Source: an uncultured delta proteobacterium (GTDB lineage: Bacteria; Desulfobacterota; RBG-13-43-22). From it: DNA of 64,000 nucleotides. Positions 1-64,000 of this stretch are shown here, piece by piece; position 1 is the first letter of the stretch; every line of letters starts with the position of its first letter. Made by a program: the position numbers and the translations under genes. Under the pieces are notes generated by a model that was given only the letters and a program-made list of their open reading frames with translations, searched no databases and had not been told where the DNA came from. Where the stretch lies: contig CAWBOS010000012.1 in the NCBI GenBank assembly GCA_963790475.1, positions 1,533,876 through 1,597,875 on the forward strand, in the 5' to 3' direction.

Positions 1-765
1 CCCCTTGAAATGCGGTTCTCTTTTTTCGACAAAGGCATTTGCGGCCTCCTGCCGATCCTCGCTCAGTTCCTGGGGCAAAACATAGTCCACATATTCTCTT
101 TCCACTTTTCGTCCGGATCGTTCCGTCTGGGTGTAATATCCGTATTTCACCGACCTGATAAACAGCGGTGGAACCATCTTCAACAGTTCGGCCCATTTTT
201 CAGCTTCTTTTATCAGCCCATCATCAGACACAACGTCATTGACCAGGCCGAATCCCATGGCTCGCTGAGCACTCATCAAGCGTCCGCCTTTCCAGGAGAG
301 GAGCATGAATTCCAGGGCGATCTTGAAAGGCATATAGGGGGCATATTGAGGCGGGATCTGGGCCACACCGGCCCTGCTTTCCGGATAGCCGAAAAGGGCA
401 TTTTCGGAGGCAATGGTGATGTCACAACCCGTCACGGCAATGATGTACCCCAGTCCGAGAGCGTAGCCGCGGACGGCCCCGACAATCGGCTTGAAAAGGT
501 CCGTGCCGTTCAAGGGGTAGGCCTCGTGGTATTCCCAGGGTTTTCCCATTTTTCGATCTTCATCGGTCAGGTCGACGCCCACGGAGAAGGACTTGCCATT
601 AGCGCTCAAGATGGCGACTTGGGCCTCCGAATCTTTCTCAAAGCGCTTCCAGGCGTCCCGCAGGGAGAAACTCATTTCCAGATTGAAGGCGTTCAATTTT
701 TCCGGCCGATTCAGGGTGATGTAGGCTATGTTGTTCTTCACTTCGTACAAAACCGTATCAGACAT
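1..765 (-). CDS. Enoyl-CoA hydratase/isomerase (crotonase) family protein, 3' end runs off the window
   Basis: Not in the ORF track; read by hand on the minus strand. ATG at 765 with RBS AAGGAGG, N-terminus MSDTVLYEVKNNIAYITLNRPEKLNAF, C-terminus AFVEKREPHFKG at the window edge; both are typical crotonase termini. Confidence 0.9.
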   Translation of the reverse strand, partial: MSDTVLYEVKNNIAYITLNRPEKLNAFNLEMSFSLRDAWKRFEKDSEAQVAILSANGKSFSVGVDLTDEDRKMGKPWEYHEAYPLNGTDLFKPIVGAVRGYALGLGYIIAVTGCDITIASENALFGYPESRAGVAQIPPQYAPYMPFKIALEFMLLSWKGGRLMSAQRAMGFGLVNDVVSDDGLIKEAEKWAELLKMVPPLFIRSVKYGYYTQTERSGRKVEREYVDYVLPQELSEDRQEAANAFVEKREPHFKG

Positions 766-818
766 GTTGGTGACCTCCTTTATTCGTAGCACTTTAAGTG
801 TTTGAAAAAGAGTTTTTA

Positions 819-1006
819 TTCACCGCAAAGCCGCAAAGAACGCAAAGAGTTTTTTTTGAACAATCCCGTGAAAGGAGGGATTGTTCAAACCGGCTCTGGC
901 CTCCGGCCAAATCATTGCCTGAGGGCAGGGAAGCTTCTCTATTGCAGGCCGCTCACCTGCAATAGAGGAATGTTTTTCTTTGCGCCCTCTGTGTCTCTGC
1001 GGTGAA
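819..1006. repeat. Intergenic palindromic MITE-like element with short-repeat termini
   Basis: Ends TTCACCGCAAAG(CCGCAAAGAACGCAAAG) and (CTTTGCGCCCTCTGTGT)CTCTGCGGTGAA are inverted. Two internal hairpins: TTTGAACAATCC/GGATTGTTCAAA and CTCTATTGCAGG/CCTGCAATAGAG. Confidence 0.65.
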
Positions 1007-1056
1007 AGCAGGTGTTTCAAAAAGCTAATTTAATACAAAAATTCAAGTAGGACTGG

Positions 1057-1917
1057 TTAGTCTTTTCCGCTCAGGCCGGCTTTTTTCAGCCAGGGCAGTG
1101 AAAGTTGATAATTTTTCTTGGCCACATTGGTCCTGGCAAAACCGCCTTGACTGGGAGGAGTCATCGTTCCGGTGCGGGTAGCCGTCATAAGGCAGAAATT
1201 ATTGAAAGACGATTCCACCTCGGCGTTCAGGCCCATGGTTTCTTCCATATGGTTGATGGAGAATTTGCACAACCTGACCCAGTAAGGGACATCCAGGTAG
1301 TTTTCCGCCACCCTCTGGGCATAGGCCAGGGTCTCTTTTTCCAAAGTTTCCGGATCGAAGATCCGGTTGACAAACCCATAGGAGAGGGCTTCCCGGGCGG
1401 TCATGAAACGATGCTCGAAAAGTATTTCTTTGGCCCGCCGGGGTCCTATGTCATAGGGTACGGAAAAATATTCCACGAAGCCGGGAAGGAATTGGGCATC
1501 CTCGGCGGCGAAGAGAATATCCATGGAGGCGGCTACCATCCAGCCGCCGAAGATACAATAGCCATGGACCATGGCTATTGTGGGTTTGGGCAGGTTACGC
1601 CAGGCCAGGCAAAATTCGACATACATTTTTCGCATGTCTTCAAACCAGGGCGTTAAACCCTGTTCGGCGCGTACGGCATAACCTTGTTGTTGTTTGTATT
1701 CTCTATCTTCCTCAGTCCCGATATCGTGCCCCGCCGAAAAGGCCCGTCCAAGGCCGGAGAGGACAATGGCGCCGCACTGCGGATCCTTGGTGGCCATCTT
1801 GAGGGCCGAATCCACTTCCTCAAGCAGTAGATAACTCTGGGCGTTTAGAACCCTGGGCCGATTGAGAATGATTCGGGCCACCTTTCCCGGTTGATAAACA
1901 ACATGTTTATACTCCAT
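1057..1917 (-). CDS. Enoyl-CoA hydratase/isomerase family protein
   Basis: ARIILNRPRVLNA, GRAFSAGHD, KPTIAMVHGYCIFGG motifs; RBS AAGGAGG upstream. Confidence 0.92.
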   Translation of the reverse strand: MEYKHVVYQPGKVARIILNRPRVLNAQSYLLLEEVDSALKMATKDPQCGAIVLSGLGRAFSAGHDIGTEEDREYKQQQGYAVRAEQGLTPWFEDMRKMYVEFCLAWRNLPKPTIAMVHGYCIFGGWMVAASMDILFAAEDAQFLPGFVEYFSVPYDIGPRRAKEILFEHRFMTAREALSYGFVNRIFDPETLEKETLAYAQRVAENYLDVPYWVRLCKFSINHMEETMGLNAEVESSFNNFCLMTATRTGTMTPPSQGGFARTNVAKKNYQLSLPWLKKAGLSGKD

Positions 1918-2254
1918 GGCTGTACCTCCTTCAGGTTCGTTGTTTCAATGTTGTAAGTATATAAGCTTTCGTATCATTTACCCAATTTGATGTCAACTCA
2001 TTGTATGGAGGATTTTCTTGTCTGATCGATCCATAGATCTGAGGAGAGAAATTCTAATTTTTGTTAAAATCCTATCGTTCTCAGTGTCCCATTCTCAATT
2101 TCTCTCCCTCAAGAGTTTATTGGTGACTTTTTCCGGGAATCAATAACCGCGAATTTTCTCCTAAAACCTTTTATCTCTGATTAAGGGATTTAGCCCCTCT
2201 TATCGTCAAAAATCCTTGCTAAAAAATCGTTTCTTCTTTAAAATAAGTAACCAT

Positions 2255-3607
2255 ATGGATTTTCCGGAAAAAGTTTATACTGTCACCCGGCTGACCGAGG
2301 AGATAAAAGACTTGCTGGAAGGGGAATTTCCCTTTCTCTGGCTGGAAGGGGAGATCTCCAATTTCCGGGTTCCGCCCAGCGGGCATTACTATTTTACCCT
2401 GAAAGATTCTTCCTGCCAAATAAGGGCTGTTTTTTTTAAATCCGGGCAGTTAGGACTGACCTTCAGGCCCGAGAACGGGCTTCAGGTACTGTGTTTCGGC
2501 CGTCTGAGTGTCTATTCCGGCCGGGGCGAATACCAGATAATTCTGGAAAGGATGGAACTGAAAGGTTGGGGCGCCCTTCAACTGGCTTTTGAACAGCTGA
2601 AAGAACGATTATTCAAAGAGGGGTTGTTTGACCAGGAACGAAAGAAACCATTGCCCATTCTACCCAGGCGGGTGGCCGTGGTCACCTCCCCGACCGGGGC
2701 CGTTATTCAGGATTTTTTAAGGATTTTATTTCGCCGTTTCCAAAATATTCAAGTCTCCATCTGCCCGGTTCTGGTGCAGGGAGAAACTGCCTCTTTTGAA
2801 ATTGAAGAGGCCATTGGACGATTAAACCAGTCTTCGTTAGGGATCGAGGTCATTGTCCTGGCCCGAGGAGGAGGTTCCTTAGAGGATCTCTGGCCTTTCA
2901 ATGAAGAACGGGTGGCCCGGGCCATTGCGGCTTCCTCCATCCCGGTTATCTCGGCCATCGGGCACGAGGTGGATTTTACCATCGCTGATTTTGCGGCCGA
3001 CCTCAGGGCCTCAACCCCTTCGGCTGCCGCGGAATTATTGATTCAACCCCAACAAGAATGGGAATCCCATATTAAGGAGCTCCGGGATCGGCTGGTCCGG
3101 CAGGTTCTCCGGAAAATAGATCTTTATCAGGAAAAACTTTTTCATTTTCAGAAACGGATCGGGGATCCCCGCCGGGGTTTAATTGACCTGACCCTCCGGT
3201 TGGATGATTATGAGGTCCGCCTTCGCCTGGCCCTTCAAAGAATCTTGGGGAAAAAGCGGGATAATCTGGGATGGATTCAGGATAAGTTAGTGATGAGAAA
3301 CCCGCAAGGAATGATCCTGGCCGCAGGCAACAGTCTGGAAATTCAAAAAATGAAATTAAAAGGGCTGTTCATTCGAAAACTGGAAAAATTAGAGATGGAC
3401 CTGCAGGGTCAGGATAAAACGCTTCAGGCCTTGAGCCCCTGGGGGATATTGGACCGGGGTTATGCCCTGGTCCGGACCCTGCCGGAATTAACCCTGGTAA
3501 AAGAAGTGGAGGACGCCCCTCCCGGCCGGCAGGTCCGGGTATCCATAGCCCGGGGAGAATTGGATTGTTTAGTGGAGCAGACCCGAAAAAACCTCGAAGT
3601 TGCATAA
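2255..3607 (+). CDS. xseA: Exodeoxyribonuclease VII large subunit
   Basis: WLEGEISNF, SGHYYFTLKD, ARGGGSLEDLWPFN, SAIGHEVDFTIADFAAD motifs; ATG 2255 preferred as start. Confidence 0.97.
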   Translation: MDFPEKVYTVTRLTEEIKDLLEGEFPFLWLEGEISNFRVPPSGHYYFTLKDSSCQIRAVFFKSGQLGLTFRPENGLQVLCFGRLSVYSGRGEYQIILERMELKGWGALQLAFEQLKERLFKEGLFDQERKKPLPILPRRVAVVTSPTGAVIQDFLRILFRRFQNIQVSICPVLVQGETASFEIEEAIGRLNQSSLGIEVIVLARGGGSLEDLWPFNEERVARAIAASSIPVISAIGHEVDFTIADFAADLRASTPSAAAELLIQPQQEWESHIKELRDRLVRQVLRKIDLYQEKLFHFQKRIGDPRRGLIDLTLRLDDYEVRLRLALQRILGKKRDNLGWIQDKLVMRNPQGMILAAGNSLEIQKMKLKGLFIRKLEKLEMDLQGQDKTLQALSPWGILDRGYALVRTLPELTLVKEVEDAPPGRQVRVSIARGELDCLVEQTRKNLEVA

Positions 3608-3686
3608 AAAAACAGGGGGCGATTTAGAAATTTTTCCAATAGGAACACAAAGTTTTCCAATATCGAGGTAAAGGAGGACGGTCCTT

Positions 3687-3923
3687 TTGGCCAAAGATCG
3701 ATTTGAAGACACGTTTAAGAAATTAGAAACGATCGTCAATAAATTAGAAAGCGGTGATCTTTCTTTAGAAGATTCCATGAAGTTGTTTGAGGAAGGGATG
3801 CGGTTGTCCCATCTATGTTCCGAAAGGCTGGCCGAGGTCCAAAGAAGGGTGGAGGTTCTGCTCAAGTCGGAGGGCGGAGGGTTTCAAGCACAGCCATTTC
3901 CTTTTGAAGAGGAGAAGGAGTAG
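3687..3923 (+). CDS. xseB: Exodeoxyribonuclease VII small subunit
   Basis: FEDTFKKLETIVNKLESGDLSLEDSMKLFEEG; TTG start with AAGGAGG RBS; lies between xseA and ispA. Confidence 0.96.
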   Translation: MAKDRFEDTFKKLETIVNKLESGDLSLEDSMKLFEEGMRLSHLCSERLAEVQRRVEVLLKSEGGGFQAQPFPFEEEKE

Positions 3924-3924
3924 C

Positions 3925-4821
3925 TTGGTCAGGCCTCTTCCGGAGGAACTCAATAGACTTCAAGAAAGGGTGGATGAGGGACTCCGGTCTTATTTTCCTC
4001 CGGCTGCTCCCTATACCCATCGGGTGCGAAAGGCCATGGAGTACAGTTTGTTCGCCGGAGGCAAACGGATCAGGCCGATTTTGTGTTTGCTGGCCTGTAA
4101 GGCTGTGGGAGGAAGGATGATCAAGGCCCTCCCTGCGGCCTGTGCCCTGGAATATATCCATACTTATTCTCTGATTCATGATGATCTTCCGGCTTTGGAC
4201 AACGATGATTACCGCAGGGGGTTTCTTAGCTGTCATAAAAAATTCGGGGAAGCCACGGCTATTCTGGCCGGGGATGCCCTGCTTACCGAGGCCTTTTCTT
4301 TGCTGTCCGACCCGGAGGTCATGAAGAAGGTTCAGGCCCGTACCCGTATCCGGTTGATCCGGGAGATTGCCGTTGCAGCCGGAATTCAGGGCATGGTGGC
4401 CGGACAAGAAGCCGATTTGGAGGCCGAGAAAAAAAAGGTTTCCCTGGATTATTTGCGATATATCCACAATCATAAAACCGGGGCGCTGATTATGGCCTCG
4501 CTGGTTTGCGGTGGGCTGATCGGAGAAGGAATAACCTGGGAAATCCGGGCCTTGAGGAGATTCGGAGAAAAGATCGGCCTGGCCTTTCAGATCAAAGACG
4601 ATATGTTGAATGTGGAAGGACAAGCCAAGGTCATGGGAAAGAAAACGGGCACGGATGAAAAAAAGGCCAAGGCGACCTATCCGGTCAGGATGGGTATGGA
4701 AAAATCCAAGACCTCAGCCCAGGAACTGCTGGACGAGGCCAAAGATGCCCTGGGGATCTTTGGGAAGGGTGCCAGTCCCTTGAAGGCCATAGGGGCCTAT
4801 ATTCTTTCACGGGACAGGTGA
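3925..4821 (+). CDS. ispA: Polyprenyl (farnesyl/geranylgeranyl) diphosphate synthase
   Basis: GGKRIRP, SLIHDDLPALDNDDYRRG, LAFQIKDD motifs; TTG at 3925 with AAGGAG RBS. Confidence 0.95.
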   Translation: MVRPLPEELNRLQERVDEGLRSYFPPAAPYTHRVRKAMEYSLFAGGKRIRPILCLLACKAVGGRMIKALPAACALEYIHTYSLIHDDLPALDNDDYRRGFLSCHKKFGEATAILAGDALLTEAFSLLSDPEVMKKVQARTRIRLIREIAVAAGIQGMVAGQEADLEAEKKKVSLDYLRYIHNHKTGALIMASLVCGGLIGEGITWEIRALRRFGEKIGLAFQIKDDMLNVEGQAKVMGKKTGTDEKKAKATYPVRMGMEKSKTSAQELLDEAKDALGIFGKGASPLKAIGAYILSRDR

Positions 4822-4910
4822 GCTTGTTGCTGATAGCTCATAGCTCACAGCCCGAAGTTTAAAAATAAATTCTGCTATTACCTATCAACTACGAGCTATC
4901 AGCTAAGAGC
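4820..4910. repeat. Intergenic heptamer inverted array (GCTSATA type)
   Basis: GCTGATA-GCTCATA-GCTCACA followed by the inverted CTATCAA-CTACGAG-CTATCAG-CTAAGAG; similar arrays at 16131 and 55371. Confidence 0.75.
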
Positions 4911-4925
4911 TTTTTTGATGGATTT

Positions 4926-6857
4926 ATGATGGATAAAAAAGTCAAAATCAACGTCGAAGAAAAGCCGACCTCTTTACTGGATACCATTTCAGGTCCGATG
5001 GATCTTAAATCCCTGTCCATGGCCCAACTGAAACAGTTGGCTGAAGAAATTCGAAAACTGATTATTGAAACCGTTTCTAAGAATGGGGGGCATCTGGCCC
5101 CCAATCTGGGAGTGGTTGAATTGACCATAGCCCTCCACTATGTGTTTAAGAGTCCTGAAGACAAGATTATCTGGGATGTAGGGCATCAATCCTATACCCA
5201 TAAAATCCTTACCGGAAGAAGGGACCAGTTCCCTACCTTAAGGACCTTCGGAGGATTGAGCGGTTTCCCCAAACGGCAGGAAAGTCCCCATGATATTTTT
5301 GATACCGGTCATAGCGGGAACTCCATATCGGTTGGATTGGGGATAACAGCGGCCAAAGGATTGAAAAAGGAAGCCTCTAAGACCATAGCCGTTATCGGCG
5401 ATGGATCCATGACCGCAGGGGAGGCCTTTGAAGGATTAAACCAGGCCGGACATCTTAACCAGGACCTGATCGTGGTTTTGAACGACAACGAGATGTCCAT
5501 ATCTCAAAATGTGGGGGCCCTTTCTTCTTTTTTGAGTAAGCGTCTGACCGGCAAAGGTTTTGTACAGTTCAAAAGAGAGATGGAGTCATTTCTTAAATCC
5601 ATTCCCGGCATCGGAGAGAACCTGATTCAGTTGGCAAAAAAAGGTGAGGATTCCTTTACCGGTTTTTTTACACCGGGGATGCTTTTTGCCGCCTTACACT
5701 TTGATTATGTGGGACCGGTGAAAGGCCACCGGCTGGAGGACCTGATTGCTACTTTTGAAAACATCCGCCATATCCAGGCCCCGGTTCTGGTTCATGTTTT
5801 GACCACCAAGGGTAAAGGATATCCGCCGGCGGAAAAAAACCCCAGTCATTTTCACGGAGTCGGCCCGTTTAACCTGGAGGCCGAGGATCCAACGCTGAAG
5901 AAGCCGTCGGAAATTCCAACCTATACCGAGGTATTCGGTAAAACCATGGTGGCCCTGGCGGAAAAAGATCCGCGGATAGTGGCCATTTCCGCGGCTATGC
6001 CCGAAGGGACCGGATTGAATCTTTTTACCCAACGATTTCCAGGGCGGTTTTTTGATGTGGGAATTGCTGAACAACATGCCGTCACCTTTGCCGCCGGATT
6101 GGCCCTGGAGGGTTTAAAACCCGTTGTAGCCATCTATTCCACTTTTATCCAAAGGGCTTACGATCAGGTGCTTCAGGATGTTTGTCTGCCGGGTATCCCG
6201 GTGATCTTTGCCCTGGATCGGGCCGGGATTGTCGGAGAGGACGGGCCTACCCATCAAGGTCTTTTCGACCTTTCCTTCCTCCGGCCTCTGCCTAATATGG
6301 TGGTCATGGCCCCCAAGGACGAAAGGGAATTGCGGGACATGCTTTATTCCGCCCCGACCTATAACCACCCGGTGGCCATCCGCTACCCCCGAGGGGTCGG
6401 GGTTGGGGTATCCCTGAACGGAGAGGTCGAGGCGATTTCCCTCGGAAAATGGGAGATCCTCAAAGAAGGAGAAGACCTGGCCATACTGGCTATCGGTAAT
6501 ACGGTCCATCCGGCCCTGGAAGCAGCCCAGCGGTTGACTTTTGAAGGAAAATCGGCCACGGTAATCAATGCCCGTTTTCTAAAACCTATGGATGAAGGAC
6601 TTTTAGCCGAAACGGCCAAGAAATTTTCCATCCTCATTACCGTGGAAGAAAATGTGGTCCAGGGAGGGTTCGGCAGTGCGGTTATGGAGAAGCTCAATCT
6701 GTTTCCGGCCGCGGGAATCCGGGTACGATCTCTGGGTATTCCCGATTGTTTTGTGGAACAAGGGCCTTCCAAGAAAATAAGGAATTTATACGGTCTGGAT
6801 GCTGAGGGAATTTTCAAGGTCATGATGGAAGAACTCCATGGCCCTCAGAATTCCTAA
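4926..6857 (+). CDS. dxs: 1-deoxy-D-xylulose-5-phosphate synthase
   Basis: GGHLAPNLGVVELT, WDVGHQSYTHK, GDGSMTAG..LNDN, DVGIAEQHAV, GEDGPTHQG motifs. Confidence 0.98.
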   Translation: MMDKKVKINVEEKPTSLLDTISGPMDLKSLSMAQLKQLAEEIRKLIIETVSKNGGHLAPNLGVVELTIALHYVFKSPEDKIIWDVGHQSYTHKILTGRRDQFPTLRTFGGLSGFPKRQESPHDIFDTGHSGNSISVGLGITAAKGLKKEASKTIAVIGDGSMTAGEAFEGLNQAGHLNQDLIVVLNDNEMSISQNVGALSSFLSKRLTGKGFVQFKREMESFLKSIPGIGENLIQLAKKGEDSFTGFFTPGMLFAALHFDYVGPVKGHRLEDLIATFENIRHIQAPVLVHVLTTKGKGYPPAEKNPSHFHGVGPFNLEAEDPTLKKPSEIPTYTEVFGKTMVALAEKDPRIVAISAAMPEGTGLNLFTQRFPGRFFDVGIAEQHAVTFAAGLALEGLKPVVAIYSTFIQRAYDQVLQDVCLPGIPVIFALDRAGIVGEDGPTHQGLFDLSFLRPLPNMVVMAPKDERELRDMLYSAPTYNHPVAIRYPRGVGVGVSLNGEVEAISLGKWEILKEGEDLAILAIGNTVHPALEAAQRLTFEGKSATVINARFLKPMDEGLLAETAKKFSILITVEENVVQGGFGSAVMEKLNLFPAAGIRVRSLGIPDCFVEQGPSKKIRNLYGLDAEGIFKVMMEELHGPQNS

Positions 6858-7587
6858 AGTCCGGCTGGACCGGCTCTTGGTGGAAAAAGGTTTGGCCTCT
6901 TCCCAGGAAAAGGCCCGCGCTTTGATCTATGCCGGAATGGTTCGGGTCGATCAACTTCCGGCTCTGAAACCGGGTAAGGCCATTGATCCCGGATTGCCTT
7001 TAGAGGTTAAGCAGGCCGAACATCCTTATGTGGGGCGCGGTGGGGTAAAATTAGACAAGGCCCTGGCCGACTTCCGGATCGAAGTCCGAGGCAAAACGGC
7101 CATGGATATAGGGGCTTCCACCGGAGGGTTTACCCATTGTCTGCTTTTGAGAGACATAAAACAAGTATATGCCATTGATGTAGGCTATGGCCAACTAGCC
7201 TGGGAAATACGTCAGGACCCCCGGGTAAAGGTCATGGAGAGAAGGAATGTCCGGTTCCTTACCCTGTCCGATATTGGAGAACAGGTAGAATTAATGGTGG
7301 TCGATACCTCCTTTATTTCCTTAACCATGGTCATTCCGCCCTTGATCCCTATCCTGAAGGATCAGGGAGAAATCGTGGCCTTGATCAAACCTCAGTTTGA
7401 AGTGGGAAAAGGAAAAGTCGGAAAAGGGGGCGTGGTCAGAAATGAAGAAGATCGAAAAACAGTGATAGAGGGCTTGGGCCTTTTTTTTCAGAAAATAGGG
7501 CTTTCAGTCCTGGGAACCATGGAATCCCCTATTCAAGGGGCCAAGGGGAACCGGGAATTCTTTATGCATTTGAAAAAAGGGGAATAG
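6838..7587 (+). CDS. tlyA: TlyA family rRNA 2'-O-methyltransferase
   Basis: S4-like N-terminus RLDRLLV, YVGRGGVKL, DIGASTGGFT, LIKPQFE, SPIQGAKGNREF. Confidence 0.95.
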   Translation: MALRIPKVRLDRLLVEKGLASSQEKARALIYAGMVRVDQLPALKPGKAIDPGLPLEVKQAEHPYVGRGGVKLDKALADFRIEVRGKTAMDIGASTGGFTHCLLLRDIKQVYAIDVGYGQLAWEIRQDPRVKVMERRNVRFLTLSDIGEQVELMVVDTSFISLTMVIPPLIPILKDQGEIVALIKPQFEVGKGKVGKGGVVRNEEDRKTVIEGLGLFFQKIGLSVLGTMESPIQGAKGNREFFMHLKKGE

Positions 7588-7665
7588 ACTGAAGGCTGAA
7601 GGATGATAAAAACTTTCGGCCGATCTCCACTTAGTCTTTAACCTTCAGTCTATTTACCTTCAGCC
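7587..7665. repeat. Intergenic heptamer inverted array (CTGAAGG type)
   Basis: GACTGAAGGCTGAAGG ... CCTTCAGTCT..CCTTCAGCC; a related array lies at about 61715-61865. Confidence 0.65.
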
Positions 7666-7691
7666 TAAATACCTATATGGAGGTTGTGGAA

Positions 7692-8882
7692 ATGCAGTTG
7701 GCAGAGCGGATAGGACAAATTAAACCGTCCCTGACCTTGGCGGTCGACGCCAAGGCCAAGGCTATGAAAAAATCCGGCCTGGATATCATCAGTTTCGGGG
7801 TCGGAGAACCGGATTTTGATACGCCGGAACATATTAAGGAAGCGGCTATTCAAGCCATTAGGGAAGGGTTTACCAAATACACCCCGGTCAGCGGAATCGA
7901 TGAACTCAGAGAAGCAGTTGCTTTTCGATTTAAAGAGGACCTGGGATTGGATTATAAACCCAATGAAGTGGTGGTAACCTGTGGAGGGAAACATGCCCTG
8001 TATAATATTGCGCAGGCCTTGTGGGGACCGGGGGATGAGGTGATCATTCCGGCCCCCTACTGGGTTTCCTATCCGCCCATGGTCCTCTTGGCCGGGGCTA
8101 ATCCGATTATTGTCGCCACGAAGGGAAAAAACGGCTTTAAATTGACCCCCGACGAATTAAGATCGGCCATTACCCCCCGGACGAGGGCGATTATCCTGAA
8201 CAGTCCCTCCAATCCTACTGGATCGGTTTATTCGAAGAACGAATTAGGGGCCTTGGGAAAGGTGATCCTGGAAAAGGACCTGACGGTCATCAGCGATGAC
8301 ATCTATGATAAGATTCTTTTTGATGACCTGAAGTTTTCCAATTTGGCGATGATCGACCCCCGGTTTAAAGAAAGGACCATCGTCGTCAACGGCGCTTCCA
8401 AGACTTATGCCATGACCGGTTGGCGAATCGGTTATCTGGCGGGACCTATTGGCATCGTTAAGGCCATTGATACGGTACAAAGCCACAGTACCTCCAACCC
8501 GACCTCCATCGCCCAAAAAGCCAGTGTGGCGGCTTTAAGGGGACCTCAAGACTCCGTTAAACAAATGGTGGCCGAGTTTGATCGCCGCCGGGTCTATATT
8601 GCCGAACGTTTGAAGGCTCTGCCGGGGGTGAAAACGGCTCTTCCCCAGGGGGCCTTTTATATATTTCCTAATTTTTCTGACTATTATGGTCGAAAAACAG
8701 AGGGCCGGTTATTAAAGAATTCTCTGGACTTAGCCGATTATCTATTAGAGAAGGCCTTGATTGCCGTTGTGCCTGGGGCGGCTTTCGGGGAGGACGGTTG
8801 TCTGCGCTTTTCTTATGCCACATCTCTGGCGCAGATTGAAAAAGGTCTGGATCGGCTGGAAAAAGCCCTTAAAGAACTTTAG
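7692..8882 (+). CDS. aspC: PLP-dependent aminotransferase class I/II (aspartate aminotransferase)
   Basis: GEPDFDTP, NSPSNPTG, SDDIY, SKTYAMTGWRIG (PLP lysine); start 7692 or 7677. Confidence 0.93.
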   Translation: MQLAERIGQIKPSLTLAVDAKAKAMKKSGLDIISFGVGEPDFDTPEHIKEAAIQAIREGFTKYTPVSGIDELREAVAFRFKEDLGLDYKPNEVVVTCGGKHALYNIAQALWGPGDEVIIPAPYWVSYPPMVLLAGANPIIVATKGKNGFKLTPDELRSAITPRTRAIILNSPSNPTGSVYSKNELGALGKVILEKDLTVISDDIYDKILFDDLKFSNLAMIDPRFKERTIVVNGASKTYAMTGWRIGYLAGPIGIVKAIDTVQSHSTSNPTSIAQKASVAALRGPQDSVKQMVAEFDRRRVYIAERLKALPGVKTALPQGAFYIFPNFSDYYGRKTEGRLLKNSLDLADYLLEKALIAVVPGAAFGEDGCLRFSYATSLAQIEKGLDRLEKALKEL

Positions 8883-8976
8883 ACGCGTTTAGGGAGAGGA
8901 TCGATCAGGATTTTTGGACTTGAGGTTTAATCCCGGTGCTTTTTACCCTTGGCCATTGGAAGCTTACGTTTTTTTA

Positions 8977-9020
8977 CTGGTGTGAGCCTTCTAAAGCAGC
9001 TAAGAAGGCTCATGGCACCA
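8977..9020. terminator. Hairpin between convergent genes, probable terminator
   Basis: CTGGTG-TGAGCCTTCT/AGAAGGCTCA-TGGCACCAG stem between the aminotransferase and PxxKW gene ends. Confidence 0.5.
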
Positions 9021-9048
9021 GGGGTTTCTTCGGTCCCAACAAGGGAAC

Positions 9049-9327
9049 CTATCGGGCACTGCGCTTGGAGGCCTTCAGCGGATTAATCTTGGCGGCGGCT
9101 TGGATCGGGGTCTTTTTAATATGAGTGGCTAAATTGCAGTTTCCCAATTTCCATTTTTGGGAAGGATCGGGATAAGAAAGGCAATATTTTCCACTTTCAA
9201 AGTCCTTGCTCCGATCGCAGCCTTCACATTGTTCGATTACAGGATAACAGGATCCTCCATTAAACGAACACCCCTTGGGGCTCATGAAGGTGCAGGCGGC
9301 TCCGAGTTTTACGGTTGAACAAACCAT
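9049..9327 (-). CDS. PxxKW family cysteine-rich protein
   Basis: Eight Cys, PSQKW motif, C-terminal KINPLKASKRS; a family typical of Deltaproteobacteria. Confidence 0.88.
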   Translation of the reverse strand: MVCSTVKLGAACTFMSPKGCSFNGGSCYPVIEQCEGCDRSKDFESGKYCLSYPDPSQKWKLGNCNLATHIKKTPIQAAAKINPLKASKRSAR

Positions 9328-9443
9328 GGTAATCACCCCCTTTCATTAAACTTAATAAGATAAATAAAAGTTTCTTGTTTGTCAACTTTTTTTTGTAAAA
9401 TTTTTATACTTAAATTGGTTTTCTAAAAACGACCTCAAACATT

Positions 9444-11141
9444 ATGTTCAAAAGCAATCGCATTGGAGAATTATTACTTCGGGAACAAAAGATCACGGCC
9501 AAACAATTGGACGAGGCCTTAGCCGAACAAAAGCGTCAAGGCGGACAGTCTAAAATTGGCAACCTTTTGATTCAGAAGGGGTTTATCGACGAAGAGACCC
9601 TTTTGCTTTTTTTATCCAAACAATTCGGATTACCGAAAATCGATCTTTCCCGGATTGAATTTGATCCGGCCTTGGTCGACCTAATCCCGGACAACATCGC
9701 CCGGAAATATGAAATCCTGCCCATCGGCAAAGAGGGGGCCACTTTAAAAATGGCTATCTCCGATCCCTCGAATATCTTTGCCCTGGATGATCTGAAATTC
9801 TTGACCGGAAGCAATATTCAGTTGTTTCTGTCGACTGAAAAACAACTTAAAGAGGCCCTGGACAAGCATTACAACCTGACTTCCACCCTGAATCAGGCCT
9901 TGGAAGATCTGAAAGGCATGGAAGTCGATTTCATCCATCCTGATGAAGAAATGGATGAGACCAGTCTGGAAATTGCCGCCAAAGAGGCCCCGGTGGTCAA
10001 ATTGGCTAATCTTCTGCTGGTGGATGCCATCAAAAGGGGGGCCAGCGATATCCATTTTGAGGCCTATGATCGCGCCTTTCGGGTGCGATATCGTATTGAC
10101 GGGGTCCTCTATGAGATCATGAATCCCCCGGTAAAACTGAAAAATGCCCTGGTATCCCGTTTGAAGATCATGTCCAACCTCAATATAGCCGAAAGAAGAC
10201 TCCCTCAAGACGGTCGGTTAAAATTGCGGTTTGGAGAAAATCGAGAGATGGATTTTCGGGTTTCGGTCTTGCCGACCCTCTATGGAGAAAAAGTGGTTTT
10301 ACGACTTCTGGACAAGACCAACCTTCAGGTTGATTTGGAACGGCTGGGTTTTGAACCGGAGGCCTTGGTTAAATTTTATGAAGCGGTCCATAAACCCTAT
10401 GGGATGATCTTAGTCACCGGACCCACCGGAAGCGGAAAGACCACCACCCTTTATTCCACCCTGGGTGAATTAAATAAAGCTACCCAGAACATTTCCACCG
10501 TAGAGGACCCGGTGGAATTGAATATTTACGGGATCAATCAGGTTCAGGTTCACGAAGAAATCGGCCTGAGTTTTTCCAATGTGTTACGCTCTTTTCTTCG
10601 TCAAGATCCTGATATTATCATGGTAGGTGAAATACGGGACAAGGAAACAGCGGAAATATCCATCAAGGCGGCCCTAACCGGCCATCTGGTCCTGAGCACC
10701 CTGCATACCAACGATGCTTCCAACACCGTTACCCGATTATTGGATATGGGGATTGAGCCATTTCTGGTCGCTTCTTCGATGAACCTGGTGGTGGCCCAGA
10801 GACTGGTTCGAAAATTATGCCCCAACTGCAAAAAAAAGGTTGAGAAATCCACAGATTTATTTAAAGAGTTCAATCTGGATCCCGATATCCACAGCTTGTC
10901 GGAAACAGTCGGTTGCCCGGCCTGCAATTTTTCAGGGTTTAAAGGGCGAACCGCGATTTATGAGGTCCTGCCTTTTTTTGAAAAACTGAAAGAACTGATC
11001 TTCGAAAGGGCCTCTGCGGCCGAAATAAAAAAAATAGCCCGGACCGAGGGGATGAAAACCCTTCGAGAGAGCGGGATCACTAAGGTGTTGGAAGGGGTGA
11101 CCACCCTTGAAGAAGTTATCCGGGTTACGGATAAGGACTAA
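9444..11141 (+). CDS. pilB: Type IV-A pilus assembly ATPase
   Basis: N-terminal RIGELL, ASDIHFE, AERRLPQDGR, GPTGSGKTTT, LRQDPDIIMVGEIRD, CxxC pairs. Confidence 0.96.
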   Translation: MFKSNRIGELLLREQKITAKQLDEALAEQKRQGGQSKIGNLLIQKGFIDEETLLLFLSKQFGLPKIDLSRIEFDPALVDLIPDNIARKYEILPIGKEGATLKMAISDPSNIFALDDLKFLTGSNIQLFLSTEKQLKEALDKHYNLTSTLNQALEDLKGMEVDFIHPDEEMDETSLEIAAKEAPVVKLANLLLVDAIKRGASDIHFEAYDRAFRVRYRIDGVLYEIMNPPVKLKNALVSRLKIMSNLNIAERRLPQDGRLKLRFGENREMDFRVSVLPTLYGEKVVLRLLDKTNLQVDLERLGFEPEALVKFYEAVHKPYGMILVTGPTGSGKTTTLYSTLGELNKATQNISTVEDPVELNIYGINQVQVHEEIGLSFSNVLRSFLRQDPDIIMVGEIRDKETAEISIKAALTGHLVLSTLHTNDASNTVTRLLDMGIEPFLVASSMNLVVAQRLVRKLCPNCKKKVEKSTDLFKEFNLDPDIHSLSETVGCPACNFSGFKGRTAIYEVLPFFEKLKELIFERASAAEIKKIARTEGMKTLRESGITKVLEGVTTLEEVIRVTDKD

Positions 11142-11162
11142 CCAAAACTATTTGAAGTTATT

Positions 11163-11260
11163 GAATCCAGAATCCAGGAGTCAGAATTCAGAATGAGAGG
11201 GAGTCGTTAACAAGCTTTTCCGGTTTTATTCTGAATTCAGGATTCTGAATCCTGGATTCT
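11163..11260. repeat. Intergenic heptamer inverted array (CAGAATY type)
   Basis: GAATCCAGAATCCAGGAGTCAGAATTCAGAAT ... ATTCTGAATTCAGGATTCTGAATCCTGGATTCT. Confidence 0.8.
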
Positions 11261-11346
11261 AAACATTACAGCGAAGATTGATTACTAAAATATTAGGGAT
11301 AGATTCATAAATAATAATTTGTAAGAATCTTATTAAGGACTCCAAC

Positions 11347-12555
11347 ATGCCGACCTATACCTGGCAAGGAAAATCAAAGCAGGGCGAAGTTAAAAGAGGG
11401 GAACTGGTGGCCGATAACCCGGCCGTGGCCCGCTTACAACTCCGAAAAATGGGCCTCCAGCCTGATCGTGTTCAGGAGAAAAGGGAACAGTCGGTCAAGA
11501 GATTGGCCTTTCGGAAAAAAATTCCCAGGAAATTGATTGTTATCTTTACCCGCCAGTTTGCTACGATGATCAATGCCGGTCTCCCCTTGATCCAATGTCT
11601 AAATATCCTGGCCACCCAACAGGAGAACGCCTCTTTTTCCAATGTCATAACCCGGGTCAAAGGGGATGTGGAAAGCGGACAATCCTTGAACGAAGCCTTA
11701 AAAAAACATCCCAAGGTCTTTGATGAGCTTTATACCAATCTGGTGCAAGCCGGCGAAACCGGCGGGATCCTGGATGTCATTCTAAACCGGCTGTCCGCTT
11801 ATATCGAAAAGAGCGAGAAGCTCAAAAAAAAAGTTAAAGGGGCTATGGTCTACCCGGCGGTGGTTTCCGGGGTTGCGGTGGTTGTTACCGCGGTTATTTT
11901 GCTTTTCGTAATCCCGGTTTTCGAAAAAATGTTTTCCGAAGTCGGTCAATCCCTCCCGGCCCCCACCCGATTTGTCATCAACTTGAGCCGTTTTGTAACC
12001 AATAATTTTCTTTATATCCTGGTCGGGGCCGTGGCTTTCATTTATATTCTGCGCCGGATTTATCGGACCGAAAAAGGCAAATATTTAATGGATGATCTTT
12101 TTTTGAAATTGCCGATTTTCGGCATGTTGCTCCGAAAGGTGGCTGTGGCCAAGTTTACCCGAACCTTTGGAACCATGGTCAGCAGTGGGGTGCCAATTTT
12201 AGAAGCCATGGACATTGTAGCCAAATCCTCCGGGAACAAAGTGGTGGAAAAGGCCATTTATAAGGCCCGGGGGAGTATTGCCCAGGGAAGGACCATTTCC
12301 GAACCATTGGAGGAAAGCAAGGTTTTTCCCCGTATGGTAACTCAGATGATCGGGGTTGGTGAGGCCTCAGGGGAACTGGATACCATGCTCAATAAAATCG
12401 CCGACTTTTATGATGACGATGTCGATGCTGCTGTCAATAACCTGACTTCCATGATGGAGCCGATTATGATGGTGATTCTGGGAGGGATCGTCGGTGGATT
12501 GGTAATTTCCATGTATTTGCCGATCTTTAAGATGGGAGAAGCCATTACCGGTTAA
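11347..12555 (+). CDS. pilC: Type IV pilus inner-membrane platform protein (T2SS F family)
   Basis: FTRQFATMINAGLP, AGETGGILD, KGAMVYP, GEASGELD, SMYLPIF. Confidence 0.96.
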   Translation: MPTYTWQGKSKQGEVKRGELVADNPAVARLQLRKMGLQPDRVQEKREQSVKRLAFRKKIPRKLIVIFTRQFATMINAGLPLIQCLNILATQQENASFSNVITRVKGDVESGQSLNEALKKHPKVFDELYTNLVQAGETGGILDVILNRLSAYIEKSEKLKKKVKGAMVYPAVVSGVAVVVTAVILLFVIPVFEKMFSEVGQSLPAPTRFVINLSRFVTNNFLYILVGAVAFIYILRRIYRTEKGKYLMDDLFLKLPIFGMLLRKVAVAKFTRTFGTMVSSGVPILEAMDIVAKSSGNKVVEKAIYKARGSIAQGRTISEPLEESKVFPRMVTQMIGVGEASGELDTMLNKIADFYDDDVDAAVNNLTSMMEPIMMVILGGIVGGLVISMYLPIFKMGEAITG

Positions 12556-12728
12556 TGATTTCCGGCGAGGTTGAAGGATTGTCCGGAAAAGCGGGCTGAA
12601 GTTGTCTCCTCCCCGCGAATTCAAAGCAAAAGGGAGCCGCCCAAATTCTTTTCTTTAAACGATTCCAAACCCATTGCCAGTTTGATCCTGCTCCGATGTT
12701 TAACACTTTTATCCTGAGATGAACGTTC

Positions 12729-14450
12729 ATGATATCCTTTTCCCTCATAACGAACTCCACTCCGGCCGAAGAATTCTCTTCGCGGAACTGGTTTTATATT
12801 GAAGAAGATTTTTTACGGAAAACCCGGTGGCTTGTTTTATGGCGGCTGGTTTTCATTTCCTCCTTTCTTTTGCTGACTGTGTTCCTTCATGAGAAAGAGT
12901 TTTTTATCCGCTTTCCTTCTGGTTTTTCTCCTGTCTATTCCCTGATCGCCCTGCAATATTTTTTTTCAATCCTCTATCTCCTTTTTCTTTTGCGGGGGAC
13001 GGCTGTCAAAAGAATTGCCCTTTTACAGTTAGGTTTGGACGGACTTTTCGTAACGGGCGTAGTCTATGCCACTGGTGGCATAGAGAGTTTTTTTTCCTAC
13101 CTCTATTTTTTAGTCATTTTGGCCTCCGGCCTCCTTTTTTTTCGAAAGGGTGGATTATTATCCGCCCTCTATGTAGGAGTATTGTACACCCTTCTCCTTT
13201 TGCTCCAAGGTTTCGGTAAAATCCCCTTCTATTACGGGTCGACCGAGCAACCCCCTTTTGTTTCCCAGAGGTATCTCTTTTATCAGATCGTTATGAATGG
13301 GATGGGCTTTTTTTTTGTGGGTTACCTCAGCAGCATTCTTGCCGAACAAACCCAAAAACAACGAAGCCAGATTGAAAGGCAGAGGAAGAATATCGATCAA
13401 TTAGAGGAACTGAACCGGATCGTCATCGAGAACCTGGATATCGGATTGATCACTCTGGATTATGAAAACAAAATCCAGAGCATTAACCGGGCTGGAGAGA
13501 AAATTCTGGGCCGGCGGGCAGGCGATTTAGTCCATCGGCCTCTGAACACCTTGTTTCCCGATTTGGAGGGGGGTCTTGACTTCAATGGCATTCTCGAGGG
13601 AAAGCGCATGGAGACCGCCTATATTACCCCTGAGGGGGGAGTCACCACTTTAGGTTTTTCCTTTAATCGGGTTAAAGAAAATCGATCTCAAGGGATTGGG
13701 AAAATAATTTCTTTTAAAAACATCTCTCAAATTAAAATCATGGAAGAACACCTGCGTCAGGTAGATCGTTTAGCCTTAATGGGAAAAATGGCGGCCGGGA
13801 TCGCTCATGAAGTCAGAAATCCCCTGGCTTCGATCAGCGGATCGATCCAGGTCTTGAAGGATGATTTTAAAGGAAAAGGAACCGGGGAACGCCTTTTAAA
13901 TATTATTTCCAGGGAGGTGTCCAAACTGGATTCTTTAATGAATGATTTTCTGGCCTTTACCAAACCGGTTCAAGCGATTCAAACCCGTTTGAATATTTCG
14001 GAATTAATCCTGGAAACGGTTGATCTGATTAAAAAGAATAGACAGTTTTCCTCGACCATTACCTGGAAATTGGAGATCACCCCCGCCCTTTTCCTTAAAA
14101 TTTCCGCCGGAGAGCTGTCGCAGATTTTATGGAATCTTCTGATGAACGCCCTGCAGGCCGTTCCTGCCGATGGTGAGATTTCCATTGCCGCCCGGCAACT
14201 GCGAACAGAAAATCAAGAGGACTGGATAGAAATTAAAGTGCAAGATAACGGCTCCGGTATCAGCGAGGGGGATCAGGTTAAAATTTTTGAACCTTTCTTT
14301 ACAACCAAAGATCGAGGGACCGGGCTTGGTTTGAGCATCGTTCAAAAACTGATTTCTGATCTTGGCGGAAATATCCATTTGGTGAGTTCTTCAGGAAAAG
14401 GAGCTGAATTTACCATCCAATTACCTAACCCGGACAAGCCGGAACCATAG
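12729..14450 (+). CDS. pilS: Two-component sensor histidine kinase, PilS-like (TM + PAS + HisKA + HATPase)
   Basis: N-terminal TM helices with YATGGIESFFSYLY, AHEVRNPL H-box, NLLMNA, GTGLGL; follows pilC. The last 7 codons come from an inserted element; start uncertain. Confidence 0.85.
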   Translation: MISFSLITNSTPAEEFSSRNWFYIEEDFLRKTRWLVLWRLVFISSFLLLTVFLHEKEFFIRFPSGFSPVYSLIALQYFFSILYLLFLLRGTAVKRIALLQLGLDGLFVTGVVYATGGIESFFSYLYFLVILASGLLFFRKGGLLSALYVGVLYTLLLLLQGFGKIPFYYGSTEQPPFVSQRYLFYQIVMNGMGFFFVGYLSSILAEQTQKQRSQIERQRKNIDQLEELNRIVIENLDIGLITLDYENKIQSINRAGEKILGRRAGDLVHRPLNTLFPDLEGGLDFNGILEGKRMETAYITPEGGVTTLGFSFNRVKENRSQGIGKIISFKNISQIKIMEEHLRQVDRLALMGKMAAGIAHEVRNPLASISGSIQVLKDDFKGKGTGERLLNIISREVSKLDSLMNDFLAFTKPVQAIQTRLNISELILETVDLIKKNRQFSSTITWKLEITPALFLKISAGELSQILWNLLMNALQAVPADGEISIAARQLRTENQEDWIEIKVQDNGSGISEGDQVKIFEPFFTTKDRGTGLGLSIVQKLISDLGGNIHLVSSSGKGAEFTIQLPNPDKPEP

Positions 14451-14632
14451 TTGAAATATTGGAACATGTGGTGGATTCGTAAAAAGTCGCCGAAAGCCTA
14501 TTTTCGTCATTCCCTTGAAAAAGGGAATCCAGTGTTTTTAATAAGTTGAGAATAGCCTGGATTCCCGCCTCCGCGGGAATGACGACGAAATATTCTATCC
14601 AATTTGAGTAGAATTCTATTCCTAAGTTACTA
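14428..14632. mobile_element. ~205-bp non-autonomous element (copy 1), inserted at CTA^A in the pilS 3' end
   Basis: Near-identical to 42987-43195 (about 4 substitutions and one small indel). Flanked by CTAA on both sides; removal restores pilS ...QLPKEAG*. Contains a GTCATTCCC..GGGAATCCAG..CTGGATTCCC..GGGAATGAC REP-like core. Confidence 0.85.
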
Positions 14633-14657
14633 AGGAGGCCGGTTAAATTGATTAGGA

Positions 14658-14690
14658 ATAGTGATGGACTTTTTACGAGTCCATCACTAT
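14658..14690. terminator. Perfect 13-bp hairpin (terminator or collapsed MITE)
   Basis: ATAGTGATGGACT-TTTTACG-AGTCCATCACTAT; directly followed by TTGACA-17nt-TAAGAA, a possible hisH promoter. Confidence 0.55.
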
Positions 14691-14725
14691 TGACATCAAG
14701 GAAAGTTTGGGTTAAGAAAAAATCC

Positions 14726-15364
14726 ATGATTAGTATTATAGACTATAAGGCCGGCAATCTGACCAGCGTGGAAAGGGCTTTGAAGAAATTATCCATCCCT
14801 TGCCGGATTACCCAAGATCCGGATTTTATCCTGCAATCGGATCGGGTTATTTTTCCTGGGGTTGGTGCCGCCGGTGAGGCCATGAAGGTCCTCCGGGCTG
14901 CCGGGCTGGATGAAGCCATCAAAGCCTTCTTTCGTTCCGGACGTCCTTTATTGGGAATTTGCCTGGGGACCCAGGTTATTTTGGATTTCAGCCAGGAAAA
15001 TCAAACCGCCTGTCTGGGGATCCTTCCCGGGGAAGTGGTTCGTTTTCCCGACCCTCACCTGGATGAAAATGGAAAGGTTCTAAAGATACCCCACATGGGC
15101 TGGAACCGGGTGGATTGGAGTCGGTCCCATCCTCTGGTTCGAACCCTGCCGCCAGAGAGCACCTTTTATTTCGTCCATTCCTATTACCCGGTTCCCCGGG
15201 AAGAAAACCATATTCTGGGCCGGACTCATTATGGATTTTCCTTCCCTTCGGCCCTGGCTTACAAGAATTTAGCGGCCCTTCAATTCCATCCTGAAAAGAG
15301 CGGACCTCCGGGTCTGGCCTTTTTGAAGGCCTTTTCCGAATGGGAGGGACAGGATGCTGACTAA
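14726..15364 (+). CDS. hisH: Imidazole glycerol phosphate synthase, glutaminase subunit
   Basis: [44 protein letters not shown]. Confidence 0.97.
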
Positions 15365-16133
15365 ACGTATTATCCCCTGTCTGGATGTGCGGGATGGGAA
15401 AACCACCAAAGGGATCCGTTTCAAAAATAATATCGACATTGGAGACCCGGTAGAAATGGCCCGCTTTTATTATGAAGAAGGGGCGGATGAATTGGTTTTC
15501 TACGATATCACGGCTTCAGCGGAAAAAAGGGCGATCATGATCGAAGTGGTTCAGCGGGTCGCCGAAGAAATATTTATCCCCTTTTCAGTTGGAGGAGGAA
15601 TAACCTCTCTGGAAGATATGCGTCAGGTCCTTTTGGCCGGGGCGGAAAAAGTCAGTATTAATTCAGCGGCGATAAAAAACCCTTTATTGATCCAGGAAGG
15701 GGCTCAGGCTTTTGGCGGACAATGCATTGTATTGGGCATGGACGTCAAAAAAGTCCCGTCCCATCCTGCTGTTCCCTCCGGATATGAGATGGTCATTCAT
15801 GGTGGCCGGACTTTTACCGGGATTGATGCCTTGTGGTGGGCCAGAGAAGCGGCTCGCCTGGGGGCCGGCGAAATCTGTTTGAATTCTATTGATGCCGATG
15901 GAACCCAAAAAGGCTATGAAATGGATTTGACGGCTTTGATTTCCGAAGCCGTTTCCATTCCCGTGATTGCTTCCGGAGGGGCCGGCCTTCCAGAACATAT
16001 CGGCCAGGTTTTAGGACAGGGGAAGGCCGATGCGGCCCTGATCGCCTCCATGACCCATTATGGGGCTTATACGGTTCGTCAAATCAAAGATTATTTAAGA
16101 GACCAAGGGATACCGGTGAGGTATATCTGGTAG
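15354..16133 (+). CDS. hisF: Imidazole glycerol phosphate synthase, cyclase subunit
   Basis: [40 protein letters not shown]. Confidence 0.98.
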
Positions 16134-16232
16134 CTCATCGCTCATTACTGATAGCGGATAGCCCAGAACTAAAAACAAAAAAGGGAGGTCTTTCCCTTGG
16201 AGCTATGAGCGTAGAGTTATGAGTTTCTCAGC
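16131..16232. repeat. Intergenic heptamer inverted array (GCTSATA type)
   Basis: TAGCTCATCGCTCATTACTGATAGCGGATAGC ... GCTATGAGCGTAGAGTTATGAG..TCAGCTA. Confidence 0.65.
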
Positions 16233-16248
16233 TAAAAAGGAAGGCTTT

Positions 16249-17043
16249 ATGTTCAGTCCAACAAACTTTTTTGATTCTGCGGATTGGGAACACCAGGAAC
16301 TCTTCTCCGACGTTAAACAGATCTGGGAAGTTTTGCCGAAGATAAAACCTTATTTGCAGTCCAGGGTTCGCTCCAACCTGGAAGGAATTCTCCAGGATGG
16401 CCCTTTTCTACCCCGAATGGTTGTTTTATACCAGGGACGGGTTTTGGAGAAGGGGATCTCAATCATTCCCGGAGATGCCACCAAAGGGCATTTCAGGGTT
16501 GTTTATGAAAACCAGGAACTGAAGGAGGCCACCGTTTTGTTTGGCGGTGTTACCCTGATCGGAAAGGATATTTTTATAGGTCAGGGGACGGTGGTAGAAA
16601 CCGGGGCCTATATCCAAGGCCCGACCTTTATTGGCCGGCAAACCGAGATACGCCAGGGGGCCTATCTGCGTGGCGGATGCCTGGTGGGAGATCGTTGCGT
16701 GGTAGGCCATGTGACCGAAATGAAAAATTCCGTGATGCTTAACGGGGCCAAGGCCGGTCATTTTGCTTATATCGGCGACAGCCTTTTGGGAAAAGACTGC
16801 AATCTGGGGGCCGGCACCAAACTCGCCAATCTTAAAATGATTAATAATACTATTAAGGTGAAAGGTGTCGACAAAACCCACGACACCGGCCTCAGGAAAT
16901 TCGGGGCTGTTTTGGGAGATCATACGGAGACGGGGTGCAATTCCGTCACCAATCCCGGAACACTGTTGGGGCCGAAGAGTATCGTGGGACCCAACGCCAC
17001 GGTTAAGGCCGGATTTTATCCCCGTCAATCGGTCATTCGATAA
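16249..17043 (+). CDS. Left-handed beta-helix (hexapeptide) acyltransferase, GlmU C-terminal-like
   Basis: IQGPTFIG, EIRQGAYLRG, HFAYIGDSLLG, NLGAGTKLAN, TGLRKFGAVLGD; no N-terminal nucleotidyltransferase motif. Confidence 0.85.
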   Translation: MFSPTNFFDSADWEHQELFSDVKQIWEVLPKIKPYLQSRVRSNLEGILQDGPFLPRMVVLYQGRVLEKGISIIPGDATKGHFRVVYENQELKEATVLFGGVTLIGKDIFIGQGTVVETGAYIQGPTFIGRQTEIRQGAYLRGGCLVGDRCVVGHVTEMKNSVMLNGAKAGHFAYIGDSLLGKDCNLGAGTKLANLKMINNTIKVKGVDKTHDTGLRKFGAVLGDHTETGCNSVTNPGTLLGPKSIVGPNATVKAGFYPRQSVIR

Positions 17044-17122
17044 CCTCGATTATCTTGATAGCTGACTGCCCATAGCTCTTTAGAGGCCTGCCGGGTTCTA
17101 ATTAATAATTCTTGGATTTTTC

Positions 17123-17905
17123 ATGACAAACGGATTTCGTATTGCTTTCAGTCATCGTTTTAAAGAGTGCCCGGGTGTGGCGATCATCCAGGCCCGGCCC
17201 AATTTTTCTGACTATACGCCAGAGGAAAAACAGCAAATAAGGACGGCCGAGAAGATCTATTACCCGACGCCGCTTTACGTTGATCTGTTTATGACCATGA
17301 GGAAGGCGATTTTCCCCAGTCGGGAAACCTATGTTTATTCCGGTGACAAGATAAAACAGACCGCCCTCTTTGAATTTTTGCAGATTCCTCACCCCCGGAC
17401 GCGGGTCTATTTCGGACAGCAAAAAAAAAGGATTCAAAAAGATTTTGGATTTCCCTTCATTGCCAAGGTTCCCCGGGGATCTTCTATGGGACGGGGAGTC
17501 TTTCTGATCCATAATGAAGAAGAGTTAAGACGTTATCTGCAACGATCTCCTGTGGCGTATATACAGGAGTATCTTCCCCTGGATCGGGATCTGAGGGTGA
17601 TCCTGATTAATCATCAGATCATATTATCCTATTGGAAAATTGCCCCTCCGGGGGAATTCCGGAATAATTTGGCGCAAGGTGCTTCCATCCATTTCGATGA
17701 AATCCCGGAGGAGGCCCTGGCCTTTGCCGTCCGGGTCACCCGAAGGTGCAATTTTGATGACGTCGGATTGGATTTGTGCCATACTTCCGATAAAGGGTGG
17801 ATGGTCCTGGAGGCCAATATGAACTATGGGCTGCAGGGATTAAAAGAAAAAGGTCTGGATATTCGGGTAGTGTTAAAAGAGTTAATGATACAAGGGAAGA
17901 TTTGA
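17123..17905 (+). CDS. RimK-like ATP-grasp ligase
   Basis: DKIKQ, FPFIAKVPRGSSMGRGVFLI, YIQEYLP, DLRV, FRNNLAQG, LEAN. Confidence 0.88.
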   Translation: MTNGFRIAFSHRFKECPGVAIIQARPNFSDYTPEEKQQIRTAEKIYYPTPLYVDLFMTMRKAIFPSRETYVYSGDKIKQTALFEFLQIPHPRTRVYFGQQKKRIQKDFGFPFIAKVPRGSSMGRGVFLIHNEEELRRYLQRSPVAYIQEYLPLDRDLRVILINHQIILSYWKIAPPGEFRNNLAQGASIHFDEIPEEALAFAVRVTRRCNFDDVGLDLCHTSDKGWMVLEANMNYGLQGLKEKGLDIRVVLKELMIQGKI

Positions 17906-18070
17906 TGTCTTAACTCAAGAGCGAAGAACGAAAATTGAAGTCCGGAAGGCGGAAGCCGGTAAAAATAAAGTCTCCCGTCTTGATTTCCGACTCCTGAATC
18001 CCATCCGTCATTAATGCCGAATTCCTAATTTGGCATGATTATTTTGTGAAAAAGGATTTTAGAAAATTTT

Positions 18071-18481
18071 ATGATGGTCCTTGATTTACAATGCGCCAAT
18101 GAACATTTTTTTGAAGGCTGGTTTGCCAATTCAGAAGCCTTTTATCACCAGAAAGAAGCCGGTGAAATTCGATGTCCGGTTTGTGAAGACAATCAGATCA
18201 ACCAAGTTTTATCTCCGGTTGCCATCAAACGCTCTTCTCGTTTTTCAAGCGCGGAGGAAGAGTTTAACCCAGCGATCCAAAAAATACGGGATGTTTATAA
18301 ATATATTGAAGAAAACTTCGAAGAAGTGGGGACCGAATTTGCCAAAGAGGCCTTAAAAATGCATTACGGGGTTACCGATCAACGAAATATCAGGGGAACT
18401 TCGACCACCGATGAGGAAAAAACATTAAAAGAAGAAGGTGTGGAATTTCATAAAATCCCTTTCCCCAAGAAAGATCAGTAG
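18071..18481 (+). CDS. DUF1178 family protein
   Basis: DLQCANEHFFEGWF, CPVC, VGTEFAKEALKMHYG, RNIRG. Confidence 0.9.
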   Translation: MMVLDLQCANEHFFEGWFANSEAFYHQKEAGEIRCPVCEDNQINQVLSPVAIKRSSRFSSAEEEFNPAIQKIRDVYKYIEENFEEVGTEFAKEALKMHYGVTDQRNIRGTSTTDEEKTLKEEGVEFHKIPFPKKDQ

Positions 18482-18487
18482 ATCACC

Positions 18488-19171
18488 ATGGACCTGGCCG
18501 TATTTAAGCAATGGGGTTCGGACACGCTGCTTACCCTGGCCACTCTTTTAATAAAAACCTGGTTCAGTACCTGCCGCCCAAGGATCTTGCACGATGAGTA
18601 TCATAAAGAGTTTTTTCTGGGTACCCGGCAATTCATAGGCGTCACCTGGCACCGGGCCTCCATCTTTTTTTGTTATTACTACGGTCCGTTTCATCCCATG
18701 GTGATGTTCAGCCAAAGTCAGGACGGGGAATATATGGCCCGGTTTGCCCAGAAATGCGGGGTTATTCCGGTCAGAGGGTCATCCACCCGTGGGGGGGAAA
18801 GGGGTTTGATCCAAATGATACGGTCTTTTCAAAGAGGAAACCGGATATGTTCCACGGTTTTGGACGGTCCCCAGGGCCCGCGTTTCAAGGCCAAGAAGGG
18901 CCTGCTTTTTTTGGCTAAAAAAACCGGTCTTCCCTTGCTCCCTTTTATCTGGTCGGCCCGAAGTCCCCTGACCCTTGAAAAAACCTGGGACAAAACCATG
19001 ATTCCCAAACCCTTCAGTGAGGTTTTAATCAGCTATGGCCCTCCCTTGTTCGTTCCAAAAGAATGTACCGACCAGGAGATGGAGGTTTTGAGTTCAGAAT
19101 TGGAGGGGCGTTTGAATGCCCTTATGATTGAGGTAGATCAGGCCTGCGGCTATAAGACCCGATGGGAGTGA
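18488..19171 (+). CDS. DUF374 / lysophospholipid acyltransferase family protein
   Basis: WH, SQSQDGE, VRGSSTRGG, DGPQGP, WDKTMIPKPF. Confidence 0.88.
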   Translation: MDLAVFKQWGSDTLLTLATLLIKTWFSTCRPRILHDEYHKEFFLGTRQFIGVTWHRASIFFCYYYGPFHPMVMFSQSQDGEYMARFAQKCGVIPVRGSSTRGGERGLIQMIRSFQRGNRICSTVLDGPQGPRFKAKKGLLFLAKKTGLPLLPFIWSARSPLTLEKTWDKTMIPKPFSEVLISYGPPLFVPKECTDQEMEVLSSELEGRLNALMIEVDQACGYKTRWE

Positions 19172-19180
19172 GATTGGGGA

Positions 19181-19450
19181 TCAGTGGTAATACCCGCTGT
19201 GGAGCATACCTAATTTTTTCAAGTAGAAAATTTTGGCCAACTCCCGAAGAAGAAGATTGGTGGATTCTTCAATTTTTTCCAGATCCTGATCACTGAGAAA
19301 TTCAGGTTGAAAGTGAGCTATCAATTCTCTTAAGTTTTCCAGTTGATGGATGATATCCAGATGGATTGCCTGTCCTCCCATAAACTCATGCACTTCCAGG
19401 ATGGTCTGAAGACAATTTTGTAAACGAAGTTGCCGTTGATGGGTTTTCAT
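19181..19450 (-). CDS. Hypothetical small helical protein
   Basis: 89-aa ORF with plausible composition, co-oriented downstream of the pilT/pilU cluster. Confidence 0.65.
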   Translation of the reverse strand: MKTHQRQLRLQNCLQTILEVHEFMGGQAIHLDIIHQLENLRELIAHFQPEFLSDQDLEKIEESTNLLLRELAKIFYLKKLGMLHSGYYH

Positions 19451-19618
19451 ATCCGATGGAGCCGGTATAGATGGATTTTTTTGAATCCATCCTTCTAGGT
19501 TATTATAAAATTATAGTTTCCCTTGACCTTGACCAAAATTGAAAATTTTTCAAAACGCTTGCACCATTCAGGAAAAGAGATCCGGTCGATTCCCTCCATT
19601 AATTTAAGTCTAAGGGGG

Positions 19619-20086
19619 CTAACGTCCGGTCAGTTGCATACGGGTCTGAAGGGAAACCTGGAAAAGGTCTTTCCATTGAGACCAGGACTTTTTTATCTGT
19701 TTGCTGATTTCAGAAAGTTTTTCCGGGTGGAGCACTAAATTGACACTGTAAGAAAAGGCAGACAGCAAATCCCCTGTTTTGATATTTGTACCGAACCAGA
19801 CTACAAAAATCTCTCTCCTTTGGTCCATGGACATATTTTGAATATATCCCAGTAAGGGATTCGGTTGGGAACCATCCAGATCAAACCCCTCGGAAAGAAT
19901 AAGAAATTCAGGTTGTTCAAATTGAAGGATGGGAAATACTTCTTCTACTTTGTCGACCGACAGGGCATGACCCCCTTCTTCAAGAAAGGCTTCGACTAAA
20001 GGATCAACCCAGAGGGGTTGGACGGCAATCAAGACGGATCGATCGGCGAAAGGGTTATCTTCAACTCCTGTCCACAGCCGGCTCAT
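19619..20086 (-). CDS. Hypothetical protein, degenerate receiver-like fold, pilT/pilU-associated
   Basis: QRREIFVV..IKTGDLLSAFSYSVNLV; starts about 20 bp after the pilU-like gene. Confidence 0.75.
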   Translation of the reverse strand: MSRLWTGVEDNPFADRSVLIAVQPLWVDPLVEAFLEEGGHALSVDKVEEVFPILQFEQPEFLILSEGFDLDGSQPNPLLGYIQNMSMDQRREIFVVWFGTNIKTGDLLSAFSYSVNLVLHPEKLSEISKQIKKSWSQWKDLFQVSLQTRMQLTGR

Positions 20087-20107
20087 TTTTTCACTCTCTT
20101 TGTCCCT

Positions 20108-21274
20108 TTAAAATGATTTCTGATATTCCTGATCCAAGGCCAGATTTCTTATGCTGGTTGTTTTTTCCCCCCGGCGACTTTTGATCTGGTCCATTCCCCG
20201 TTGAACGATGGCCCGTTTCGAGGCGTAGAGCAGGGCCGTTTCTTCGGAAATAAGCCCCTTCTCGAAATCCGCAATAATATCCTGATCGAAGGTTTGACAC
20301 CCAAAGGGCTGGCTGGACTCCATAATTTCATAGAAGGTTTTATCGGGGGACTCTCCATGCAGGATGAGATCTTGAACGCGTAGATTATTGAGCATGATCT
20401 CGAAAACCGCCACTCGTCTCTGATCGATTCGCGGCAGGAGTCTTTGACTGACCACCCAGCGCAGGGACCCTGACAGACGGATTCGAATCTGCCTTTCTTC
20501 TTCTTGATCGAAGAATCCTAGAATCCGGTTTAAGGTCTGGGTGGCATCGATCGTATGAAGGGTGCTTAACACCAGATGGCCGGTTTCGGCGGCGGTTAAG
20601 GCGATTTCCATGGTCTCCCTGTCCCTGATTTCTCCCACGAGAATGACCTTGGGGGCTTGACGTAAAGCGGCCCGCAGCCCATGGGAAAAAGACTCAAAAT
20701 CGGCCCCTAATTCCCGTTGATTAAAAGTCGCCTTTTTGTGGTAATGAACTATTTCAATCGGATCTTCCAGGGTGATGACATGAACCGGATCGTTTTCATT
20801 GATATCATCAAGTATGGCCGCCAGAGAAGTGGTCTTTCCGGAACCGGTGGCCCCGGTGAAAAAAATAATTCCGTTTTTTTCCCGGGCCATTTTTTTAAAA
20901 ACCAAGGGGAGGTTTAAGCTGTCAATTGTGGGAATCTCGACCGGAAGTTTACGCATGATGATACTGTAATTATTCTTTTGTGAAAAGACGCTTACTCGAA
21001 ATCTGACTTTATCCTGGATAGCATGGGAAAGGTCACAGGAACCTGTTCTAACCAATGTCTCAATTTTCCGGCGGTCCGAACGTAACAGATTCAGGGCAAT
21101 GACCTCGGTTTGAAATGGGGTCAAAACTTTGGTGGCCAAGTTTAATTGAACCGGTACGAGATTCCCATAGATTTCTACCTGGAAAGGACGCCCGACGGTT
21201 AAGTTGATATCCGAAATCTGAGGATATTGCTCTACGATTTTGGACAGGATGAAATCAAGTTCGGCTTGACGCAT
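20108..21274 (-). CDS. pilU: PilT/PilU family type IV pilus retraction ATPase
   Basis: GATGSGKTT, TLEDPIE, NQRELG, ALRQAPKVILVGEIRD, AETGHLVLSTLHT. Confidence 0.88.
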   Translation of the reverse strand: MRQAELDFILSKIVEQYPQISDINLTVGRPFQVEIYGNLVPVQLNLATKVLTPFQTEVIALNLLRSDRRKIETLVRTGSCDLSHAIQDKVRFRVSVFSQKNNYSIIMRKLPVEIPTIDSLNLPLVFKKMAREKNGIIFFTGATGSGKTTSLAAILDDINENDPVHVITLEDPIEIVHYHKKATFNQRELGADFESFSHGLRAALRQAPKVILVGEIRDRETMEIALTAAETGHLVLSTLHTIDATQTLNRILGFFDQEEERQIRIRLSGSLRWVVSQRLLPRIDQRRVAVFEIMLNNLRVQDLILHGESPDKTFYEIMESSQPFGCQTFDQDIIADFEKGLISEETALLYASKRAIVQRGMDQIKSRRGEKTTSIRNLALDQEYQKSF

Positions 21275-21289
21275 GGGGTTTGGATTCCT

Positions 21290-22372
21290 TTATATTTCCG
21301 TAAAATCGGTGAGTAAATCTCCCGCATAGGATCTAAATTTATCTTTAGCAATGCATTTATTATAAGCTTCTTCGCCGGAAATCCATCCTTTTTTAAGAAA
21401 GTCCATTATAGCATCATCCAAAGATTGCATTCCAAATTTTTTTCCTGTTTGAATAACCGATGGAATTTGGAAAGTTTTACCTTCACGGATCAAATTTCGC
21501 ACCGCATGGGTGGCGATCAGAATTTCCAGCGCGGCTATACGCCCTTTTCGGTCGATCCGCTTGAAAAGGGTTTGGCAAATTACCCCCCGCAAGGCATCAG
21601 CCAGTGTTGCCCGGATCTGGGCCTGTTGATCGGCCGGGAAGACTTCGATGATCCGATCAACGGTTTTTGAAGCGCTGATCGTATGTAAGGTAGCAAAAAC
21701 CAAATGACCGGTTTCCGCGGCCTCGATGGCCAAGGAAACCGTTTCCAGGTCTCTCATTTCTCCCACCAGAATAATATCCGGGTCTTCCCGCAGGGCTCCT
21801 CTGAGGGCAGCGGCGAAAGATCGGGTGTGTCTTCCGATTTCCCGATGATTAATGGTGCAGTTGATATTTTGATGTACGAATTCGATCGGATCTTCTATGG
21901 TCAATATGTGATCTTTACGGTCTCGGTTGGCCTCGTTGATAATAGCCGCCAGAGTGGTCGATTTTCCGCTCCCGGTCGGTCCGGTAACCAAAACCAACCC
22001 TTTGGGCAATAAGGCCATTCGTTTAATGACCATGGGGAGCCCCAATTCTTCTACGGTTGCGATCTTACTGGGTATTTCCCGAAAGACCGCCCCCACACCG
22101 TGAAGCTGGCGGAAAAAATTGGCGCGATATCTGGCCAATCCGGGGATTTCATAGGAAAAATCAAGGTCTCCCGTTTCCTCAAATAGCTTAATTTTTTCCT
22201 CAGGGGTAATTTCATAGAGGAGGGCTTTTAAATCATCATTTTCCAGAACGGCATATTTTATCCTTTCCAGTTCTCCCCGAATCCGGAGGATCGGCTGGGA
22301 GCCGGAAGACAAATGCAGGTCCGAAGCCCCTTGCTCATGCATTAATTTGAAGAAAGCGTCTATCTGGGCCAC
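21290..22372 (-). CDS. pilT: Type IV pilus twitching motility ATPase
   Basis: GASDLHL, GPTGSGKSTT, ALREDPDIILVGEMRD, AVRNLIRE; GTG start. Confidence 0.96.
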   Translation of the reverse strand: MAQIDAFFKLMHEQGASDLHLSSGSQPILRIRGELERIKYAVLENDDLKALLYEITPEEKIKLFEETGDLDFSYEIPGLARYRANFFRQLHGVGAVFREIPSKIATVEELGLPMVIKRMALLPKGLVLVTGPTGSGKSTTLAAIINEANRDRKDHILTIEDPIEFVHQNINCTINHREIGRHTRSFAAALRGALREDPDIILVGEMRDLETVSLAIEAAETGHLVFATLHTISASKTVDRIIEVFPADQQAQIRATLADALRGVICQTLFKRIDRKGRIAALEILIATHAVRNLIREGKTFQIPSVIQTGKKFGMQSLDDAIMDFLKKGWISGEEAYNKCIAKDKFRSYAGDLLTDFTEI

Positions 22373-22459
22373 TGATCGATATCCTTCGGTTTTTAATTTT
22401 TTTTAGAGATCAAAACATTCTCATTCGGCGGTGAAGGCGTTTTCATGAATTATACGGTT

Positions 22460-22798
22460 CTATTGAATCAACCAATTGATAAGCCAACTAACGATACTGA
22501 TTAACAGGGCCCCAATTACCGCAGGCCAAAACCCTTGAATTATAAATCCTTTTATTATCAGGGAAACAAACCAGAGCATAGCGCCGTTGATGACCAAGGT
22601 AAAAAGCCCCAAGGTAATGATATTGATCGGCAAGGTCAAAATAATCAAGATGGGGCGGATAAAGGTATTTAGAATACCGAGCAGGGCAGCGGCCATGAGC
22701 AGGGCTGGAGCCCCTGTGACCTGGATCCCATTGACCAGATAGGTGGTTACTAAGAGAGCCAGGGCGTTGATCAGCCATTTGAACAGAATTCTACGCAT
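22460..22798 (-). CDS. 4-TM membrane protein, phage holin-like family (DUF360/YvlD)
   Basis: LNTFIRPILIILTLPINIITLGLFTLVING signature. Confidence 0.9.
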   Translation of the reverse strand: MRRILFKWLINALALLVTTYLVNGIQVTGAPALLMAAALLGILNTFIRPILIILTLPINIITLGLFTLVINGAMLWFVSLIIKGFIIQGFWPAVIGALLISIVSWLINWLIQ

Positions 22799-22967
22799 AG
22801 TTTATAGTTAACATATTTAATCCGGAGAGTAAATTTTATTTTTATTGACTCCTAACCCAATAATTTGATAAAAAAAGTACAATGAGTTGGCAATAACGAG
22901 GTCAAGCATTTTTGACAAGTTTATTTGTGAGTAAAGCCCATTATTTAAAATTGGAAAGGAGATTGGC

Positions 22968-23858
22968 ATGGCGGCAAAGATTATCAGCGGTTCTGAAGTG
23001 GCTAAACAAATTCGAGAAGAACTAAAGCAGGAGGTGGAGCAGTTGAAGGCCCGGACAGGGGTTGTCCCCGGATTGGTGACCATTCTGGTTGGAGAGAACC
23101 CGGCTTCGGTCAGTTATGTTACTGCTAAACAAAAGACCTCAAAAGAATTAGGTTTTTTTTCCATTCAGGACAATCAGCCGGCCGATATTACTGAGGCGGC
23201 TTTGTTGTCCCTGATTGATAAATATAATAAAGATCCCAAGATTCATGGGATACTGGTGCAATTACCCGTTCCCAAGCACATCAACGAGACCAATGTTCTT
23301 TATGCCATTGATCCCAAAAAAGATGTGGATGGGTTTCATCCGGTCAATGTCGGCAAACTAATGATCGGAGAGGCCGATTACCTGCCCTGTACCCCGGCCG
23401 GGATTCAGGAGCTCCTGGTCCGTTCCGGCGTTAAGACCAAGGGGGCTGAGCTGGTGGTTGTAGGGCGTTCCAATATTGTTGGAAAACCCATTGCCAATAT
23501 CATGCTTCAGAAAAAAGAGGGGGCCAACTCCACAGTGACGATAGTCCATACCGGGACCCCCCAGGAAAAAATGATTGAACATTGCCGCCGGGCCGATATC
23601 CTGATTGTGGCTGCCGGCGTGGCTAAATATGTCAAGGCCGACTGGGTAAAAGAAGGGGCCGCGGTTATTGATGTGGGTGTCAACCGGATCGGTATGAGCG
23701 AATCCGGCAAGGCAATCCTGGCGGGAGATGTTGACTTTGAAACCGTAAAGGAAAAGGCGGGATTAATTACTCCGGTTCCAGGTGGAGTTGGACCAATGAC
23801 CATCACCATGCTGATGAAAAATACGGTCAAAGCGGCCAAGATAGCTGCCGGTAAATAA
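22968..23858 (+). CDS. folD: Bifunctional methylenetetrahydrofolate dehydrogenase/cyclohydrolase
   Basis: GILVQLP, KDVDGFHP, PCTPAG, GRSNIVGKP, TPVPGGVGPMT. Confidence 0.98.
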   Translation: MAAKIISGSEVAKQIREELKQEVEQLKARTGVVPGLVTILVGENPASVSYVTAKQKTSKELGFFSIQDNQPADITEAALLSLIDKYNKDPKIHGILVQLPVPKHINETNVLYAIDPKKDVDGFHPVNVGKLMIGEADYLPCTPAGIQELLVRSGVKTKGAELVVVGRSNIVGKPIANIMLQKKEGANSTVTIVHTGTPQEKMIEHCRRADILIVAAGVAKYVKADWVKEGAAVIDVGVNRIGMSESGKAILAGDVDFETVKEKAGLITPVPGGVGPMTITMLMKNTVKAAKIAAGK

Positions 23859-23949
23859 CGAAAACGAACAGCTTGCCTCGGGGTGAACCTGGGGGCGAAG
23901 GTTGGAGTTTTTTCCGTTTTTCGCATTACTTTTATCATGACCGAAAACC

Positions 23950-24037
23950 AATGAGGATTGAGTCGACCCCCAAAGGTCATTTCATTCCGTTGAACAGGTT
24001 GTTAAACCGCTTGGATCCACAAGATGGACTGGGACGG
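23950..24037 (+). ncRNA. pan RNA motif-like cis-regulatory element upstream of panB
   Basis: Bulged stem CCGCTTGGATCC-ACAAGAT-GGACTGGGACGG (24007-24037), preceded by a second bulged stem at about 23950-23991. Location upstream of panB matches the described pan motif. Confidence 0.7.
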
Positions 24038-24058
24038 GGAAACCAAATTAAAAAGATC

Positions 24059-24084
24059 CCCGGACTATGTCCGGGTTTTTTTTT
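24059..24084 (+). terminator. Intrinsic terminator in the panB leader
   Basis: CCCGGAC-TAT-GTCCGGG followed by T9. Confidence 0.85.
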
Positions 24085-24174
24085 GGAAGAGACCCATGAT
24101 TCAAATACTTAGGAGCCGAATTTCGAATTTCGAACTGGAACCGTTGAACATCTTCTCGAAAGAAGGAGGGCATT

Positions 24175-25029
24175 ATGGAACGAAAAAAAGTGACTAATCA
24201 AGATTTGGTAGCCAAGAAAAAGGCAGGCAAAAAAATAACCATGTTGACCGCTTATGATTTCGCCCTGGGTTCTTTTATCGATCAATCCGGGATTGATATG
24301 ATTCTGGTGGGCGATTCGCTGGGAATGGTGGTTTTAGGATATGATTCCACAGTCCCGGTGACTATGGATGAGATGATCCATCATTGCCGAGCTGTTCGAC
24401 GAGGGGTGCGCTATGCCTTTTTGGTCGGGGATATGCCCTTTATGTCCTATAACGTCAGCAAGGAAGAGGCCGTGAGAAATGCCGGAAGGTTTTTAAAGGA
24501 AGCCGGGTGCGACGCGGTCAAACTGGAAGGGGGTTTGGAGGTAGCCGAAACCGTCAAGGCCATAGTGCTGGCCGGAATTCCAGTTATGGCCCATATCGGG
24601 CTAACCCCCCAAACCGCAGGTCAGTTGGGGGGGTTCAAAGTTCAGGGAAAGGATGCCCTCTCGGCCCAACGGCTGTTGGATTCAGCCCTGGCCCTGGAAG
24701 AGGCCGGAGCTTGTTCCATAGTTATGGAATGTATCCCTGATAAATTAGCCGGTTTGATTTCCAAAACTTTGAAAATTCCTACAATCGGCATTGGGGCCGG
24801 CCCGGAATGCGATGGGCAAGTTCTGGTAACCAATGACCTGTTGGGCTTATTTGAAAGGTTTACTCCAAAATTTGTAAAACAATACATAAAGTTATTCCCT
24901 ATGATTAAAGAAGCGGCTGAAGTTTATAAGAAAGAGGTTGAAGCCGGAAAATTCCCCGGACCGGAACATTCCTTTGTCATGGAAACCAAAGAGTTGAGTC
25001 GAATAAAGATAAAGAAAAAAGGTAAATAA
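24175..25029 (+). CDS. panB: 3-methyl-2-oxobutanoate hydroxymethyltransferase
   Basis: MLTAYD, LVGDSLGM, DMPFMSY, AVKLEGG, HIGLTPQ, GIGAG..CDGQVLV. Confidence 0.98.
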   Translation: MERKKVTNQDLVAKKKAGKKITMLTAYDFALGSFIDQSGIDMILVGDSLGMVVLGYDSTVPVTMDEMIHHCRAVRRGVRYAFLVGDMPFMSYNVSKEEAVRNAGRFLKEAGCDAVKLEGGLEVAETVKAIVLAGIPVMAHIGLTPQTAGQLGGFKVQGKDALSAQRLLDSALALEEAGACSIVMECIPDKLAGLISKTLKIPTIGIGAGPECDGQVLVTNDLLGLFERFTPKFVKQYIKLFPMIKEAAEVYKKEVEAGKFPGPEHSFVMETKELSRIKIKKKGK

Positions 25030-25078
25030 GAAAAATAGTTATACAAAAAACCTGATAGACTGCATGAAGGAAAAACCG

Positions 25079-26030
25079 ATGAAAATAGCTGTAGTCGGCC
25101 CAGGGGCTATGGGTTGTCTTTTGGCCGGAAAAATCGCTCTTGCCGGTAATGAAGTCCTGATATTGGATCATGTACCGGAGCGTGTCGAAGTCATCAACCG
25201 GCAGGGTTTAGTCATCGAGGGGCTTCAGGGAACCCTTCAAGTCAAAGTCCCGGTCACCTTAAATCCGGAGGATCTATTGCAGGTCGAAGTGGTACTGGTC
25301 TGTGTCAAGGCCTATGATACCCGAACCGTGTCCCAGACCCTTCAAGGCCTTGGTTCTGGTCCTTTCGTTTTGACCCTTCAGAATGGTGTTGGCAACGTGG
25401 AGACCCTGGGAAAATATCTCCCCAAAGAAAAAATATTAGCCGGAATTACCTCACACGGGGCTACCGATCTGGGCCCCGGTTGGGTGCGCCACGCCGGACA
25501 GGGAGATACTTTTATCGGCTATGGATTCCCCAGGGGAGACAGAGACCTATCTCAAGACCCACAATTGATTAAGGTGAAAGAGTTGTTAAGCGAGGCCGGT
25601 TTTGTCACCCAACTGGTGCCTAAAATTGAAAATTTGATCTGGAGTAAACTTTTAGTCAATGTCGGGATCAATGCCTTGACCGCCCTGACTCGTTTGCCGA
25701 ATGGGAAACTTAATTGAATTCCCCGGGACGAAGGAAATTCTGGAGGAGGCCGTTCAAGAGGGCATTTGGATTGGGAAAAAGAAAGGCATTGAATTTATTT
25801 ACCCCGATCCCCTGGGCCAGGTCAGAAAAGTTTGCCAGCTCACCAGTGCCAATATTTCTTCCATGCTCCAGGATGTCCTGAAGAAGAAAAGAACTGAAAT
25901 CGATTTTATTAATGGGGTGATTGTGGGCGAAGGTCAGGGTTATGGTATTCCGATGCCAGTCAATTCCCTGTTGACCCGTTTGGTTAAAACGATTGAGGCT
26001 TCTTATGGGCAGACAGTGGGTGAGGGATGA
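25079..26030 (+). CDS. panE: 2-dehydropantoate 2-reductase, interrupted by a one-base frameshift near 25712
   Basis: GPGAMG, VKAYD, LQNGVG, WSKLLVNVGIN in frame 1; SSMLQDV..TEIDFING in the next ORF. Removing one base at AAACTTAATTGAA joins ...NGKL-IEFPG. Confidence 0.88.
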
Positions 26031-26157
26031 GATAGGTCGATTTTCAATTTCGGATTGCCGAAAAGGAGAATGAGGGATGATGGCGAATACAAGTTAGAGA
26101 GGGACGAGGAACAACTTATTAACAGCGTCCTATTGAAGCCGGTCGTCCCTCGTCTCA
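26021..26157. repeat. Intergenic short-unit inverted array (GAGGGAC/GAGGGAT type)
   Basis: GAGGGATGA..GAGGGATGA..GAGAGGGACGAGGA ... CGTCC..GTCGTCCCTCGTCTC. Confidence 0.5.
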
Positions 26158-26161
26158 ATTC

Positions 26162-26284
26162 TTAGGCTTGAGGAGCGGCTGCCGCTTCTTTGCCTGCCTT
26201 GGCCGCTAACTTCTTTCTTTTTTTCCGGCGTTGCCTTCTCCGTTCAATTTCCCGAACACGTTCAATCTTTTTATGTTTTGCCAA
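26162..26284 (-). CDS. 40-aa very basic small protein (DUF6800-like)
   Basis: Below the ORF-track cutoff. TTG start with strong RBS GAAGGGAGG; MAKHKKIERVREIERRRQRRKKRKKLAAKAGKEAAAAPQA. Confidence 0.7.
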   Translation of the reverse strand: MAKHKKIERVREIERRRQRRKKRKKLAAKAGKEAAAAPQA

Positions 26285-26562
26285 AAAATCCCCTCCCTTC
26301 TTCTAAATATAAACAACCCAAAGCTGATAAATTCTTAAAAAGTCACTGAACAACTTCTTTTTCCATTATGGGAATAATGCCAGGTCCTGTCAAGCATCAT
26401 ATTATTCTTGGTTTCTTTTTGGTAAATCCGGTCCAGAAAATTAGAAAGTTTAAAAAGATAACTACCTTCCTTGGGCGCTGTTTGATTCTTCCCCCATCGC
26501 TATTGTCCAAATTCACATTTTTTTGTGCAAATTTTCCTCCATTTCCCGACTCCATAAAAATA

Positions 26563-26575
26563 TAACTTGTTGAAA
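26563..26575 (-). promoter_or_regulatory. Putative IHF site
   Basis: Reverse complement TTTCAACAAGTTA versus consensus WATCAANNNNTTR (1 mismatch), about 30 bp upstream of the sigma54 -24 box. Confidence 0.5.
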
Positions 26576-26603
26576 TATTTTAGCAATATCTTTTTCACTT
26601 TTG

Positions 26604-26619
26604 TGGCATATGTTTTGCA
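26604..26619 (+). promoter_or_regulatory. Sigma54 (-24/-12) promoter
   Basis: TGGCAT-ATGTT-TTGCA matches TGGCAC-N5-TTGCW with exact spacing, in an AT-rich intergenic region. Confidence 0.75.
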
Positions 26620-26937
26620 TTTATCAAATTTTATGCTTAGTTATCCGAAAATTTATCTCCCGACTGGTGTCAATGAGACTCAATAATTTCAAGCAGTTTT
26701 GGAAAAAAAGACAGGGCTCTTTAGGGGTACCAAGGAAAAAGACAAGACGATCAAAGGAACGAGGATCAGAGAAAAAGCTTCCAAGGATGACCAAATTTTT
26801 TTTAAGGACGCAACATGAAAATTTTAATCGAAAGAATAGATTTTTTGTTATGGAGATCAAAATTTAAGCCGGACGCGGAGATTGCGCACCGGGGATGTTT
26901 TTGAAAGCTATCGGAGATAAAAACGAGGAGGATTAAA

Positions 26938-27183
26938 ATGGCCCAAACTAATCTGTTGATTAAGGAGTATTATTCTTTAAATCAGGATAAAATAGTCGAT
27001 TGTCCTTTTCAACCCGGGAACCTGAGGATATCGAAAAGGGCCTGTCTCAAACGGCAAAAAGCCGCCCAAAGGAAAAAGCTTGAGACCTTCAAGGTCGAAG
27101 ACCTGTTCAATTATTTCGTATCTCAAGGACTTTCGCGCTGTCAAGAATGCCCGATCATCGACAATCCGGTCTCTTTGTCCTGA
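26938..27183 (+). CDS. Small 4-Cys hypothetical protein
   Basis: Strong RBS GAGGAGG; CP..C..CxxC pattern. Confidence 0.72.
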   Translation: MAQTNLLIKEYYSLNQDKIVDCPFQPGNLRISKRACLKRQKAAQRKKLETFKVEDLFNYFVSQGLSRCQECPIIDNPVSLS

Positions 27184-27294
27184 CGGATTTGTGATAAGTC
27201 CCCGGTGTCGACTTCCCTTGATCAATAATAATAAGGGAGGAGGGGATAATTTTTGGTTTTAACCCAATAGCCCCTTCGGGGAGGCAGGAAATTC

Positions 27295-27495
27295 ATGCTT
27301 CCGGTGTTAATCTTATATTTAGACCGAGATTATCAGGTCACCTATTGGATTATTCGAGATGAGGTTAAAATATTTTCCCAGGTCACCATTCCTCAGGCCA
27401 TCCAATTATTAAAAAACTTTGAATTTGATCTGATTATCTCCGATCCTCAAAATATTGCCATTTTCAAACCCTCATCTCTCCTTGGAACAAGCTAA
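27295..27495 (+). CDS. Small hypothetical protein with a partial receiver-like motif
   Basis: RBS GGAGG; AIQLLKNFEFDLIISD resembles the receiver alpha2-beta3 segment. Confidence 0.55.
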   Translation: MLPVLILYLDRDYQVTYWIIRDEVKIFSQVTIPQAIQLLKNFEFDLIISDPQNIAIFKPSSLLGTS

Positions 27496-27670
27496 GTCTA
27501 TAAGCATTTTTCTACCGGAACTGGTTTTTCCAGGATTGATGCTGCCGGAGAATCGGAAGTCTGGTACAGTCCCAAACCTGGCCTGTAATTCTTTCCAGTG
27601 GGGAATAAGTCCCAACCCATCAGCGGCATGTCTTATCATAATGTTGGAAAGTTCAAACAAGGCAGTAAGC

Positions 27671-29614
27671 TTACTTTCTTTTCGTTTTCTTTTTGTGAAG
27701 ATAGGGCAACAATCCTCCGGCTAACAGGATTTCTATCTTCTCCCGTGGGACCAGGGCCTTGAGGATAATTTCAGTCTTTTTAGTTTTATTACGGGCCTTG
27801 ATTTCCTGTCCTTTCCGAAGGTTTATTTTTAGATTTTTAAATTCGAGCCGATCATCCTGGCCGATGAGATGGTAATCCCGCGGATTTTTAAAAACCAAAG
27901 GAACGATCCCATAATTGATCAAATTGCTTAAATGAATGCGGGCGAAGGATTTGACCAGCACGGCCTGAACTCCCAGAAACATCGGGGCCAGAACGGCATG
28001 TTCCCTGGATGAACCCTGTCCGTAATTTTCTCCCCCGACAATCACCCCGCCCTTGGCCTTCATTGCCCTTTCTGCAAAGGTAGGGTCCAGGCGGGAAAAG
28101 GTGTATCGGGAAATAGCGGGGATGTTCGACCGGAAGGGCAAAACCTCTGACCCACCAGGAAGGATATCGTCAGTAGAGATATGATCTCCGGTCTTAATTA
28201 AAACCGAGGCCGTAAAAGAATCAGGCAGGGGTTTTTTTGAGGGGATGGCCTTGATGTTGGGGCCCCGGATAATCTTTACCTGGTCTGGTTTTCTTGAGGG
28301 CGGCAGGATCAAAGGATCTGGCCAGGAAGTTTGAGGAGGATTGACTATAATCGGGACAGAGATTTTTATGCGCCGGGGATCAATCACTTCTCCTTTCAGA
28401 GCAATCAGGGCGGCGACCATCGGATTGCAAAGATAGACCCGGGCGGAAAGGGTCCCGCTCCGGCCTTTGAAATTCCGGTTATAGGTCCGGAAAGAGACTC
28501 CTCCATCAGGAGGGGCGCCTCCCATGCCGATACAGGGCCCACAGGCGGATTCGAGAATACGGGCCCCGGAAGCGATCATGAGCGACAGGTCTCCTTGCCC
28601 AGCCAGGGATTGAAGGACCTGACGTGATCCGGGGTTGATCAAGAGGCTGGTAAGGGAGTTTACGGTTTTTCCGCCGAGTATGGCCGCCACGGATTTTAAG
28701 GAGGCATAGGAAGAATTCGAGCAGCTGCCGATACATACCTGGTCCACTTTTAATCCGGTCAATTCTTTCAAAGGCACCACCTGGTCCGGGCTGAAGGGTT
28801 TGGCCACCAGTGGTTCCAGCGTTCCAAGATCTATTTCCATATTTTCATCGTAAAGCGCGTCCGGATCCGGAAGAATCTCCCGCCAATCTCTTGCCCGGCC
28901 TTGGGATTCGAGAAAAGAACGGGTGATTCCGTCACTGGGAAAAAGGGAAGAAGTGGCTCCCAGCTCGGCACCCAGATTGCAAATGGTGGCCCGCTCGGTT
29001 ACCGAAAGATCCTGGCAGCCCGGTCCATAAAACTCATTAACCCAACCCACTCCTCCGCGCACCGTCAGACGACGAAGCATTTCCAGGGCCACGTCCATGG
29101 CCGTTACCCAAGGGCGATTCAATCGACCGGTCAACCAAATCTTTCTCGTTCTGGGTTTAATCAGATTATAGGGGAAACCGGCCATGGCCGCGGCGATATC
29201 CAACCCCCCACAGCCCATAGCCAACATACCCAAGCCCCCTGCGGTTGGAGTGTGACTGTCCGAACCCAGCAAAATTTGGCCCGGTCTGGCAAAACGTTCC
29301 AAATGGATTTGATGACAAATGCCGTTTCCCGCCGGGGAGAAGTAGGCCCCGTATCGGGCAGCGGCAGTTTGAAGGTAGAGGTGGTCGTCCGGGTTTCGGG
29401 AATCGGCCTGTATGGTGTTGTGATCCACGTAGGAAACCGCCAGAGGGACCTGGATCCGGGATTGTCCGATGGCCTCGAACTGCAGATAGACCATGGTCCC
29501 TGTGGCATCCTGGGTCAGGACCTGGTCCACCTTCAACGGGATGGTTTCGGCGGGTGTTGGTTGCTTATCCCACAGATGTTGTTTAACAATTTTGTCGAAA
29601 AGATTCATTTTCAT
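27671..29614 (-). CDS. acn: Aconitate hydratase (short monomeric type)
   Basis: QDATGTM, YVDHN, GNGICHQ, GSDSHT, IGSCSN, CGPCIG, NRNFKGR, STDDI, NYGQGSSREHA. Confidence 0.96.
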   Translation of the reverse strand: MKMNLFDKIVKQHLWDKQPTPAETIPLKVDQVLTQDATGTMVYLQFEAIGQSRIQVPLAVSYVDHNTIQADSRNPDDHLYLQTAAARYGAYFSPAGNGICHQIHLERFARPGQILLGSDSHTPTAGGLGMLAMGCGGLDIAAAMAGFPYNLIKPRTRKIWLTGRLNRPWVTAMDVALEMLRRLTVRGGVGWVNEFYGPGCQDLSVTERATICNLGAELGATSSLFPSDGITRSFLESQGRARDWREILPDPDALYDENMEIDLGTLEPLVAKPFSPDQVVPLKELTGLKVDQVCIGSCSNSSYASLKSVAAILGGKTVNSLTSLLINPGSRQVLQSLAGQGDLSLMIASGARILESACGPCIGMGGAPPDGGVSFRTYNRNFKGRSGTLSARVYLCNPMVAALIALKGEVIDPRRIKISVPIIVNPPQTSWPDPLILPPSRKPDQVKIIRGPNIKAIPSKKPLPDSFTASVLIKTGDHISTDDILPGGSEVLPFRSNIPAISRYTFSRLDPTFAERAMKAKGGVIVGGENYGQGSSREHAVLAPMFLGVQAVLVKSFARIHLSNLINYGIVPLVFKNPRDYHLIGQDDRLEFKNLKINLRKGQEIKARNKTKKTEIILKALVPREKIEILLAGGLLPYLHKKKTKRK

Positions 29615-29719
29615 AACATATCCCCTCAGGTATTATCCGGAATTAAGCATCCGGTATTTCCTCATTCGCGCCGTCTATCGTCCCTTATCCCTTGGGCCGC
29701 GTGCCTCCCGTATCCTCCC

Positions 29720-31525
29720 TCACTCATCACCCGTCGGCAACAACACCGTCATCGTCGTTCCCTGTTCCGAGGACTCCACCTGGATGTCTCCATTGTGGTC
29801 CTTGATAAGTTTGTAAGAGACCGCCAAGCCGAGGCCGGTTCCTTTCTTTTTGGTGGTGACAAAAGGACGAAACAGGTTTTCTTTAATCTTGCTGTCTATA
29901 CCCCTTCCGGTATCCGAGAACCGAATCAGAACGGATTCCCCTTCCTTTTCCGTTACCAGGGTTAAGGTGCCCCCTTCCGGCATGGCCTCGACCGCATTCT
30001 TGGTCAAGTTGATGAAGACCTGTTTGATTTGTTGGGGGTCAAAGGAAAATTCCGGCAGGTCAGGGGCTAGACGGGTTTTAATTTCAATCTGCTTTTCAGC
30101 GAACAAAGGGCTGAAGAGTCGAATCAGATCTGATAAAATCGGATCGATTCGGGATTTACTTTTGCAGGGGGTTGTGGGACGGGAAAAGTCCCGGACATCC
30201 ACAAGAATTTTTTCCAATCGACTGATTTCACCGGTGATCAAATCGAGCTTCTCTTTTTCCTTTTCCCCAAGCGTCGGAGATCGTTTGATCTGTTGGGCCA
30301 GTCCGCCGATGGCAATTAAAGGATTTTTGATTTCATGCGAGACATGAGTGGCCATGGATCCCACCGCGGCCAGCCGTTCGGATTGTATCAATTTTTGTTG
30401 TGATTTTTTGAGTTCTTCTGTTTTCTTATTGATCTCGATTTCTAAGGCTCCGGACCAGCGATTGGCAATGAATACCCAAAGCCCCGTCCCGATGATTATA
30501 AGAAGTTGAAAGATTCCAATGAGAATAGCTTGTTGAAAGTTGAGGCTGTGAACTATTCCTGAGACTTCTTCGATGGGGGCTACCATGGCAACCGACCAGA
30601 ATTCGGAAGCCAAAATGGACTGAGCAGGCAAGCTTCGATCCGGTGTTTTATAAAATGGGATGGGAGTATAGGCGACCAACTTTTCAGTGGCGGTCCTTCG
30701 TGAACGATGCCAGCCGAGGATATAAGTGGAAGTTCCTTCCTTTTTTTTCAGGAGTTCATCCCGAACGAGGTCATTGATTTTTTTGATGGATAATTGAGGG
30801 CTGGTGGTCTTCAGAACCCAAAAAATACTTTTGCCGATAAATTTTTTTTCCGGATGATCCAGAAGGATACCCTCTGGATTAATGATCCAGGCATAGCCCG
30901 TACTTCCGGAAACCACCCCCCGGGTGGCCCTTTGGGCAATAGCTGAGGCATCGATTATAAAAAAAATGGCCCCCATAAATCGGTTTTCGTCCGGCCCCTT
31001 TTCTTGGAGGGCAACCCCCAGGGGCAGGACACACTTCCCTTCCCAAACAGAGGTGTTCCCCATCCAGACCTGGTTGAGAGCCGATTCCCCTTTCCGATCA
31101 TGATCAAGGGATCGGGGTTCAGGCAGATGGATGGAGGAAGGTTGCCAATGCCTATCCAGGGTTTTGGTTACCGCCTTTCCTTGTTTATCCAGGATTAAGA
31201 TGGCCAGGACATCGCCTGACAACAGGTCCTGGTATCGGGAAAGTATCCCTTCGGCTTTGGCAAGAAAGGGAAGCCCTTCTAGTTCCCCAACCTTCCTCAA
31301 TTCCAACAAAGTGGTTTCCAAATGGGATATCTGGTTTTGTATTTGGTCGGAAATCTTTCTGGCCAGGATAAGCTGCTGGTCATTAAACTGCCGAGTTATG
31401 ACTTTATGGATTTTTTTTGAAGTGGAATATCCGACAAATCCGATCAACAAGGTCAATAGTAGTGCCAGGGCAAACACCGCCGGCAAGGATTTTTTTAATA
31501 ACCTGGGGAAGGAGATTTTTTTCAT
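29720..31525 (-). CDS. Cache-domain sensor histidine kinase
   Basis: Two TM helices flanking a periplasmic domain (TGYAWIIN..HP), SHEIKNPL, NLTKNAVEAM, GTGLGL; ATG overlaps the lptG stop (ATGA). Confidence 0.9.
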   Translation of the reverse strand: MKKISFPRLLKKSLPAVFALALLLTLLIGFVGYSTSKKIHKVITRQFNDQQLILARKISDQIQNQISHLETTLLELRKVGELEGLPFLAKAEGILSRYQDLLSGDVLAILILDKQGKAVTKTLDRHWQPSSIHLPEPRSLDHDRKGESALNQVWMGNTSVWEGKCVLPLGVALQEKGPDENRFMGAIFFIIDASAIAQRATRGVVSGSTGYAWIINPEGILLDHPEKKFIGKSIFWVLKTTSPQLSIKKINDLVRDELLKKKEGTSTYILGWHRSRRTATEKLVAYTPIPFYKTPDRSLPAQSILASEFWSVAMVAPIEEVSGIVHSLNFQQAILIGIFQLLIIIGTGLWVFIANRWSGALEIEINKKTEELKKSQQKLIQSERLAAVGSMATHVSHEIKNPLIAIGGLAQQIKRSPTLGEKEKEKLDLITGEISRLEKILVDVRDFSRPTTPCKSKSRIDPILSDLIRLFSPLFAEKQIEIKTRLAPDLPEFSFDPQQIKQVFINLTKNAVEAMPEGGTLTLVTEKEGESVLIRFSDTGRGIDSKIKENLFRPFVTTKKKGTGLGLAVSYKLIKDHNGDIQVESSEQGTTMTVLLPTGDE

Positions 31526-32601
31526 TGTCGAATATTCAGCAGCAGGTAACTGCCGATAAATAAAAACAGGATATTGGAAGACCAGGCGGCCCAAAGGGGA
31601 GGAAATATCCCGTTGAGTCCCAGGGAGCGGGAAAAAGCAAAGACGATCCAGTAAATAAAGGCCACCAATAAACTGCCGACAATCCCTTGAGCGATTCCGA
31701 TGCCTTTCTCTTTGCGCAGGGCCAAAGAAATCCCAAAAAGGGCCATGATCAAACAGACGACCGGGAAGGACAGACGGACATGTTTTTCCACAATATAGCG
31801 GGTGGCATCATAACCTTCCCGTTGAATCTTCCGGATGTTGGCTTTAAGTTCCGGATAGGTCATCTCTTCACTGCTTTTTTCCTGGTATCGGAAATCTTCC
31901 GGGGATTCCGGCAGGCGGATGGTTTTTTCAGTGAAAGGCTCGCTGGAATAAGAACCGTCAGGCTGAAAGAATTGGGAGAGGCCATTTCTGAAAATCCAGA
32001 CCCCGTTTTTCCAATTTACGTTTTCAGCATCAACCCGGGACCGGAGATTGAATCCGGAATCAAAGAAATAGAGGGTTGATCCTTCCGCCGACTGATCTTT
32101 AAAATTAAAGTTATGAAAGGAATAAATGGCTTGATCCCCCTTATACCAGATTTTTTCCTGGAGCAGGACGGCCCGAGGTTCTATTTTTTTAACCTGATAA
32201 TTCCAGATGGCCTGGGCCCGGCCCTGGCTGAAAGGAACCACTACTTCCCCGAGAATCAAAAGAAAAATAGTGGAGGCTGAAGCAAGCAAAATAATCGGGA
32301 AAGACAGGCGAACCATATTGATTCCGCTGGATTTAAAGGCGATGAGTTGATTATTTTTGGAAAAAAATCCAAAAGTGAGTTGAGTACCCATCAGAATGGC
32401 CAACGGGATCATTTGTTTGATAACCATGGGGAGGGTGTAGATAAAATGCCGGACAATAAAATGGGGGGCCACCCCGGCTTCATTGAAATCATGAAGTTTT
32501 TCCATGACGTCCACCAGCACGAAAATAAAAACAAAGATCCCCAGGCAAAGTAGGGTCACTTTCAAGAATTCCTTGGATATATAATGACTGATAATTCGCA
32601 C
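31522..32601 (-). CDS. lptG: LPS export ABC transporter permease
   Basis: LptF/G topology, NQLIAFKSSGI, periplasmic beta region, PPLWAAWSSN. Confidence 0.9.
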   Translation of the reverse strand: MRIISHYISKEFLKVTLLCLGIFVFIFVLVDVMEKLHDFNEAGVAPHFIVRHFIYTLPMVIKQMIPLAILMGTQLTFGFFSKNNQLIAFKSSGINMVRLSFPIILLASASTIFLLILGEVVVPFSQGRAQAIWNYQVKKIEPRAVLLQEKIWYKGDQAIYSFHNFNFKDQSAEGSTLYFFDSGFNLRSRVDAENVNWKNGVWIFRNGLSQFFQPDGSYSSEPFTEKTIRLPESPEDFRYQEKSSEEMTYPELKANIRKIQREGYDATRYIVEKHVRLSFPVVCLIMALFGISLALRKEKGIGIAQGIVGSLLVAFIYWIVFAFSRSLGLNGIFPPLWAAWSSNILFLFIGSYLLLNIRQ

Positions 32602-32903
32602 GACAAAATACTAACTAAGGTTGGCAAGTTTGTAAATAAAAATAGCAAAGCAAGAAAGGGGTTTAATTATTTATTAAAACTTGTTAAAAAGAAAAGGAAC
32701 AGTAAAGGTTTTGATATCTGGGCCTAAAGTCCGTTCCTTATATTATAGCTCAGTCCCGCCGGGCGGGATTGCCTGACAATAGATTGAAATCAATAGATGT
32801 CGGCCCCGCCTAGGCGAGGCTGACCGATTAACTGAGAAATTCATAACATCAGGATTCTTGTAAGAGACTCGTCTGGTATATAACCAGAAGATCAGAGGCT
32901 ACC

Positions 32904-33947
32904 ATGACCATACGAGAAACCATCGAACAAAGAGAGAAACTGATCCTGTCCCCTTGGGCCGCTTTGAGTTCCGAAAGCCGGGGAAGACAGATTCCGGAAG
33001 AAGAATGCTCGATTCGAACCGTCTTTCAAAGGGACCGGGATCGGATCATCCATTCCAAGGCCTTCCGCCGCTTGAAACATAAGACCCAGGTATTTTTGTC
33101 TCCCACCGGGGATCATTACCGGACCCGACTGACCCATACCCTGGAGGTCTCTCAAATCGCCCGGACTATTGCCCGGGCTCTGGGGCTGAATGAGGATCTC
33201 ACCGAAGCCGTGGCCCTGGGTCATGATTTAGGCCATACCCCTTTCGGTCATGCCGGGGAAGAAGTTCTGGATCAGATTGTTCCCGGTGGTTTTGTTCATA
33301 ATCTGCAAAGTCTCCGGGTAGTGGATCATTTAGAAAAGGGCGGAAAAGGCCTGAATCTGACCTTGGAGGTAAGAGACGGTATCGAAAAACATTCCAAAGG
33401 AAAAGGGGAAATCCTTCCCCAAGACCCGTCCGAAAAGGCCATGACTCTGGAAGGACAGGTGGTCCGGGCGGCCGATATCATTGCCTATATCAGTCATGAC
33501 CTGGATGATGCCATCCGTGGTGAAGTGATTTCCTCCCAGGATGTTCCGGCTTTTTGTTTAAGGGTCTTAGGGGATAGGAGTTCGAAACGGATCGATACTA
33601 TGGTCCGGAATCTGGTTGTCAACAGTTTAAATGGTCCATCGGGGGGGCTTTCGATCGGGGAGGAGGTCTTGCAGGCCATGTTGGAATTGCGGGAATTCCT
33701 TTATGCCCGGGTCTATGACCTGGGCCGGATCCATGATGATTTTATTAAGGCTAGAAAAGTGATCAGTGAACTGTACCAGATTTTTCTTGAGGATCCCAAA
33801 CTTCTGGATGCCTATCTGGGTTCATCGGAAAGCCATCTGAAAGCGGATCCGCAGAAGATAACCGATTTCATTGCCGGCATGACCGACCGTTATGCCCTAA
33901 ACGTCTATGAAAAGGTATTTCTTCCTAAACCCTGGGCGGTGTTATAG
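32904..33947 (+). CDS. dgt: Deoxyguanosinetriphosphate triphosphohydrolase
   Basis: [57 protein letters not shown]. Confidence 0.96.
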
Positions 33948-34056
33948 ACCGGAGCAAATCCCTTTGAATTGAATTTATCCGTTCGTCATGGTTTAAGTAT
34001 TTAATTTTAATTTGGCTTTATAAAAAATGAGAATCCAAAAACCGAAAGGCTGATTT

Positions 34057-35082
34057 ATGAAGCGATCCGGCAGACCCGGACAACCCATGACTAATACTAT
34101 CGATCTACACGCCCACATTCATGTTCCCGAGGCCGAGACCTTGATCAGAGAACACCCCAGGAGGAATCGGGTGGAGGCAATGGCCCGCCAAGCCCTGGGA
34201 GACCTTTCCTATCGCTATAACAACGAACAGGCGGAGAAAAACCTGTCCAAGTCCACGGATATTGGTCTGAGACTTAAAGACATGGACCTTATGGGAGTGG
34301 ATATCCAGGCAATCAGTCCTTCGCCGGCCCAATATTACCTCTGGGCGGAGCCGGATTTGGCTTCCACCCTGGTCCAAATTCAGAATGAACGAATTGCCCA
34401 AGTATGCGCAGCCTATCCCGATCGTTTTATCGGGCTCGGGGCTGCAGCCCTTCAGCATCCGGAACTGGCCGTTTCCCAACTCGACAGGTGTATGAATACC
34501 TCCCAGATGAAGGGTGTAGAAATAGCGAGCGCCTATCTGGGCCGGGATCTATCGAATAAGGATTTCGAACCTTTCTGGGAACTGGCGGAAAAACTTGGGG
34601 CGGTGATCCTCATTCATCCTTTTGGCTCGACCTTGGGAGAACGCACCCGGCCTTTCTATCTTTCCAATATCATCGGCATGCCCATTGACACAACCCTCGC
34701 TCTTTCTCACCTCATCTTCGGTGGCGTGTTCGACCGTTATCCTCATCTTAAGGTTTGTGCCGTTCATGGAGGGGGTTACTTCCCGGCATACATAGGGCGT
34801 TTTGACCACGGCTACCGCATGAGACCGGAGTCCCGGACCATGAGGCACCCGCCCAGTGAATATCTACGGCAGATATATTTCGATACGGTTGTCTTTCGCC
34901 CTGATATTCTTCGGGGTCTGATTGACAGGGCCGGCAACGAACAGGTGGTAGTGGGAACCGACTATCCTTTCGACATGGGGGATTATGACCTCGACGCTCT
35001 GCTGGGAAGTGTCCCGGGTCTTGATGCCAAAGGGGTGAAGGCCATTCGTAGTGGAAATGCCCGAAAATTGCTTAACTTGTAA
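34057..35082 (+). CDS. Amidohydrolase_2 family protein (ACMSD-like decarboxylase/hydrolase)
   Basis: IDLHAH, LIHP, HGGG, YFDT, GTDYPFDM. Confidence 0.9.
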   Translation: MKRSGRPGQPMTNTIDLHAHIHVPEAETLIREHPRRNRVEAMARQALGDLSYRYNNEQAEKNLSKSTDIGLRLKDMDLMGVDIQAISPSPAQYYLWAEPDLASTLVQIQNERIAQVCAAYPDRFIGLGAAALQHPELAVSQLDRCMNTSQMKGVEIASAYLGRDLSNKDFEPFWELAEKLGAVILIHPFGSTLGERTRPFYLSNIIGMPIDTTLALSHLIFGGVFDRYPHLKVCAVHGGGYFPAYIGRFDHGYRMRPESRTMRHPPSEYLRQIYFDTVVFRPDILRGLIDRAGNEQVVVGTDYPFDMGDYDLDALLGSVPGLDAKGVKAIRSGNARKLLNL

Positions 35083-35225
35083 ACCGCATTGATCGGGAAC
35101 AGGAAAGGTTGGCGCCCAGAGCGAATTATTCTTGGAGGCCGATTGGCTAGACCGTCAAACAAGGTTCACCATAGGAGCTGTAAATAGGAGATAGGGGCCT
35201 TAATAATCAAGAGAGACGGGGAACC

Positions 35226-35696
35226 TTAAATTCCCGACTTCATGAAATCCTTTCTGATCAGTTCGACAATTTTATCGACCAGCTCGTTCATGAATTCAGG
35301 ATGGTCTTTGGCGATTTTATCAATAATGGTTTCCAAAGTCCCCATGTCCAATGACCCGAAAAAATCACTGAGAAAGACAACCTGCCCTCGAAGGGTTTTA
35401 TTGACCGCCTTGGATGCCGGAGCCGGATGAAGGCTGTTCAAAGCCTCGGTCAAGAGTAAAGGATCTTTTGAAAGCATCTCATCAACCAAACCATATAAAA
35501 GATCCGGATTTTTTTGGATCAAACGATTCAGTCGAGGGCTGATAACGTTGTTGATCACCCCGATCATTATCGGATCAGAAAACCAGACGCTGCCCACCAG
35601 GATAAAGATGACTATCAGGAAAAGGATCAGAATCGTGTTTACCCAAACCAACCATTTCTGATAGGAGGGTTTCCTATCGCTATGGGCATCGTTCAT
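35226..35696 (-). CDS. Hypothetical membrane-anchored helical protein
   Basis: RBS AAGGA, single N-terminal TM helix, starts about 20 bp after the oxidoreductase stop. Confidence 0.7.
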   Translation of the reverse strand: MNDAHSDRKPSYQKWLVWVNTILILFLIVIFILVGSVWFSDPIMIGVINNVISPRLNRLIQKNPDLLYGLVDEMLSKDPLLLTEALNSLHPAPASKAVNKTLRGQVVFLSDFFGSLDMGTLETIIDKIAKDHPEFMNELVDKIVELIRKDFMKSGI

Positions 35697-35718
35697 GGTC
35701 TATCCTTTTCATCCGGCC

Positions 35719-37653
35719 TCAAATCTCCAGTCCGATTTTAAGTCCATCGCTGATGGATTCATACAGCCCTCCCACCTGCCGGCATTGTCCGACGGCATGT
35801 ACTTTATTTTTTAGACTGCCCGGATCTCGCAGAAGTTCATCATTGGGTTCGCTGCCCAAGGAAAGGACGATGGTATCCACATTTTCGATGCGGCTTTGCT
35901 CGCTGCCCATGGTAACGATAACGGTTTTGCCTTTAATTGATTCGATTCGTGTTCTGGTGCTTAAGACGACTTTTTTTTGATTTAATCGATAAAACAAATG
36001 ATAGCCGGTTACCTTTTCCAGGTCCTGGCCCGCTTTATATTGGGGAACGAGAACTTCCACACTTTTCCCCTGATCGGCTAAAAACTCGGCTGTGCCCAAT
36101 CCCTCCATACCGCCATCGGCGGCGACAACGATTACTCTCTTCCCTGTTTCCGCTTTTCCCAGCAAAACGTCTCGGCCCTGGACCACCTGGCCGCTTCCCG
36201 CTCCGGGAATAGTCATCCCCTTGGGGCGACCTCCGGAGGCCCATATAATTTCATCCGGATTTTCTCTTCCGATCGTCTCCTTGGTGACAGTTGTTCCCAA
36301 ATGTACCAGGACACCAAGTCGTTTCAATTGATTTTGATAATACTCTACGGGCTTTTTCATTTCCGCCCGGTTCGTGGTTTTGGAGGCGACCATTAGCTGC
36401 CCGCCAAGATAGGCCTCTTTTTCGTATAAGGTGACCGTATGTCCCCGTTCAGCGGCGACGCGGGCCGCCTCCATCCCCGCGGCCCCCCCGCCGATGACCA
36501 GGATGCGTTTCTTTTTTACAGCCGGAGTAATTTTATATTTTTCTTCCCGGCCAACGGAAGGATTTAAACCGCAGGAAATACCTTCCGGATGTACGGTGCG
36601 AGACCAACAGGTCATCAGGCCTATACAGGGGCGAATCTCCCCCAAGCGGCCTTCTTTGGCCTTATTGGCCAGTTCGGGGTCAGCCATATTGGCCCGGGTC
36701 ATGCCGACCATATCGGCGCGCTTTTGGGTGACGATCTCTTCGGCCATAGCCGGATCCACTATCCGGCCGATACAGAACACCGGGACCTTGACCTCTTCTT
36801 TGATGCCCTCGGCCAGATAGACATAGGCCCCATGAGGTGTGCCCATGGGGGCGATCACATTGGCCCCGCCCAGGCTGACATTGACGTAATCAAGGTTTCC
36901 TGAGACCACCAGCCTCGGGGTGATCCGTTTCATGTCGGAAAGGGTAAGCCCTCCCGGAGTCAGTTCATCCCCGGTGATGCGGATACCGACCGTAAAGTCG
37001 TCCCCTACCTCCCGGCGGACGGCTTTAATCACTTCCATAGGGAAACGGATGCGATTTTCCTCGGGACCCCCATATTCATCGGTTCGAATGTTGTGCAGAG
37101 GGGACATGAATTGGAGAGGCAGATATCCATGGGCACAATGTATTTCAACCCCATCGAGGCCTGCCTTTCGCATTCTCACGGCGCTTTCGGCATAACTGCG
37201 AACTAGGTCGTGGATTTCCTCAACCTTCAAGGCCCGGGGTCTTCCGCCGTAGGCCAGGCTGGGAATAGCGGAAGAAGAGACTACTTCCTTGACGCTATAA
37301 ACCAATGTGGACTTGCCCGGATGCCAGATCTGGGCAATGATCTTGGCCTCGACCCGGTGAATTTCGTCGACCACGGGCTTGAAGGCGTCCACCACCCCGT
37401 CCCGGTAACATTGAATCATGGACGGTCCTATACCGGCTGTGGGATGGACAGGCTGGACTTCAGTAATTATAAGGCCCATTCCTCCTCTGGCCTTGGAGCC
37501 CCAGTAGTCTTTGTGCCGTCCGGATGGCAGGCCTCGTTCGCCGAATCCGGTGAAATGGGCGGTGCTCAGAATACGGTTTCTGACCGTAAAGGTCCCGATT
37601 CGAAGAGGAGTGAAAAGGTTAGGGAAATAGGGACCCTCGCTGTCGGAGGCCAT
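35719..37653 (-). CDS. NADH:flavin oxidoreductase (OYE-like + 4Fe-4S + FAD domain; FadH/enoate reductase-like)
   Basis: DGVEIHCAHGYL, RTDEYGG..ENRIRF, RPCIG..C..C, GGGAAGMEAA; ATG 37653 with AGGAG RBS. Confidence 0.92.
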   Translation of the reverse strand: MASDSEGPYFPNLFTPLRIGTFTVRNRILSTAHFTGFGERGLPSGRHKDYWGSKARGGMGLIITEVQPVHPTAGIGPSMIQCYRDGVVDAFKPVVDEIHRVEAKIIAQIWHPGKSTLVYSVKEVVSSSAIPSLAYGGRPRALKVEEIHDLVRSYAESAVRMRKAGLDGVEIHCAHGYLPLQFMSPLHNIRTDEYGGPEENRIRFPMEVIKAVRREVGDDFTVGIRITGDELTPGGLTLSDMKRITPRLVVSGNLDYVNVSLGGANVIAPMGTPHGAYVYLAEGIKEEVKVPVFCIGRIVDPAMAEEIVTQKRADMVGMTRANMADPELANKAKEGRLGEIRPCIGLMTCWSRTVHPEGISCGLNPSVGREEKYKITPAVKKKRILVIGGGAAGMEAARVAAERGHTVTLYEKEAYLGGQLMVASKTTNRAEMKKPVEYYQNQLKRLGVLVHLGTTVTKETIGRENPDEIIWASGGRPKGMTIPGAGSGQVVQGRDVLLGKAETGKRVIVVAADGGMEGLGTAEFLADQGKSVEVLVPQYKAGQDLEKVTGYHLFYRLNQKKVVLSTRTRIESIKGKTVIVTMGSEQSRIENVDTIVLSLGSEPNDELLRDPGSLKNKVHAVGQCRQVGGLYESISDGLKIGLEI

Positions 37654-37699
37654 AACTCCTTCAGCCTGTTTTTGAGCGCCTTCGCTGGTTCCGAAGGGC

Positions 37700-38270
37700 A
37701 GTCCCAGTTTCTTCCAGCCGGTAGAAGACCCCGGCACCGAACCCGATTTAAAAATCCGGGTTTGCCCGATACCCGGTGTAAACGAGGCCGCCGTACATCA
37801 ACGAATCGCCAAAGTTCGCTCCGTTCTCCCGGCATACTGGCCGATTGGGCCGCCGCCCAGGCTCCATTGGTCGTTCAAGCGGTATTTAAACCATAGGCCG
37901 AGGCCCAGCCGATTGATTTGATTCCAGGGATTCGAAACGGCAAACCCGCCTGCATTCGAGAAATTATATTCCTCGCGGTCATAGCTCAGGCTTAGGCCAA
38001 GCCAGTTTCTATCGCTCAGGGGCGCAGCACCGCCAACCCTGACTCCGTAATGGGCGATCGATACCTCGCCCCACCGTCCAGGCCGGACTTGAACTGATAG
38101 GAGGATGAGGCCGAGGCTGAGAAGCGGGCGTTTTCCTCGATGGTCAAAGGGCGCCCCGTCTGCCCTAAGAGGTTCGCGGGCATTAGCAGGAGAAAGGTGA
38201 GGAGTGTCCATCCCGCTGGTCTGGCGATCCCTCTTCTCTTGGCCTGGGGGTGTGTCTCCGATTCATACAT
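37700..38270 (-). pseudogene. Truncated outer-membrane beta-barrel-like gene (DUF6268-like) remnant
   Basis: Signal peptide followed by beta-strand-rich segments spread over three frames (two G-run slips), in-frame TAA at 37748-37750, and an abrupt end after GVFYRLEET just upstream of the oxidoreductase RBS. Confidence 0.65.
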
Positions 38271-38597
38271 TCGTCGAATCTCCTTATGAGCTATAGTCAA
38301 ACCAGTTTCCTGTAAATATTGAAAAGCAGTTTATCGGAAAGGTTACCCCATTTTTGTGAGAGAAAATATAGGGAGAAGGGTCTCATATGTCAAGGCAATA
38401 TTCATTCCTGCTCTTTTCACTTTTAGATAATGGGGAAGGGGGGCAAACCACCAATTGAATCATAATTAAATGTTACCAAGAGGATAGTAGGAGAGAACCA
38501 CATAATCGTATTGACATAATAAGTTAAAATGATATATGATCCCGAAAAATCATCTGAAAGAATCATTGAGGCCATTAATCTTTTAAAGGTTATGCCG

Positions 38598-38879
38598 ATG
38601 GAAAAATTTGAAGAAAAGATAATCGATTTGGTGGATATCGTTTCCGAACCTGATCCGGACCTGCAAAAGAAACCTAATTCAACCCCAGAGGCAGCTCCAA
38701 CGCCGGATTCTTTAACAGAAATTGAAACCGGGAAACTGGAATCCCTGGTCCGAAAGGAAGTGGAAAGGATCATAAAATCAACGATCAATGAAAATATCCA
38801 AAAGATGATCCGGGAGATCCTGGTTCAGGAAGTAGAAAAAGCAATAGCCCGGGAGATGGAAAACCTAAAACGAGTTTAA
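38598..38879 (+). CDS. Hypothetical protein with a PopZ/RomR-like C-terminal helical domain
   Basis: IIDLVDIV motif, Pro/acidic linker, C-terminal LESLVRKEVERII...KAIAREMENLK; upstream of valS. Start uncertain (38529/38592/38598). Confidence 0.7.
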   Translation: MEKFEEKIIDLVDIVSEPDPDLQKKPNSTPEAAPTPDSLTEIETGKLESLVRKEVERIIKSTINENIQKMIREILVQEVEKAIAREMENLKRV

Positions 38880-38903
38880 AGACTGCTAATAATAATTTAA
38901 TCA

Positions 38904-38934
38904 AAAAGGGGGTTAAGGCATTTAATCCCCTTTT
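38904..38934 (+). terminator. Intrinsic terminator-like hairpin
   Basis: AAAAGGGGGTTAA-GGCAT-TTAATCCCCTTTT. Confidence 0.6.
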
Positions 38935-39040
38935 CTTTTATGGAGAAAACTGTCAGATTCTGTTGATCCCGCAATCGATTCCGATTGAGGCCGAACGATT
39001 AACGTTGAACCCTTACTTTCCATATTAATGGAGCATTTAA

Positions 39041-41701
39041 ATGAAAACCCCTCAGTTAGATAAAGGATATGAACCGGCCCAGGTGGAAGAGGATTTATAC
39101 CGGTTCTGGATCGAACAAAAATTATTTGAGGCCGATGTGGAAGCGGATGGCCCTTCTTTTTCCATGGTCATCCCCCCGCCCAATGTAACAGGGACACTCC
39201 ACATGGGCCATGCCTTGAACACCACCCTCCAGGATATTCTTTGGCGCTATTACAAAATGAAGGGTTATAACGCCCTCTGGGTCCCAGGAACCGACCATGC
39301 CGGAATCGCCACCCAGAATGTCGTTGAAAGGATGCTGGCCCAGGAAGGATTGAACCGCCACCAACTGGGCCGGGAGAAATTTGTGGAAAAGGTCTGGGAA
39401 TGGCGGGAAAAATTCGGGGGGATTATCATTAACCAATTGAAGCGCCTGGGGGCGGCTTGTGATTGGAGCCGGGAACGGTTTACCTTTGATCAAGGGCTGT
39501 CCATTGCCGTTAAGGAGGTTTTTGTCCGGCTCTACCAGGAAGGACTGATTTACCGGGGGGACTATATTATCAACTGGTGCCCTCGTTGCCTGACCGCCCT
39601 TTCCGATCTGGAAGTGGAACATGAGGCCTATGAAGGAAGTCTTTTTCATATCCGATATCCTCTGGTAAACAGCCAGAGGGCGATCATTGTGGCTACCACT
39701 CGGCCGGAGACTATGCTTGGGGATACGGGCGTGGCCGTCAATCCGGAGGACGAACGGTATCAAGGTCTGGCCGGTCAGGAAGTTCACCTGCCTCTGACCC
39801 AAAGAAGAATCCCTATTATCGCCGATCCCTATGTGGACAAAAGTTTTGGAACCGGGGCCTTGAAAATAACTCCGGCGCACGATGTCAACGATTTTGAAAT
39901 CGGCCGCCGTCATGGATTAGAGGTTATTAAAGTCATGGACCCGGAAGCCCGAATGAATGAGGCGGCCGGAGTCTACCAGGGACTGGATCGCCAAGCCTGT
40001 CGTCAGAAAGTCCTGGAAGATCTGAATGCCCTGGGGCTGTTGGAAAAGACCGAAAAATATACCCACAATATCGGTCATTGTTATCGTTGCAAGACCATGA
40101 TCGAGCCTTATCTATCCAAGCAGTGGTTCGTCAAAGTGGGTTCCCTGGCCGAAAAAGCCATAAAGGCAGTTGAAGAAGGGGAGACCCTGATCTTTCCCAA
40201 GACCTGGGAAAAGACCTATTTTGACTGGATGACCAATATCAAAGATTGGTGCATTTCCCGTCAGATCTGGTGGGGCCACCAGATCCCGGCCTGGTATTGT
40301 GATCAATGCGGGGAGGTTATTGTTTCCCTCACTCCCCCGTCTTCATGTCCGGCCTGCAGTTCTTCGGAGATACGGCAGGAAACCGATGTCCTGGACACCT
40401 GGTTCAGTTCGGCCCTCTGGCCTTTTTCGACCCTGGGCTGGCCCCGGGAGACCCGCGAGCTTGAAGTTTATTATCCAACTTCAGTACTGGTCACCGGTTT
40501 TGATATCCTCTTTTTCTGGGTGGCCCGAATGATGATGATGGGTCTGCATTTTATGGGCCGGGTTCCTTTCCGTCACGTTTATATTCATGCCCTGGTGCGT
40601 GATGCCGAAGGACAGAAGATGAGCAAATCCAAAGGGAATGTCATTGATCCCTTGCTGATTATGGACCGTTATGGCACGGATGCCTTTCGTTTTACCTTGT
40701 CGGCCCTGGCGGCCCAGGGAAGGGACATCAAACTTTCCGAGGAACGGCTCGAAGGTTATCGCCATTTTGTGAATAAGATCTGGAATGCCGCCCGTTTCAG
40801 CCTTTCTCATTTTGAAGACCTTGAGGTCTCGGGTCGACCGATAGAACCCCCCCGAGACACGGTTAATCGCTGGATCATCAGCCGGATGAAGCGGGTCATC
40901 CAAACCATAGAACAGGAAATAAAGGAATATCGTTTTAATGAATCGGCCCATGAATTGTATCAATTTGTCTGGCATGAATTCTGTGACTGGTATCTGGAAT
41001 TCATTAAACCCGTTCTGTATCAGGAAGGAGAGAGCAGGGACAAACAGGTTACCCGGATGACCCTCTATCGGGTTCTTCTGGCCATTTTGAAATTAAGTCA
41101 TCCCTTCATGCCCTTTATCAGTGAAAAGATTTATCAATCTCTTCCGGAAAGGGAAGCCAGTATCCTCAAGGAGTCTTTCCCGCTGCCGGGCGATTTCCCG
41201 GAAGATGACCAGGCCGAAAAAGAGATAGAGACCCTCAAAGGCCTGATTACCGAGATACGGAACATCAGAGGAGAAATGAATATCCCTCCTTCAAAAAATG
41301 TCGAGATCTGTATGCGGGTTTCCGAACCGGCTAACCGGACTTCAATTGAAGCCCATCAATCGATCTTTTTGATTTTGGCCAAGGGATCGGGAATAACCTT
41401 TTTAAACCAGGAAAAGAATCCGCCTTCCTCAGCCTCCGGGGTATTTGAAGGTATGGAAATTTTTATTCCCTTGAAAGGGGTCATTCAATTCGACGAAGAG
41501 GAAAAACGGCTGGAAAAGGAACTGGCCAAGCTGAGAAAAGAATGGACCCAGATCGATAAGAAATTGACCAACGAAGATTTTTTGCAAAAGGCCCCTCCGG
41601 ATGTGGTGGAAAAGGAAAAGGAAAAGATCCGCTCCCTGGGGAAAAAGATGGAAAAATTGGAAAGTCATTTGGAAAGGATTAAGGAGTTGATGAAGGCCTG
41701 A
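39041..41701 (+). CDS. valS: Valine--tRNA ligase
   Basis: PPPNVTGTLHMGH, DWCISRQIWWGH, KMSKS, C-terminal coiled coil. Confidence 0.99.
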   Translation: MKTPQLDKGYEPAQVEEDLYRFWIEQKLFEADVEADGPSFSMVIPPPNVTGTLHMGHALNTTLQDILWRYYKMKGYNALWVPGTDHAGIATQNVVERMLAQEGLNRHQLGREKFVEKVWEWREKFGGIIINQLKRLGAACDWSRERFTFDQGLSIAVKEVFVRLYQEGLIYRGDYIINWCPRCLTALSDLEVEHEAYEGSLFHIRYPLVNSQRAIIVATTRPETMLGDTGVAVNPEDERYQGLAGQEVHLPLTQRRIPIIADPYVDKSFGTGALKITPAHDVNDFEIGRRHGLEVIKVMDPEARMNEAAGVYQGLDRQACRQKVLEDLNALGLLEKTEKYTHNIGHCYRCKTMIEPYLSKQWFVKVGSLAEKAIKAVEEGETLIFPKTWEKTYFDWMTNIKDWCISRQIWWGHQIPAWYCDQCGEVIVSLTPPSSCPACSSSEIRQETDVLDTWFSSALWPFSTLGWPRETRELEVYYPTSVLVTGFDILFFWVARMMMMGLHFMGRVPFRHVYIHALVRDAEGQKMSKSKGNVIDPLLIMDRYGTDAFRFTLSALAAQGRDIKLSEERLEGYRHFVNKIWNAARFSLSHFEDLEVSGRPIEPPRDTVNRWIISRMKRVIQTIEQEIKEYRFNESAHELYQFVWHEFCDWYLEFIKPVLYQEGESRDKQVTRMTLYRVLLAILKLSHPFMPFISEKIYQSLPEREASILKESFPLPGDFPEDDQAEKEIETLKGLITEIRNIRGEMNIPPSKNVEICMRVSEPANRTSIEAHQSIFLILAKGSGITFLNQEKNPPSSASGVFEGMEIFIPLKGVIQFDEEEKRLEKELAKLRKEWTQIDKKLTNEDFLQKAPPDVVEKEKEKIRSLGKKMEKLESHLERIKELMKA

Positions 41702-41870
41702 TAATTTAAAACTTACACTTCAAATCCCAGTTCTTCTTTGAATTTAAACGGGACTTCGAGAAAGATACCGTGCCTGGGCCGGTGGAATTGACCTTGGATT
41801 TATTTTGACGGCGAAAGAGGAATCCTCTTAAGGGATAATAGTTTTATAGTCTTTTTAAATCAACTATCGC

Positions 41871-42343
41871 TCAGTTTGTACCCCCGATGGTTATGGTTGC
41901 ACTGCCAAAATTTCCTTGGGAGGTGGCCGATATAGTGGCTGTCTCGGAAGAAAGAGACGGGGGAGAAAAGGTGCTGTATATTTTACCTGAACCTGGCCGT
42001 TTGAATTGGTGTCGACCGTAATAGAGTTGATGGGATTGGCTGCATCAGGGGTATCTCCCAAAAACCCTGCCCCACAAGTGATGTTGACCGGGATACCGGC
42101 AGGTACAAGATTGCCGTTATTATCTCTGACAACGACCGTAATGAAGGTGCTGCTCCAGGTGACGGGAGCGGTCTCAGAGGCTTGAGAGGCTTGTAAAGAG
42201 GATGCAGCCGGTATTACCTGGATCCTACTGATCGAACCCGATCCGCTGGAACTGCTGCCGGTCGAAGAAGTGCATCCTTGAAAAAGGATCAAGGAAATCG
42301 CCAGGCTCCCTAATACCGCTCCGAAACTTTTCACCAGGTTCAT
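41871..42343 (-). CDS. Lipoprotein with an Ig-like (Big_1-like) domain, frameshift near 41965
   Basis: Lipobox FQGC, Ser-rich linker, VVVRDNNGNLV, TNSNGQVQVKYTAP. The shifted frame continues ETATISATSQGNFGSATITIGGTN*, a typical Ig C-terminal strand pair. Confidence 0.7.
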
Positions 42344-42356
42344 CCGCTTTCCTCCA

Positions 42357-42914
42357 TTAAGATATTTGGTATTCTTTGATCCCTTCTTCGTACAGGTCAC
42401 CTCCCGTAGTATCATTGATGACTACGGCCGGGAAATTTTCGACGACCAGCCGGCGAATGGCTTCAGGCCCCAATTCCTGGTAAGCAATGACCTCCGCGGC
42501 CTTGATGGCCCGGGAAATCAAGGCCCCGGCCCCTCCCGTGGCCCCTAAATAAACGGCCTTATACTTGATCATGGCCTCTTTCACCGCTGGGGCCCGTTTA
42601 CCCTTACCGATCATTCCCTTCAAACCCAACTCCATCAAACGGGGTGCATAGGGGTCCATCCGGTAACTGGTGGTCGGTCCGGCAGCCCCGATGACCCGGC
42701 CAGGTTTAGCCGGGGATGGACCTACATAATAAATGATCTGTCCCCGAATGTCAAAGGGCAGTGGTTTGCCGGTATCTAATAGTTCGATTAGTCTTTTATG
42801 GGCTGCATCCCGGGCTGTATAGATGACGCCGCTTATTAAGACCTTGTCGCCTATTTCCAGGGTGGAAACAATTTCGTCGGTCAGGGGGGGGGTTAGGTTT
42901 ACTATCTTGGGCAT
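42357..42914 (-). CDS. Fe-S hydro-lyase (fumarate hydratase/tartrate dehydratase) beta subunit
   Basis: YTARDAAHKR, YYVGPSP, GPTTSYRMD, MIGKG, GGAGAL. Confidence 0.95.
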   Translation of the reverse strand: MPKIVNLTPPLTDEIVSTLEIGDKVLISGVIYTARDAAHKRLIELLDTGKPLPFDIRGQIIYYVGPSPAKPGRVIGAAGPTTSYRMDPYAPRLMELGLKGMIGKGKRAPAVKEAMIKYKAVYLGATGGAGALISRAIKAAEVIAYQELGPEAIRRLVVENFPAVVINDTTGGDLYEEGIKEYQIS

Positions 42915-42986
42915 GGATAGGTCCTTCTTGTTAATAAAGGGGTTCAAGGTCCAAGGTTCAAGGTTAAAGGAAACCCCTTTTACCTA

Positions 42987-43195
42987 ACCCGGACAAGCCG
43001 GAACCATATTTGAAATATTGTAACATTTGGTGGATTCGTAAAAAGTCACCGAAAGCCTATTTTCGTCATTCCCTTGAAAAAGGGAATCCAGTGTTTTTAA
43101 TAAGTTGAGAATAGCCTGGATTCCCGCCTCCGCGAGACCTTATGACGACGAAATATTCTATCCAATTTGAGTAGAATTCTATTCCTAAGTTACTA
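42987..43195. mobile_element. ~209-bp non-autonomous element (copy 2)
   Basis: Near-identical to 14428-14632; same TTACCTA left flank, ends ...CTAAGTTACTA. Confidence 0.85.
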
Positions 43196-45140
43196 CGCCT
43201 CGTCCGGGAGTTCCCCGGAAGAGGTGGCCCCTAACAGGGCAGTTGACTTAAAAGCCCGGAGTCTTTAATCTGGTCTTTCCCTTAAGGGGTAGCCCCGATA
43301 TTAGCTGTAAAAGAACCTCTAATTGAGGCGGCTGCTCCGACGAGCCGCTCAGGGGCCCATTCTCGCAGCCGCCGAGAAGGGGCCCCGGCAATGACTGGGG
43401 AGCCCTCCATATCAAAAGATCGACCAGGGAAAGACCGATGATCATGGCAGATGAATTTTGCAAGCAATATCAAGACTACCTTGACGGCATTTATGATTGT
43501 ATTGATCGTATTGTGCTCAATGCCTATTTCATTTTTGGCCAGTCCCCTGGAGGATTTAGAACCTGGTGGCGGGCCTTGAAGGGAACAGATAACGATCTGA
43601 ATGATACCAACCTGATGCGTTTTGCCGGACGACTCAGCCGACGGATTCATGCCTATGCTAAGAAAGAAGGTATTCCCTTGATCCATTGCCAGCGCGGTGA
43701 ACGAAAGCACGAGGTGGCCGAGCAATATATTCCCGGGGATCCGAACTTTCGGGGTGTATTTTGTATTCTGGCCGGGATTGCTCCGGCACCCCTTTTCCAC
43801 ATTCAGCGATCTAAAAGCGGGGGGATCAGTAACATTTCCACCAAGACCCCTTACCCCTATGTCAACCATTATTCGTTCCACATAATGGATCCGGAATGGG
43901 GACATCTGACCATCAAACTCTGTCCCCATCCTCCTTTTAATGCCCAGATCATCCTGAACGGACATGAATATCTATCCCGTCAGGCCATGAAACAAGGGCT
44001 TGTCTTTACTAAAGAAGGTAACTGCTTTACGGCAGTGACCGATAGCGCAGGTCTGGACCACATCGCGGATACCATGAGGGCCTCGTGCTCTGTAGGGCGT
44101 CTGGTTCGGACCTGCGATCAATGGATTTATTCGGCCTGTCTTTGTTTTGCCTTGGATCTTTCGGAGCAGAAAGCCAGTGGCTTCCATTACAGTTATTCTG
44201 TTTATCAGATGGAGTATAGCCGCAATCTGCTTTTTAACCGAGGCCGAACTTTGGATCAGGTGTTCCAGGGCTTGATCGATCGAACCAGAGCCCCTTTGAA
44301 TCTCAAGACGGTTCGAACTATTTTTGGCTATCGACACCGGCCATTCAGTCATCACGGCAAGAAACCGTTGCCTCGATTCGAGATCACGGTCGAGAGACCT
44401 GTCTATGATCTGACGATCTTCAAAATCCATTTTGGAAAAATGACGGTCAAGATGTATAGCAAAGGCGAAAGGGTTCTCCGAACCGAGGTTATTATTCACA
44501 ATACGAGTCAGTTGCGTTGCGGAAAACGGATCGATCGTTTCCCACAGATCTGCGAATCCCTTAAAGAAGTCCTGGAAAGATTCCTCACCGTTCTGAACGG
44601 GGTCGATGTTTCTTTTATTGATAACGGTACCTTGGAGAAGTGGCCTCTGCCCTCTAAGGTTGGAGCCACCTCCGTGGGAGGGGTCGATATCAATCGGCCT
44701 CGTATCCGGGCGGTCATGGAAGCTGTTATTGCTCTTTCTATCCATCCCCGTGGATTTACGGCTGCGAATCTGGCAGAAAAAGTCCGGGAAATTCTCAGAA
44801 TCCCGCAGAGCCGGTATCAGGCTCGGCAGGCTTCTTATGACTTGAAAAAGTTTAGAGGTAAAGATCTGGTTCAAATGATCGGCCATTCGCGCTGTTATAT
44901 GGCCACCCCGGTGGGCTTGCGTTCGATGACGGCTGTCCTTGTTCTGCGGGAAAAAATATTGATTCCTCTGCTCGCTGGCGCTGAAAAGCATCATCCCGGA
45001 CCAAAACCTGGAAACTTCTCTACTATCGATATTCATTACAAAAATATCCAACATGAGATGCAACAAATTTTTGAAATTTATAAAATGGCAGCATAATATT
45101 ATCGACAAAACTTTGTCGATGTTGATTCACTAAGCGCCTA
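43196..45140 (+). mobile_element. TIR-less putative mobile element (1945 bp), inserted with the small element between the fumarase subunit genes
   Basis: Splits an alpha/beta operon and an intergenic heptamer array (GGTTCAA..ACCTA | AACCTTAAACC). Bounded by CTA on both sides, with terminal hairpins at 43198-43224 and 45101-45120. Confidence 0.78.
43438..45096 (+). CDS. Putative transposase/replication-initiator-like protein with a C-terminal winged helix
   Basis: 552 aa, sole long sense ORF of the element. KMYSK..VLRTE (Y340,K342,R348,E350) resembles the Rep_trans catalytic motif; C-terminal GFTAANL..ASYDLKKFRGKDLV..CY wHTH; no DDE triad recognised. Confidence 0.7.
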   Translation: MIMADEFCKQYQDYLDGIYDCIDRIVLNAYFIFGQSPGGFRTWWRALKGTDNDLNDTNLMRFAGRLSRRIHAYAKKEGIPLIHCQRGERKHEVAEQYIPGDPNFRGVFCILAGIAPAPLFHIQRSKSGGISNISTKTPYPYVNHYSFHIMDPEWGHLTIKLCPHPPFNAQIILNGHEYLSRQAMKQGLVFTKEGNCFTAVTDSAGLDHIADTMRASCSVGRLVRTCDQWIYSACLCFALDLSEQKASGFHYSYSVYQMEYSRNLLFNRGRTLDQVFQGLIDRTRAPLNLKTVRTIFGYRHRPFSHHGKKPLPRFEITVERPVYDLTIFKIHFGKMTVKMYSKGERVLRTEVIIHNTSQLRCGKRIDRFPQICESLKEVLERFLTVLNGVDVSFIDNGTLEKWPLPSKVGATSVGGVDINRPRIRAVMEAVIALSIHPRGFTAANLAEKVREILRIPQSRYQARQASYDLKKFRGKDLVQMIGHSRCYMATPVGLRSMTAVLVLREKILIPLLAGAEKHHPGPKPGNFSTIDIHYKNIQHEMQQIFEIYKMAA

Positions 45141-45177
45141 AACCTTAAACCGGTTACCTTATACCTTTCACCTTCAT

Positions 45178-46021
45178 TCATAAGGTCACTTCCTTATGTC
45201 GGCTGGCATGGCACTGGACATTGACTGCCAGCGGAAGGCTGGCAATGTGGCAGGGCAACAGCCGGACATGGACTCCCAAAGAGGTTGTCCGGCCCCCCAA
45301 ACCCTGGGGACCGATCCCGAGTTTATTGATTAAATCCAGAAGCTCGATCTCCAGTTGATTCCAGTTCCGAATCGGGATTAGGGCTTCCCAGGGGACGAAG
45401 CAGGGCCTTTTTGGCTTGTAACGCGGCCTGTTCAAAGGTCCCTCCAATGCCCACGCCGATAATCGTAGGCGGGCAGGGATTAGGGCCGGCTTCTTTTACC
45501 GTTTCCACAATCTTCTCTTTGATACCGGCCAGGCCGGCTGAGGGAGGGAGCATGAATATACGGCTCATATTTTCACTCCCGCCGCCTTTGGGAACCACCC
45601 ATATTTTGAGCCGGTCTCCCGGTACCATATCGATGTAAATCACAGCCGGGGTATTATCTCCGGTATTGGCCCGGGTAAACGGATGGCAGGAGGATTTGCG
45701 AAGATATCCCTCCCCGTATCCCTGACGGACACCCGAATTGACCGCCTCTTTTAAATCCCCTCCGGTCAGATGAAGGTCCTGTCCGATTTCAAGGAAAATA
45801 ACCGCCAAGCCGGTATCCTGGCAAATCGGTATATGCTCTTCCCGGGCAATCCCGGCATTTTCGATCAGTTGTTCCAATATCTCTTTCCCGACCGGAGAGA
45901 CCTCAGTTTTAAGGGACTTTTGAAAACAGCCCAGGACATCTTCACCCAGATTCTCATTGGCCTCAATGCACAGGACCTTAACCGCGTCGGTTATTTCTTT
46001 TACGTTGAGTTCTCTGATCAT
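45178..46021 (-). CDS. Fe-S hydro-lyase (fumarate hydratase) alpha subunit, frameshift near 45360
   Basis: PICQDTG, GYLRKS, NTGDNTP, KGGGSEN, GPNPCPP; C-terminal GIGPQGLGG..CHIASLP..QCHASR in a shifted frame (extra G in CTGGAATCAA). Confidence 0.9.
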
Positions 46022-46244
46022 CCGATCTCCTGCTGTGGGGGTTTCTGAATAAGATTTTCTTTTAGTTGGAATGATACTAAATAGGGTGGAAACGAGTGTC
46101 AAGAAGAAAAGATGTGAAGAGTCCGATGAAGAGATCTTGTTTTATTGGAAAGGCCCACTTGTCATTCCTTACCGGTGATGATAAGGTTATTTTTCTTGTC
46201 CGCCGATTCAGAATTCCTATCAAAAGAGATTTTGGTCATTTAAA

Positions 46245-47543
46245 ATGCCCCTGACGACCGGATTGAAACCACAGCCCTTTCACGGATGGACCACCTTGAT
46301 CGGCCTCATGGCCGCCTATGCCGGTTTGTGCGGGGATATTACCTACGCCTATGGTTTGTTCCTGCCGGCGATGAGCCAAAATTTTCATTGGAGCCGTTCG
46401 GCTTTGTCCGGTCCTTATGTCCTCTTCTTCGTGATCGGCGGCCTTTTGGGGCCGGTGGCCGGCATGACTATCGCCAGGTTCGGTCCCAGGAAAAATATTA
46501 TCGGCTTCAATCTTATCGCGGCCTTGGGCCTGCTCGGGCTGTCTCAGACTAATGCTATCTGGCAGGTTTATCTCTTCTTCGGAGTTATGGCCGGTCTGGG
46601 AATCGCCTTCGGCGAGTTTATCCCGATAACCACCGTAATCAACCATTGGTTCATTCGGCGAAGGTCAATGGCCATGGGTCTGTTCCTGGCCTCGGGTGGG
46701 GTCGGAGGTTTTGTTTTTTCGCCGCTTATCAGTAAGCTGATTTCCGATTTAGGCTGGCGCTGGGCCTGGGGTTACCTCGCCGGCCAACATCTTTTTTTGA
46801 CCGTTATTCTGGGGGGAATCCTCATCCGAAACCGTCCCGAAGATATGGGCCAGTATCCGGATGGCATCTCTGAAACGCAAGGGCATCCTCAGTTAAATCA
46901 AACAGCCCCTCGCCATCCCGTCTACCAGACAACGGTGGACTGGACGGCCGGAGAGGCCATGCGAACCCCGGCTCTGTGGATGATCATGGCCCTATTTTCA
47001 ATCATTTTGTTCGTAACCAATATGCTGACAACCCACCAGGTCGCCTATCTCCAGGACTTGAACTTCTCCCCTCTGATGTCGGCTACGGCCCTGGGTTTGA
47101 TGCTCGGCATGAGCATTATCGGCAGACTGGCTTGCGGTTTTCTGGGTATGAGATTCGAGGGGCGGCATCTGGCGGTTTTCTTTCTGACCGGCATGGGATT
47201 GGGGATCATGGCCTTGATACTGGCCCGGGGGGTTTTATTCATTCATCTCTATTCAATACTCACGGGAATCGGTTTCGGAGGCATGATTGTGTTGATGCCC
47301 AATCTTCTGGGTGCCTACTTCGGTCGCACCCATTATTCCAGGATTGTTGGCTGGACGGCCCCTGGGGTTACCCTGATCAGCGCCGGCAGTCCGACTTTGG
47401 CCGGGTTCCTCTATGATGTCACCGGAAATTATTTTTTGCCTTTTTCCATCACCGTCGTTCTTGTTTTAGCCGGAATTGTCCTGGCTATCCGGCTCCGTCC
47501 GCCAAGCATCCTACAGACGGAAAAAAACAAAATAGATTCTTAG
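46245..47543 (+). CDS. MFS transporter (OFA/MCT-like)
   Basis: About 12 TM helices, ARFGPR motif A, WFIRRRSMAMG, AYFGRTHYSRI. Confidence 0.9.
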   Translation: MPLTTGLKPQPFHGWTTLIGLMAAYAGLCGDITYAYGLFLPAMSQNFHWSRSALSGPYVLFFVIGGLLGPVAGMTIARFGPRKNIIGFNLIAALGLLGLSQTNAIWQVYLFFGVMAGLGIAFGEFIPITTVINHWFIRRRSMAMGLFLASGGVGGFVFSPLISKLISDLGWRWAWGYLAGQHLFLTVILGGILIRNRPEDMGQYPDGISETQGHPQLNQTAPRHPVYQTTVDWTAGEAMRTPALWMIMALFSIILFVTNMLTTHQVAYLQDLNFSPLMSATALGLMLGMSIIGRLACGFLGMRFEGRHLAVFFLTGMGLGIMALILARGVLFIHLYSILTGIGFGGMIVLMPNLLGAYFGRTHYSRIVGWTAPGVTLISAGSPTLAGFLYDVTGNYFLPFSITVVLVLAGIVLAIRLRPPSILQTEKNKIDS

Positions 47544-47858
47544 ACTCTGCCCTCTGCGAATTTTTGCTTCTTGCCACTTCCCGGCGAATCCTTTGTAGGG
47601 TTTGAGAAAAGGGTTGGGGCCCGGATCTTGTTTCGGCGAAACCCGGGAGACGGTTCCTTCTTAGTGGATTCCCTCCGGGCCGAAATGGCAACAATTGAGT
47701 GTTTCTAAGACCCTCCTCTTGAATGGACTTCCATCGGGTGGAAAAGAATATATTGAAGAAGGAAAAGAGAGTCAAGGAGAAAAGGGATTATGGTTTCCTG
47801 CACTATTGCCGATTGTATTAATGATCGTCCCCGCTCGAAAAAGGGCCAAGGACAAGGG

Positions 47859-48668
47859 TCAAGAGGATCCGGATTTTTTCCCTAACCCCGTCTTTTCCAG
47901 ATAGGTTAAACTGGCCAGGGATGGGTAGTGGGTCAGGTCAAAACTGATCGGGGTCAGAGTTACATACCCGGCCGACAAGAGGGCATGATCGGTATCCGGG
48001 GTCTCTTCCGGCGGGGGCAAAATTCCCGCCTGCCAGTAATAGACATTTTCCCTGGGGTCGATGCGCCGTTCGAAGCGTTCCCGGAATCGAAAGGTCCCCT
48101 GTCTCACCAGGCGAATCCCCTTGATCTCCGACCAGGGCCGGTCCGGTATATTGACATTTAAGGAAACCCCCGAGGGTAGAGGGGATTTTATAAGGAGATC
48201 CACCAGGGTCGAGACAATGCGGGCCGCCGTTTCAAATTCACGAGTCTGATAGGAATCGATGGAGACGGCCATGGAGGTCAGCCCCATCATAGCTCCCTCG
48301 GTGGCGGCCGAAACGGTGCCGGAGTAAATCACGTTAATTCCCACGTTGGGACCCAGGTTGATGCCGGAAATCAGCAGGTGAGGCGGGGGGGTGATCAGTT
48401 CATGAAGGGCAATTTTGACGCAGTCGGCCGGGGTACCGCTGACCCCATAGCCGAAAAAGTCCCCATTCTTAAAAATTTTTTTGACCCTAAGGGGCTGGGT
48501 CAGGGTCAGGGCATGCCCCACCGCGCTCTGTTCGGACTCCGGGGCTACCACCCAGAGGGGATGCTTTTTTTTCAAGGCCATCACCAGACTCTCTAAACCC
48601 TTGGCGAAGATACCGTCATCATTGGTCAGAAGGATTGAAGGGGGAAGGATTTTTGATTTGGTACTCAA
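47859..48668 (-). CDS. surE: 5'/3'-nucleotidase SurE
   Basis: ILLTNDDG, VAPESEQSA, GTPADCV, SGINLGPN, YSGTVSAATE. Confidence 0.97.
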   Translation of the reverse strand: MSTKSKILPPSILLTNDDGIFAKGLESLVMALKKKHPLWVVAPESEQSAVGHALTLTQPLRVKKIFKNGDFFGYGVSGTPADCVKIALHELITPPPHLLISGINLGPNVGINVIYSGTVSAATEGAMMGLTSMAVSIDSYQTREFETAARIVSTLVDLLIKSPLPSGVSLNVNIPDRPWSEIKGIRLVRQGTFRFRERFERRIDPRENVYYWQAGILPPPEETPDTDHALLSAGYVTLTPISFDLTHYPSLASLTYLEKTGLGKKSGSS

Positions 48669-48890
48669 TGTTGATTGCTCTGTGTCTTAAGAAGGATGTG
48701 AAAATACCGTTCGTTGCCTGCGATCGGCAGGATCGTTCGGCGCTCGTCGAAACAAAATTTCAAGCTTCTCGGTAACTGCCTCAAGCAAGAATGAAATTTT
48801 AGTATGGAAAGAAAAGGGCTCAGGGATTCAATGTCTTTATTTCCAAGCCGTTCACTTGAACCCATGAACCCTCGACTCCTTGAATCCTTA

Positions 48891-49565
48891 TTATCTTATC
48901 AGATTCCCCAACCGACTCCAGCGGATTCCAAACTCGGTCCGATCCCAGGACCAGTAGATAATAAAGGCCTGGCCGAGAATCAGTTTTTGATCCACGAAGC
49001 CCCAGAAGCGGCTGTCATAGCTTTCATCGCGATTGTCGCCCATGACAAAGATCATGCCGGGCGGGACGACCAGGGGGCCGGTGTTGTCCCGGGGTTGTTC
49101 CATTTCAGGAATGATCCTCTGGTCCGAATGGGTGCCATGAGGGTCATCCATAGGTTGATTGTTGATATAAACTTGTTTGTCTTTGATCTGGACGGTATCC
49201 CCCGGAAGGCCGATCACCCTTTTGATAAAATCTTTGTTGGTCTCCTTGGGAAAAATAAAAACCACGACATCATTTCTTTTCGGCGAGCTGATGGGGATCA
49301 GGGTATAATTAAGGGCAGTGAAAGGAATCCTGAGTTTAACTCCGTAAATGAACTTGTTGACTAAAATATGGTCTCCGACCAGCAGAGTGGGTTTCATGGA
49401 CCCGGAAGGGATCTTAAAGGCCTGGATGACAAAGGCCCTGATCAACAGGGCCAGGAGGACGGCAATGATGATCGATTCCGCATATTCCCGGACAATTGAT
49501 TTTTTACGCTCCGGTTTCACTTTAGGTTTTTTTTCTTTTTTCAAAAATTCCTCCTCGGGCTTCAC
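48891..49565 (-). CDS. lepB: Signal peptidase I
   Basis: IPSGSMKPTL, FIKRVIGLPGD, MGDNRDESYDSRFWG. Confidence 0.97.
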   Translation of the reverse strand: MKPEEEFLKKEKKPKVKPERKKSIVREYAESIIIAVLLALLIRAFVIQAFKIPSGSMKPTLLVGDHILVNKFIYGVKLRIPFTALNYTLIPISSPKRNDVVVFIFPKETNKDFIKRVIGLPGDTVQIKDKQVYINNQPMDDPHGTHSDQRIIPEMEQPRDNTGPLVVPPGMIFVMGDNRDESYDSRFWGFVDQKLILGQAFIIYWSWDRTEFGIRWSRLGNLIR

Positions 49566-49826
49566 CCATTTTTTGATTCACTTTAATAAAATAAATAGTT
49601 ACTAAATATTGTCAGTCCAGACTTGGACGGGAATACTCGATCCAAAGTTAAAAATTATTCATTTTCAGAGGAGATGCCCGACCTGTTCAAAGGCAAACTC
49701 TATCATGAGTTAGACCTGCTTCCGGGGGGCAAGAAACTCTTGTCGCCTCTTTCATAACGGGATTATCGGCAGGAATCAAGAAAAAAGTCTTTCTTTTTTT
49801 CATATTTCAAAATAATATCATTAGTT

Positions 49827-50381
49827 ATGAACCAATTCAATGAGCCCGAAATTCACCTGTCCCATCAAATTCAGCCTCCTTTTCGCTTTTGTCCCCTTTG
49901 CGGCGGGAAGCTGAAAAAAAAACAGATCAAGGCCCAGGAACCGGACCGTTTGGTTTGCAGTCGCTGTTCGTTCGTCTATTACCTCGATCCCAAGGTAGCG
50001 GCCGGAACGGTGACCCTTCTGGAAGGGCGGATCGTCTTGGTAAAAAGAGGAATTTCACCAGGTTATGGAAAATGGGTTATTCCCGGAGGATTTGTTGACC
50101 GGGGTGAAACCTTGGAGGAGGCGGCTGTCCGGGAAACCAGGGAAGAAACGAGCCTCCAGGTCCGGATCAGTTCCCTTTTAAATGTCTATTCCTACCCGGG
50201 GCGCACGGTAATCATCGCTGCCTTTTTGGCCGAATGGGAGGCCGGGACACCGTCGGCCTGTGATGAAACCCTTGAAGTGGGGCTGTTTCCGTATAAAGAG
50301 ATCCCCTGGCCGGAACTGGCTTTTCCAAGCACCCGGGATGCTCTGATTGATTACGGGAGAGGGCATCCTACTGTTGGATAA
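49827..50381 (+). CDS. NUDIX hydrolase with an N-terminal zinc ribbon
   Basis: FCPLCG..CSRC, Nudix box GGFVDRGETLEEAAVRETREET. Confidence 0.93.
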   Translation: MNQFNEPEIHLSHQIQPPFRFCPLCGGKLKKKQIKAQEPDRLVCSRCSFVYYLDPKVAAGTVTLLEGRIVLVKRGISPGYGKWVIPGGFVDRGETLEEAAVRETREETSLQVRISSLLNVYSYPGRTVIIAAFLAEWEAGTPSACDETLEVGLFPYKEIPWPELAFPSTRDALIDYGRGHPTVG

Positions 50382-50471
50382 AATTTGTTATTAATCGCTT
50401 TAAAAAGTTTAACCAATGGTGTTTTTGTTTCTTTGGGGTAAACTCACTATAGGTTTAATTCTCCGGCTACC

Positions 50472-50523
50472 AAATCCCCCCCCCCTTGCCCCCCTTTGTT
50501 AAAGGAGGGAGAGGGGGGATTTT
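50472..50523. repeat. C/G-tract palindromic repeat
   Basis: AAATCCCCCC..CCCCCTTT-GTT-AAAGGAGGG..GGGGGGATTT. Confidence 0.55.
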
Positions 50524-50574
50524 TTCTTGTCAATTTTGTCAAGAAAGGTTAGAAACAGCGACATTGATTTCAAA

Positions 50575-50708
50575 TTTGACAAGTTCGTAAGATGTCGGAA
50601 AATACCTTTTCAAGGTCATTCCGGCGAAAGCCGGAATCCAGTATTTTAAATAGCTTATACTTATCCTGGACCCCGGCTTTCGCCGGGGTGACGACTTTTT
50701 TGGTCAAA
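50575..50708. repeat. REP-like doublet within degenerate MITE ends
   Basis: GTCATTCCGGCGAAAGCCGGAATCCAG ... CTGGACCCCGGCTTTCGCCGGGGTGAC; same family as the core of the 205-bp element. Confidence 0.75.
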
Positions 50709-50750
50709 ATTATTTTTGTACTAAATTTGTACTAAAGGAGTATACGCAAT

Positions 50751-52046
50751 ATGAAATTCATTAAACCCGAAAGATTGACGGATTTATCCCCGGAAAGGAA
50801 AGAGAATTTGCTGAAGAGGTCTATGGAAGACATCTCGGATATTTATGAAGAAACCCGGGGCATCGTCCATGATGTTAAAAAAGGGGGAGATCAAGTTATT
50901 TTAAAGCATTACCAAAAATATAAGTCGGATATTCGGTTGAAAGATCTCAGGGTTCAACCGGAAGAAATCAAGGCGGCCTATAAACTGGTGGAAAAACCAG
51001 TCCAGCAGGCCCTGAAGCAGGCAGCCAAAAATATCGAGAAATTCCATCGCGCCCAACTGGAAAGGGAGATGTGGTCTATTGAAGTTCAGCCAGGGATCCT
51101 GGCCGGAAGGGTCCGGAGGGCCATGGAAACCATCGGGGCCTATGTGCCCGGAGGAAAGGCCAATTACCCTTCCAGCGTTCTCATGAACATCATACCGGCC
51201 CGGGTAGCCGGGGTAACGACTGTCGTGGCCTGCACTCCTCCACAGAAGGGCATGAAGGCCGACCCGGTGACCATCGTGGCCGCCGACATTGCCGGCGCAG
51301 ATTTTCTTTTCAAAGTGGGCGGACCTTGGGCCATAGCCGGAATGGCTTATGGTACGACCTCCATCCCCAAAGTGGATAAAATTGTCGGGCCGGGTAATAA
51401 ATATGTGACCGCCGCCAAGATGGCTGTTTTTGGAACGGTGAATATTGATTCTCCGGCTGGACCGAGTGAGGCCCTCATCATCGCTGATGAAACAGCGCGG
51501 CCGGAGTGGATGGTCTGGGATTTTCTTTCTCAGATTGAGCACGATCCGGATGCCGGAGCCGTTCTCGTTACCCCTTCCTCAACCCTGGCGGAAAAGGTCT
51601 GCGAAATCATCAATCAGCAGTTACCCGGATTGGAACGAAAGGATATCATCCGGGAGGCCTTAACCCGCCATTCAGCGGTTTTAGTGACGGCCACTCTTAA
51701 AGAATCCATTGACTTTGCCAACGCCTACGCCGCCGAACATTTGCAGATCGTAACCGAAGACCCCTGGATCATACTGCCGATGATCAACCATGCCGGTTCA
51801 ATCTTTATGGGACACTATGCCCCTGTTCCGGCAGGCGATTATGCCTCCGGGACCAACCATGTTTTACCGACCGGGGGTTGTGCCCGGATGTTTTCCGGTC
51901 TTTCGGTGGATGATTTTATTAAGAAACCTACTTTTCAATACCTGAGCAAAAAGGGATTGCAGGGGCTAAGGAAGACGATTACCCTGTTGGCCGAAAAGGA
52001 AGGTTTGCCGCTCCACGCCAGGACTATTGAAGAACGGTTCAAATAA
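50751..52046 (+). CDS. hisD: Histidinol dehydrogenase
   Basis: YVPGGKA.YPSS, IVGPGNKYV, DSPAGPSE, QIEHDP, AEHL, DYASGTNHVLPT. Confidence 0.97.
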   Translation: MKFIKPERLTDLSPERKENLLKRSMEDISDIYEETRGIVHDVKKGGDQVILKHYQKYKSDIRLKDLRVQPEEIKAAYKLVEKPVQQALKQAAKNIEKFHRAQLEREMWSIEVQPGILAGRVRRAMETIGAYVPGGKANYPSSVLMNIIPARVAGVTTVVACTPPQKGMKADPVTIVAADIAGADFLFKVGGPWAIAGMAYGTTSIPKVDKIVGPGNKYVTAAKMAVFGTVNIDSPAGPSEALIIADETARPEWMVWDFLSQIEHDPDAGAVLVTPSSTLAEKVCEIINQQLPGLERKDIIREALTRHSAVLVTATLKESIDFANAYAAEHLQIVTEDPWIILPMINHAGSIFMGHYAPVPAGDYASGTNHVLPTGGCARMFSGLSVDDFIKKPTFQYLSKKGLQGLRKTITLLAEKEGLPLHARTIEERFK

Positions 52047-52051
52047 AATAA

Positions 52052-52145
52052 AGGTTCAAGGTTCAAGGTATAAGGTATTAGGTTCCTTCAAATTCTAAGA
52101 ATAAATCCAATCACTTTATACCGTAAACCTTGTACCGTAAACCTT
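52052..52145. repeat. Intergenic heptamer inverted array (AGGTTCA/AAACCTT type)
   Basis: AGGTTCAAGGTTCAAGGTATAAGGT ... ACCGTAAACCTTGTACCGTAAACCT; intact counterpart of the array split at 42940/45140. Confidence 0.75.
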
Positions 52146-52736
52146 TTATTGGCTAGCCGCTTCATACCCCAAATCAAAGGCCTTCAGGTTGATGTCCCAC
52201 AGCTTTTTCTTGAGGTTTTTCTTGAGGGCTTCTTTCATTTGATCGCCCGTAATGGGAATAGTGTTGCTTTGGGCCAAGGCCCCCAGCATAACGATGTTGA
52301 CGGCCATTGGGGACCCGGCCTGTTCAGCCAGGGCATCGGCATTCAGGGCGATCAGCCGTTTGACCTTTTTCCGGATCAGGTTGAGGGCCTCTTTCAGGTC
52401 GGGATAGACCCCTTTACCGACGGCCACTGTGAAGGGCATTAGAGGGGTCACGTTGGTAATCACCACCGTTTCCGAGGAACACTTCTCCAGGGCCCGCAGG
52501 GTTTCCGAAGGTTCAAAACCGATCAGGACATCGGCTTCTCCATTGGAGACAATGGAACTCAAGGCCCCGCCAAGGACTACAGCGGACTCGACCACCCCTC
52601 CTCTTTGAGCCATACCGTGGACTTCACTGACATTGACCGGAAGCCCGGCCGATAAGGCGGCTTCTCCCAAAACTCTGGAGGAGAGCAGATTTCCCTGACC
52701 CCCCACACCTACAAAGACGATCCGTTTTATATCCAT
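52146..52736 (-). CDS. iorB: Indolepyruvate:ferredoxin oxidoreductase beta subunit
   Basis: GVGGQG, SEVHGMAQRGG, NIVMLGAL, NLKAFDLG. Confidence 0.95.
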   Translation of the reverse strand: MDIKRIVFVGVGGQGNLLSSRVLGEAALSAGLPVNVSEVHGMAQRGGVVESAVVLGGALSSIVSNGEADVLIGFEPSETLRALEKCSSETVVITNVTPLMPFTVAVGKGVYPDLKEALNLIRKKVKRLIALNADALAEQAGSPMAVNIVMLGALAQSNTIPITGDQMKEALKKNLKKKLWDINLKAFDLGYEAASQ

Positions 52737-52748
52737 AAAGTACTCCTC

Positions 52749-54596
52749 TTATTTTTTGGGAATGATCGCCTGTTCCGGGCAGACCTGGGCACAGACCGCA
52801 CAGCCTATGCATAAATTATCGTTGATTTTAACCTGGTTTTCTTCCACATAAAAAGCCGGACAAGCAAACAAATTGACACAATCCCGATGGTTTTTACACC
52901 GTTTTTGGTTGATCATAAAGGCGCGGGTCTTGGCCGGGGGGGCCACCCTTTTGGCATAGAGCGGACAGATCTCCTTGGAAATGATGACCGAAACCCCGTC
53001 GAAGGCCAGAGATTTTTCGACGGCTTCCATGGTTTCTTTGACTTTCCTCGGAGAAACCACGGTAAGCTGTTTTACTCCGATTCCGCGAACCACTTCCTCA
53101 ATGGAGATCCGGGTATTGGGTTGTCCCAACAGGGACATATCAACCCCCGGATGGGGTTGATGTCCGGTCATGGCCGTGGTTTCATTGTCCAGGATGACCA
53201 GGGTCAATTTATGATTGTTATGGACGGCATTGACCAGACCGGTGATTCCGGAATGGAAAAAGGTGGAGTCCCCTATAAAAGCGATAATGGGTTTTCCGGT
53301 GGCCCGTGAAAACCCGGAGGCTGTGCTGACGCTGGAGCCCATACAGATCAGAAAATCAGCCATACTCAAGGGTGGAAGCATACCCAGGGTATAACAACCG
53401 ATATCGGTGGGATAAATGGCTTCATCGCCGGCTACTTTCCTGACGGCATAAAAGGTGGAGCGATGGGGACATCCCGGGCAAAGGTTGGGGGGACGACCCG
53501 GAAGAGGGGGAACATCACCAAGGTCCACTACGGTGCGGCCTTGGTAGGATATTCCGAAATGTTGGGCAATCGATGTCCGAACCCTGGCCGGATCATATTC
53601 AAAGAGGCGGTCAAATTTCCCGACCCCCTTCCCCCGGATAGGGATATTCCGGCCGATGCTTTGGGCCACGGCTCGGAGTTCTTCCTCAATGACCGGTTCC
53701 AATTCTTCCACCACCAATACTCGATCTACCTGATTGAGGAATTTTTTGACGGTCTCATCCGGAAAAGGATATGAAAAACCGATCTTCAAGACGGAGAAAG
53801 CATCTTTAGCCTTCAGGTCTTCCAAGGCATCCTGGACATAACAGAAGCTGACCCCGTTAGCCACAATCCCCCATTTCCCTTTCCCGATAATTTCATTAAA
53901 GGAGGATTGGTTGGCCAACTCGAGGGCCTGATCCTGTTTTTTAAGAAGTTTGATATGTAAATTCCTGGATACGGCCGGGATGGTCACATAGCTGAAAGGG
54001 TCTTTTTTGAACGACCCTTGAGTTATTCTGGGCCTAATCTTTCCCAGGCTGACTACTCCGCGGGAATGATTGATGCGGGTAGTTGTTCTGAGCAACACGG
54101 GCAAATGCAATCTTTCGGAAAGGTCAAAGGCCTCAAGGGTCATGTCTTTGGCTTCCTGAGGCGTAGCCGGCTCCAGCATGGGCAACCCGGAGAGCTTGGC
54201 ATAGTAGCGATTGTCCTGTTCGTTCTGGCTGGAAAACAACGAGGGGTCATCAGCGTTCAGGATGACCATGCCTCCGTTTACACCGGTATAAGCCAGGGTC
54301 ATCAATGGGTCGGCCGCCACATTCAAACCCACATGTTTCATGGTAACCATGGTCCTCAACCCGGAGACCGCCGCCCCGGCCGCCACTTCCAGGGCCACCT
54401 TCTCATTGGTAGAGTATTCAAAATAAAGATCGGTTTCCTGCTTGATCTGATAAAAATTTAAGGCCACTTCAGAAGAGGGGGTTCCCGGATAAGCCGTGGC
54501 AAAGGCCAGTCCTGCTTCAATAGCGCCTCGGGCAATGGCCTCATTACCCAATAACAACCTCTTATCTCCAGGTTTTCCTGTTAGTAATTCATGCAT
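52749..54596 (-). CDS. iorA: Indolepyruvate:ferredoxin oxidoreductase alpha subunit
   Basis: GNEAIARG, YPGTPSSE, CPGCPHR, DIGCY, GDSTFFHSG, C-terminal ferredoxin CIGCAVCAQVCP. Confidence 0.96.
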   Translation of the reverse strand: MHELLTGKPGDKRLLLGNEAIARGAIEAGLAFATAYPGTPSSEVALNFYQIKQETDLYFEYSTNEKVALEVAAGAAVSGLRTMVTMKHVGLNVAADPLMTLAYTGVNGGMVILNADDPSLFSSQNEQDNRYYAKLSGLPMLEPATPQEAKDMTLEAFDLSERLHLPVLLRTTTRINHSRGVVSLGKIRPRITQGSFKKDPFSYVTIPAVSRNLHIKLLKKQDQALELANQSSFNEIIGKGKWGIVANGVSFCYVQDALEDLKAKDAFSVLKIGFSYPFPDETVKKFLNQVDRVLVVEELEPVIEEELRAVAQSIGRNIPIRGKGVGKFDRLFEYDPARVRTSIAQHFGISYQGRTVVDLGDVPPLPGRPPNLCPGCPHRSTFYAVRKVAGDEAIYPTDIGCYTLGMLPPLSMADFLICMGSSVSTASGFSRATGKPIIAFIGDSTFFHSGITGLVNAVHNNHKLTLVILDNETTAMTGHQPHPGVDMSLLGQPNTRISIEEVVRGIGVKQLTVVSPRKVKETMEAVEKSLAFDGVSVIISKEICPLYAKRVAPPAKTRAFMINQKRCKNHRDCVNLFACPAFYVEENQVKINDNLCIGCAVCAQVCPEQAIIPKK

Positions 54597-54693
54597 GATT
54601 TGACTCCTTTTCAATCGACCCATTCATTGGCATTTTACATTTACTTCAACATGAAAGGAAATCATTTCTTGAGAATTTCCAGATCCCAATTCC

Positions 54694-55353
54694 TCAAAGT
54701 CCGGCCAAACGATCTTTGACCATGTTGCCATAGACCGACTGGGGGAATGATTTCAGAAAGTTCCGGTAAGTTGCTTTGGCCTCGGTTTTTTTGCCCATTT
54801 TTTGATAAACCCGGGCCAGATTCAGCAGAGAATCCTCTTTCAAAAAATTCCCCTGGCCCTGGGTGATTTCTAATAAGGTTTTTGCGGCCTGCTGTAAATC
54901 GCCTTTCTGTTCGTAGGCGTAGGCCAGATTACCCAGGATCAGGGTTTTGAAGGTCGGAGGAAATTTCCCGTTGTTAAGGGCCAATTGATAATAGTAGACC
55001 GCCCTGGGAAAATCTTTCTTCTGGTAATAAAGATGCCCGATAGTCACCCAGGCGGAATGAGCGGCCTTGGTATTCGAGAACTCTTTGATCATTTCCTCCA
55101 ACTTTTTCAATTTTTGATCCGGGTCGGTGATCTCCAGGCTGGAAAAATACTTTTCATGGCCCAGCCTTTCCTGACGATTCCGGTAAGTGGTATAACCAAA
55201 ATACAGGACTAAAAGAAGGACCAATCCCGAAACGATCCAGATGGCTTTGGCAGAGTTTTCTTTTACCCAGTCCAAGGTCCGGGTAGATAGGGTTATAAAT
55301 TCATCCGGTTTCTTTAAGAGTTCTTTTTTACTTATTTTTTTCTTTCCGGCCAT
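54694..55353 (-). CDS. Membrane-anchored TPR protein (YfgM-like)
   Basis: LLKKPDEF motif, one TM helix, TPR repeats. Confidence 0.85.
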   Translation of the reverse strand: MAGKKKISKKELLKKPDEFITLSTRTLDWVKENSAKAIWIVSGLVLLLVLYFGYTTYRNRQERLGHEKYFSSLEITDPDQKLKKLEEMIKEFSNTKAAHSAWVTIGHLYYQKKDFPRAVYYYQLALNNGKFPPTFKTLILGNLAYAYEQKGDLQQAAKTLLEITQGQGNFLKEDSLLNLARVYQKMGKKTEAKATYRNFLKSFPQSVYGNMVKDRLAGL

Positions 55354-55370
55354 AACATCCTTTCCTTTTT

Positions 55371-55461
55371 AGCTCATTCCTCAAAGCTGATAGCTCATAG
55401 GTGATAGTTCAAGGGTCTAAGATCCTATTTTCCCTAACAGCTATCAGCCATCAGCTATCTG
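55371..55461. repeat. Intergenic heptamer inverted array (GCTSATA type)
   Basis: GCTGATAGCTCATAGGTGATAG ... CAGCTATCAGCCATCAGCTATCTGC. Confidence 0.7.
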
Positions 55462-56435
55462 CTTATATTTCTATCCATCGCCATCTTGGCGGCCCCCAGG
55501 ACGCCACTTTTTTCCCCTAAAGACGAAATTCGTATGGAGACCAATTCCGCGGCAACCATTGTCAATCGTTTTTTAAATTCTTTTTCCAAATATGGCAAGA
55601 AAATAGTAGAGGACTTACTGACGCCCCCACCCAAAATCACCCCTTCCAGGCCCAGGGTTTGAACGATGTTGGCTAAAGCGATCCCCAGATAGCGACCCAT
55701 TTCGGCAAAAAGAGAGATACAAAAGGGGTCTCCTTTTCGGGCCGTTTCATAAAGGTCCTTGGCGGAAAGAGATCTTGATTTAGTGTTGACCATTTCCGAG
55801 AGAAGGGTGGGGACTTTTTTATTCAAACCTTTTTGGGCCTTTTTGACTAAATAAGTGGCTGAGGCCAGGGTCTCTAAACAACCCCGATTACCACAGCCGC
55901 AACGCTCTCCCCGGGGTTCAATAGTGACGTGACCGAACTCCGGGCCGCTGTTTTGACTGCCAAACCAGGGCCGGCCATTTAAGACCAGACCGCTTCCTAC
56001 GCCGGTTCCCAGGGTTAAGCAGATAAAACTTTCCAGGTCTTGTCCGGCCCCGATCCATTTTTCTCCATAAGTGACCACATTCGCGTCCTTATCCATATAG
56101 GTCGGGATTCCAACCCCTTCGGCAATCATCCTGGCCAGGGGGACTTCCTTCCAATCAGGAAAATTCGGGGAATGCATGACGATTCCTTTCTCTCGGTCGA
56201 TAAACCCGGGAGCGCCTATGCCGATTAATTCTGGTTCAGATCCAGTTTGTTTTGATATTTCATACAATTGTTTTATTATTCTCACCATCCGCTTTAACGC
56301 TTTTTTCCTGCCCAGTTCAAGAGAGGTCAAATAATTCTTGGAAAGGAGTATCTCCCCCCGGGCATTTACCAGCCCTGTTTTGATGCGGGTTCCACCAAGA
56401 TCGATGCCGATGATTTTGACTGTTTTGGCGGACAT
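55455..56435 (-). CDS. glk: ROK family sugar kinase (glucokinase)
   Basis: GIDLGGT, TLGTGVG, EFGH, CGCGNRGCLE, GGGVS. Confidence 0.9.
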   Translation of the reverse strand: MSAKTVKIIGIDLGGTRIKTGLVNARGEILLSKNYLTSLELGRKKALKRMVRIIKQLYEISKQTGSEPELIGIGAPGFIDREKGIVMHSPNFPDWKEVPLARMIAEGVGIPTYMDKDANVVTYGEKWIGAGQDLESFICLTLGTGVGSGLVLNGRPWFGSQNSGPEFGHVTIEPRGERCGCGNRGCLETLASATYLVKKAQKGLNKKVPTLLSEMVNTKSRSLSAKDLYETARKGDPFCISLFAEMGRYLGIALANIVQTLGLEGVILGGGVSKSSTIFLPYLEKEFKKRLTMVAAELVSIRISSLGEKSGVLGAAKMAMDRNISR

Positions 56436-56491
56436 TGGTTGTCCTTTCTGTTTTAAGGCCATGGCCCGAATGGGGATAAGCGCTTAAGAAG

Positions 56492-57898
56492 GAGCCTCTT
56501 GCAAAAGTCTATTTTTAGGGAATAGACAAGCATAAAGAGTGAGCCTCAGCGGTGGTTCTGTGTTAAGATGATGTTTAGAAAGAACACAAAAAAACACAGG
56601 AGACACCGATGAAGCTCTGGAAAAAAGTATCATGGTTAAGGGGTAGATTGCAACAAGGTTTATTTTCCGATTTAGAAGAATGTTGGGAACAGCCTTTGAC
56701 TGAAAAAGAGGAACGGCTGGTGACGATATTGGAACTGGTTGAGGTTGAAAGATATGTTCCCCGGAGTTCTTTAAATCAGTGGATGGGGAGGAAGATCCTT
56801 GAGCGCCAAGCGATAGCGCGGGCTTTTGTGGCCAAGACGGTCTATAACCATTCCTTCACCAGATCAACCATTGAACATTTGAAAACGACGTCTAATGTAA
56901 GACGCATCTGCGGGTTCGAAAAGGTATCCGACATTCCCTCTGAGGCCACTTTTTCCAGGGCCTTTGCGGAGTTTGCCGAAGGGGGGCTTGGCGAAAAAGT
57001 TCACGAAGCCCTGGTGGAACGTTGTTTAAAGCCGGAACTGGTTGGTCATATATCCCGAGACGCAACGGCCATAGAAGGTCGGGAAAAGCCGACTAAGAAG
57101 CCTGTAAAAGAAAAGCCTGCGCCGAAGAAGAGAGGACGTCCAGTCAAGGGAGAACTCCGTGATTCCAAGGAAGACAAACGCTTGACCAGGCAACGAGAGC
57201 AATCAGTTGAAGAGGCCTTAAAAGAATTGCCGGTTTACTGCGACGTAGGGACCAAGAAGAACTCCAAAGGGTACAAAGAGACCTGGGTCGGGTATAAACT
57301 CCATGCCGATGTTAATGATTGCGGATTGCCGGTGAGTGTCGTCTTGACCGCAGCATCGCTTCATGACAGCCAGGTCGCTATACCGTTAATGAAGATGACT
57401 AGTTCCAAGGTGGATTATCTTTATGATTTGATGGATGCCGCTTATGACGCTGGATCTATCTATGCAATCAGCAGAGCTCTGGGACATGTGCCCATTATCG
57501 ACAAGAACTTCCGCGGTAAGGATGTGATCCCTATGGCTCCCCACGAGGCCAGAAGATTTAATGGAAGGACAGCATCAGAACGGTTCAATAGCCGGTTAAA
57601 AGAAGAGTTCGGTGCCAAGAATGTCATGGTCCGAGGAGCCTTGAAAGTCAATCTCCATCTCATGTTTGGCGTCCTGGCGCTCTTTGCGGATCAGTTGATA
57701 AAGTTGGCTTCCTGAGTAAATTTTCAAAGAACGGGGTGAAAAGTTCAGGTCAGGAGGAGAACTATGCCTGAAAATTGTTACCAAAGTCTCAAATCTGACT
57801 ATCGTCGTTAAGAAAGACCCAAAATTTCTAAATCGACTGGGATAACCGCCTGCTGATATATTTCATCATGCAGTTTTTATAAGTTTTGCAAAAGGCTC
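56492..57898 (+). mobile_element. Insertion sequence (1407 bp), DDE type (IS5/IS1182-like)
   Basis: TIRs GAGCCTCTTGCAAAA / TTTTGCAAAAGGCTC (14/15 match); 4-bp TSD GAAG at 56488-56491 and 57899-57902. Confidence 0.92.
56609..57715 (+). CDS. DDE transposase
   Basis: ICGF..PSEATFSR, SRDATAI (D), GYKLH, MDAAYD (D), RTASERFNSRLK (E). Confidence 0.93.
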   Translation: MKLWKKVSWLRGRLQQGLFSDLEECWEQPLTEKEERLVTILELVEVERYVPRSSLNQWMGRKILERQAIARAFVAKTVYNHSFTRSTIEHLKTTSNVRRICGFEKVSDIPSEATFSRAFAEFAEGGLGEKVHEALVERCLKPELVGHISRDATAIEGREKPTKKPVKEKPAPKKRGRPVKGELRDSKEDKRLTRQREQSVEEALKELPVYCDVGTKKNSKGYKETWVGYKLHADVNDCGLPVSVVLTAASLHDSQVAIPLMKMTSSKVDYLYDLMDAAYDAGSIYAISRALGHVPIIDKNFRGKDVIPMAPHEARRFNGRTASERFNSRLKEEFGAKNVMVRGALKVNLHLMFGVLALFADQLIKLAS

Positions 57899-58245
57899 GA
57901 AGGTTTTTTTATTTATCTTTTATCATTTTTTCATCCCTAAAGCCAGAATCTAATCATTTTTCTTTAAAAAAAGCCATTTTATTGCGTAACATATCGAAAT
58001 AATGTGTATTTTTAAAAATATCGTTTTATTTAAACATTCATAGGGGTTGACATAAGAATTTTTTTCGGGTAAAAGAGACCATTAAAAAAAAATAGGGACT
58101 GAATTTATGAAGACCGTTTGGGGAATATATTCGGGAATGCTTATCTATGTAAGCCGGATCTTGAGTCTACTCATTCAGTTTTTTGGTGTCCCAGTTTCAT
58201 CTTTAGGGTCAAGAAAGGCGTGCTTTAAAATAATAGGTGATAATT

Positions 58246-58852
58246 ATGCAAATTCATTATATAAAAAAAATGTCGATCGGTTTGGTTTTAATAAGTTTGT
58301 TAAGCGTAAATGGCTTTTATTTTTTGTTGACGGCCCAGGTCCAGTCCGCTCGAAACCGGTATTCGACCCGAATTGACCTGCCTCTGCACTTGCCCGGTAA
58401 GAACCTACGCCTAACCCATTTAACCTTGACCCCCGAAGAAATCCAAGTTTCCGTCTCTACCTACGATCACTGGATACGGGTCGCCTGCCGCAGACACGCT
58501 TTGGATCCGGCCCTGGTCAAGGCCGTAATTCATGCTGAATCCCGATTTGATCCTCTGGCCATTTCTCCCAAGGGGGGCAGTAGGGTTGATGCAAATAGAC
58601 CCTATTACGGCCAGGGCCTTAGGGATTAAAGATCCTTTTAATCCCCAGCATAATATAGACGGCGGGGTGCGATATCTGAAAGAACTATTGGACACCTTTG
58701 AAGGCGACCAGAGACTGGCCCTGGCCGCTTACAATGCCGGTCCCACCCAGGTCTATCGACACAACGGGGTTCCTCCCTTCAAAGATACTAAAAAATATAT
58801 CAAACAGGTTTTTAGATATTTAACCTATTATCAAAAGAACCGGATCAGCTAA
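58246..58852 (+). CDS. Lytic transglycosylase (SLT domain), frameshift in the G-run at 58572-58577
   Basis: LVKAVIHAESRFDP.AISPKG | AVGLMQ, NIDGGVRYL, ALAAYNAG, DTKKYIKQV; removing one G fuses the two ORFs. Confidence 0.88.
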
Positions 58853-59041
58853 AAATATTTTTTCCGCATTTCTCCCTGCCTGAACTAAAGGAACAACTTT
58901 TTCTTCCCCTGGCCCGTAAGTTGTGTTAATGAACAGAACTTATTTAGGGTTTCAAAAAAATACCGAGCATCGGGGATCGGGGGGTCTTTTTCCTGGGGGG
59001 GTGAAGGGTAACACTCTGCTCAGTCCCGGCCCTGGCGGTAA

Positions 59042-60607
59042 ATGGGATGGCCCAATATCATGAATATTTTCTTTAAAAAAAACTCTTTAAGCACTTATCT
59101 CCTGATCCCTCTCAGCGCTATCCTGATCGTACTTTCCTTTCCCAAGTTTTCCTGGTCTTTCCTGGCCTGGGTGGCTTTCGTCCCCTTTTTAAAAGCGTTG
59201 GACGATAAACCGGCCCGGCAAAGGTTTCGGCTGGGGTATCTGACAGGGATCCTCTGCTGTCTGGGGATTTTTTATTGGGTCACTCACTCCATGCGCTATT
59301 ACGGGGGATTGAACACGATCACCAGTTTTTCCATTCTTCTTTTAATGGTTTTTTATTTAGCCCTCTATTTCGGGGCCTTTGCCTGGCTGTGGGGTCTATA
59401 TTCCCCGAAGGGATTCTTTTCTTTAATCTGGACCCCTTCGGTCTGGGTCGGGTTGGAATTCATTAGAGCTCATTTATTATCCGGTTTTCCCTGGGAACTG
59501 TTGGGATATTCTCAATATAACCGTCTGTCGGTTATCCAGGCGGCTGAACTGACCGGTGTCTATGGGATTTCTTTCCTGATCATCCTGGTCAACCAGACCC
59601 TTTATCACCTGTTCGGATCCGATAATCCTTTCCGGGGATGGTCCCGGAAATGGAAAGAAGCGCTTTTCACCCTCTTGTTATTCACGGTAACCATTATTTT
59701 CGGCTTTTATTCCATGTCAGTCCAAAAGCAAAAGGACCAACAGGTTCCGGCTTTAAGAGTTGCGGTTATTCAAGGGAACATCGATCAATCCTTAAAATGG
59801 GACCCCGCTTATCAGGAAGAAACCGTGAAGATTTATCGGGACCTTTCCCTTGAAGCACTGCCCAAGACCCCGGAATTGATCATCTGGCCGGAAACGGCAA
59901 TTCCCTTTTACTTTTTAAACGAAAACCGTTTCACTCCCGGTCTGTTTCAATTAGCCCGGGAGGGTAAAACCTATCTGCTATTCGGCAGTCCGGCCGTGGG
60001 TTATCGGCAAGGGGAACCCCAATTTTTTAATCGGGCCTATCTGTTAAGTCCGGAAGGTCGTATCAACTTTTACGACAAAGTCCATTTGGTCCCTTTCGGG
60101 GAATATGTCCCCATGAAACGGTTCTTGCCCTTTGTGGGAAAAGTGGTTCAAGCCATTGGAGACTTCAGCCCGGGAACAGGGAGTTACGGATTGCCTCATC
60201 CCAAAGGAAAGATAGGGGTCCTGATTTGTTTTGAAACCATTTTCCCGGGATTAAGCCGGGCCTACAAACAGGATGGCTGCCGGATCCTGGTTAATATAAC
60301 CAATGATGCCTGGTTCGGCGATACCTCAGCTCCTTATCAACACCTGTCCATGCTTGTTTTCCGGGCCGTTGAAAATCGGGTCTGGATTGCCCGGGCGGCC
60401 AATACCGGCTTCAGCGCCGTTATCGATTCTTCCGGGCGGATAGTTAAAAGGGTTCCCTTATTTCAAACCGGAGGGATTTATGCTAATATTCCCCTCCGAG
60501 GAGAAAAGACTTTTTATACCCGCCACGGCGACTGGATAATCGTATTTTGCGGGCTTATTTTTCTGGCCGGAATATTGATGATAATAGGGAACTATAGAAG
60601 GAGATAG
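59042..60607 (+). CDS. lnt: Apolipoprotein N-acyltransferase
   Basis: GFPW..LGYSQ, QGNI, WPET, KVHLVPFGEY, ICFE, TNDAWFG, RAVEN. Confidence 0.96.
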   Translation: MGWPNIMNIFFKKNSLSTYLLIPLSAILIVLSFPKFSWSFLAWVAFVPFLKALDDKPARQRFRLGYLTGILCCLGIFYWVTHSMRYYGGLNTITSFSILLLMVFYLALYFGAFAWLWGLYSPKGFFSLIWTPSVWVGLEFIRAHLLSGFPWELLGYSQYNRLSVIQAAELTGVYGISFLIILVNQTLYHLFGSDNPFRGWSRKWKEALFTLLLFTVTIIFGFYSMSVQKQKDQQVPALRVAVIQGNIDQSLKWDPAYQEETVKIYRDLSLEALPKTPELIIWPETAIPFYFLNENRFTPGLFQLAREGKTYLLFGSPAVGYRQGEPQFFNRAYLLSPEGRINFYDKVHLVPFGEYVPMKRFLPFVGKVVQAIGDFSPGTGSYGLPHPKGKIGVLICFETIFPGLSRAYKQDGCRILVNITNDAWFGDTSAPYQHLSMLVFRAVENRVWIARAANTGFSAVIDSSGRIVKRVPLFQTGGIYANIPLRGEKTFYTRHGDWIIVFCGLIFLAGILMIIGNYRRR

Positions 60608-60612
60608 AAGTC

Positions 60613-61699
60613 ATGAGAGAAGAAATTCTGCGTTATAAAGATAAATTAATTAAATTAGGAGACTATCTTTGACCTGGGAGCCAAGAAGGAACGCCTGGCG
60701 GTCCTGGAAAAAATGACTGCTCAAAATACCCTTTGGGACAATCCGGATCAGGCCAAGGTTCTGCTGAAAGAAAGGGGAAAGCTGAGCCAGGCTGTTTCAG
60801 AATGGGAACAGGCTCAATCCCAGCTTGAGGAAGCCGAGATCCTTTATGATCTGGCTCAGGCCGAAGAGGATCAGGAAACCTTATCCGAAGTCCAATCCCG
60901 CCTCAAGGACCTGGAAAAACTCCTGGGTCAATTGGAGTTCACTAAACTGCTTTCCGGGGAAGAGGATGCCTGTCATGCCATCATGGCCATCCATGCCGGT
61001 GCCGGGGGTACCGAGGCTCAGGACTGGGCCGAGATGCTGCTGCGTATGTATCTCCGCTGGAGTGAGCGGCGGGGATTTAAGACCGAAATCATCGATCAAT
61101 TACCCGGGGATGAAGCGGGGATTAAAAGCGTCACCTTCACCATAGAGGGGAAATATGCTTACGGCTATTTGCGCTCGGAAACCGGCATTCATCGTCTGGT
61201 CCGCATTTCTCCTTTTGACGCCGGGGGCCGGCGGCATACCTCTTTTGCCTCTGTTTTTGTCTATCCGGAAGTGGAAGACGACATCCTGATTGAAATCAAT
61301 GAGGCGGACGTCCGGGTGGACACCTTCCGGGCCAGCGGGGCCGGTGGACAACATGTCAATAAAACCAGCTCGGCCATCCGTCTGACCCATCTGCCCACAG
61401 GCATCGTCGTTCAATGCCAGAATGAGAAATCCCAACACCGGAACAAAGATATGGCCTTCAAGGTTTTGAAATCGAGACTCTACGAACTGGAACTGGAAAA
61501 GAAAGAAGAAAAAAAGAAGGAGATCCATGAAGGGCAGGCCGACATCGCCTGGGGAAGTCAGATCCGTTCTTATACTCTGGCCCCCTACCGCCTGGTGAAG
61601 GACCACCGGACTCAGTTGGATATCGGGAATGTGGACGAGGTCCTGGACGGAGGGATCGATCCCTTTATCGAAGCCTTTTTATGGTTAAAGAAAAAATGA
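60613..61699 (+). CDS. prfB: Peptide chain release factor 2 with programmed +1 frameshift
   Basis: [19 protein letters not shown] then CTT-TGA-C (60667-60673) preceded by internal SD AGGAG; downstream SPF and GGQ motifs. Confidence 0.97.
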
Positions 61700-61934
61700 A
61701 GAGAACTGCTCAGGTAGATAGGCCGAAGACTGTTAGGAGAATAGGGGGATAGGGCGGATCAGGAAACTATTTTTGGTGGGAGAATGAACTGTTCCTCCAA
61801 ATAAAGAGTTTCAGTCCCGCCTTGGTGAAACCCCTTCAGCCTTCAGTCTAAACAGCTTCGGACTGATTATTTGAATAGTTACAAATAAATTATCTAACCG
61901 TTCACTTGTAACCCGCACCCTGCGGAAAGGGAAA

Positions 61935-62702
61935 ATGATGAGCTATCAATACATCCGGATGGAGATGAAAGCAGGATCGGCCGCGATTACCTTGAATCGA
62001 GAACCCCTTAATGTACTCAATATCGCCATGATGAAGGAGATCAATCAGGCCCTGGATTCCTTGAAAGGGGAAAAATTCAAAATCCTTCTTTTCAAGGCCG
62101 AGGGTAAGGCTTTTTCCGCTGGGGTGGATGTGGGAGAGCATCTCGGGGATCAGGTGGAAGAGATGATCGAGGTCTTTCACGGGATCTTTAGAAGTATGGA
62201 TGCCCTGCCGGCTATTTCCGTAGCCTCAGTTCAAGGGGCAGCCTTGGGAGGCGGCTGTGAGCTGGCGTTGTACTGTGACCTGGTCCTGGCCTCGGAAAAG
62301 GCCAAGTTCGGACAGCCGGAGATCCAGGTGGGGGTTTTCCCGCCCATGGCCGCCCTGATATTTCCGCGGATAACCGGCCGGAAAAAGGCCCTGGAATTGA
62401 TCCTCTCGGGAGAAACGATCAATGCCCGGGAGGCCCTGTCTTTGGGGTTGATCAATAAGGTAGTCCCGAATGAAACCCTGGAAGCGGAACTGGAGAAGTT
62501 CTGCGGAAAGTTTCTTCCCCAGAGTGGTCTGGTATTGGCATTGACCAAAAAAGCCTTCAAGGCCGGATTGATGGACGACCAGGGCCAGGGATTGAAAGCG
62601 ATCGAAAAGGTTTATCTGCAGGAATTGATGAAGACCCGGGATGCCGAAGAAGGGCTGAAGGCCTTTCTGGAGAAGAGGAAACCGGTCTGGAAGGAAGAAT
62701 AA
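61935..62702 (+). CDS. Enoyl-CoA hydratase family protein (cyclohexa-1,5-dienecarbonyl-CoA hydratase-like)
   Basis: PLNVLNIAMM, FSAGVDVGEH, GAALGGGCEL, FGQPEIQVGVFPP, YLQELMKTRDAEEG. Confidence 0.88.
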   Translation: MMSYQYIRMEMKAGSAAITLNREPLNVLNIAMMKEINQALDSLKGEKFKILLFKAEGKAFSAGVDVGEHLGDQVEEMIEVFHGIFRSMDALPAISVASVQGAALGGGCELALYCDLVLASEKAKFGQPEIQVGVFPPMAALIFPRITGRKKALELILSGETINAREALSLGLINKVVPNETLEAELEKFCGKFLPQSGLVLALTKKAFKAGLMDDQGQGLKAIEKVYLQELMKTRDAEEGLKAFLEKRKPVWKEE

Positions 62703-62899
62703 GAAGAGACCGTTGAAAAATGCCCCCTTTTGTCCAATCCCTGTGTCAGGCTCAACTTTCAATCCTCGAAATATTATATTATCCTGAACAGAAGTTGGGT
62801 CGGCGGCTTGTATCAAGATAACTTTCTTGCGACTTCACTTACGAATCTTTCACCGAGACCATTCCCCCCAAAAAAGATTACCGTTAGAACTCTTCTAAT

Positions 62900-63095
62900 A
62901 AGCGTTGCCGGTGTGGGGGGTGATTGATATTGCCTTGTTTCAATCCGCAGGCTTGCTCCGCTCCCTTAAGGAGCCTTTGCCAGGAATCTTAGTGCTTCAG
63001 GTTACCCCTTGCACCTCCCTCAAGCTACCTGGGCGAACTACCGAACTCCCCCCGTCGGACTTTAACCGACCAGTCCTACGTTTTACACGGCATAC
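62900..63095 (-). ncRNA. Group II intron-like 5' (domain I) fragment, no RT ORF
   Basis: Minus strand starts GTATGCCGTG..GACTGGTCGGTTAAAGTCCGACGGGGGAG..CAGGTAGC..GGTAACC, resembling group II intron 5' ends (GUGYG, GGTGAAAGTCC hairpin). No domain V/VI found nearby. Confidence 0.6.
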
Positions 63096-63489
63096 CCCAC
63101 AAATCCTCTACATTAGCATGTGCTTAAATTAGCGATTACTTGTTGTACTCAACAAGCTGACCCATTAAAAGATGAGGCAGCTCGGGGGAATCTCCACAGA
63201 TAGTAAGGGAATCAGAGCACCCTGATTATCTTTTTGACGAAGACCCCGGGAAAGGTTACTATAAAAGCTATAATAGCAAACCATGTGTTCCCCCTGGTCG
63301 AGGAGCTGAGAGCACGTGGCCGCGAATCCGGAAAAAGTTTAGAGGGTTTTCAAGATTGGGAACCCGCTAACGACCGCCAGCAACTCCGTGGTTCAGGTAA
63401 ACGTTTTTTTCTGGCTGCTCAAAGATGCCCTGATGCAAGGCCCACCGATTAGTGGTGAGTGGGCGCGTTCGGCACGAAGTGAGTTGGCA

Positions 63490-63979
63490 GGTCATTCCCG
63501 CCCGGGATCTGGTCACGGGTTTTGTGGGGGCCGACCTGATCAATGAGGCCGCCCTGTTGGCCGCCCGGAAAAATAAAAAAGAAGAGTTGGTTTTCAAAAA
63601 AATCTCCATAGGGGCCCAAAACGACTTGCAGCGGGCCACAGACATTGCCCGGTCCATGGTCATCGAATATGGCATGAGTGATCGCGTGGGACTGGTGACC
63701 TAAGAGCGGCCTCGCCAGCCGATGTTCCTCCCGGAAGGTTTTGCCCCCAGCAAAACCTGCAGTGAAGAAAAAGCCGGCCAGATTGATGAAGAGGTCGCTC
63801 GGGTCGTCGAGGAAGCCCATCAAAGGGTGCAAGGTATCCTCTCGGGGCGTCGGAGGGTCCTCGATGATCTGGCTTATCTCCTTTCGCAGCAGGAGATCGT
63901 CCAAGGGGAGGAGTTTAGAAAGATGTTGTCCGAATCCACTCCTAAACGGGAAAGCCCGTTGCCTTTTCAACCGTCTTAA
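63490..63979 (+). pseudogene. ftsH: FtsH C-terminal remnant
   Basis: [17 protein letters not shown] fused directly to [26 protein letters not shown], so the HEXXH region is deleted; in-frame TAA at 63701-63703; no TM or AAA N-terminus. Confidence 0.85.
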
Positions 63980-64000
63980 AAAAGCAGACGGGGAGACACC

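Follow-up and report, generated by a model that had tools for sequence, protein, structure and literature searches.

The 240 structured bases at positions 43198-43437 of the window (the whole 64,000-nucleotide stretch of DNA that was analysed) are not the single domain of the original prediction but a composite of three juxtaposed modules, and they probably represent the non-coding left end of an insertion sequence (IS)-like element located at positions 43196-45140. All features described below are on the + strand. The explanation that accounts best for our observations, and which we consider likely, is an end that combines a DNA signal recognised by a nuclease, a promoter and a leader that masks the Shine-Dalgarno (SD) sequence. 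More tentatively, we suggest that the element may belong to the first recognised IS family to use a TBP-fold tyrosine nuclease resembling Rep_trans as its transposase, and not a DDE, DEDD, HUH, serine or tyrosine-recombinase enzyme; its left hairpins might then be an origin-like nick and recognition site, and the element might transpose in single-stranded form to sites resembling its right terminus.

The element is 1,945 bp long and is present in five copies in the source genome, which have different flanks and a mutual identity of 99.7-100%. Moreover, both of its ends are preserved in its MITE-like derivatives. The five copies diverge directly after ...GCGCCTA, which, together with the MITEs, fixes the right terminus independently of any search pattern; the right terminal motif of the element is TAAG-CGC-CTA (45131-45140), and the MITEs likewise end in WAAG-N3-CTA. 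In the window the element is directly preceded by a 213-bp MITE-like repeat (42982-43195), whose last 10 nt are the insertion motif of the element. The same repeat also occurs solo, without the IS, in at least eight other places in the genome. These solo copies end with ...CCTAAGTTACTA, followed by unrelated DNA. At its left end, the repeat is identical to the left end of a sister element from another genome of the genus (G155:C262). One copy of the element that lacks the repeat (L005) has TAAGATTCTA as its left flank. The idea that the repeat and the IS form one transposing unit was dropped because solo repeats are common, because the flank of L005 is unrelated and because two solo repeats bear remnants of the IS. 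Instead, these sequences suggest that the IS insertions occurred independently behind the TAAGTTACTA of the repeat.

Immediately 5' of the element we find the flank or target motif TAAG-TTA-CTA (43186-43195). When 66 distinct left flanks are compared, CTA is present at positions -3 to -1 in every one of them, preceded by G at -7 (54 flanks), A at -8 (54) and -9 (56), and T (33) or A (29) at -10. The elements sit 3' of WAAG-N3-CTA, a motif that matches their own right terminus. N3 varies between copies within one genome, which shows that it is target DNA and does not belong to the element. A circular or tandem junction as the origin of the right-end-like left flank was ruled out, since N3 of the flank at each locus differs from that of the element's own right end. 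For the opposite end, we collected 68 distinct sequences with a search pattern that demanded [AGT]AG-N3-4-CTA as well as GACAA, so that the presence of the motif in these right ends is by construction. Pattern search and inspection by eye also delineate a right-end box with a palindrome, ATCGACAAAACTTTGTCGAT (45101-45120). Visual inspection shows the extended ATCGACAA box in most of these 68 right ends, and the second half of the palindrome is non-complementary in one clade. Left and right ends are unlike each other and no terminal inverted repeats were found.

The first module (43193-43240) consists of the CTA nick or junction motif followed by two hairpins, an arrangement that is conserved across phyla. 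The terminal hairpin HP1 (43198-43224) has arms at 43198-43208 and 43214-43224 and the loop AGTTC, the loop being ACTGCG or ACTTCG in 43 of the 66 left ends. Changes on both sides are seen in 10 of its 11 pairs, and 95.6% of the cells are paired, compared to only 41-57% in slid controls. Double-change cells number 150, where 34 are expected, and none of 500 shuffles reaches the observed values. Pairing that is kept while the sequence changes fits an intrastrand hairpin and would not be expected of a duplex site that is read by its sequence. The original prediction had named the tolerance of G-U versus A-C mismatches as an indicator of strand and of RNA versus DNA; with 6 G-T and 11 A-C among 1,056 cells, the mismatches in HP1 give no strand or RNA signal and are uninformative in this respect. 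A G.A mismatch recurs in 22 of the 1,056 cells. The second hairpin, HP2 (GGCCCC/GGGGC, 43227-43240), has a near-invariant stem, with four of five pairs invariant in 66 sequences, and a variable loop (TTC in 24 left ends, TGAC in 14, TGC in 6, TAAC in 2, and others). In the copy studied here it reads GCCC-CTAACA-GGGC and thus does show the CTAA motif in its loop, as had been noticed before, but loops of the TAAC type are found in only 2 of the 66 left ends. Both hairpins are upstream of the putative promoter. We read CTA, HP1 and HP2 as a DNA-level end signal. A single-strand origin of the rolling-circle type, which had been one of the proposals for the whole region, comes close to our best reading for these first ~50 nt but does not apply to the multibranch domain further downstream. 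The same division holds for the conservation of stems in homologs: HP1 covaries and HP2 is near-invariant, but the multibranch interior is found in no relative examined.

The element encodes a 552-aa protein (43438-45096). Searches of Pfam, NCBIfam and PDB sequences with this protein and its profile returned nothing, and neither did Pfam for any of its 29 relatives. The PF02486 profile has no match in the whole genome, DUF7845 has none among 29 family members at E up to 1, and the DEDD/IS110 domains PF01548 and PF02371 match neither the protein nor its relatives. HUH and Y1/Y2 families gave no match in Pfam or NCBIfam, and no RRM-like or HUH structure is among the best structural matches. In the ESM Atlas, only unnamed clusters are matched. 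An AF2 model (pLDDT 87.7) predicts a TBP/Rep_trans-like domain (residues 1-390) and a C-terminal winged helix (residues 396-520, structural Z 9-10). Since a structural search with the full-length model was swamped by winged-helix matches, residues 1-395 were refolded alone (pLDDT 86.8). When this N-domain model is compared to 48,161 chains, the six best matches comprise four TBPs (Z 7.3-8.1, with 172-178 aligned residues) and the Rep_trans initiators 4cij_A (Z 7.2, 198 residues aligned) and 4cwc_A (Z 6.9, 181 residues aligned), Z values of 7-8 being "middling" by the tool's scale and the TM-scores being 0.27-0.38. Foldseek also detects 4cij (probability 0.99, E 4.5e-4 to 9.5e-4), and its top match for the N-domain is an unrelated cyclase, 4xrw (E 2.2e-4, probability 0.66).

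Alignment to Rep_trans by hhalign places K338-Y340-K342...R348-E350 on the invariant R-x-Y-x-K...R-x-E, with Y224, K226, R238 and E240 as the invariant Rep_trans residues; this match is weak (E 0.016, probability 2.8%, 105 columns), and with a single Rep_trans protein only the motif aligned (E 0.25). Conservation is complete or at least 90% for K338, Y340, K342, E344, L347, R348 and E350, and 29 sequences show no variation at D23, D151, Y340 and E350. D23, D151 and E350 are candidates for the D-D-E metal triad that Rep_trans nucleases have near their tyrosine. In the AF2 model the motif residues are found in predicted strands 335-342 and 346-353, which puts Y340 in a beta-strand. According to the literature, the catalytic tyrosine of Rep_trans proteins is also in a beta-strand (PMC5714925), and their motifs are YxK(xxE) followed by W/L-x-R-x-E (PMC5714925, PMC13107129). 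Y340, in K-x-Y-x-K and followed by L-R-x-E, is therefore a candidate catalytic tyrosine. In summary, the N-domain models as a TBP/Rep_trans-like fold with YxK and RxE motifs, a resemblance at the level of motifs that does not establish membership in Rep_trans by sequence.

We compared the protein and its element to a set of Rep_trans rolling-circle initiators and MOBT relaxases comprising pT181 RepC, pC221 RepD, RepDE/pSTK1 Rep (4cwc, 4cij), CTXphi RstA and Tn916 Orf20. Rep_trans nucleases cut a single strand at a specific site, to which they become joined by a 5'-phosphotyrosine link. Shared with Rep_trans (PF02486)/MOBT are the TBP-like two-lobed beta-sheet fold, as far as the model predicts it, the candidate tyrosine, which is placed in a beta-strand and belongs to a Y-x-K motif with h-R-x-E behind it, the invariant acidic residues in the family and a hairpin-bearing cis site that adjoins the presumed nick. 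Unlike Rep_trans proteins, the 552-aa protein lacks a Pfam match, has a catalytic domain of ~390 aa instead of ~200-270 aa and a Y-to-E spacing of 10 instead of 23 residues, carries a C-terminal winged helix, and is encoded by a chromosomal element of 1.9 kb that is multicopy and has MITEs, instead of by a plasmid, a phage or a conjugative element. Moreover, the presumed nick of the element is beside a hairpin, unlike that of pT181, which is in the hairpin loop. A further point of comparison is Rep-Arvir (DUF7845), which PMC13107129 describes as the initiators of archaeal pleolipoviruses and plasmids. By that account, Rep-Arvir resembles our protein in combining a TBP-like catalytic domain, recognisable by structure only, with a winged helix, and in having a cis DNA hairpin beside the gene, which Rep-Arvir needs; it differs in being archaeal, replicative and not transposing, and in the context of its tyrosine, KHYYM (PMC13107129).

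We propose that module 1 would be recognised by the element's own TBP/Rep_trans-like tyrosine nuclease with its winged helix. At the left junction, this enzyme would nick one of the strands behind CTA; a second nick would follow at the right terminus, behind the ...WAAG-N3-CTA that is identical there, and the element would be reinserted 3' of another WAAG-N3-CTA site. Transposition would thus proceed in a rolling-circle or "peel-and-paste" style, without inverted repeats. IS200/IS605 and IS91/ISCR/Helitron elements are similar in that they have no inverted repeats and unlike ends carrying hairpins, in that they insert 3' of a short, specific motif similar to their own 3' end, and in that there is no demonstrable duplication and a tendency to land behind related ends. 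The element studied here differs from them, since its enzyme is not HUH and has a predicted fold that is TBP-like rather than RRM-like, since it has no TnpB partner and since its motif is longer and bipartite (WAAG-N3-CTA).

CTA borders both sides of every copy, and a 3-bp target duplication would look equally so. One could, therefore, also imagine cut-and-paste transposition by an unrecognised DDE-type or other double-strand transposase, for which HP1 and HP2 would be palindromic sites bound by the winged helix at the C-terminus. The invariant D23, D151 and E259 or E350 could form an acidic triad for such an enzyme, and the lack of a wobble asymmetry in HP1 would fit as well. We nevertheless consider cut-and-paste unlikely. 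The ends are unlike each other and lack terminal inverted repeats, HP1 keeps its pairing and not its sequence, and no RNase-H-like match is among the best structural matches. Moreover, flank and right terminus resemble each other not just in CTA but also in WAAG, which is seven bases upstream, while their N3 differs; a target duplication cannot produce this.

In the three-module end that we favour, module 2 (43243-43271) would be the promoter of the element. It consists of the putative sigma-70 promoter TTGACT-17-TAATCT, whose position is conserved in the leaders of relatives: TTGA[CTA]-17-TAnnnT is present at the equivalent position in 26 of 29 leaders examined, either directly after HP2 or, in lineages with inserts, just before the ORF. 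The box is thus where it had originally been seen and its position is conserved, but a consensus promoter scan did not list it, because the -10 hexamer matches only three of six consensus positions. TAATCT is, in other words, a weak -10 box.

Module 3 (43272-43436) would be the 5' UTR. Folded as RNA, the leader (43198-43445) has a minimum free energy (MFE) of -106.5 kcal/mol, compared to -87.2 +/- 5.1 kcal/mol for 200 dinucleotide shuffles (z -3.76). None of the 200 shuffles is as stable, which confirms the high structure claimed for the region. Equally, the 11-bp closing stem exists as described: its 5' or anti-SD arm, GGTCTTTCCCT (43272-43282), is the exact reverse complement of its 3' arm, AGGGAAAGACC (43426-43436), which contains the SD (AGGGAAAG) and lies next to the ATG at 43438. 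The duplex energy of the stem is -20.8 kcal/mol. All three complementarities behind the internal hairpins are present too (GGGG-TAG-CCCC at 43286-43296, TGAGGCGGCT/AGCCGCTCA at 43324-43351 and GGGGCCC..GGGCCCC from 43352), but next to the closing stem the MFE fold retains only one of these hairpins and replaces the other two by alternative pairings.

The computed probability that the SD is unpaired is 0.00 for RNAs whose first base is 43272 or further upstream, and 0.73-0.74 for those whose first base is 43277 or further downstream. Judged from these calculations, it is plausible that the closing stem masks the SD only in RNAs that start upstream of ~43277, and a start inside the stem is likely to be the point of the design of the leader. 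The anti-SD arm directly after the -10 box would be complete in transcripts that read in from outside, and its pairing with the SD would keep them from being translated. By contrast, transcripts initiated at the element's own promoter would begin within the arm and could be translated. A translational repression leader, as suggested by the original prediction, is thus plausible for the closing stem (SD 0% versus ~74% unpaired), but the effect is modest and inconsistent in 18 relatives. Among these, unmasking of the SD that depends on the transcription start rises in 11, falls in 4 and is unchanged in 3, and most differences are small. An anti-SD/SD stem right after the -10 box is found in all eight members of the element's subclade (-14.6 to -20.8 kcal/mol), where it shows a T-A to G-C exchange. 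Only about half of the 29 leaders have a strong cognate stem, and the mean stem energy across them is -10.6 kcal/mol for cognate versus -8.7 kcal/mol for non-cognate arms. In the Tn10 literature, "fold-back inhibition" is known to protect the transposase genes of IS10 and IS50 from outside transcription. The leader described here would be similar, in that an upstream segment is predicted to pair with the ribosome binding site only in transcripts begun outside the own promoter. It differs from IS10/IS50 in that no gap separates the arm from the -10 box and in that the two arms of the stem enclose a 143-nt insert; the effect is, moreover, weak in many relatives of this element.

This 143-nt multibranch insert (43283-43425) is a recent acquisition, seen only in the copies of the source genome: a full match is found only in the five own copies, and no relative that we examined contains the insert. 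In L066, which is the closest relative with 84% protein identity, the leader measures 38 nt, and in typical relatives only about 40 nt separate the promoter from the ATG. The distance from the left end to the ATG is 70-131 nt in 32 of the 46 relatives whose left end was found by pattern, and 233-365 nt in 13 because of different inserts; the one further case is a mis-hit. A clade of the L032 type, for example, carries an insert of ~225 nt between HP2 and the promoter, which leaves the hairpins terminal and the promoter next to the ORF. Retention of the anti-SD/SD stem across the 143-nt insert indicates that the insert landed in the loop and that the arms stayed complementary.

Part of the insert is a cassette common to the leaders of other IS types. 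Its core (43326-43372) is present in 5 of 14 genomes of the genus, in copies that are 87-98% identical and comprise 13 distinct variants, and in one case the likeness reaches 43298-43383. The hosts are ISL3-like elements and their MITEs as well as two other lineages of the family of the 552-aa protein. One alternative is that the insert, and especially the 47-nt cassette, acts in cis as an RNA switch or attenuator, or else is the gene of a small RNA, and thereby tunes transposase expression to a host signal, with the closing stem merely serving as its platform. That at least four otherwise unrelated IS lineages carry the conserved cassette in their leaders speaks for such a regulatory RNA. So does the ISL3-like context, where the cassette follows ~8 nt after a TACAAT box and precedes a T-run, resembling a leader-terminator. 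Furthermore, the cassette has mutually exclusive pairings (a 9-bp stem, 43327-43335/43365-43373, versus the second and third of the internal hairpins mentioned above), and it occurs alone in contigs of RNA libraries. Such contigs do not prove transcription, however, and the 13 variants are too alike for covariation. Rfam gave no match at E up to 1, either for the region 42000-46500 or for four other cassette carriers. Moreover, no T-run follows the cassette in this element, and the most similar elements do without it. We therefore regard a regulatory RNA, both as a function of the insert and as the means by which the transposase is tuned, as improbable.

The absence of the interior insert from relatives, and the fact that IS leaders in the family accept different inserts, might also suggest that the structure has no function and is a by-product of GC-rich palindromic junk gathered in an IS end. 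We consider this very improbable in view of the z of -3.76 with no shuffle as stable, the strong covariation of HP1 across phyla and the retention of the anti-SD/SD stem across the insert. The guide or bridge-like RNA of the original prediction, with loops that pair with target and donor as in the bridge (seek) RNA of IS110/IS1111 (PMC11187229), finds some likeness in the long structured non-coding region that precedes the transposase gene, in site-selective insertion without inverted repeats and in the CTAA contained in the HP2 loop of this copy, but deserves hardly any credence: the protein is a different enzyme that lacks DEDD/IS110 domains and whose model shows a TBP-like fold, the conserved structures HP1 and HP2 are upstream of the promoter, too little leader is left between promoter and ATG in typical relatives, the multibranch domain is limited to the copies of the source genome, Rfam has no match at the threshold given above, and no target-matching loop is conserved. 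Loops do not covary with the target, since the CTA of the flank is invariant in 66 of 66 cases and the HP2 loop is free to vary.

With the three-module end as the preferred reading, most of the 240-nt "structured RNA" is something other than an RNA element: its conserved structures are read as DNA end signals, and its conspicuous multibranch fold is seen only in the copies of the source genome, which is a lesson for annotation. The element is a member of a large and widespread family, for which we could not find a published description. The protein family comprises 5,216 clusters at 50% identity from many bacterial phyla, and its members are everywhere annotated as "hypothetical protein". A search of openly accessible articles found no description of an insertion sequence or other transposon whose enzyme is of the Rep_trans or TBP-fold type, and PMC5714925 and PMC13107129 describe Rep_trans/TBP-fold nucleases as limited to plasmids, filamentous phages and conjugative relaxases. 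If our proposal is true, it would extend these nucleases to plain transposons, add a sixth catalytic class of bacterial insertion sequences and give thousands of "hypothetical proteins" a name and a testable mechanism. Mimicry of the right terminus by the target would, moreover, explain why elements stack behind related elements and MITEs. For tools of strand-specific DNA insertion, a strict bipartite motif and small ends defined by hairpins are also of practical interest. Among sequencing runs, only metatranscriptome contigs with 5-15% of the words were found; in four runs that were aligned, they comprise pieces of relatives that are 85-99% alike and yield no usable start, end or strand. Finally, elements of the family split metagenome assemblies into contigs of ~2 kb.

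The non-coding left end of the element (43198-43437) had been predicted to be highly structured, and this was borne out, since all the complementarities listed are present in the sequence. The 11-bp stem that closes the region (43272-43282/43426-43436) is exact and ends two bases short of the ATG at 43438, and both the small hairpin GCCC-CTAACA-GGGC (43227-43240) and the TTGACT-17-TAATCT box (43243-43271) can be read directly from the forward strand. Folded as RNA, 43198-43445 has a minimum free energy (MFE) of -106.5 kcal/mol, compared to -87.2 ± 5.1 kcal/mol for 200 shuffled sequences (z -3.76), none of which was equally stable. The closing stem is retained in the MFE structure, as is one of the three internal hairpins of the original prediction. 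Searching the region against Rfam gave no match at E values up to 1.

The region belongs to an insertion-sequence-like unit of 1,945 bp (43196-45140) that is present in five copies in the genome, which are 99.7-100% identical and whose flanks are all different. In small derivatives, roughly 60 nt at the left end and 45 nt at the right end are preserved. In the window the ORF of the unit (43438-45096), encoding the 552-aa protein P0001, is flanked by the genes for the two subunits of an Fe-S fumarate hydratase. The alpha-subunit gene (reverse strand, 45178-46102) consists of two overlapping ORFs (45323-46102 and 45178-45447) matching positions 2-212 and 209-269 of Pfam Fumerase, which suggests a frameshift adjoining the insertion, due either to a pseudogene or to an assembly error.

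For the terminal module (43193-43240), an alignment of 66 distinct left ends shows that the pairing of the hairpin HP1 (43198-43208/43214-43224, forward strand) is kept under sequence change. Both sides have changed in 10 of its 11 pairs, 95.6% of the cells are paired, compared to only 41-57% in slid controls, and 150 double-change cells were observed where 34 are expected, values that were reached in none of 500 shuffles. The second terminal hairpin, HP2, is almost invariant, four of its five pairs being without any variation, and has a variable loop. Conservation of stems is found at the terminus and does not extend to the multibranch interior. The proposed comparison of G-U with A-C tolerance was uninformative (six G-T and 11 A-C among 1,056 cells), and a G.A mismatch was recurrent at a single pair (22 sequences). 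In a clade at about 69% protein identity (L032 and L073-L086, metagenome and MAG contigs), a conserved insert of about 225 nt separates HP2 from the promoter; there the promoter stays beside the ORF and HP1 and HP2 stay at the terminus. This separation argues that the two hairpins serve the DNA end rather than the mRNA.

Relatives were sampled on 35 genome contigs from many phyla and on 80 metagenome contigs, and the left end was located by pattern in 46 of them, one being a mis-hit. The distance from left end to ATG is 70-131 nt in 32 of the 46 and 233-365 nt, from other, unrelated inserts, in 13; in the window copy it is 245 nt. In the closest relative (L066, 84% protein identity) the leader measures 38 nt and folds, through the same two arms (GGTCTT.../...AAAGACC), into a simple hairpin; the 143 nt at 43283-43425 are therefore an insert in the loop of a hairpin that was already present. 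This segment is matched in full by the five own copies only, and other inserts are found in the left non-coding region at three further loci (L038, L079 and L093). Comparison of these sequences indicates that the left region is modular, with a multibranch part that lacks conservation, and that the left non-coding region of the P0001 family takes up insertions repeatedly.

Next to the 66 left ends, position -10 is T in 33 and A in 29, followed by A at -9 (56) and -8 (54), G at -7 (54), three variable bases and CTA in all 66, the search pattern having demanded the TA and left the C free. Copies from a single genome differ in the variable triplet, which marks this motif (WAAG-N3-CTA) as target DNA lying outside the element. 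The element's right terminus, TAAG-CGC-CTA, has the same bipartite motif, and 68 distinct right ends, found with a search pattern that presupposed it, have [AGT]AG-N3-4-CTA termini after a GACAA-containing box, mostly ATCGACAA. Because the motif recurs at left flank and right end, the elements sit 3' of a site mimicking their own right terminus. The elements lack inverted repeats, and their two ends are unlike. A 3-bp duplication is an alternative reading of the CTA at the two borders, and both descriptions predict the same empty site. A duplication cannot account for the WAAG similarity with different N3.

A 213-bp repeat (42982-43195) directly precedes four of the five element copies and also occurs solo at at least eight places in the genome, always with the end ...CCTAAGTTACTA. 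The flank of the fifth copy (L005) is unrelated to it and ends in TAAGATTCTA. Two solo repeats in the own genome, L006 (G000:C10:519258-519472) and L013 (G000:C10:1521114-1521321), bear remnants of a lost element copy: one ends ...TTACTACGCCTA, the element's first bases joined to its last, and the other is fused to the element's last 13 nt (..ATTCACTAAGCGCCTA). Congeneric genomes contain at least two other lineages of the P0001 family, L150 (G155:C262) and L156 (G157:C51:6414 onward). The ORF of one is 25% identical to P0001 (E 3e-45); that of the other begins MISERYPDQISGTLSCYDRMIMQG, and since the left end of this sister lineage is that of the 213-bp repeat, the repeat is probably a MITE of a sister element. 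Two more repeats (L014/L017, G000:C12:171349-173145; L015/L016, G000:C12:1488787-1490526) are broken up by different insertions, about 1.5-1.6 kb long, at points corresponding to about 43118-43120 and 43142-43145, and the repeat looks like an insertion hotspot used by several mobile elements. It also includes a palindromic motif, GTCATTCCC..GGGAATCCAG / CTGGATTCCCGCC..GACGAC (43068-43135), diverged copies of which (76-83% identity) are scattered through the genome and which is also the core of the element's MITE derivatives.

P0001 and its profile gave no match to Pfam, NCBIfam or PDB sequences. Relatives numbered 5,854 scored in one library and 5,216 clusters at E values up to 1e-3 in a second, including 2,608 at 1e-10 or better. 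Most lie on contigs of about 2 kb, and the named ones are mostly 'hypothetical protein', as are those on RefSeq plasmids, with a few ArsR-type or other generic regulator labels. Large plasmids (a Mycobacterium riyadhense record, Rhodococcus, Burkholderia, Paraburkholderia) carry relatives at 20-50% identity, one record at five places, labeled hypothetical protein or ArsR-family regulator. AF2 models are confident (pLDDT 87.7 for the whole protein, 86.8 for residues 1-395), and structure comparison of the model identifies residues 396-520 as a winged helix (Z 9-10). When the N-domain model was compared with 48,161 chains, the top six places went to four TATA-binding proteins (Z 7.3-8.1, with 172-178 of their roughly 180 residues aligned) and to both Rep_trans initiators of solved structure, 4cij_A (Z 7.2, rmsd 4.9 over 198 aligned residues) and 4cwc_A (Z 6.9, 181 aligned). 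Foldseek gave 4cij a probability of 0.99, its top N-domain match by E-value being an unrelated cyclase. Four traits are given as defining Rep_trans enzymes (PMC5714925, PMC13107129): the fold is TBP-like, the catalytic Tyr lies in a beta-strand and belongs to a YxK(xxE) motif, W/L-x-R-x-E comes after it, and there is a D-D-E metal triad. In P0001, K338, Y340, K342, E344, L347, R348 and E350, which occupy two adjacent predicted strands, show little or no variation, and D23 and D151 show none. An hhalign comparison with 23 Rep_trans proteins places the residues of the two strands on the invariant Y-x-K...R-x-E, in a weak alignment (E 0.016, probability 2.8%), and the Pfam Rep_trans model found no match in the own genome; sequence comparison did not establish membership of P0001 in the Rep_trans family. 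From predicted fold and motifs we conclude that P0001 would work like a Rep_trans nuclease, whose fold it probably shares. A search of openly accessible articles turned up no account of an IS that has an enzyme of this kind. Once the protein is considered, the proposed rolling-circle origin fits the first 50 nt of the region, and not its multibranch part.

The closing stem bears on another proposal, a translational repression leader. A putative promoter box lies directly after HP2 in short-leader forms, and 26 of the 29 leaders examined have TTGA[CTA]-17-TAnnnT in the equivalent place; the window's box was missed by a consensus scan because its -10 matches at only three of six positions. The anti-SD arm starts immediately 3' of the -10 box. 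In partition-function folding, the unpaired probability of the SD is 0.00 for starts at 43100-43272, 0.19 at 43275 and 0.73-0.74 from 43277, and the canonical start, 6-8 nt after the -10 box, is predicted at 43277-43279. A transcript of the element's own starting there would have its SD freed, and in read-through transcripts the closing stem would leave it masked. Each of the eight sequences in the window's subclade has the anti-SD/SD stem, with energies between -14.6 and -20.8 kcal/mol and a single T-A to G-C exchange. Across the family, cognate duplexes average -10.6 kcal/mol versus -8.7 for non-cognate ones, and computed unmasking in 18 relatives goes up in 11, down in four and is unchanged in three. 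Translational masking by the closing stem is plausible, with mixed family-wide support. A guide or bridge-like RNA, the third proposal, fails on the TBP-like fold of the protein, the invariant flank CTA and the variable HP2 loop.

Positions 43298-43383 of the interior insert share 88% identity with a leader in a congeneric genome that belongs to a different element, one with the left end of the 213-bp repeat. Among 14 genomes of the genus, five contain copies of a 47-nt core (43326-43372) at 87-98% identity, and 13 distinct variants of it were distinguished. One setting of this cassette is ISL3-like elements, where a TACAAT box precedes it by about 8 nt and a T-run comes after it; the others are the MITEs of these elements and the leader of the 25%-identical P0001 paralogue. 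The ISL3-like elements and MITEs concerned are L026 and L027 (G000:C15), L164, L171, L173, L176, L178 and L180-L184, and in such contexts the cassette looks like a promoter-proximal terminator or an RNA of about 55 nt. All variants have in common a 9-bp stem (43327-43335/43365-43373), which excludes two of the internal hairpins originally listed; variation among the variants is too low for a covariation test, and an Rfam search of four other cassette carriers gave no match. The cassette may act as an attenuator or as a small RNA, or may simply be hitch-hiking. The RNA runs found are metatranscriptome contigs of relatives and yielded no transcript start. One low-depth contig from an RNA library (run X1), probably derived from a relative or a repeat, links 43195 and 43377 across opposite strands.

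Follow-up and report, generated by a model that had tools for sequence, protein, structure and literature searches.

What is the DNA that parts the two fumarase subunit genes in the window (the whole 64,000-nucleotide stretch analyzed here, from an uncultured delta proteobacterium), and what kind of enzyme moves it? An earlier note, made from sequence alone, proposed that these genes are split by a 1,945-bp insert that has no inverted termini, is bounded by CTA, carries a hairpin near each end and encodes a single protein, and that this insert is a rolling-circle-like transposon driven by a non-HUH tyrosine nickase with Y340 as the catalytic residue. All the features listed there, including the motifs in the open reading frame (ORF), are indeed present in the sequence (43196-45140). 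The size of the insert held only in part: the insertion sequence (IS) itself is 1,945 bp long, but the DNA that separates the fumarase genes amounts to 2,154 bp (42987-45140) and consists of a 209-bp miniature element followed by the IS. The earlier note overlooked this partner, as well as the longer target sequence, TAAGNNNCTA. Our verdict is that the 43196-45140 element is a genuine representative of an unannotated IS family (Table 1). The proposed transposon type and nickase are supported, with the chemistry inferred and the link to Rep_trans proteins not established by sequence or profile comparison.

Table 1. Coordinates of the elements and their parts in the window
Feature	Position	Strand	Remarks
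Stand-alone 205-bp form of the type B miniature	14428..14632	+	No IS after it; C12:1548303-1548507, 95.7% identity over positions 1-209
209-bp non-coding miniature element of the related 'type B' lineage	42987..43195	+	Begins ACCCGGACAAGCCGG after flanking CCTA, ends TAAGTTACTA
TAAGTTACTA	43186..43195	+	Right-end motif of the 209-bp element; also the site 3' of which the IS sits, a mimic of the IS right end
Insertion sequence 'type A', 1,945 bp	43196..45140	+	No terminal inverted repeats, single ORF; five copies with the same boundaries
Leader, 242 nt, upstream of the ORF	43196..43437	+	Strong predicted RNA structure
Left subterminal hairpin	43198..43224	+	11-bp stem, one G-A mismatch, 5-nt loop; begins 2 nt inside the IS
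GTGGCCCC box	43225..43232	+	Directly 3' of the left hairpin
552-aa ORF, presumed transposase	43438..45096	+	Crescent, residues 1-392 (43438-44613); winged helix, ~395-510 (44620-44967)
Y340 codon, candidate nucleophile	44455..44457	+	In K338-x-Y340-x-K342, strand 335-342
Right subterminal hairpin ATCGACAAA-AC-TTTGTCGAT	45101..45120	+	Then ...CTAAGCGCCTA up to 45140
Right-end motif TAAGCGCCTA	45131..45140	+	IS stops after CTA

The genome that contains the window yields 13 matches to the IS, 5 of which span positions 1-1945 and differ by 0, 0, 0, 1 and 2 nucleotides. Each of these five copies is immediately preceded by CTA and ends in TAAGCGCCTA (terminus GCGCCTA), the following base being A in four copies and T in one. 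When the first 60 nt were aligned locally with the reverse complement of the last 60 nt, the best score was 4, which was reached by all 500 shuffles (mean 6.15, n=500), and no terminal inverted repeats were detected by this comparison. Apart from the 552-aa ORF, there is no gene within the 1,945 bp. The mobility of the element, its exact ends and the lack of terminal inverted repeats are shown. In run X1, the contig with the IS has a depth of 15 vs 2.4-4.6 for the flanks. The assembled contigs of four runs (not the raw reads, so that absence is not shown) contain neither a right-end/left-end junction nor a joint across the insert, and neither a circle junction nor an excision product of the IS was seen in assembled contigs. 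The sole joint in the compared run contigs lies inside the 209-bp element and comes from a copy in another organism.

The 209-bp miniature is present in the same genome in 12 uninterrupted copies (198-209 bp), 4 of which lie directly 5' of an IS copy, and its left end is homologous to that of a 1.64-kb coding relative in the long-read genome G301. The genome encodes no type B ORF. Two further copies of the miniature are split; we considered these as possible full-length type B elements and rejected this possibility because the inserts belong to the IS110 family. The stand-alone copy is flanked by CCTA on the left and by GTTACTA, then A, on the right. The miniature next to the IS bears an 11-nt scar of an IS110-family insert, which is identical across three composites; indeed, three loci in the genome share the identical 2,154 bp, scar included. 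It is this composite that entered the fumarase operon, and movement of the composite is shown.

The neighbors of the insert are the genes for the C-terminal (PF05683, E 6.4e-59) and N-terminal (PF05681, E 1.4e-84) subunits of fumarase, and the upstream one is now frameshifted. In relatives from the same genus, the two genes are only 23-180 nt apart at all nine orthologous loci (with the L131 spacer masked); these nine loci, and likewise four of four other orthologous loci of genus relatives, lack the inserts, and sites without the insert are shown in relatives. The exact empty site of the fumarase insert could not be reconstructed from the orthologous loci of the genus relatives because the spacer differs in every one of them. 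The copy on C15, examined as a bare IS that would define the left end, was rejected given that, according to the orthologous loci, it is preceded by a 72-nt insert-specific remnant. The sole empty site comparable to a left junction lacks CTA; the junction in question belongs to the 72-nt remnant, in a fast-changing spacer.

Both ends of the IS are conserved far beyond this genome. When 27 distinct left ends, drawn from many genomes, were aligned, pairing was found in 96.6% of the left-hairpin cells and compensatory changes at 7 of the 11 pairs; the covariation score of 0.431 compares with 0.147 in shuffles, none of the 500 shuffles reached it, and sliding the partner gives no more than 0.091. 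The left hairpin is conserved and covarying. The TGGCCCC stretch of the GTGGCCCC box (alignment columns 33-39) is invariant in all 27 left ends. Among the listed related loci, the box was found in 37 of 66, and each of the 37 loci detected through the box alone has CTA on the left. The leader is predicted to fold into an RNA with a minimum free energy of -111.1 kcal/mol (shuffle mean -87.9, z = -4.63; none of 200 shuffles as good), with no match to an Rfam family. The only Rfam row, a chance-level tracrRNA (E 0.75), falls outside the leader, at 43028-43100 within the 209-bp element.

On the right, relatives from other phyla share the hairpin core CGACAA...TTGTCG 3' of the ORF. Of the related loci, 58 extend >=70 nt past the ORF, and 50 of these contain NAAGNNNCTA within <=130 nt, in 26 cases exactly as TAAGCGCCTA; the base after this right end is A in 37 of the 50. 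The elements are inserted 3' of TAAGNNNCTA, a sequence that resembles their own right end: in 37 distinct left flanks, positions -10 to -7 are T in 25, A in 31, A in 32 and G in 26 (C in 10). Solo copies in G301 follow an exact TAA[G/C]NNNCTA in 4 of 6 cases, with otherwise unrelated flanks, and CTA precedes 15 of 15 examined G301 copies and 3 of 3 miniature derivatives. Both motifs of the family, that of the right end and that of the target, are shown. Where the strand is cut, inside CTA or next to it, can only be inferred and is ambiguous by 3 nt.

The 552-aa protein belongs to a large family: clustering at 50% identity leaves 5,216 representatives, and species-representative genomes from many phyla contain 526 loci; relatives were found in 11 of the 301 genomes of a phylum sample. 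Relatives at 53% identity retain the same ends, and one such relative is present in at least 24 full copies in G301. Conserved ends and a defined insertion site are also features of the homologs in other phyla, which are not syntenic. This outcome, together with the insert-free sites in relatives, answers the concern, raised in the earlier note, that fixed synteny without conserved ends or empty sites would refute mobility. Most of the homologs reside on contigs of ~1.8-2.5 kb, and those with names are annotated as 'hypothetical', as regulators (ArsR-type in some sources) or as RNA-binding proteins. No member of the family is known to be in ISfinder.

Family members often follow one another. 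In G301, 19 of 20 type B copies are directly followed by a type A copy, and among 30 distinct upstream flanks, 18 contain a family ORF in the same orientation that ends 45-66 nt before the left end (13 of 21 flanks when G301 is left out). Such head-to-tail pairs are, then, an established feature of the family. Copies in both orientations occur within 597-709 kb of one G301 contig (about 110 kb); in the genome with the window, the GC skew is too weak and the copies are too few for orientation to be compared with skew. A right end abutting a left end was encountered in a single case, locus L082, where two diverged copies are joined; no self-junction of one element was found at the loci examined.

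The 552-aa protein has no match in Pfam, NCBIfam or PHROG, or in the PDB either by sequence or by profile, and its 30 nearest clusters in the ESM Atlas are all unnamed. Pfam was likewise uninformative for the 28 aligned members of the family. Structural models of the protein (pLDDT 87.4 and 89.6) consist of a crescent similar to the TATA-binding protein (TBP) and a winged helix; the C-terminal winged helix suggested in the earlier note was borne out by fold search. In both Foldseek searches of the PDB, the first four places are taken by the four chains of 4cij, the replication initiator RepSTK1 (E 3.9e-4 to 2.6e-3), and the rows that follow, TBPs excepted, have E >=3.8e-3 or probability <=0.47. 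In the VIA search, the top match is TBP. The earlier note would have been refuted by an RNase H/DDE or recombinase fold or by a tyrosine that varies among homologs. No RNase H, HUH or recombinase fold appears in the listed fold-search rows, and Y340 is invariant in 28 of 28 aligned sequences.

Conservation of the candidate active site extends further. R348 and E350 are, like Y340, conserved across the 28 sequences, whose identity goes down to 27%, and K342 is kept in at least 90%; all four residues are also retained in the 22%-identical type B paralog. Y340 is the only invariant tyrosine of the crescent domain, where Y19 and Y251 are conserved at >=90%. In the models, L347-R348-x-E350 occupies a strand (346-353) after that of Y340, and the invariant positions of the protein comprise D23, QxE259, KxYxK (Y340) and LRxE350. 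D151, N174, H176 and N195, situated in the sheet's other half, form a further invariant set that has no explanation so far. Fold class and residue invariance are both shown, with the reservation that the fold is a model prediction. Prediction of a homodimer of the crescent domain gave a score of 0.00 and a mark of 0.42, that is, no verdict, and counts neither way.

Rep_trans proteins are characterized by motifs N' (D), I (RxD), II (T/SxY/ExG), III (YxKxxE) and IV (W/LxRxE), located on strands 6 and 9-11 (PMC4797284, PMC5714925). The 552-aa protein contains counterparts in the same order: D23 on the first strand, Q257xE259 on strand 251-266, KxHxG333 on 327-332, K338xY340xK342 on 335-342 and L347R348xE350 on 346-353. 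A crescent sheet of two five-strand modules with the TBP connectivity, as in Rep_trans proteins, is present, and so is a tyrosine in an R/KxYxK strand (strand 10 in Rep_trans) flanked by xxG (strand 9) and RxE (strand 11) strands, the latter judged by strand order only, without residue-level superposition. The putative counterparts (D23, E259, E350) of the three carboxylates with which Rep_trans proteins bind the metal (D of motif N', D of motif I and E of motif IV) are invariant and located on the expected strands, as judged without coordinates. Rep_trans proteins nick at specific sites and form a 5'-phosphotyrosine link, which for the IS protein would be by analogy only.

Sequence comparison does not reveal this relationship. 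With hmmscan, PF02486 matches neither the 552-aa protein (E up to 1) nor any of the 28 aligned members (E up to 10), and a six-frame search of the genome with this model found nothing. Comparison of the family with a Rep_trans alignment using hhalign gave a non-significant probability of 0.5%, a weak test with 8 sequences, 4 of them near-identical: a protein search with RepC returned only relatives at >=86% identity, and the phylum sample supplied 4 usable loci. The sub-alignment paired only lKxYdK with riYdk (6 columns, E 0.09, probability 0.6%). Thus, no sequence or profile similarity to the Rep_trans proteins (pT181 RepC/RepD and pSTK1 RepSTK1; 4cij, 4cwe) or to MOB_T relaxases was detected. 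The IS protein further differs from Rep_trans in a catalytic domain about twice as long, with helical inserts, and in motif I, which reads Q/E/N instead of R/D/D. It is also carried by a multi-copy chromosomal insertion sequence, whereas the carriers of Rep_trans are plasmids, phages or conjugative elements. Nickases of the Rep_trans type are known solely in the replication of plasmids and phages and in conjugative transfer (PMC4797284, PMC5714925, PMC13107129), and neither a Rep_trans protein acting as a transposase nor a transposase with such a fold is described in the literature that we searched.

Taken together, we favor, with moderate confidence and with the chemistry inferred, the interpretation that the IS is an active member of a large unannotated family that encodes a Rep_trans-like nickase and moves by the following scheme. 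The protein, with an N-terminal TBP-like crescent, as in the Rep_trans initiators (pT181 RepC/RepD, RepSTK1), and a C-terminal winged helix, would recognize a subterminal hairpin together with the TAAGNNNCTA motif; Y340 in KxYxK would nick one strand just 3' of CTA, with a metal held by conserved acidic residues, for which D23, E259 and E350 are candidates. One nick site would be the IS right end, TAAGCGCCTA, and the other would be derived from the DNA on the left, that is, the target. Nicking at both sites and exchange of the ends would free the top strand, probably as a circle joined as ...TAAGCGCCTA|CGCC..., and reseal the donor, and the reverse reaction at another TAAGNNNCTA would result in insertion. 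Such a nick-and-exchange reaction would account for the absence of inverted repeats and of target duplication. Any right end of the family would itself be a target, hence the head-to-tail pairs; a pair would move as a unit via the outer left and outer right ends, hence the 2,154-bp combination of miniature and IS in the fumarase operon. The protein is most likely a non-HUH tyrosine nickase, although this chemistry has not been shown: the roles of the protein as the nuclease and of Y340 as the nucleophile, the exact nick site and the single-strand chemistry are all inferred. The same applies to any choice between replicative transposition, as in IS91, and one-strand cut-and-paste, as in IS200/IS605.

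Among known systems, elements of the IS200/IS605 group (IS608, ISDra2) similarly lack inverted repeats, have subterminal hairpins at both ends, cause no duplication, insert 3' of a specific short sequence, which becomes the left flank, and give rise to miniature derivatives. The defining combination of hairpins, insertion 3' of a fixed short sequence and no duplication is met by the IS. The IS200/IS605 enzyme, in contrast, is a Y1 HUH protein of ~150 aa, and the IS protein lacks the HUH motif and has another, TBP-like fold; the target of the IS, TAAGNNNCTA, is longer than that of IS200/IS605 and copies the IS right end, and no evident strand bias is seen in G301, where the orientations do not look like the strict bias of IS200/IS605. 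IS91, ISCR and Helitrons resemble the family in the lack of inverted repeats and of duplication, in the short specific target and in having one constant end, variable co-mobilized DNA at the other and head-to-tail arrangements (PMC5714925). Their enzyme is a Y2 HUH protein (with a helicase in Helitrons), which the IS protein is not, and the extra DNA on the left in the IS family is always another member or its remnant, with its own proper end, unlike the arbitrary neighboring DNA of the IS91 type.

Likewise, IS110/IS1111 elements strongly prefer certain sites, cause no duplication and have no or few inverted repeats, a structured non-coding end and a short core repeated on both sides, but employ a DEDD (RuvC-like) recombinase; neither its Pfam (PF01548, PF02371) and NCBIfam models nor the corresponding fold match the IS protein, and true IS110-family elements, which occur in the same genome, are clearly distinct from the IS family. 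DDE transposases have an RNase H-like core and inverted repeats, neither of which was found for the IS (listed fold rows and end alignment, respectively), together with a target duplication. A parallel in protein architecture is Rep-Arvir (DUF7845), a group of initiators of archaeal viruses, plasmids and integrative elements that was found by structure and not by sequence (PMC13107129), as was the IS family. Both combine an N-terminal TBP-like domain, which is catalytic in Rep-Arvir, with a winged helix (PMC13107129). Rep-Arvir are archaeal replication proteins, unlike the IS protein, and the DUF7845 Pfam model has no match at E up to 10 in the 28 members.

Several alternative explanations have to be weighed against the nickase scheme. 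The most serious one, which we nevertheless consider unlikely, is that the same protein acts as an integrase-like double-strand recombinase, without single-strand nicking, on a double-stranded circle with a 3-bp CTA core; a junction TAAGCGC-CTA-CGCC would recombine with a target TAAGNNN-CTA-N, and the outcome would be similar to that of IS110/IS1111 or of a small integrating element. CTA on both sides of every copy, a possible crossover core, the resemblance of the target to the donor site, the lack of obvious strand or orientation bias in G301 and a winged helix suited to duplex DNA recognition are all compatible with this scenario. However, the known DNA-cutting proteins of this fold are all single-strand nickases that act at hairpins (PMC4797284, PMC5714925), and Y340 is the only invariant tyrosine of the crescent domain. 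Moreover, the hairpins lie on the same strand at both ends, the left one being maintained by compensatory changes, and this is the signature of structure-specific single-strand recognition. Less probable still is an integrating rolling-circle replicon, that is, a 1.9-kb plasmid-like or satellite element with the junction as its origin, which would exist as a free circle and integrate occasionally at TAAGNNNCTA. Replication initiators share this fold and architecture, and the prevalence of homologs on ~1.8-2.5 kb contigs fits this explanation as well; but short contigs are expected from the collapse of repeats in short-read assemblies, and there are >=24 chromosomal copies with host flanks in G301 and 5 in the genome studied here. 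Furthermore, no single-element self-junction was found at the examined loci, L082 joining two diverged copies, and the X1 depth of ~15 vs 2.4-4.6 fits five chromosomal copies without the need for an episome.

Two other possibilities carry even less weight. The ORF might encode merely a DNA binder with a TBP-like domain and a winged helix, a regulator or a targeting factor, with the element being moved in trans by another transposase or by the host. This we consider very unlikely, even though the best VIA match is TBP, which only binds DNA, some sources call the homologs ArsR-type regulators, and homology to Rep_trans is undetectable by sequence. In different phyla, ORF and ends stay associated as a unit with a single gene, there is no other gene in the 1,945 bp, and the invariant Y, K, R, E, D and Q/E residues on neighboring strands, in the Rep_trans order, are hard to explain for a mere binder. 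Finally, a DDE transposon with a 3-bp CTA duplication, degenerate or short ends and a D23, D151, E259 triad is virtually ruled out. The invariant acidic residues 23, 151 and 259 are spaced compatibly with a triad, and the flanking CTAs could be read as a 3-bp duplication; but no RNase H-like fold was found in five PDB-based fold searches or in the viral one, no IS-family model of NCBIfam or Pfam matches, and the ends are not inverted at all. Besides, the right CTA is part of the conserved TAAGCGCCTA, whereas the left one is part of the variable TAAGNNNCTA.

Beyond the nickase scheme, a bolder reading can be formulated, which as a whole could equally well prove right or wrong. Under this reading, the IS would found a sixth chemical class of transposases in prokaryotes, that of a Rep_trans-like tyrosine nickase with the TBP fold, which would drive a very large cross-phylum superfamily of hairpin-ended elements comprising no fewer than three lineages (type A, type B and P0235-like). 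The target would be chosen by mimicry of the right end (TAAGNNNCTA), and most of the elements would therefore exist in head-to-tail pairs whose partners belong to different lineages and can move singly or together. As part of the same joint claim, a pair possibly constitutes a functional two-protein unit, and the family might link replicons of the Rep_trans type with transposons, in the way IS91 does for HUH replicons.

Transposons that lack terminal inverted repeats and nick single strands are not known to employ anything but an HUH enzyme, as is the case with IS200/IS605, IS91, ISCR and Helitrons. If the interpretation presented here is correct, a transposon family built on a second nickase fold would represent an independent repeat of the step from replicon to transposon and would add a new enzyme class to the catalog of transposases. 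The target rule of 10 nt, with precise, scar-free junctions, makes the family a candidate for a compact, protein-only tool for site-directed DNA insertion. Locally, the insert parts two fumarase subunit genes. At the scale of the family, the tailing of other members is a new way for mobile elements to interact. The family is large yet invisible to current annotation, and as a consequence, IS content and assembly breaks are mis-scored in many environmental genomes.

The genome that carries the window (assembly GCA_963790475.1; 6.34 Mb, 20 contigs) was searched with the 1,945-bp insertion sequence (IS), yielding 13 matches, five of which span positions 1-1945. These five full copies show 0, 0, 0, 1, and 2 nucleotide differences. 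CTA directly precedes each of the five, and each terminates in ...TAAGCGCCTA, followed by A in four cases and by T in the fifth. Inverted terminal repeats are absent: when the first 60 nt were aligned locally against the reverse complement of the last 60 nt, the top score was 4, less than the average over 500 shuffles (6.15). Three miniature derivatives (~220 bp) that possess both ends of the IS are each preceded by CTA as well. Thus, the earlier note's description of positions 43196-45140, namely, the CTA bounds, the lack of inverted termini, two hairpins, and a 552-aa ORF with the protein motifs that it quoted, held.

Features of the IS and of the small element within the window
Feature	Position	Remark
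Small element beside the window's IS	42987-43195	Non-coding repeat, 209-bp form
Stand-alone copy of the small element	14428-14632	Inside the window
IS left hairpin	43198-43224	
IS right hairpin	45101-45120	
IS ORF	43438-45096	552 aa; carries the motifs quoted in the earlier note

Four of the five IS copies share additional sequence further left, which is a separate non-coding repeat of 205-209 bp. The genome contains 12 uninterrupted copies of this small element, four of them adjoining an IS copy, and two further copies split by IS110-family elements; CCTA lies 5' of all copies, and all have the 3' terminus TAAGTTACTA. In the 209-bp form adjacent to the window's IS, there is a scar of 11 nt that exactly matches the end of an IS110-family element still residing within another copy of the small element. 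Because this scarred form together with the IS (2,154 bp) is identical at three loci of the genome, the composite (42987-45140) must have moved as a single unit. The genes flanking the insert encode the C-terminal (PF05683, E 6.4e-59) and N-terminal (PF05681, E 1.4e-84) subunits of class I fumarase; in all nine orthologous loci of genus relatives, these genes lie 23-180 nt apart without such an insert (in one of the nine, the spacer is masked). The earlier claim that a 1,945-bp IS had split the fumarase operon held only in part, given that what landed there is the 2,154-bp composite of the IS and the small element. The IS copy on another contig, C15, was considered as a bare IS insertion, and this was rejected: the flanks are contiguous in each of the four orthologous loci, whereas here they are separated by 72 nt in addition to the 1,945 bp. 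The 72-nt piece ends in TAAGATTCTA and looks like a further-reduced small element.

Several peculiarities of these loci deserve mention. The N-terminal fumarase subunit gene, upstream of the insert, is represented by two overlapping minus-strand ORFs (45323-46102 and 45178-45447), frameshifted near 45358 (window 45323-45447), whereas the orthologue in a genus relative is a single 288-aa frame; this could be a 1-nt frameshift reflecting decay after operon splitting or else a sequencing error. The spacer contains heptamer arrays at 42940-42970 and 45141-45175, GGTTCAA-like on one side and complementary on the other; all 13 genus relatives that were searched contain such arrays at a great many sites. 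The orthologous spacers differ in each genome, and one (locus L130) harbors a ~150-bp miniature element that has inverted repeats and is unrelated. Outside the window, two small elements on contig C12 (171353-173145 and 1488790-1490526) are interrupted by 1.5-1.6-kb elements encoding IS110-family-like proteins, inserted at or beside the internal GC hairpin (CCCGCCTCCGCGGGAAT), which seems to be a target of the IS110 family. To the right of a stand-alone 205-bp unit, at C10:519263, CGCCTA is followed by A, equivalent to a fusion of the initial bases of the IS (left end) with its final ones, possibly a footprint of IS loss by recombination between its CGCCT direct repeats. Finally, in the small element C10:1521109-1521313, an IS-type right end, ACTAAGCGCCTA, replaces the element's own, making it a hybrid.

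Relatives of the IS protein are patchily distributed, being detected in 11 of the 301 genomes of a phylum sample, and yet cross phyla: a search of species-representative genomes returned 526 loci, among others in Thermodesulfobacteriota, Planctomycetota, Acidobacteriota, Alpha- and Gammaproteobacteria, and Chloroflexota. Homologues are also present on plasmids of Rhodococcus, Burkholderia, and Mycobacterium, invariably annotated as hypothetical or ArsR. Plasmid NZ_OY970457.1 of a cultured isolate, Mycobacterium riyadhense, encodes a 50%-identical homologue, annotated as hypothetical, at five places, so that the family expands on Actinomycetota plasmids too. The long-read alphaproteobacterial genome G301 contains at least 24 full copies of a 1,830-bp relative of the IS (both denoted type A), with a 53% identical protein.

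In all 15 G301 copies examined, both ends conform to the pattern of the window's IS, flank-CTA/CGC-hairpin-GTGGCCCC on the left and CGACAAA...TTTGTCG...TAAGCGCCTA/ on the right (slashes denote element boundaries). Among 66 other loci, 37 contain the GTGGCCCC box, and CTA lies just 5' of the hairpin region in all 37; downstream sequence was long enough in 58 loci, of which 50 contain NAAGNNNCTA (26 of them as the exact TAAGCGCCTA), and in 37 of these 50, A comes next. Compensatory changes preserve the left stem of 11 bp: 96.6% of the cells are paired, both-sided changes occur in 7 of the 11 pairs, and the covariation score is 0.431 compared to 0.147 in shuffles (none of 500 reaches 0.431) and at most 0.091 with the partner slid. 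Across 37 distinct left flanks, positions -10 to -7 are dominated by T (25), A (31), A (32), and G (26) or C (10), with CTA at -3 to -1 imposed by the search pattern; hence, the element is preceded by TAAGNNNCTA, which duplicates the motif found at the element's right end. Identical G301 copies differ in the NNN and in the sequence further upstream, indicating that the left motif belongs to the target rather than to the element. The exact TAA[G/C]NNNCTA is found at four of the six solo type A copies in G301. The window's genome contains 245 TAAGNNNCTA sites on both strands compared to ~829 expected from base composition, a deficit that might reflect merely a general, here uncontrolled, avoidance of CTA/TAG words. 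At three related loci (L036, L058, and L088), the right end is followed by a tandem repeat of its final 8-9 nt (for example, ...TAAGCGCCTA AGCGCCTA A), perhaps left by successive rounds of cleavage and joining or by neighbors that were excised.

To the left of most G301 type A copies lies a 1.64-kb element, type B, encoding a 501-aa paralogue that is 22% identical (E 4e-26) and retains all key residues. The type B left end is CCT/AAGCCGGCGGAGCCGGAACC in 16 of 16 G301 junctions and is homologous to the left end of the 209-bp unit, which is therefore a miniature of the type B lineage. A type A copy immediately follows 19 of the 20 type B copies in G301; six type A copies are solo. A same-orientation family ORF that stops 45-66 nt short of the type A left end is present in 18 of 30 distinct upstream flanks (13 of 21 outside G301) and is mostly B-like or P0235-like (a putative further lineage), and A-like once. 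No type B ORF was found in the window's genome; therefore, we infer that the 14 type B miniatures there, as well as the composite, are moved by the type A protein or else are relics.

The 552-aa protein has no match in Pfam, NCBIfam, PHROGs, PDB sequences, or a PDB profile search. It has 5,854 homologues (E ≤1e-3) among 8,000 candidates scored, and an exhaustive search yielded 5,216 representatives at 50% identity, 2,608 of these at E ≤1e-10; none of the 120 listed homologues has a Pfam domain, and they are named 'hypothetical' or as a guessed regulator. An alignment of 28 sequences (identity down to 27%) has 18 invariant columns, including D23, R24, D151, N174, N195, Q257, E259, the candidate nucleophile Y340, R348, and E350, with K342 conserved at ≥90%. 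Confident AlphaFold models were obtained for the full protein (pLDDT 87.4, pTM 0.83) and for residues 1-395 (pLDDT 89.6, pTM 0.89), with residues 1-392 modelled as a single long curved sheet backed by helices. With either model, all four chains of 4cij, the structure of the Rep_trans (rolling-circle initiator) protein RepSTK1, occupy ranks 1-4 of the Foldseek search against the PDB (E 3.9e-4 to 1.0e-3 for the full protein and 1.2e-3 to 2.6e-3 for the domain); a caveat is that matches in a viral structure library are mostly TBP-like proteins.

Rep_trans proteins have a sheet with TBP connectivity and conserved residues on strands 6, 9, 10, and 11 (Carr et al. 2016, PMC4797284), with motifs N' (D), I (RxD), II (T/SxY/ExG), III (YxKxxE), and IV (W/LxRxE) (2017 review, PMC5714925). 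The predicted counterparts follow in order: D23 on the first strand, Q257xE259xSxN263 on strand 251-266, KxHxG333 on 327-332, K338xY340xK342 on 335-342, and L347R348xE350 on 346-353. This equivalence comes from the model, and spatial clustering of the invariant residues was not checked for lack of coordinates. Comparison with a small Rep_trans alignment using hhalign was not significant (probability 0.5%), the YxK hexamer alone aligning (E 0.09). A second invariant polar set (D151, W154, G155, N174, H176, and N195; residues 141-200, window ~43858-44037) maps to the sheet's N-terminal half, a region without a catalytic motif in Rep_trans proteins; its role is unexplained and might be a second active site or recognition of the hairpin or TAAG. 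Y19 and Y251 are conserved at ≥90% as well.

In the mechanism that we consider most likely, a structure-specific tyrosine nickase would cut one strand after CTA in TAAGNNNCTA, both at the right end and in the left flank; the ends would then be exchanged, with the top strand released, probably as a circle, and the donor resealed. Insertion would be the reverse reaction at another TAAGNNNCTA-type site. This scheme would account for the absence of inverted repeats and duplications, for the one-strand hairpins, for the way in which the target mimics the right end, and for both the pairs and the composites. This inferred pathway leaves undecided replicative rolling-circle transfer versus single-strand cut-and-paste, as well as the exact position of the cut within the 3-nt CTA.

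Among the alternatives to the nickase, double-strand site-specific recombination across a CTA core and an integrating rolling-circle replicon both appear unlikely, and that the ORF is not catalytic at all is less plausible still. A DDE enzyme is all but excluded, an assessment that rests on the fold.

The IS resembles IS200/IS605 and IS91 in function and Rep_trans initiators in enzyme fold, and its protein, like the archaeal Rep-Arvir proteins (PMC13107129), combines a TBP-like domain with a winged helix. It fails the sequence criteria of Rep_trans membership, and so we do not file it as a member but as a protein that works like one. In the literature searched, no transposase of a TBP/Rep_trans-like fold was found. 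The earlier reading of a Rep_trans-like, non-HUH tyrosine nickase is retained as probable, with the fold and the ordered motifs in its favor and no sequence or profile link; on balance, the evidence leans toward this reading of the transposase. The existence and anatomy of the family are secure: these insertion sequences form a genuine, active, and widespread family overlooked by current annotation, with ends and a target rule that are now defined.
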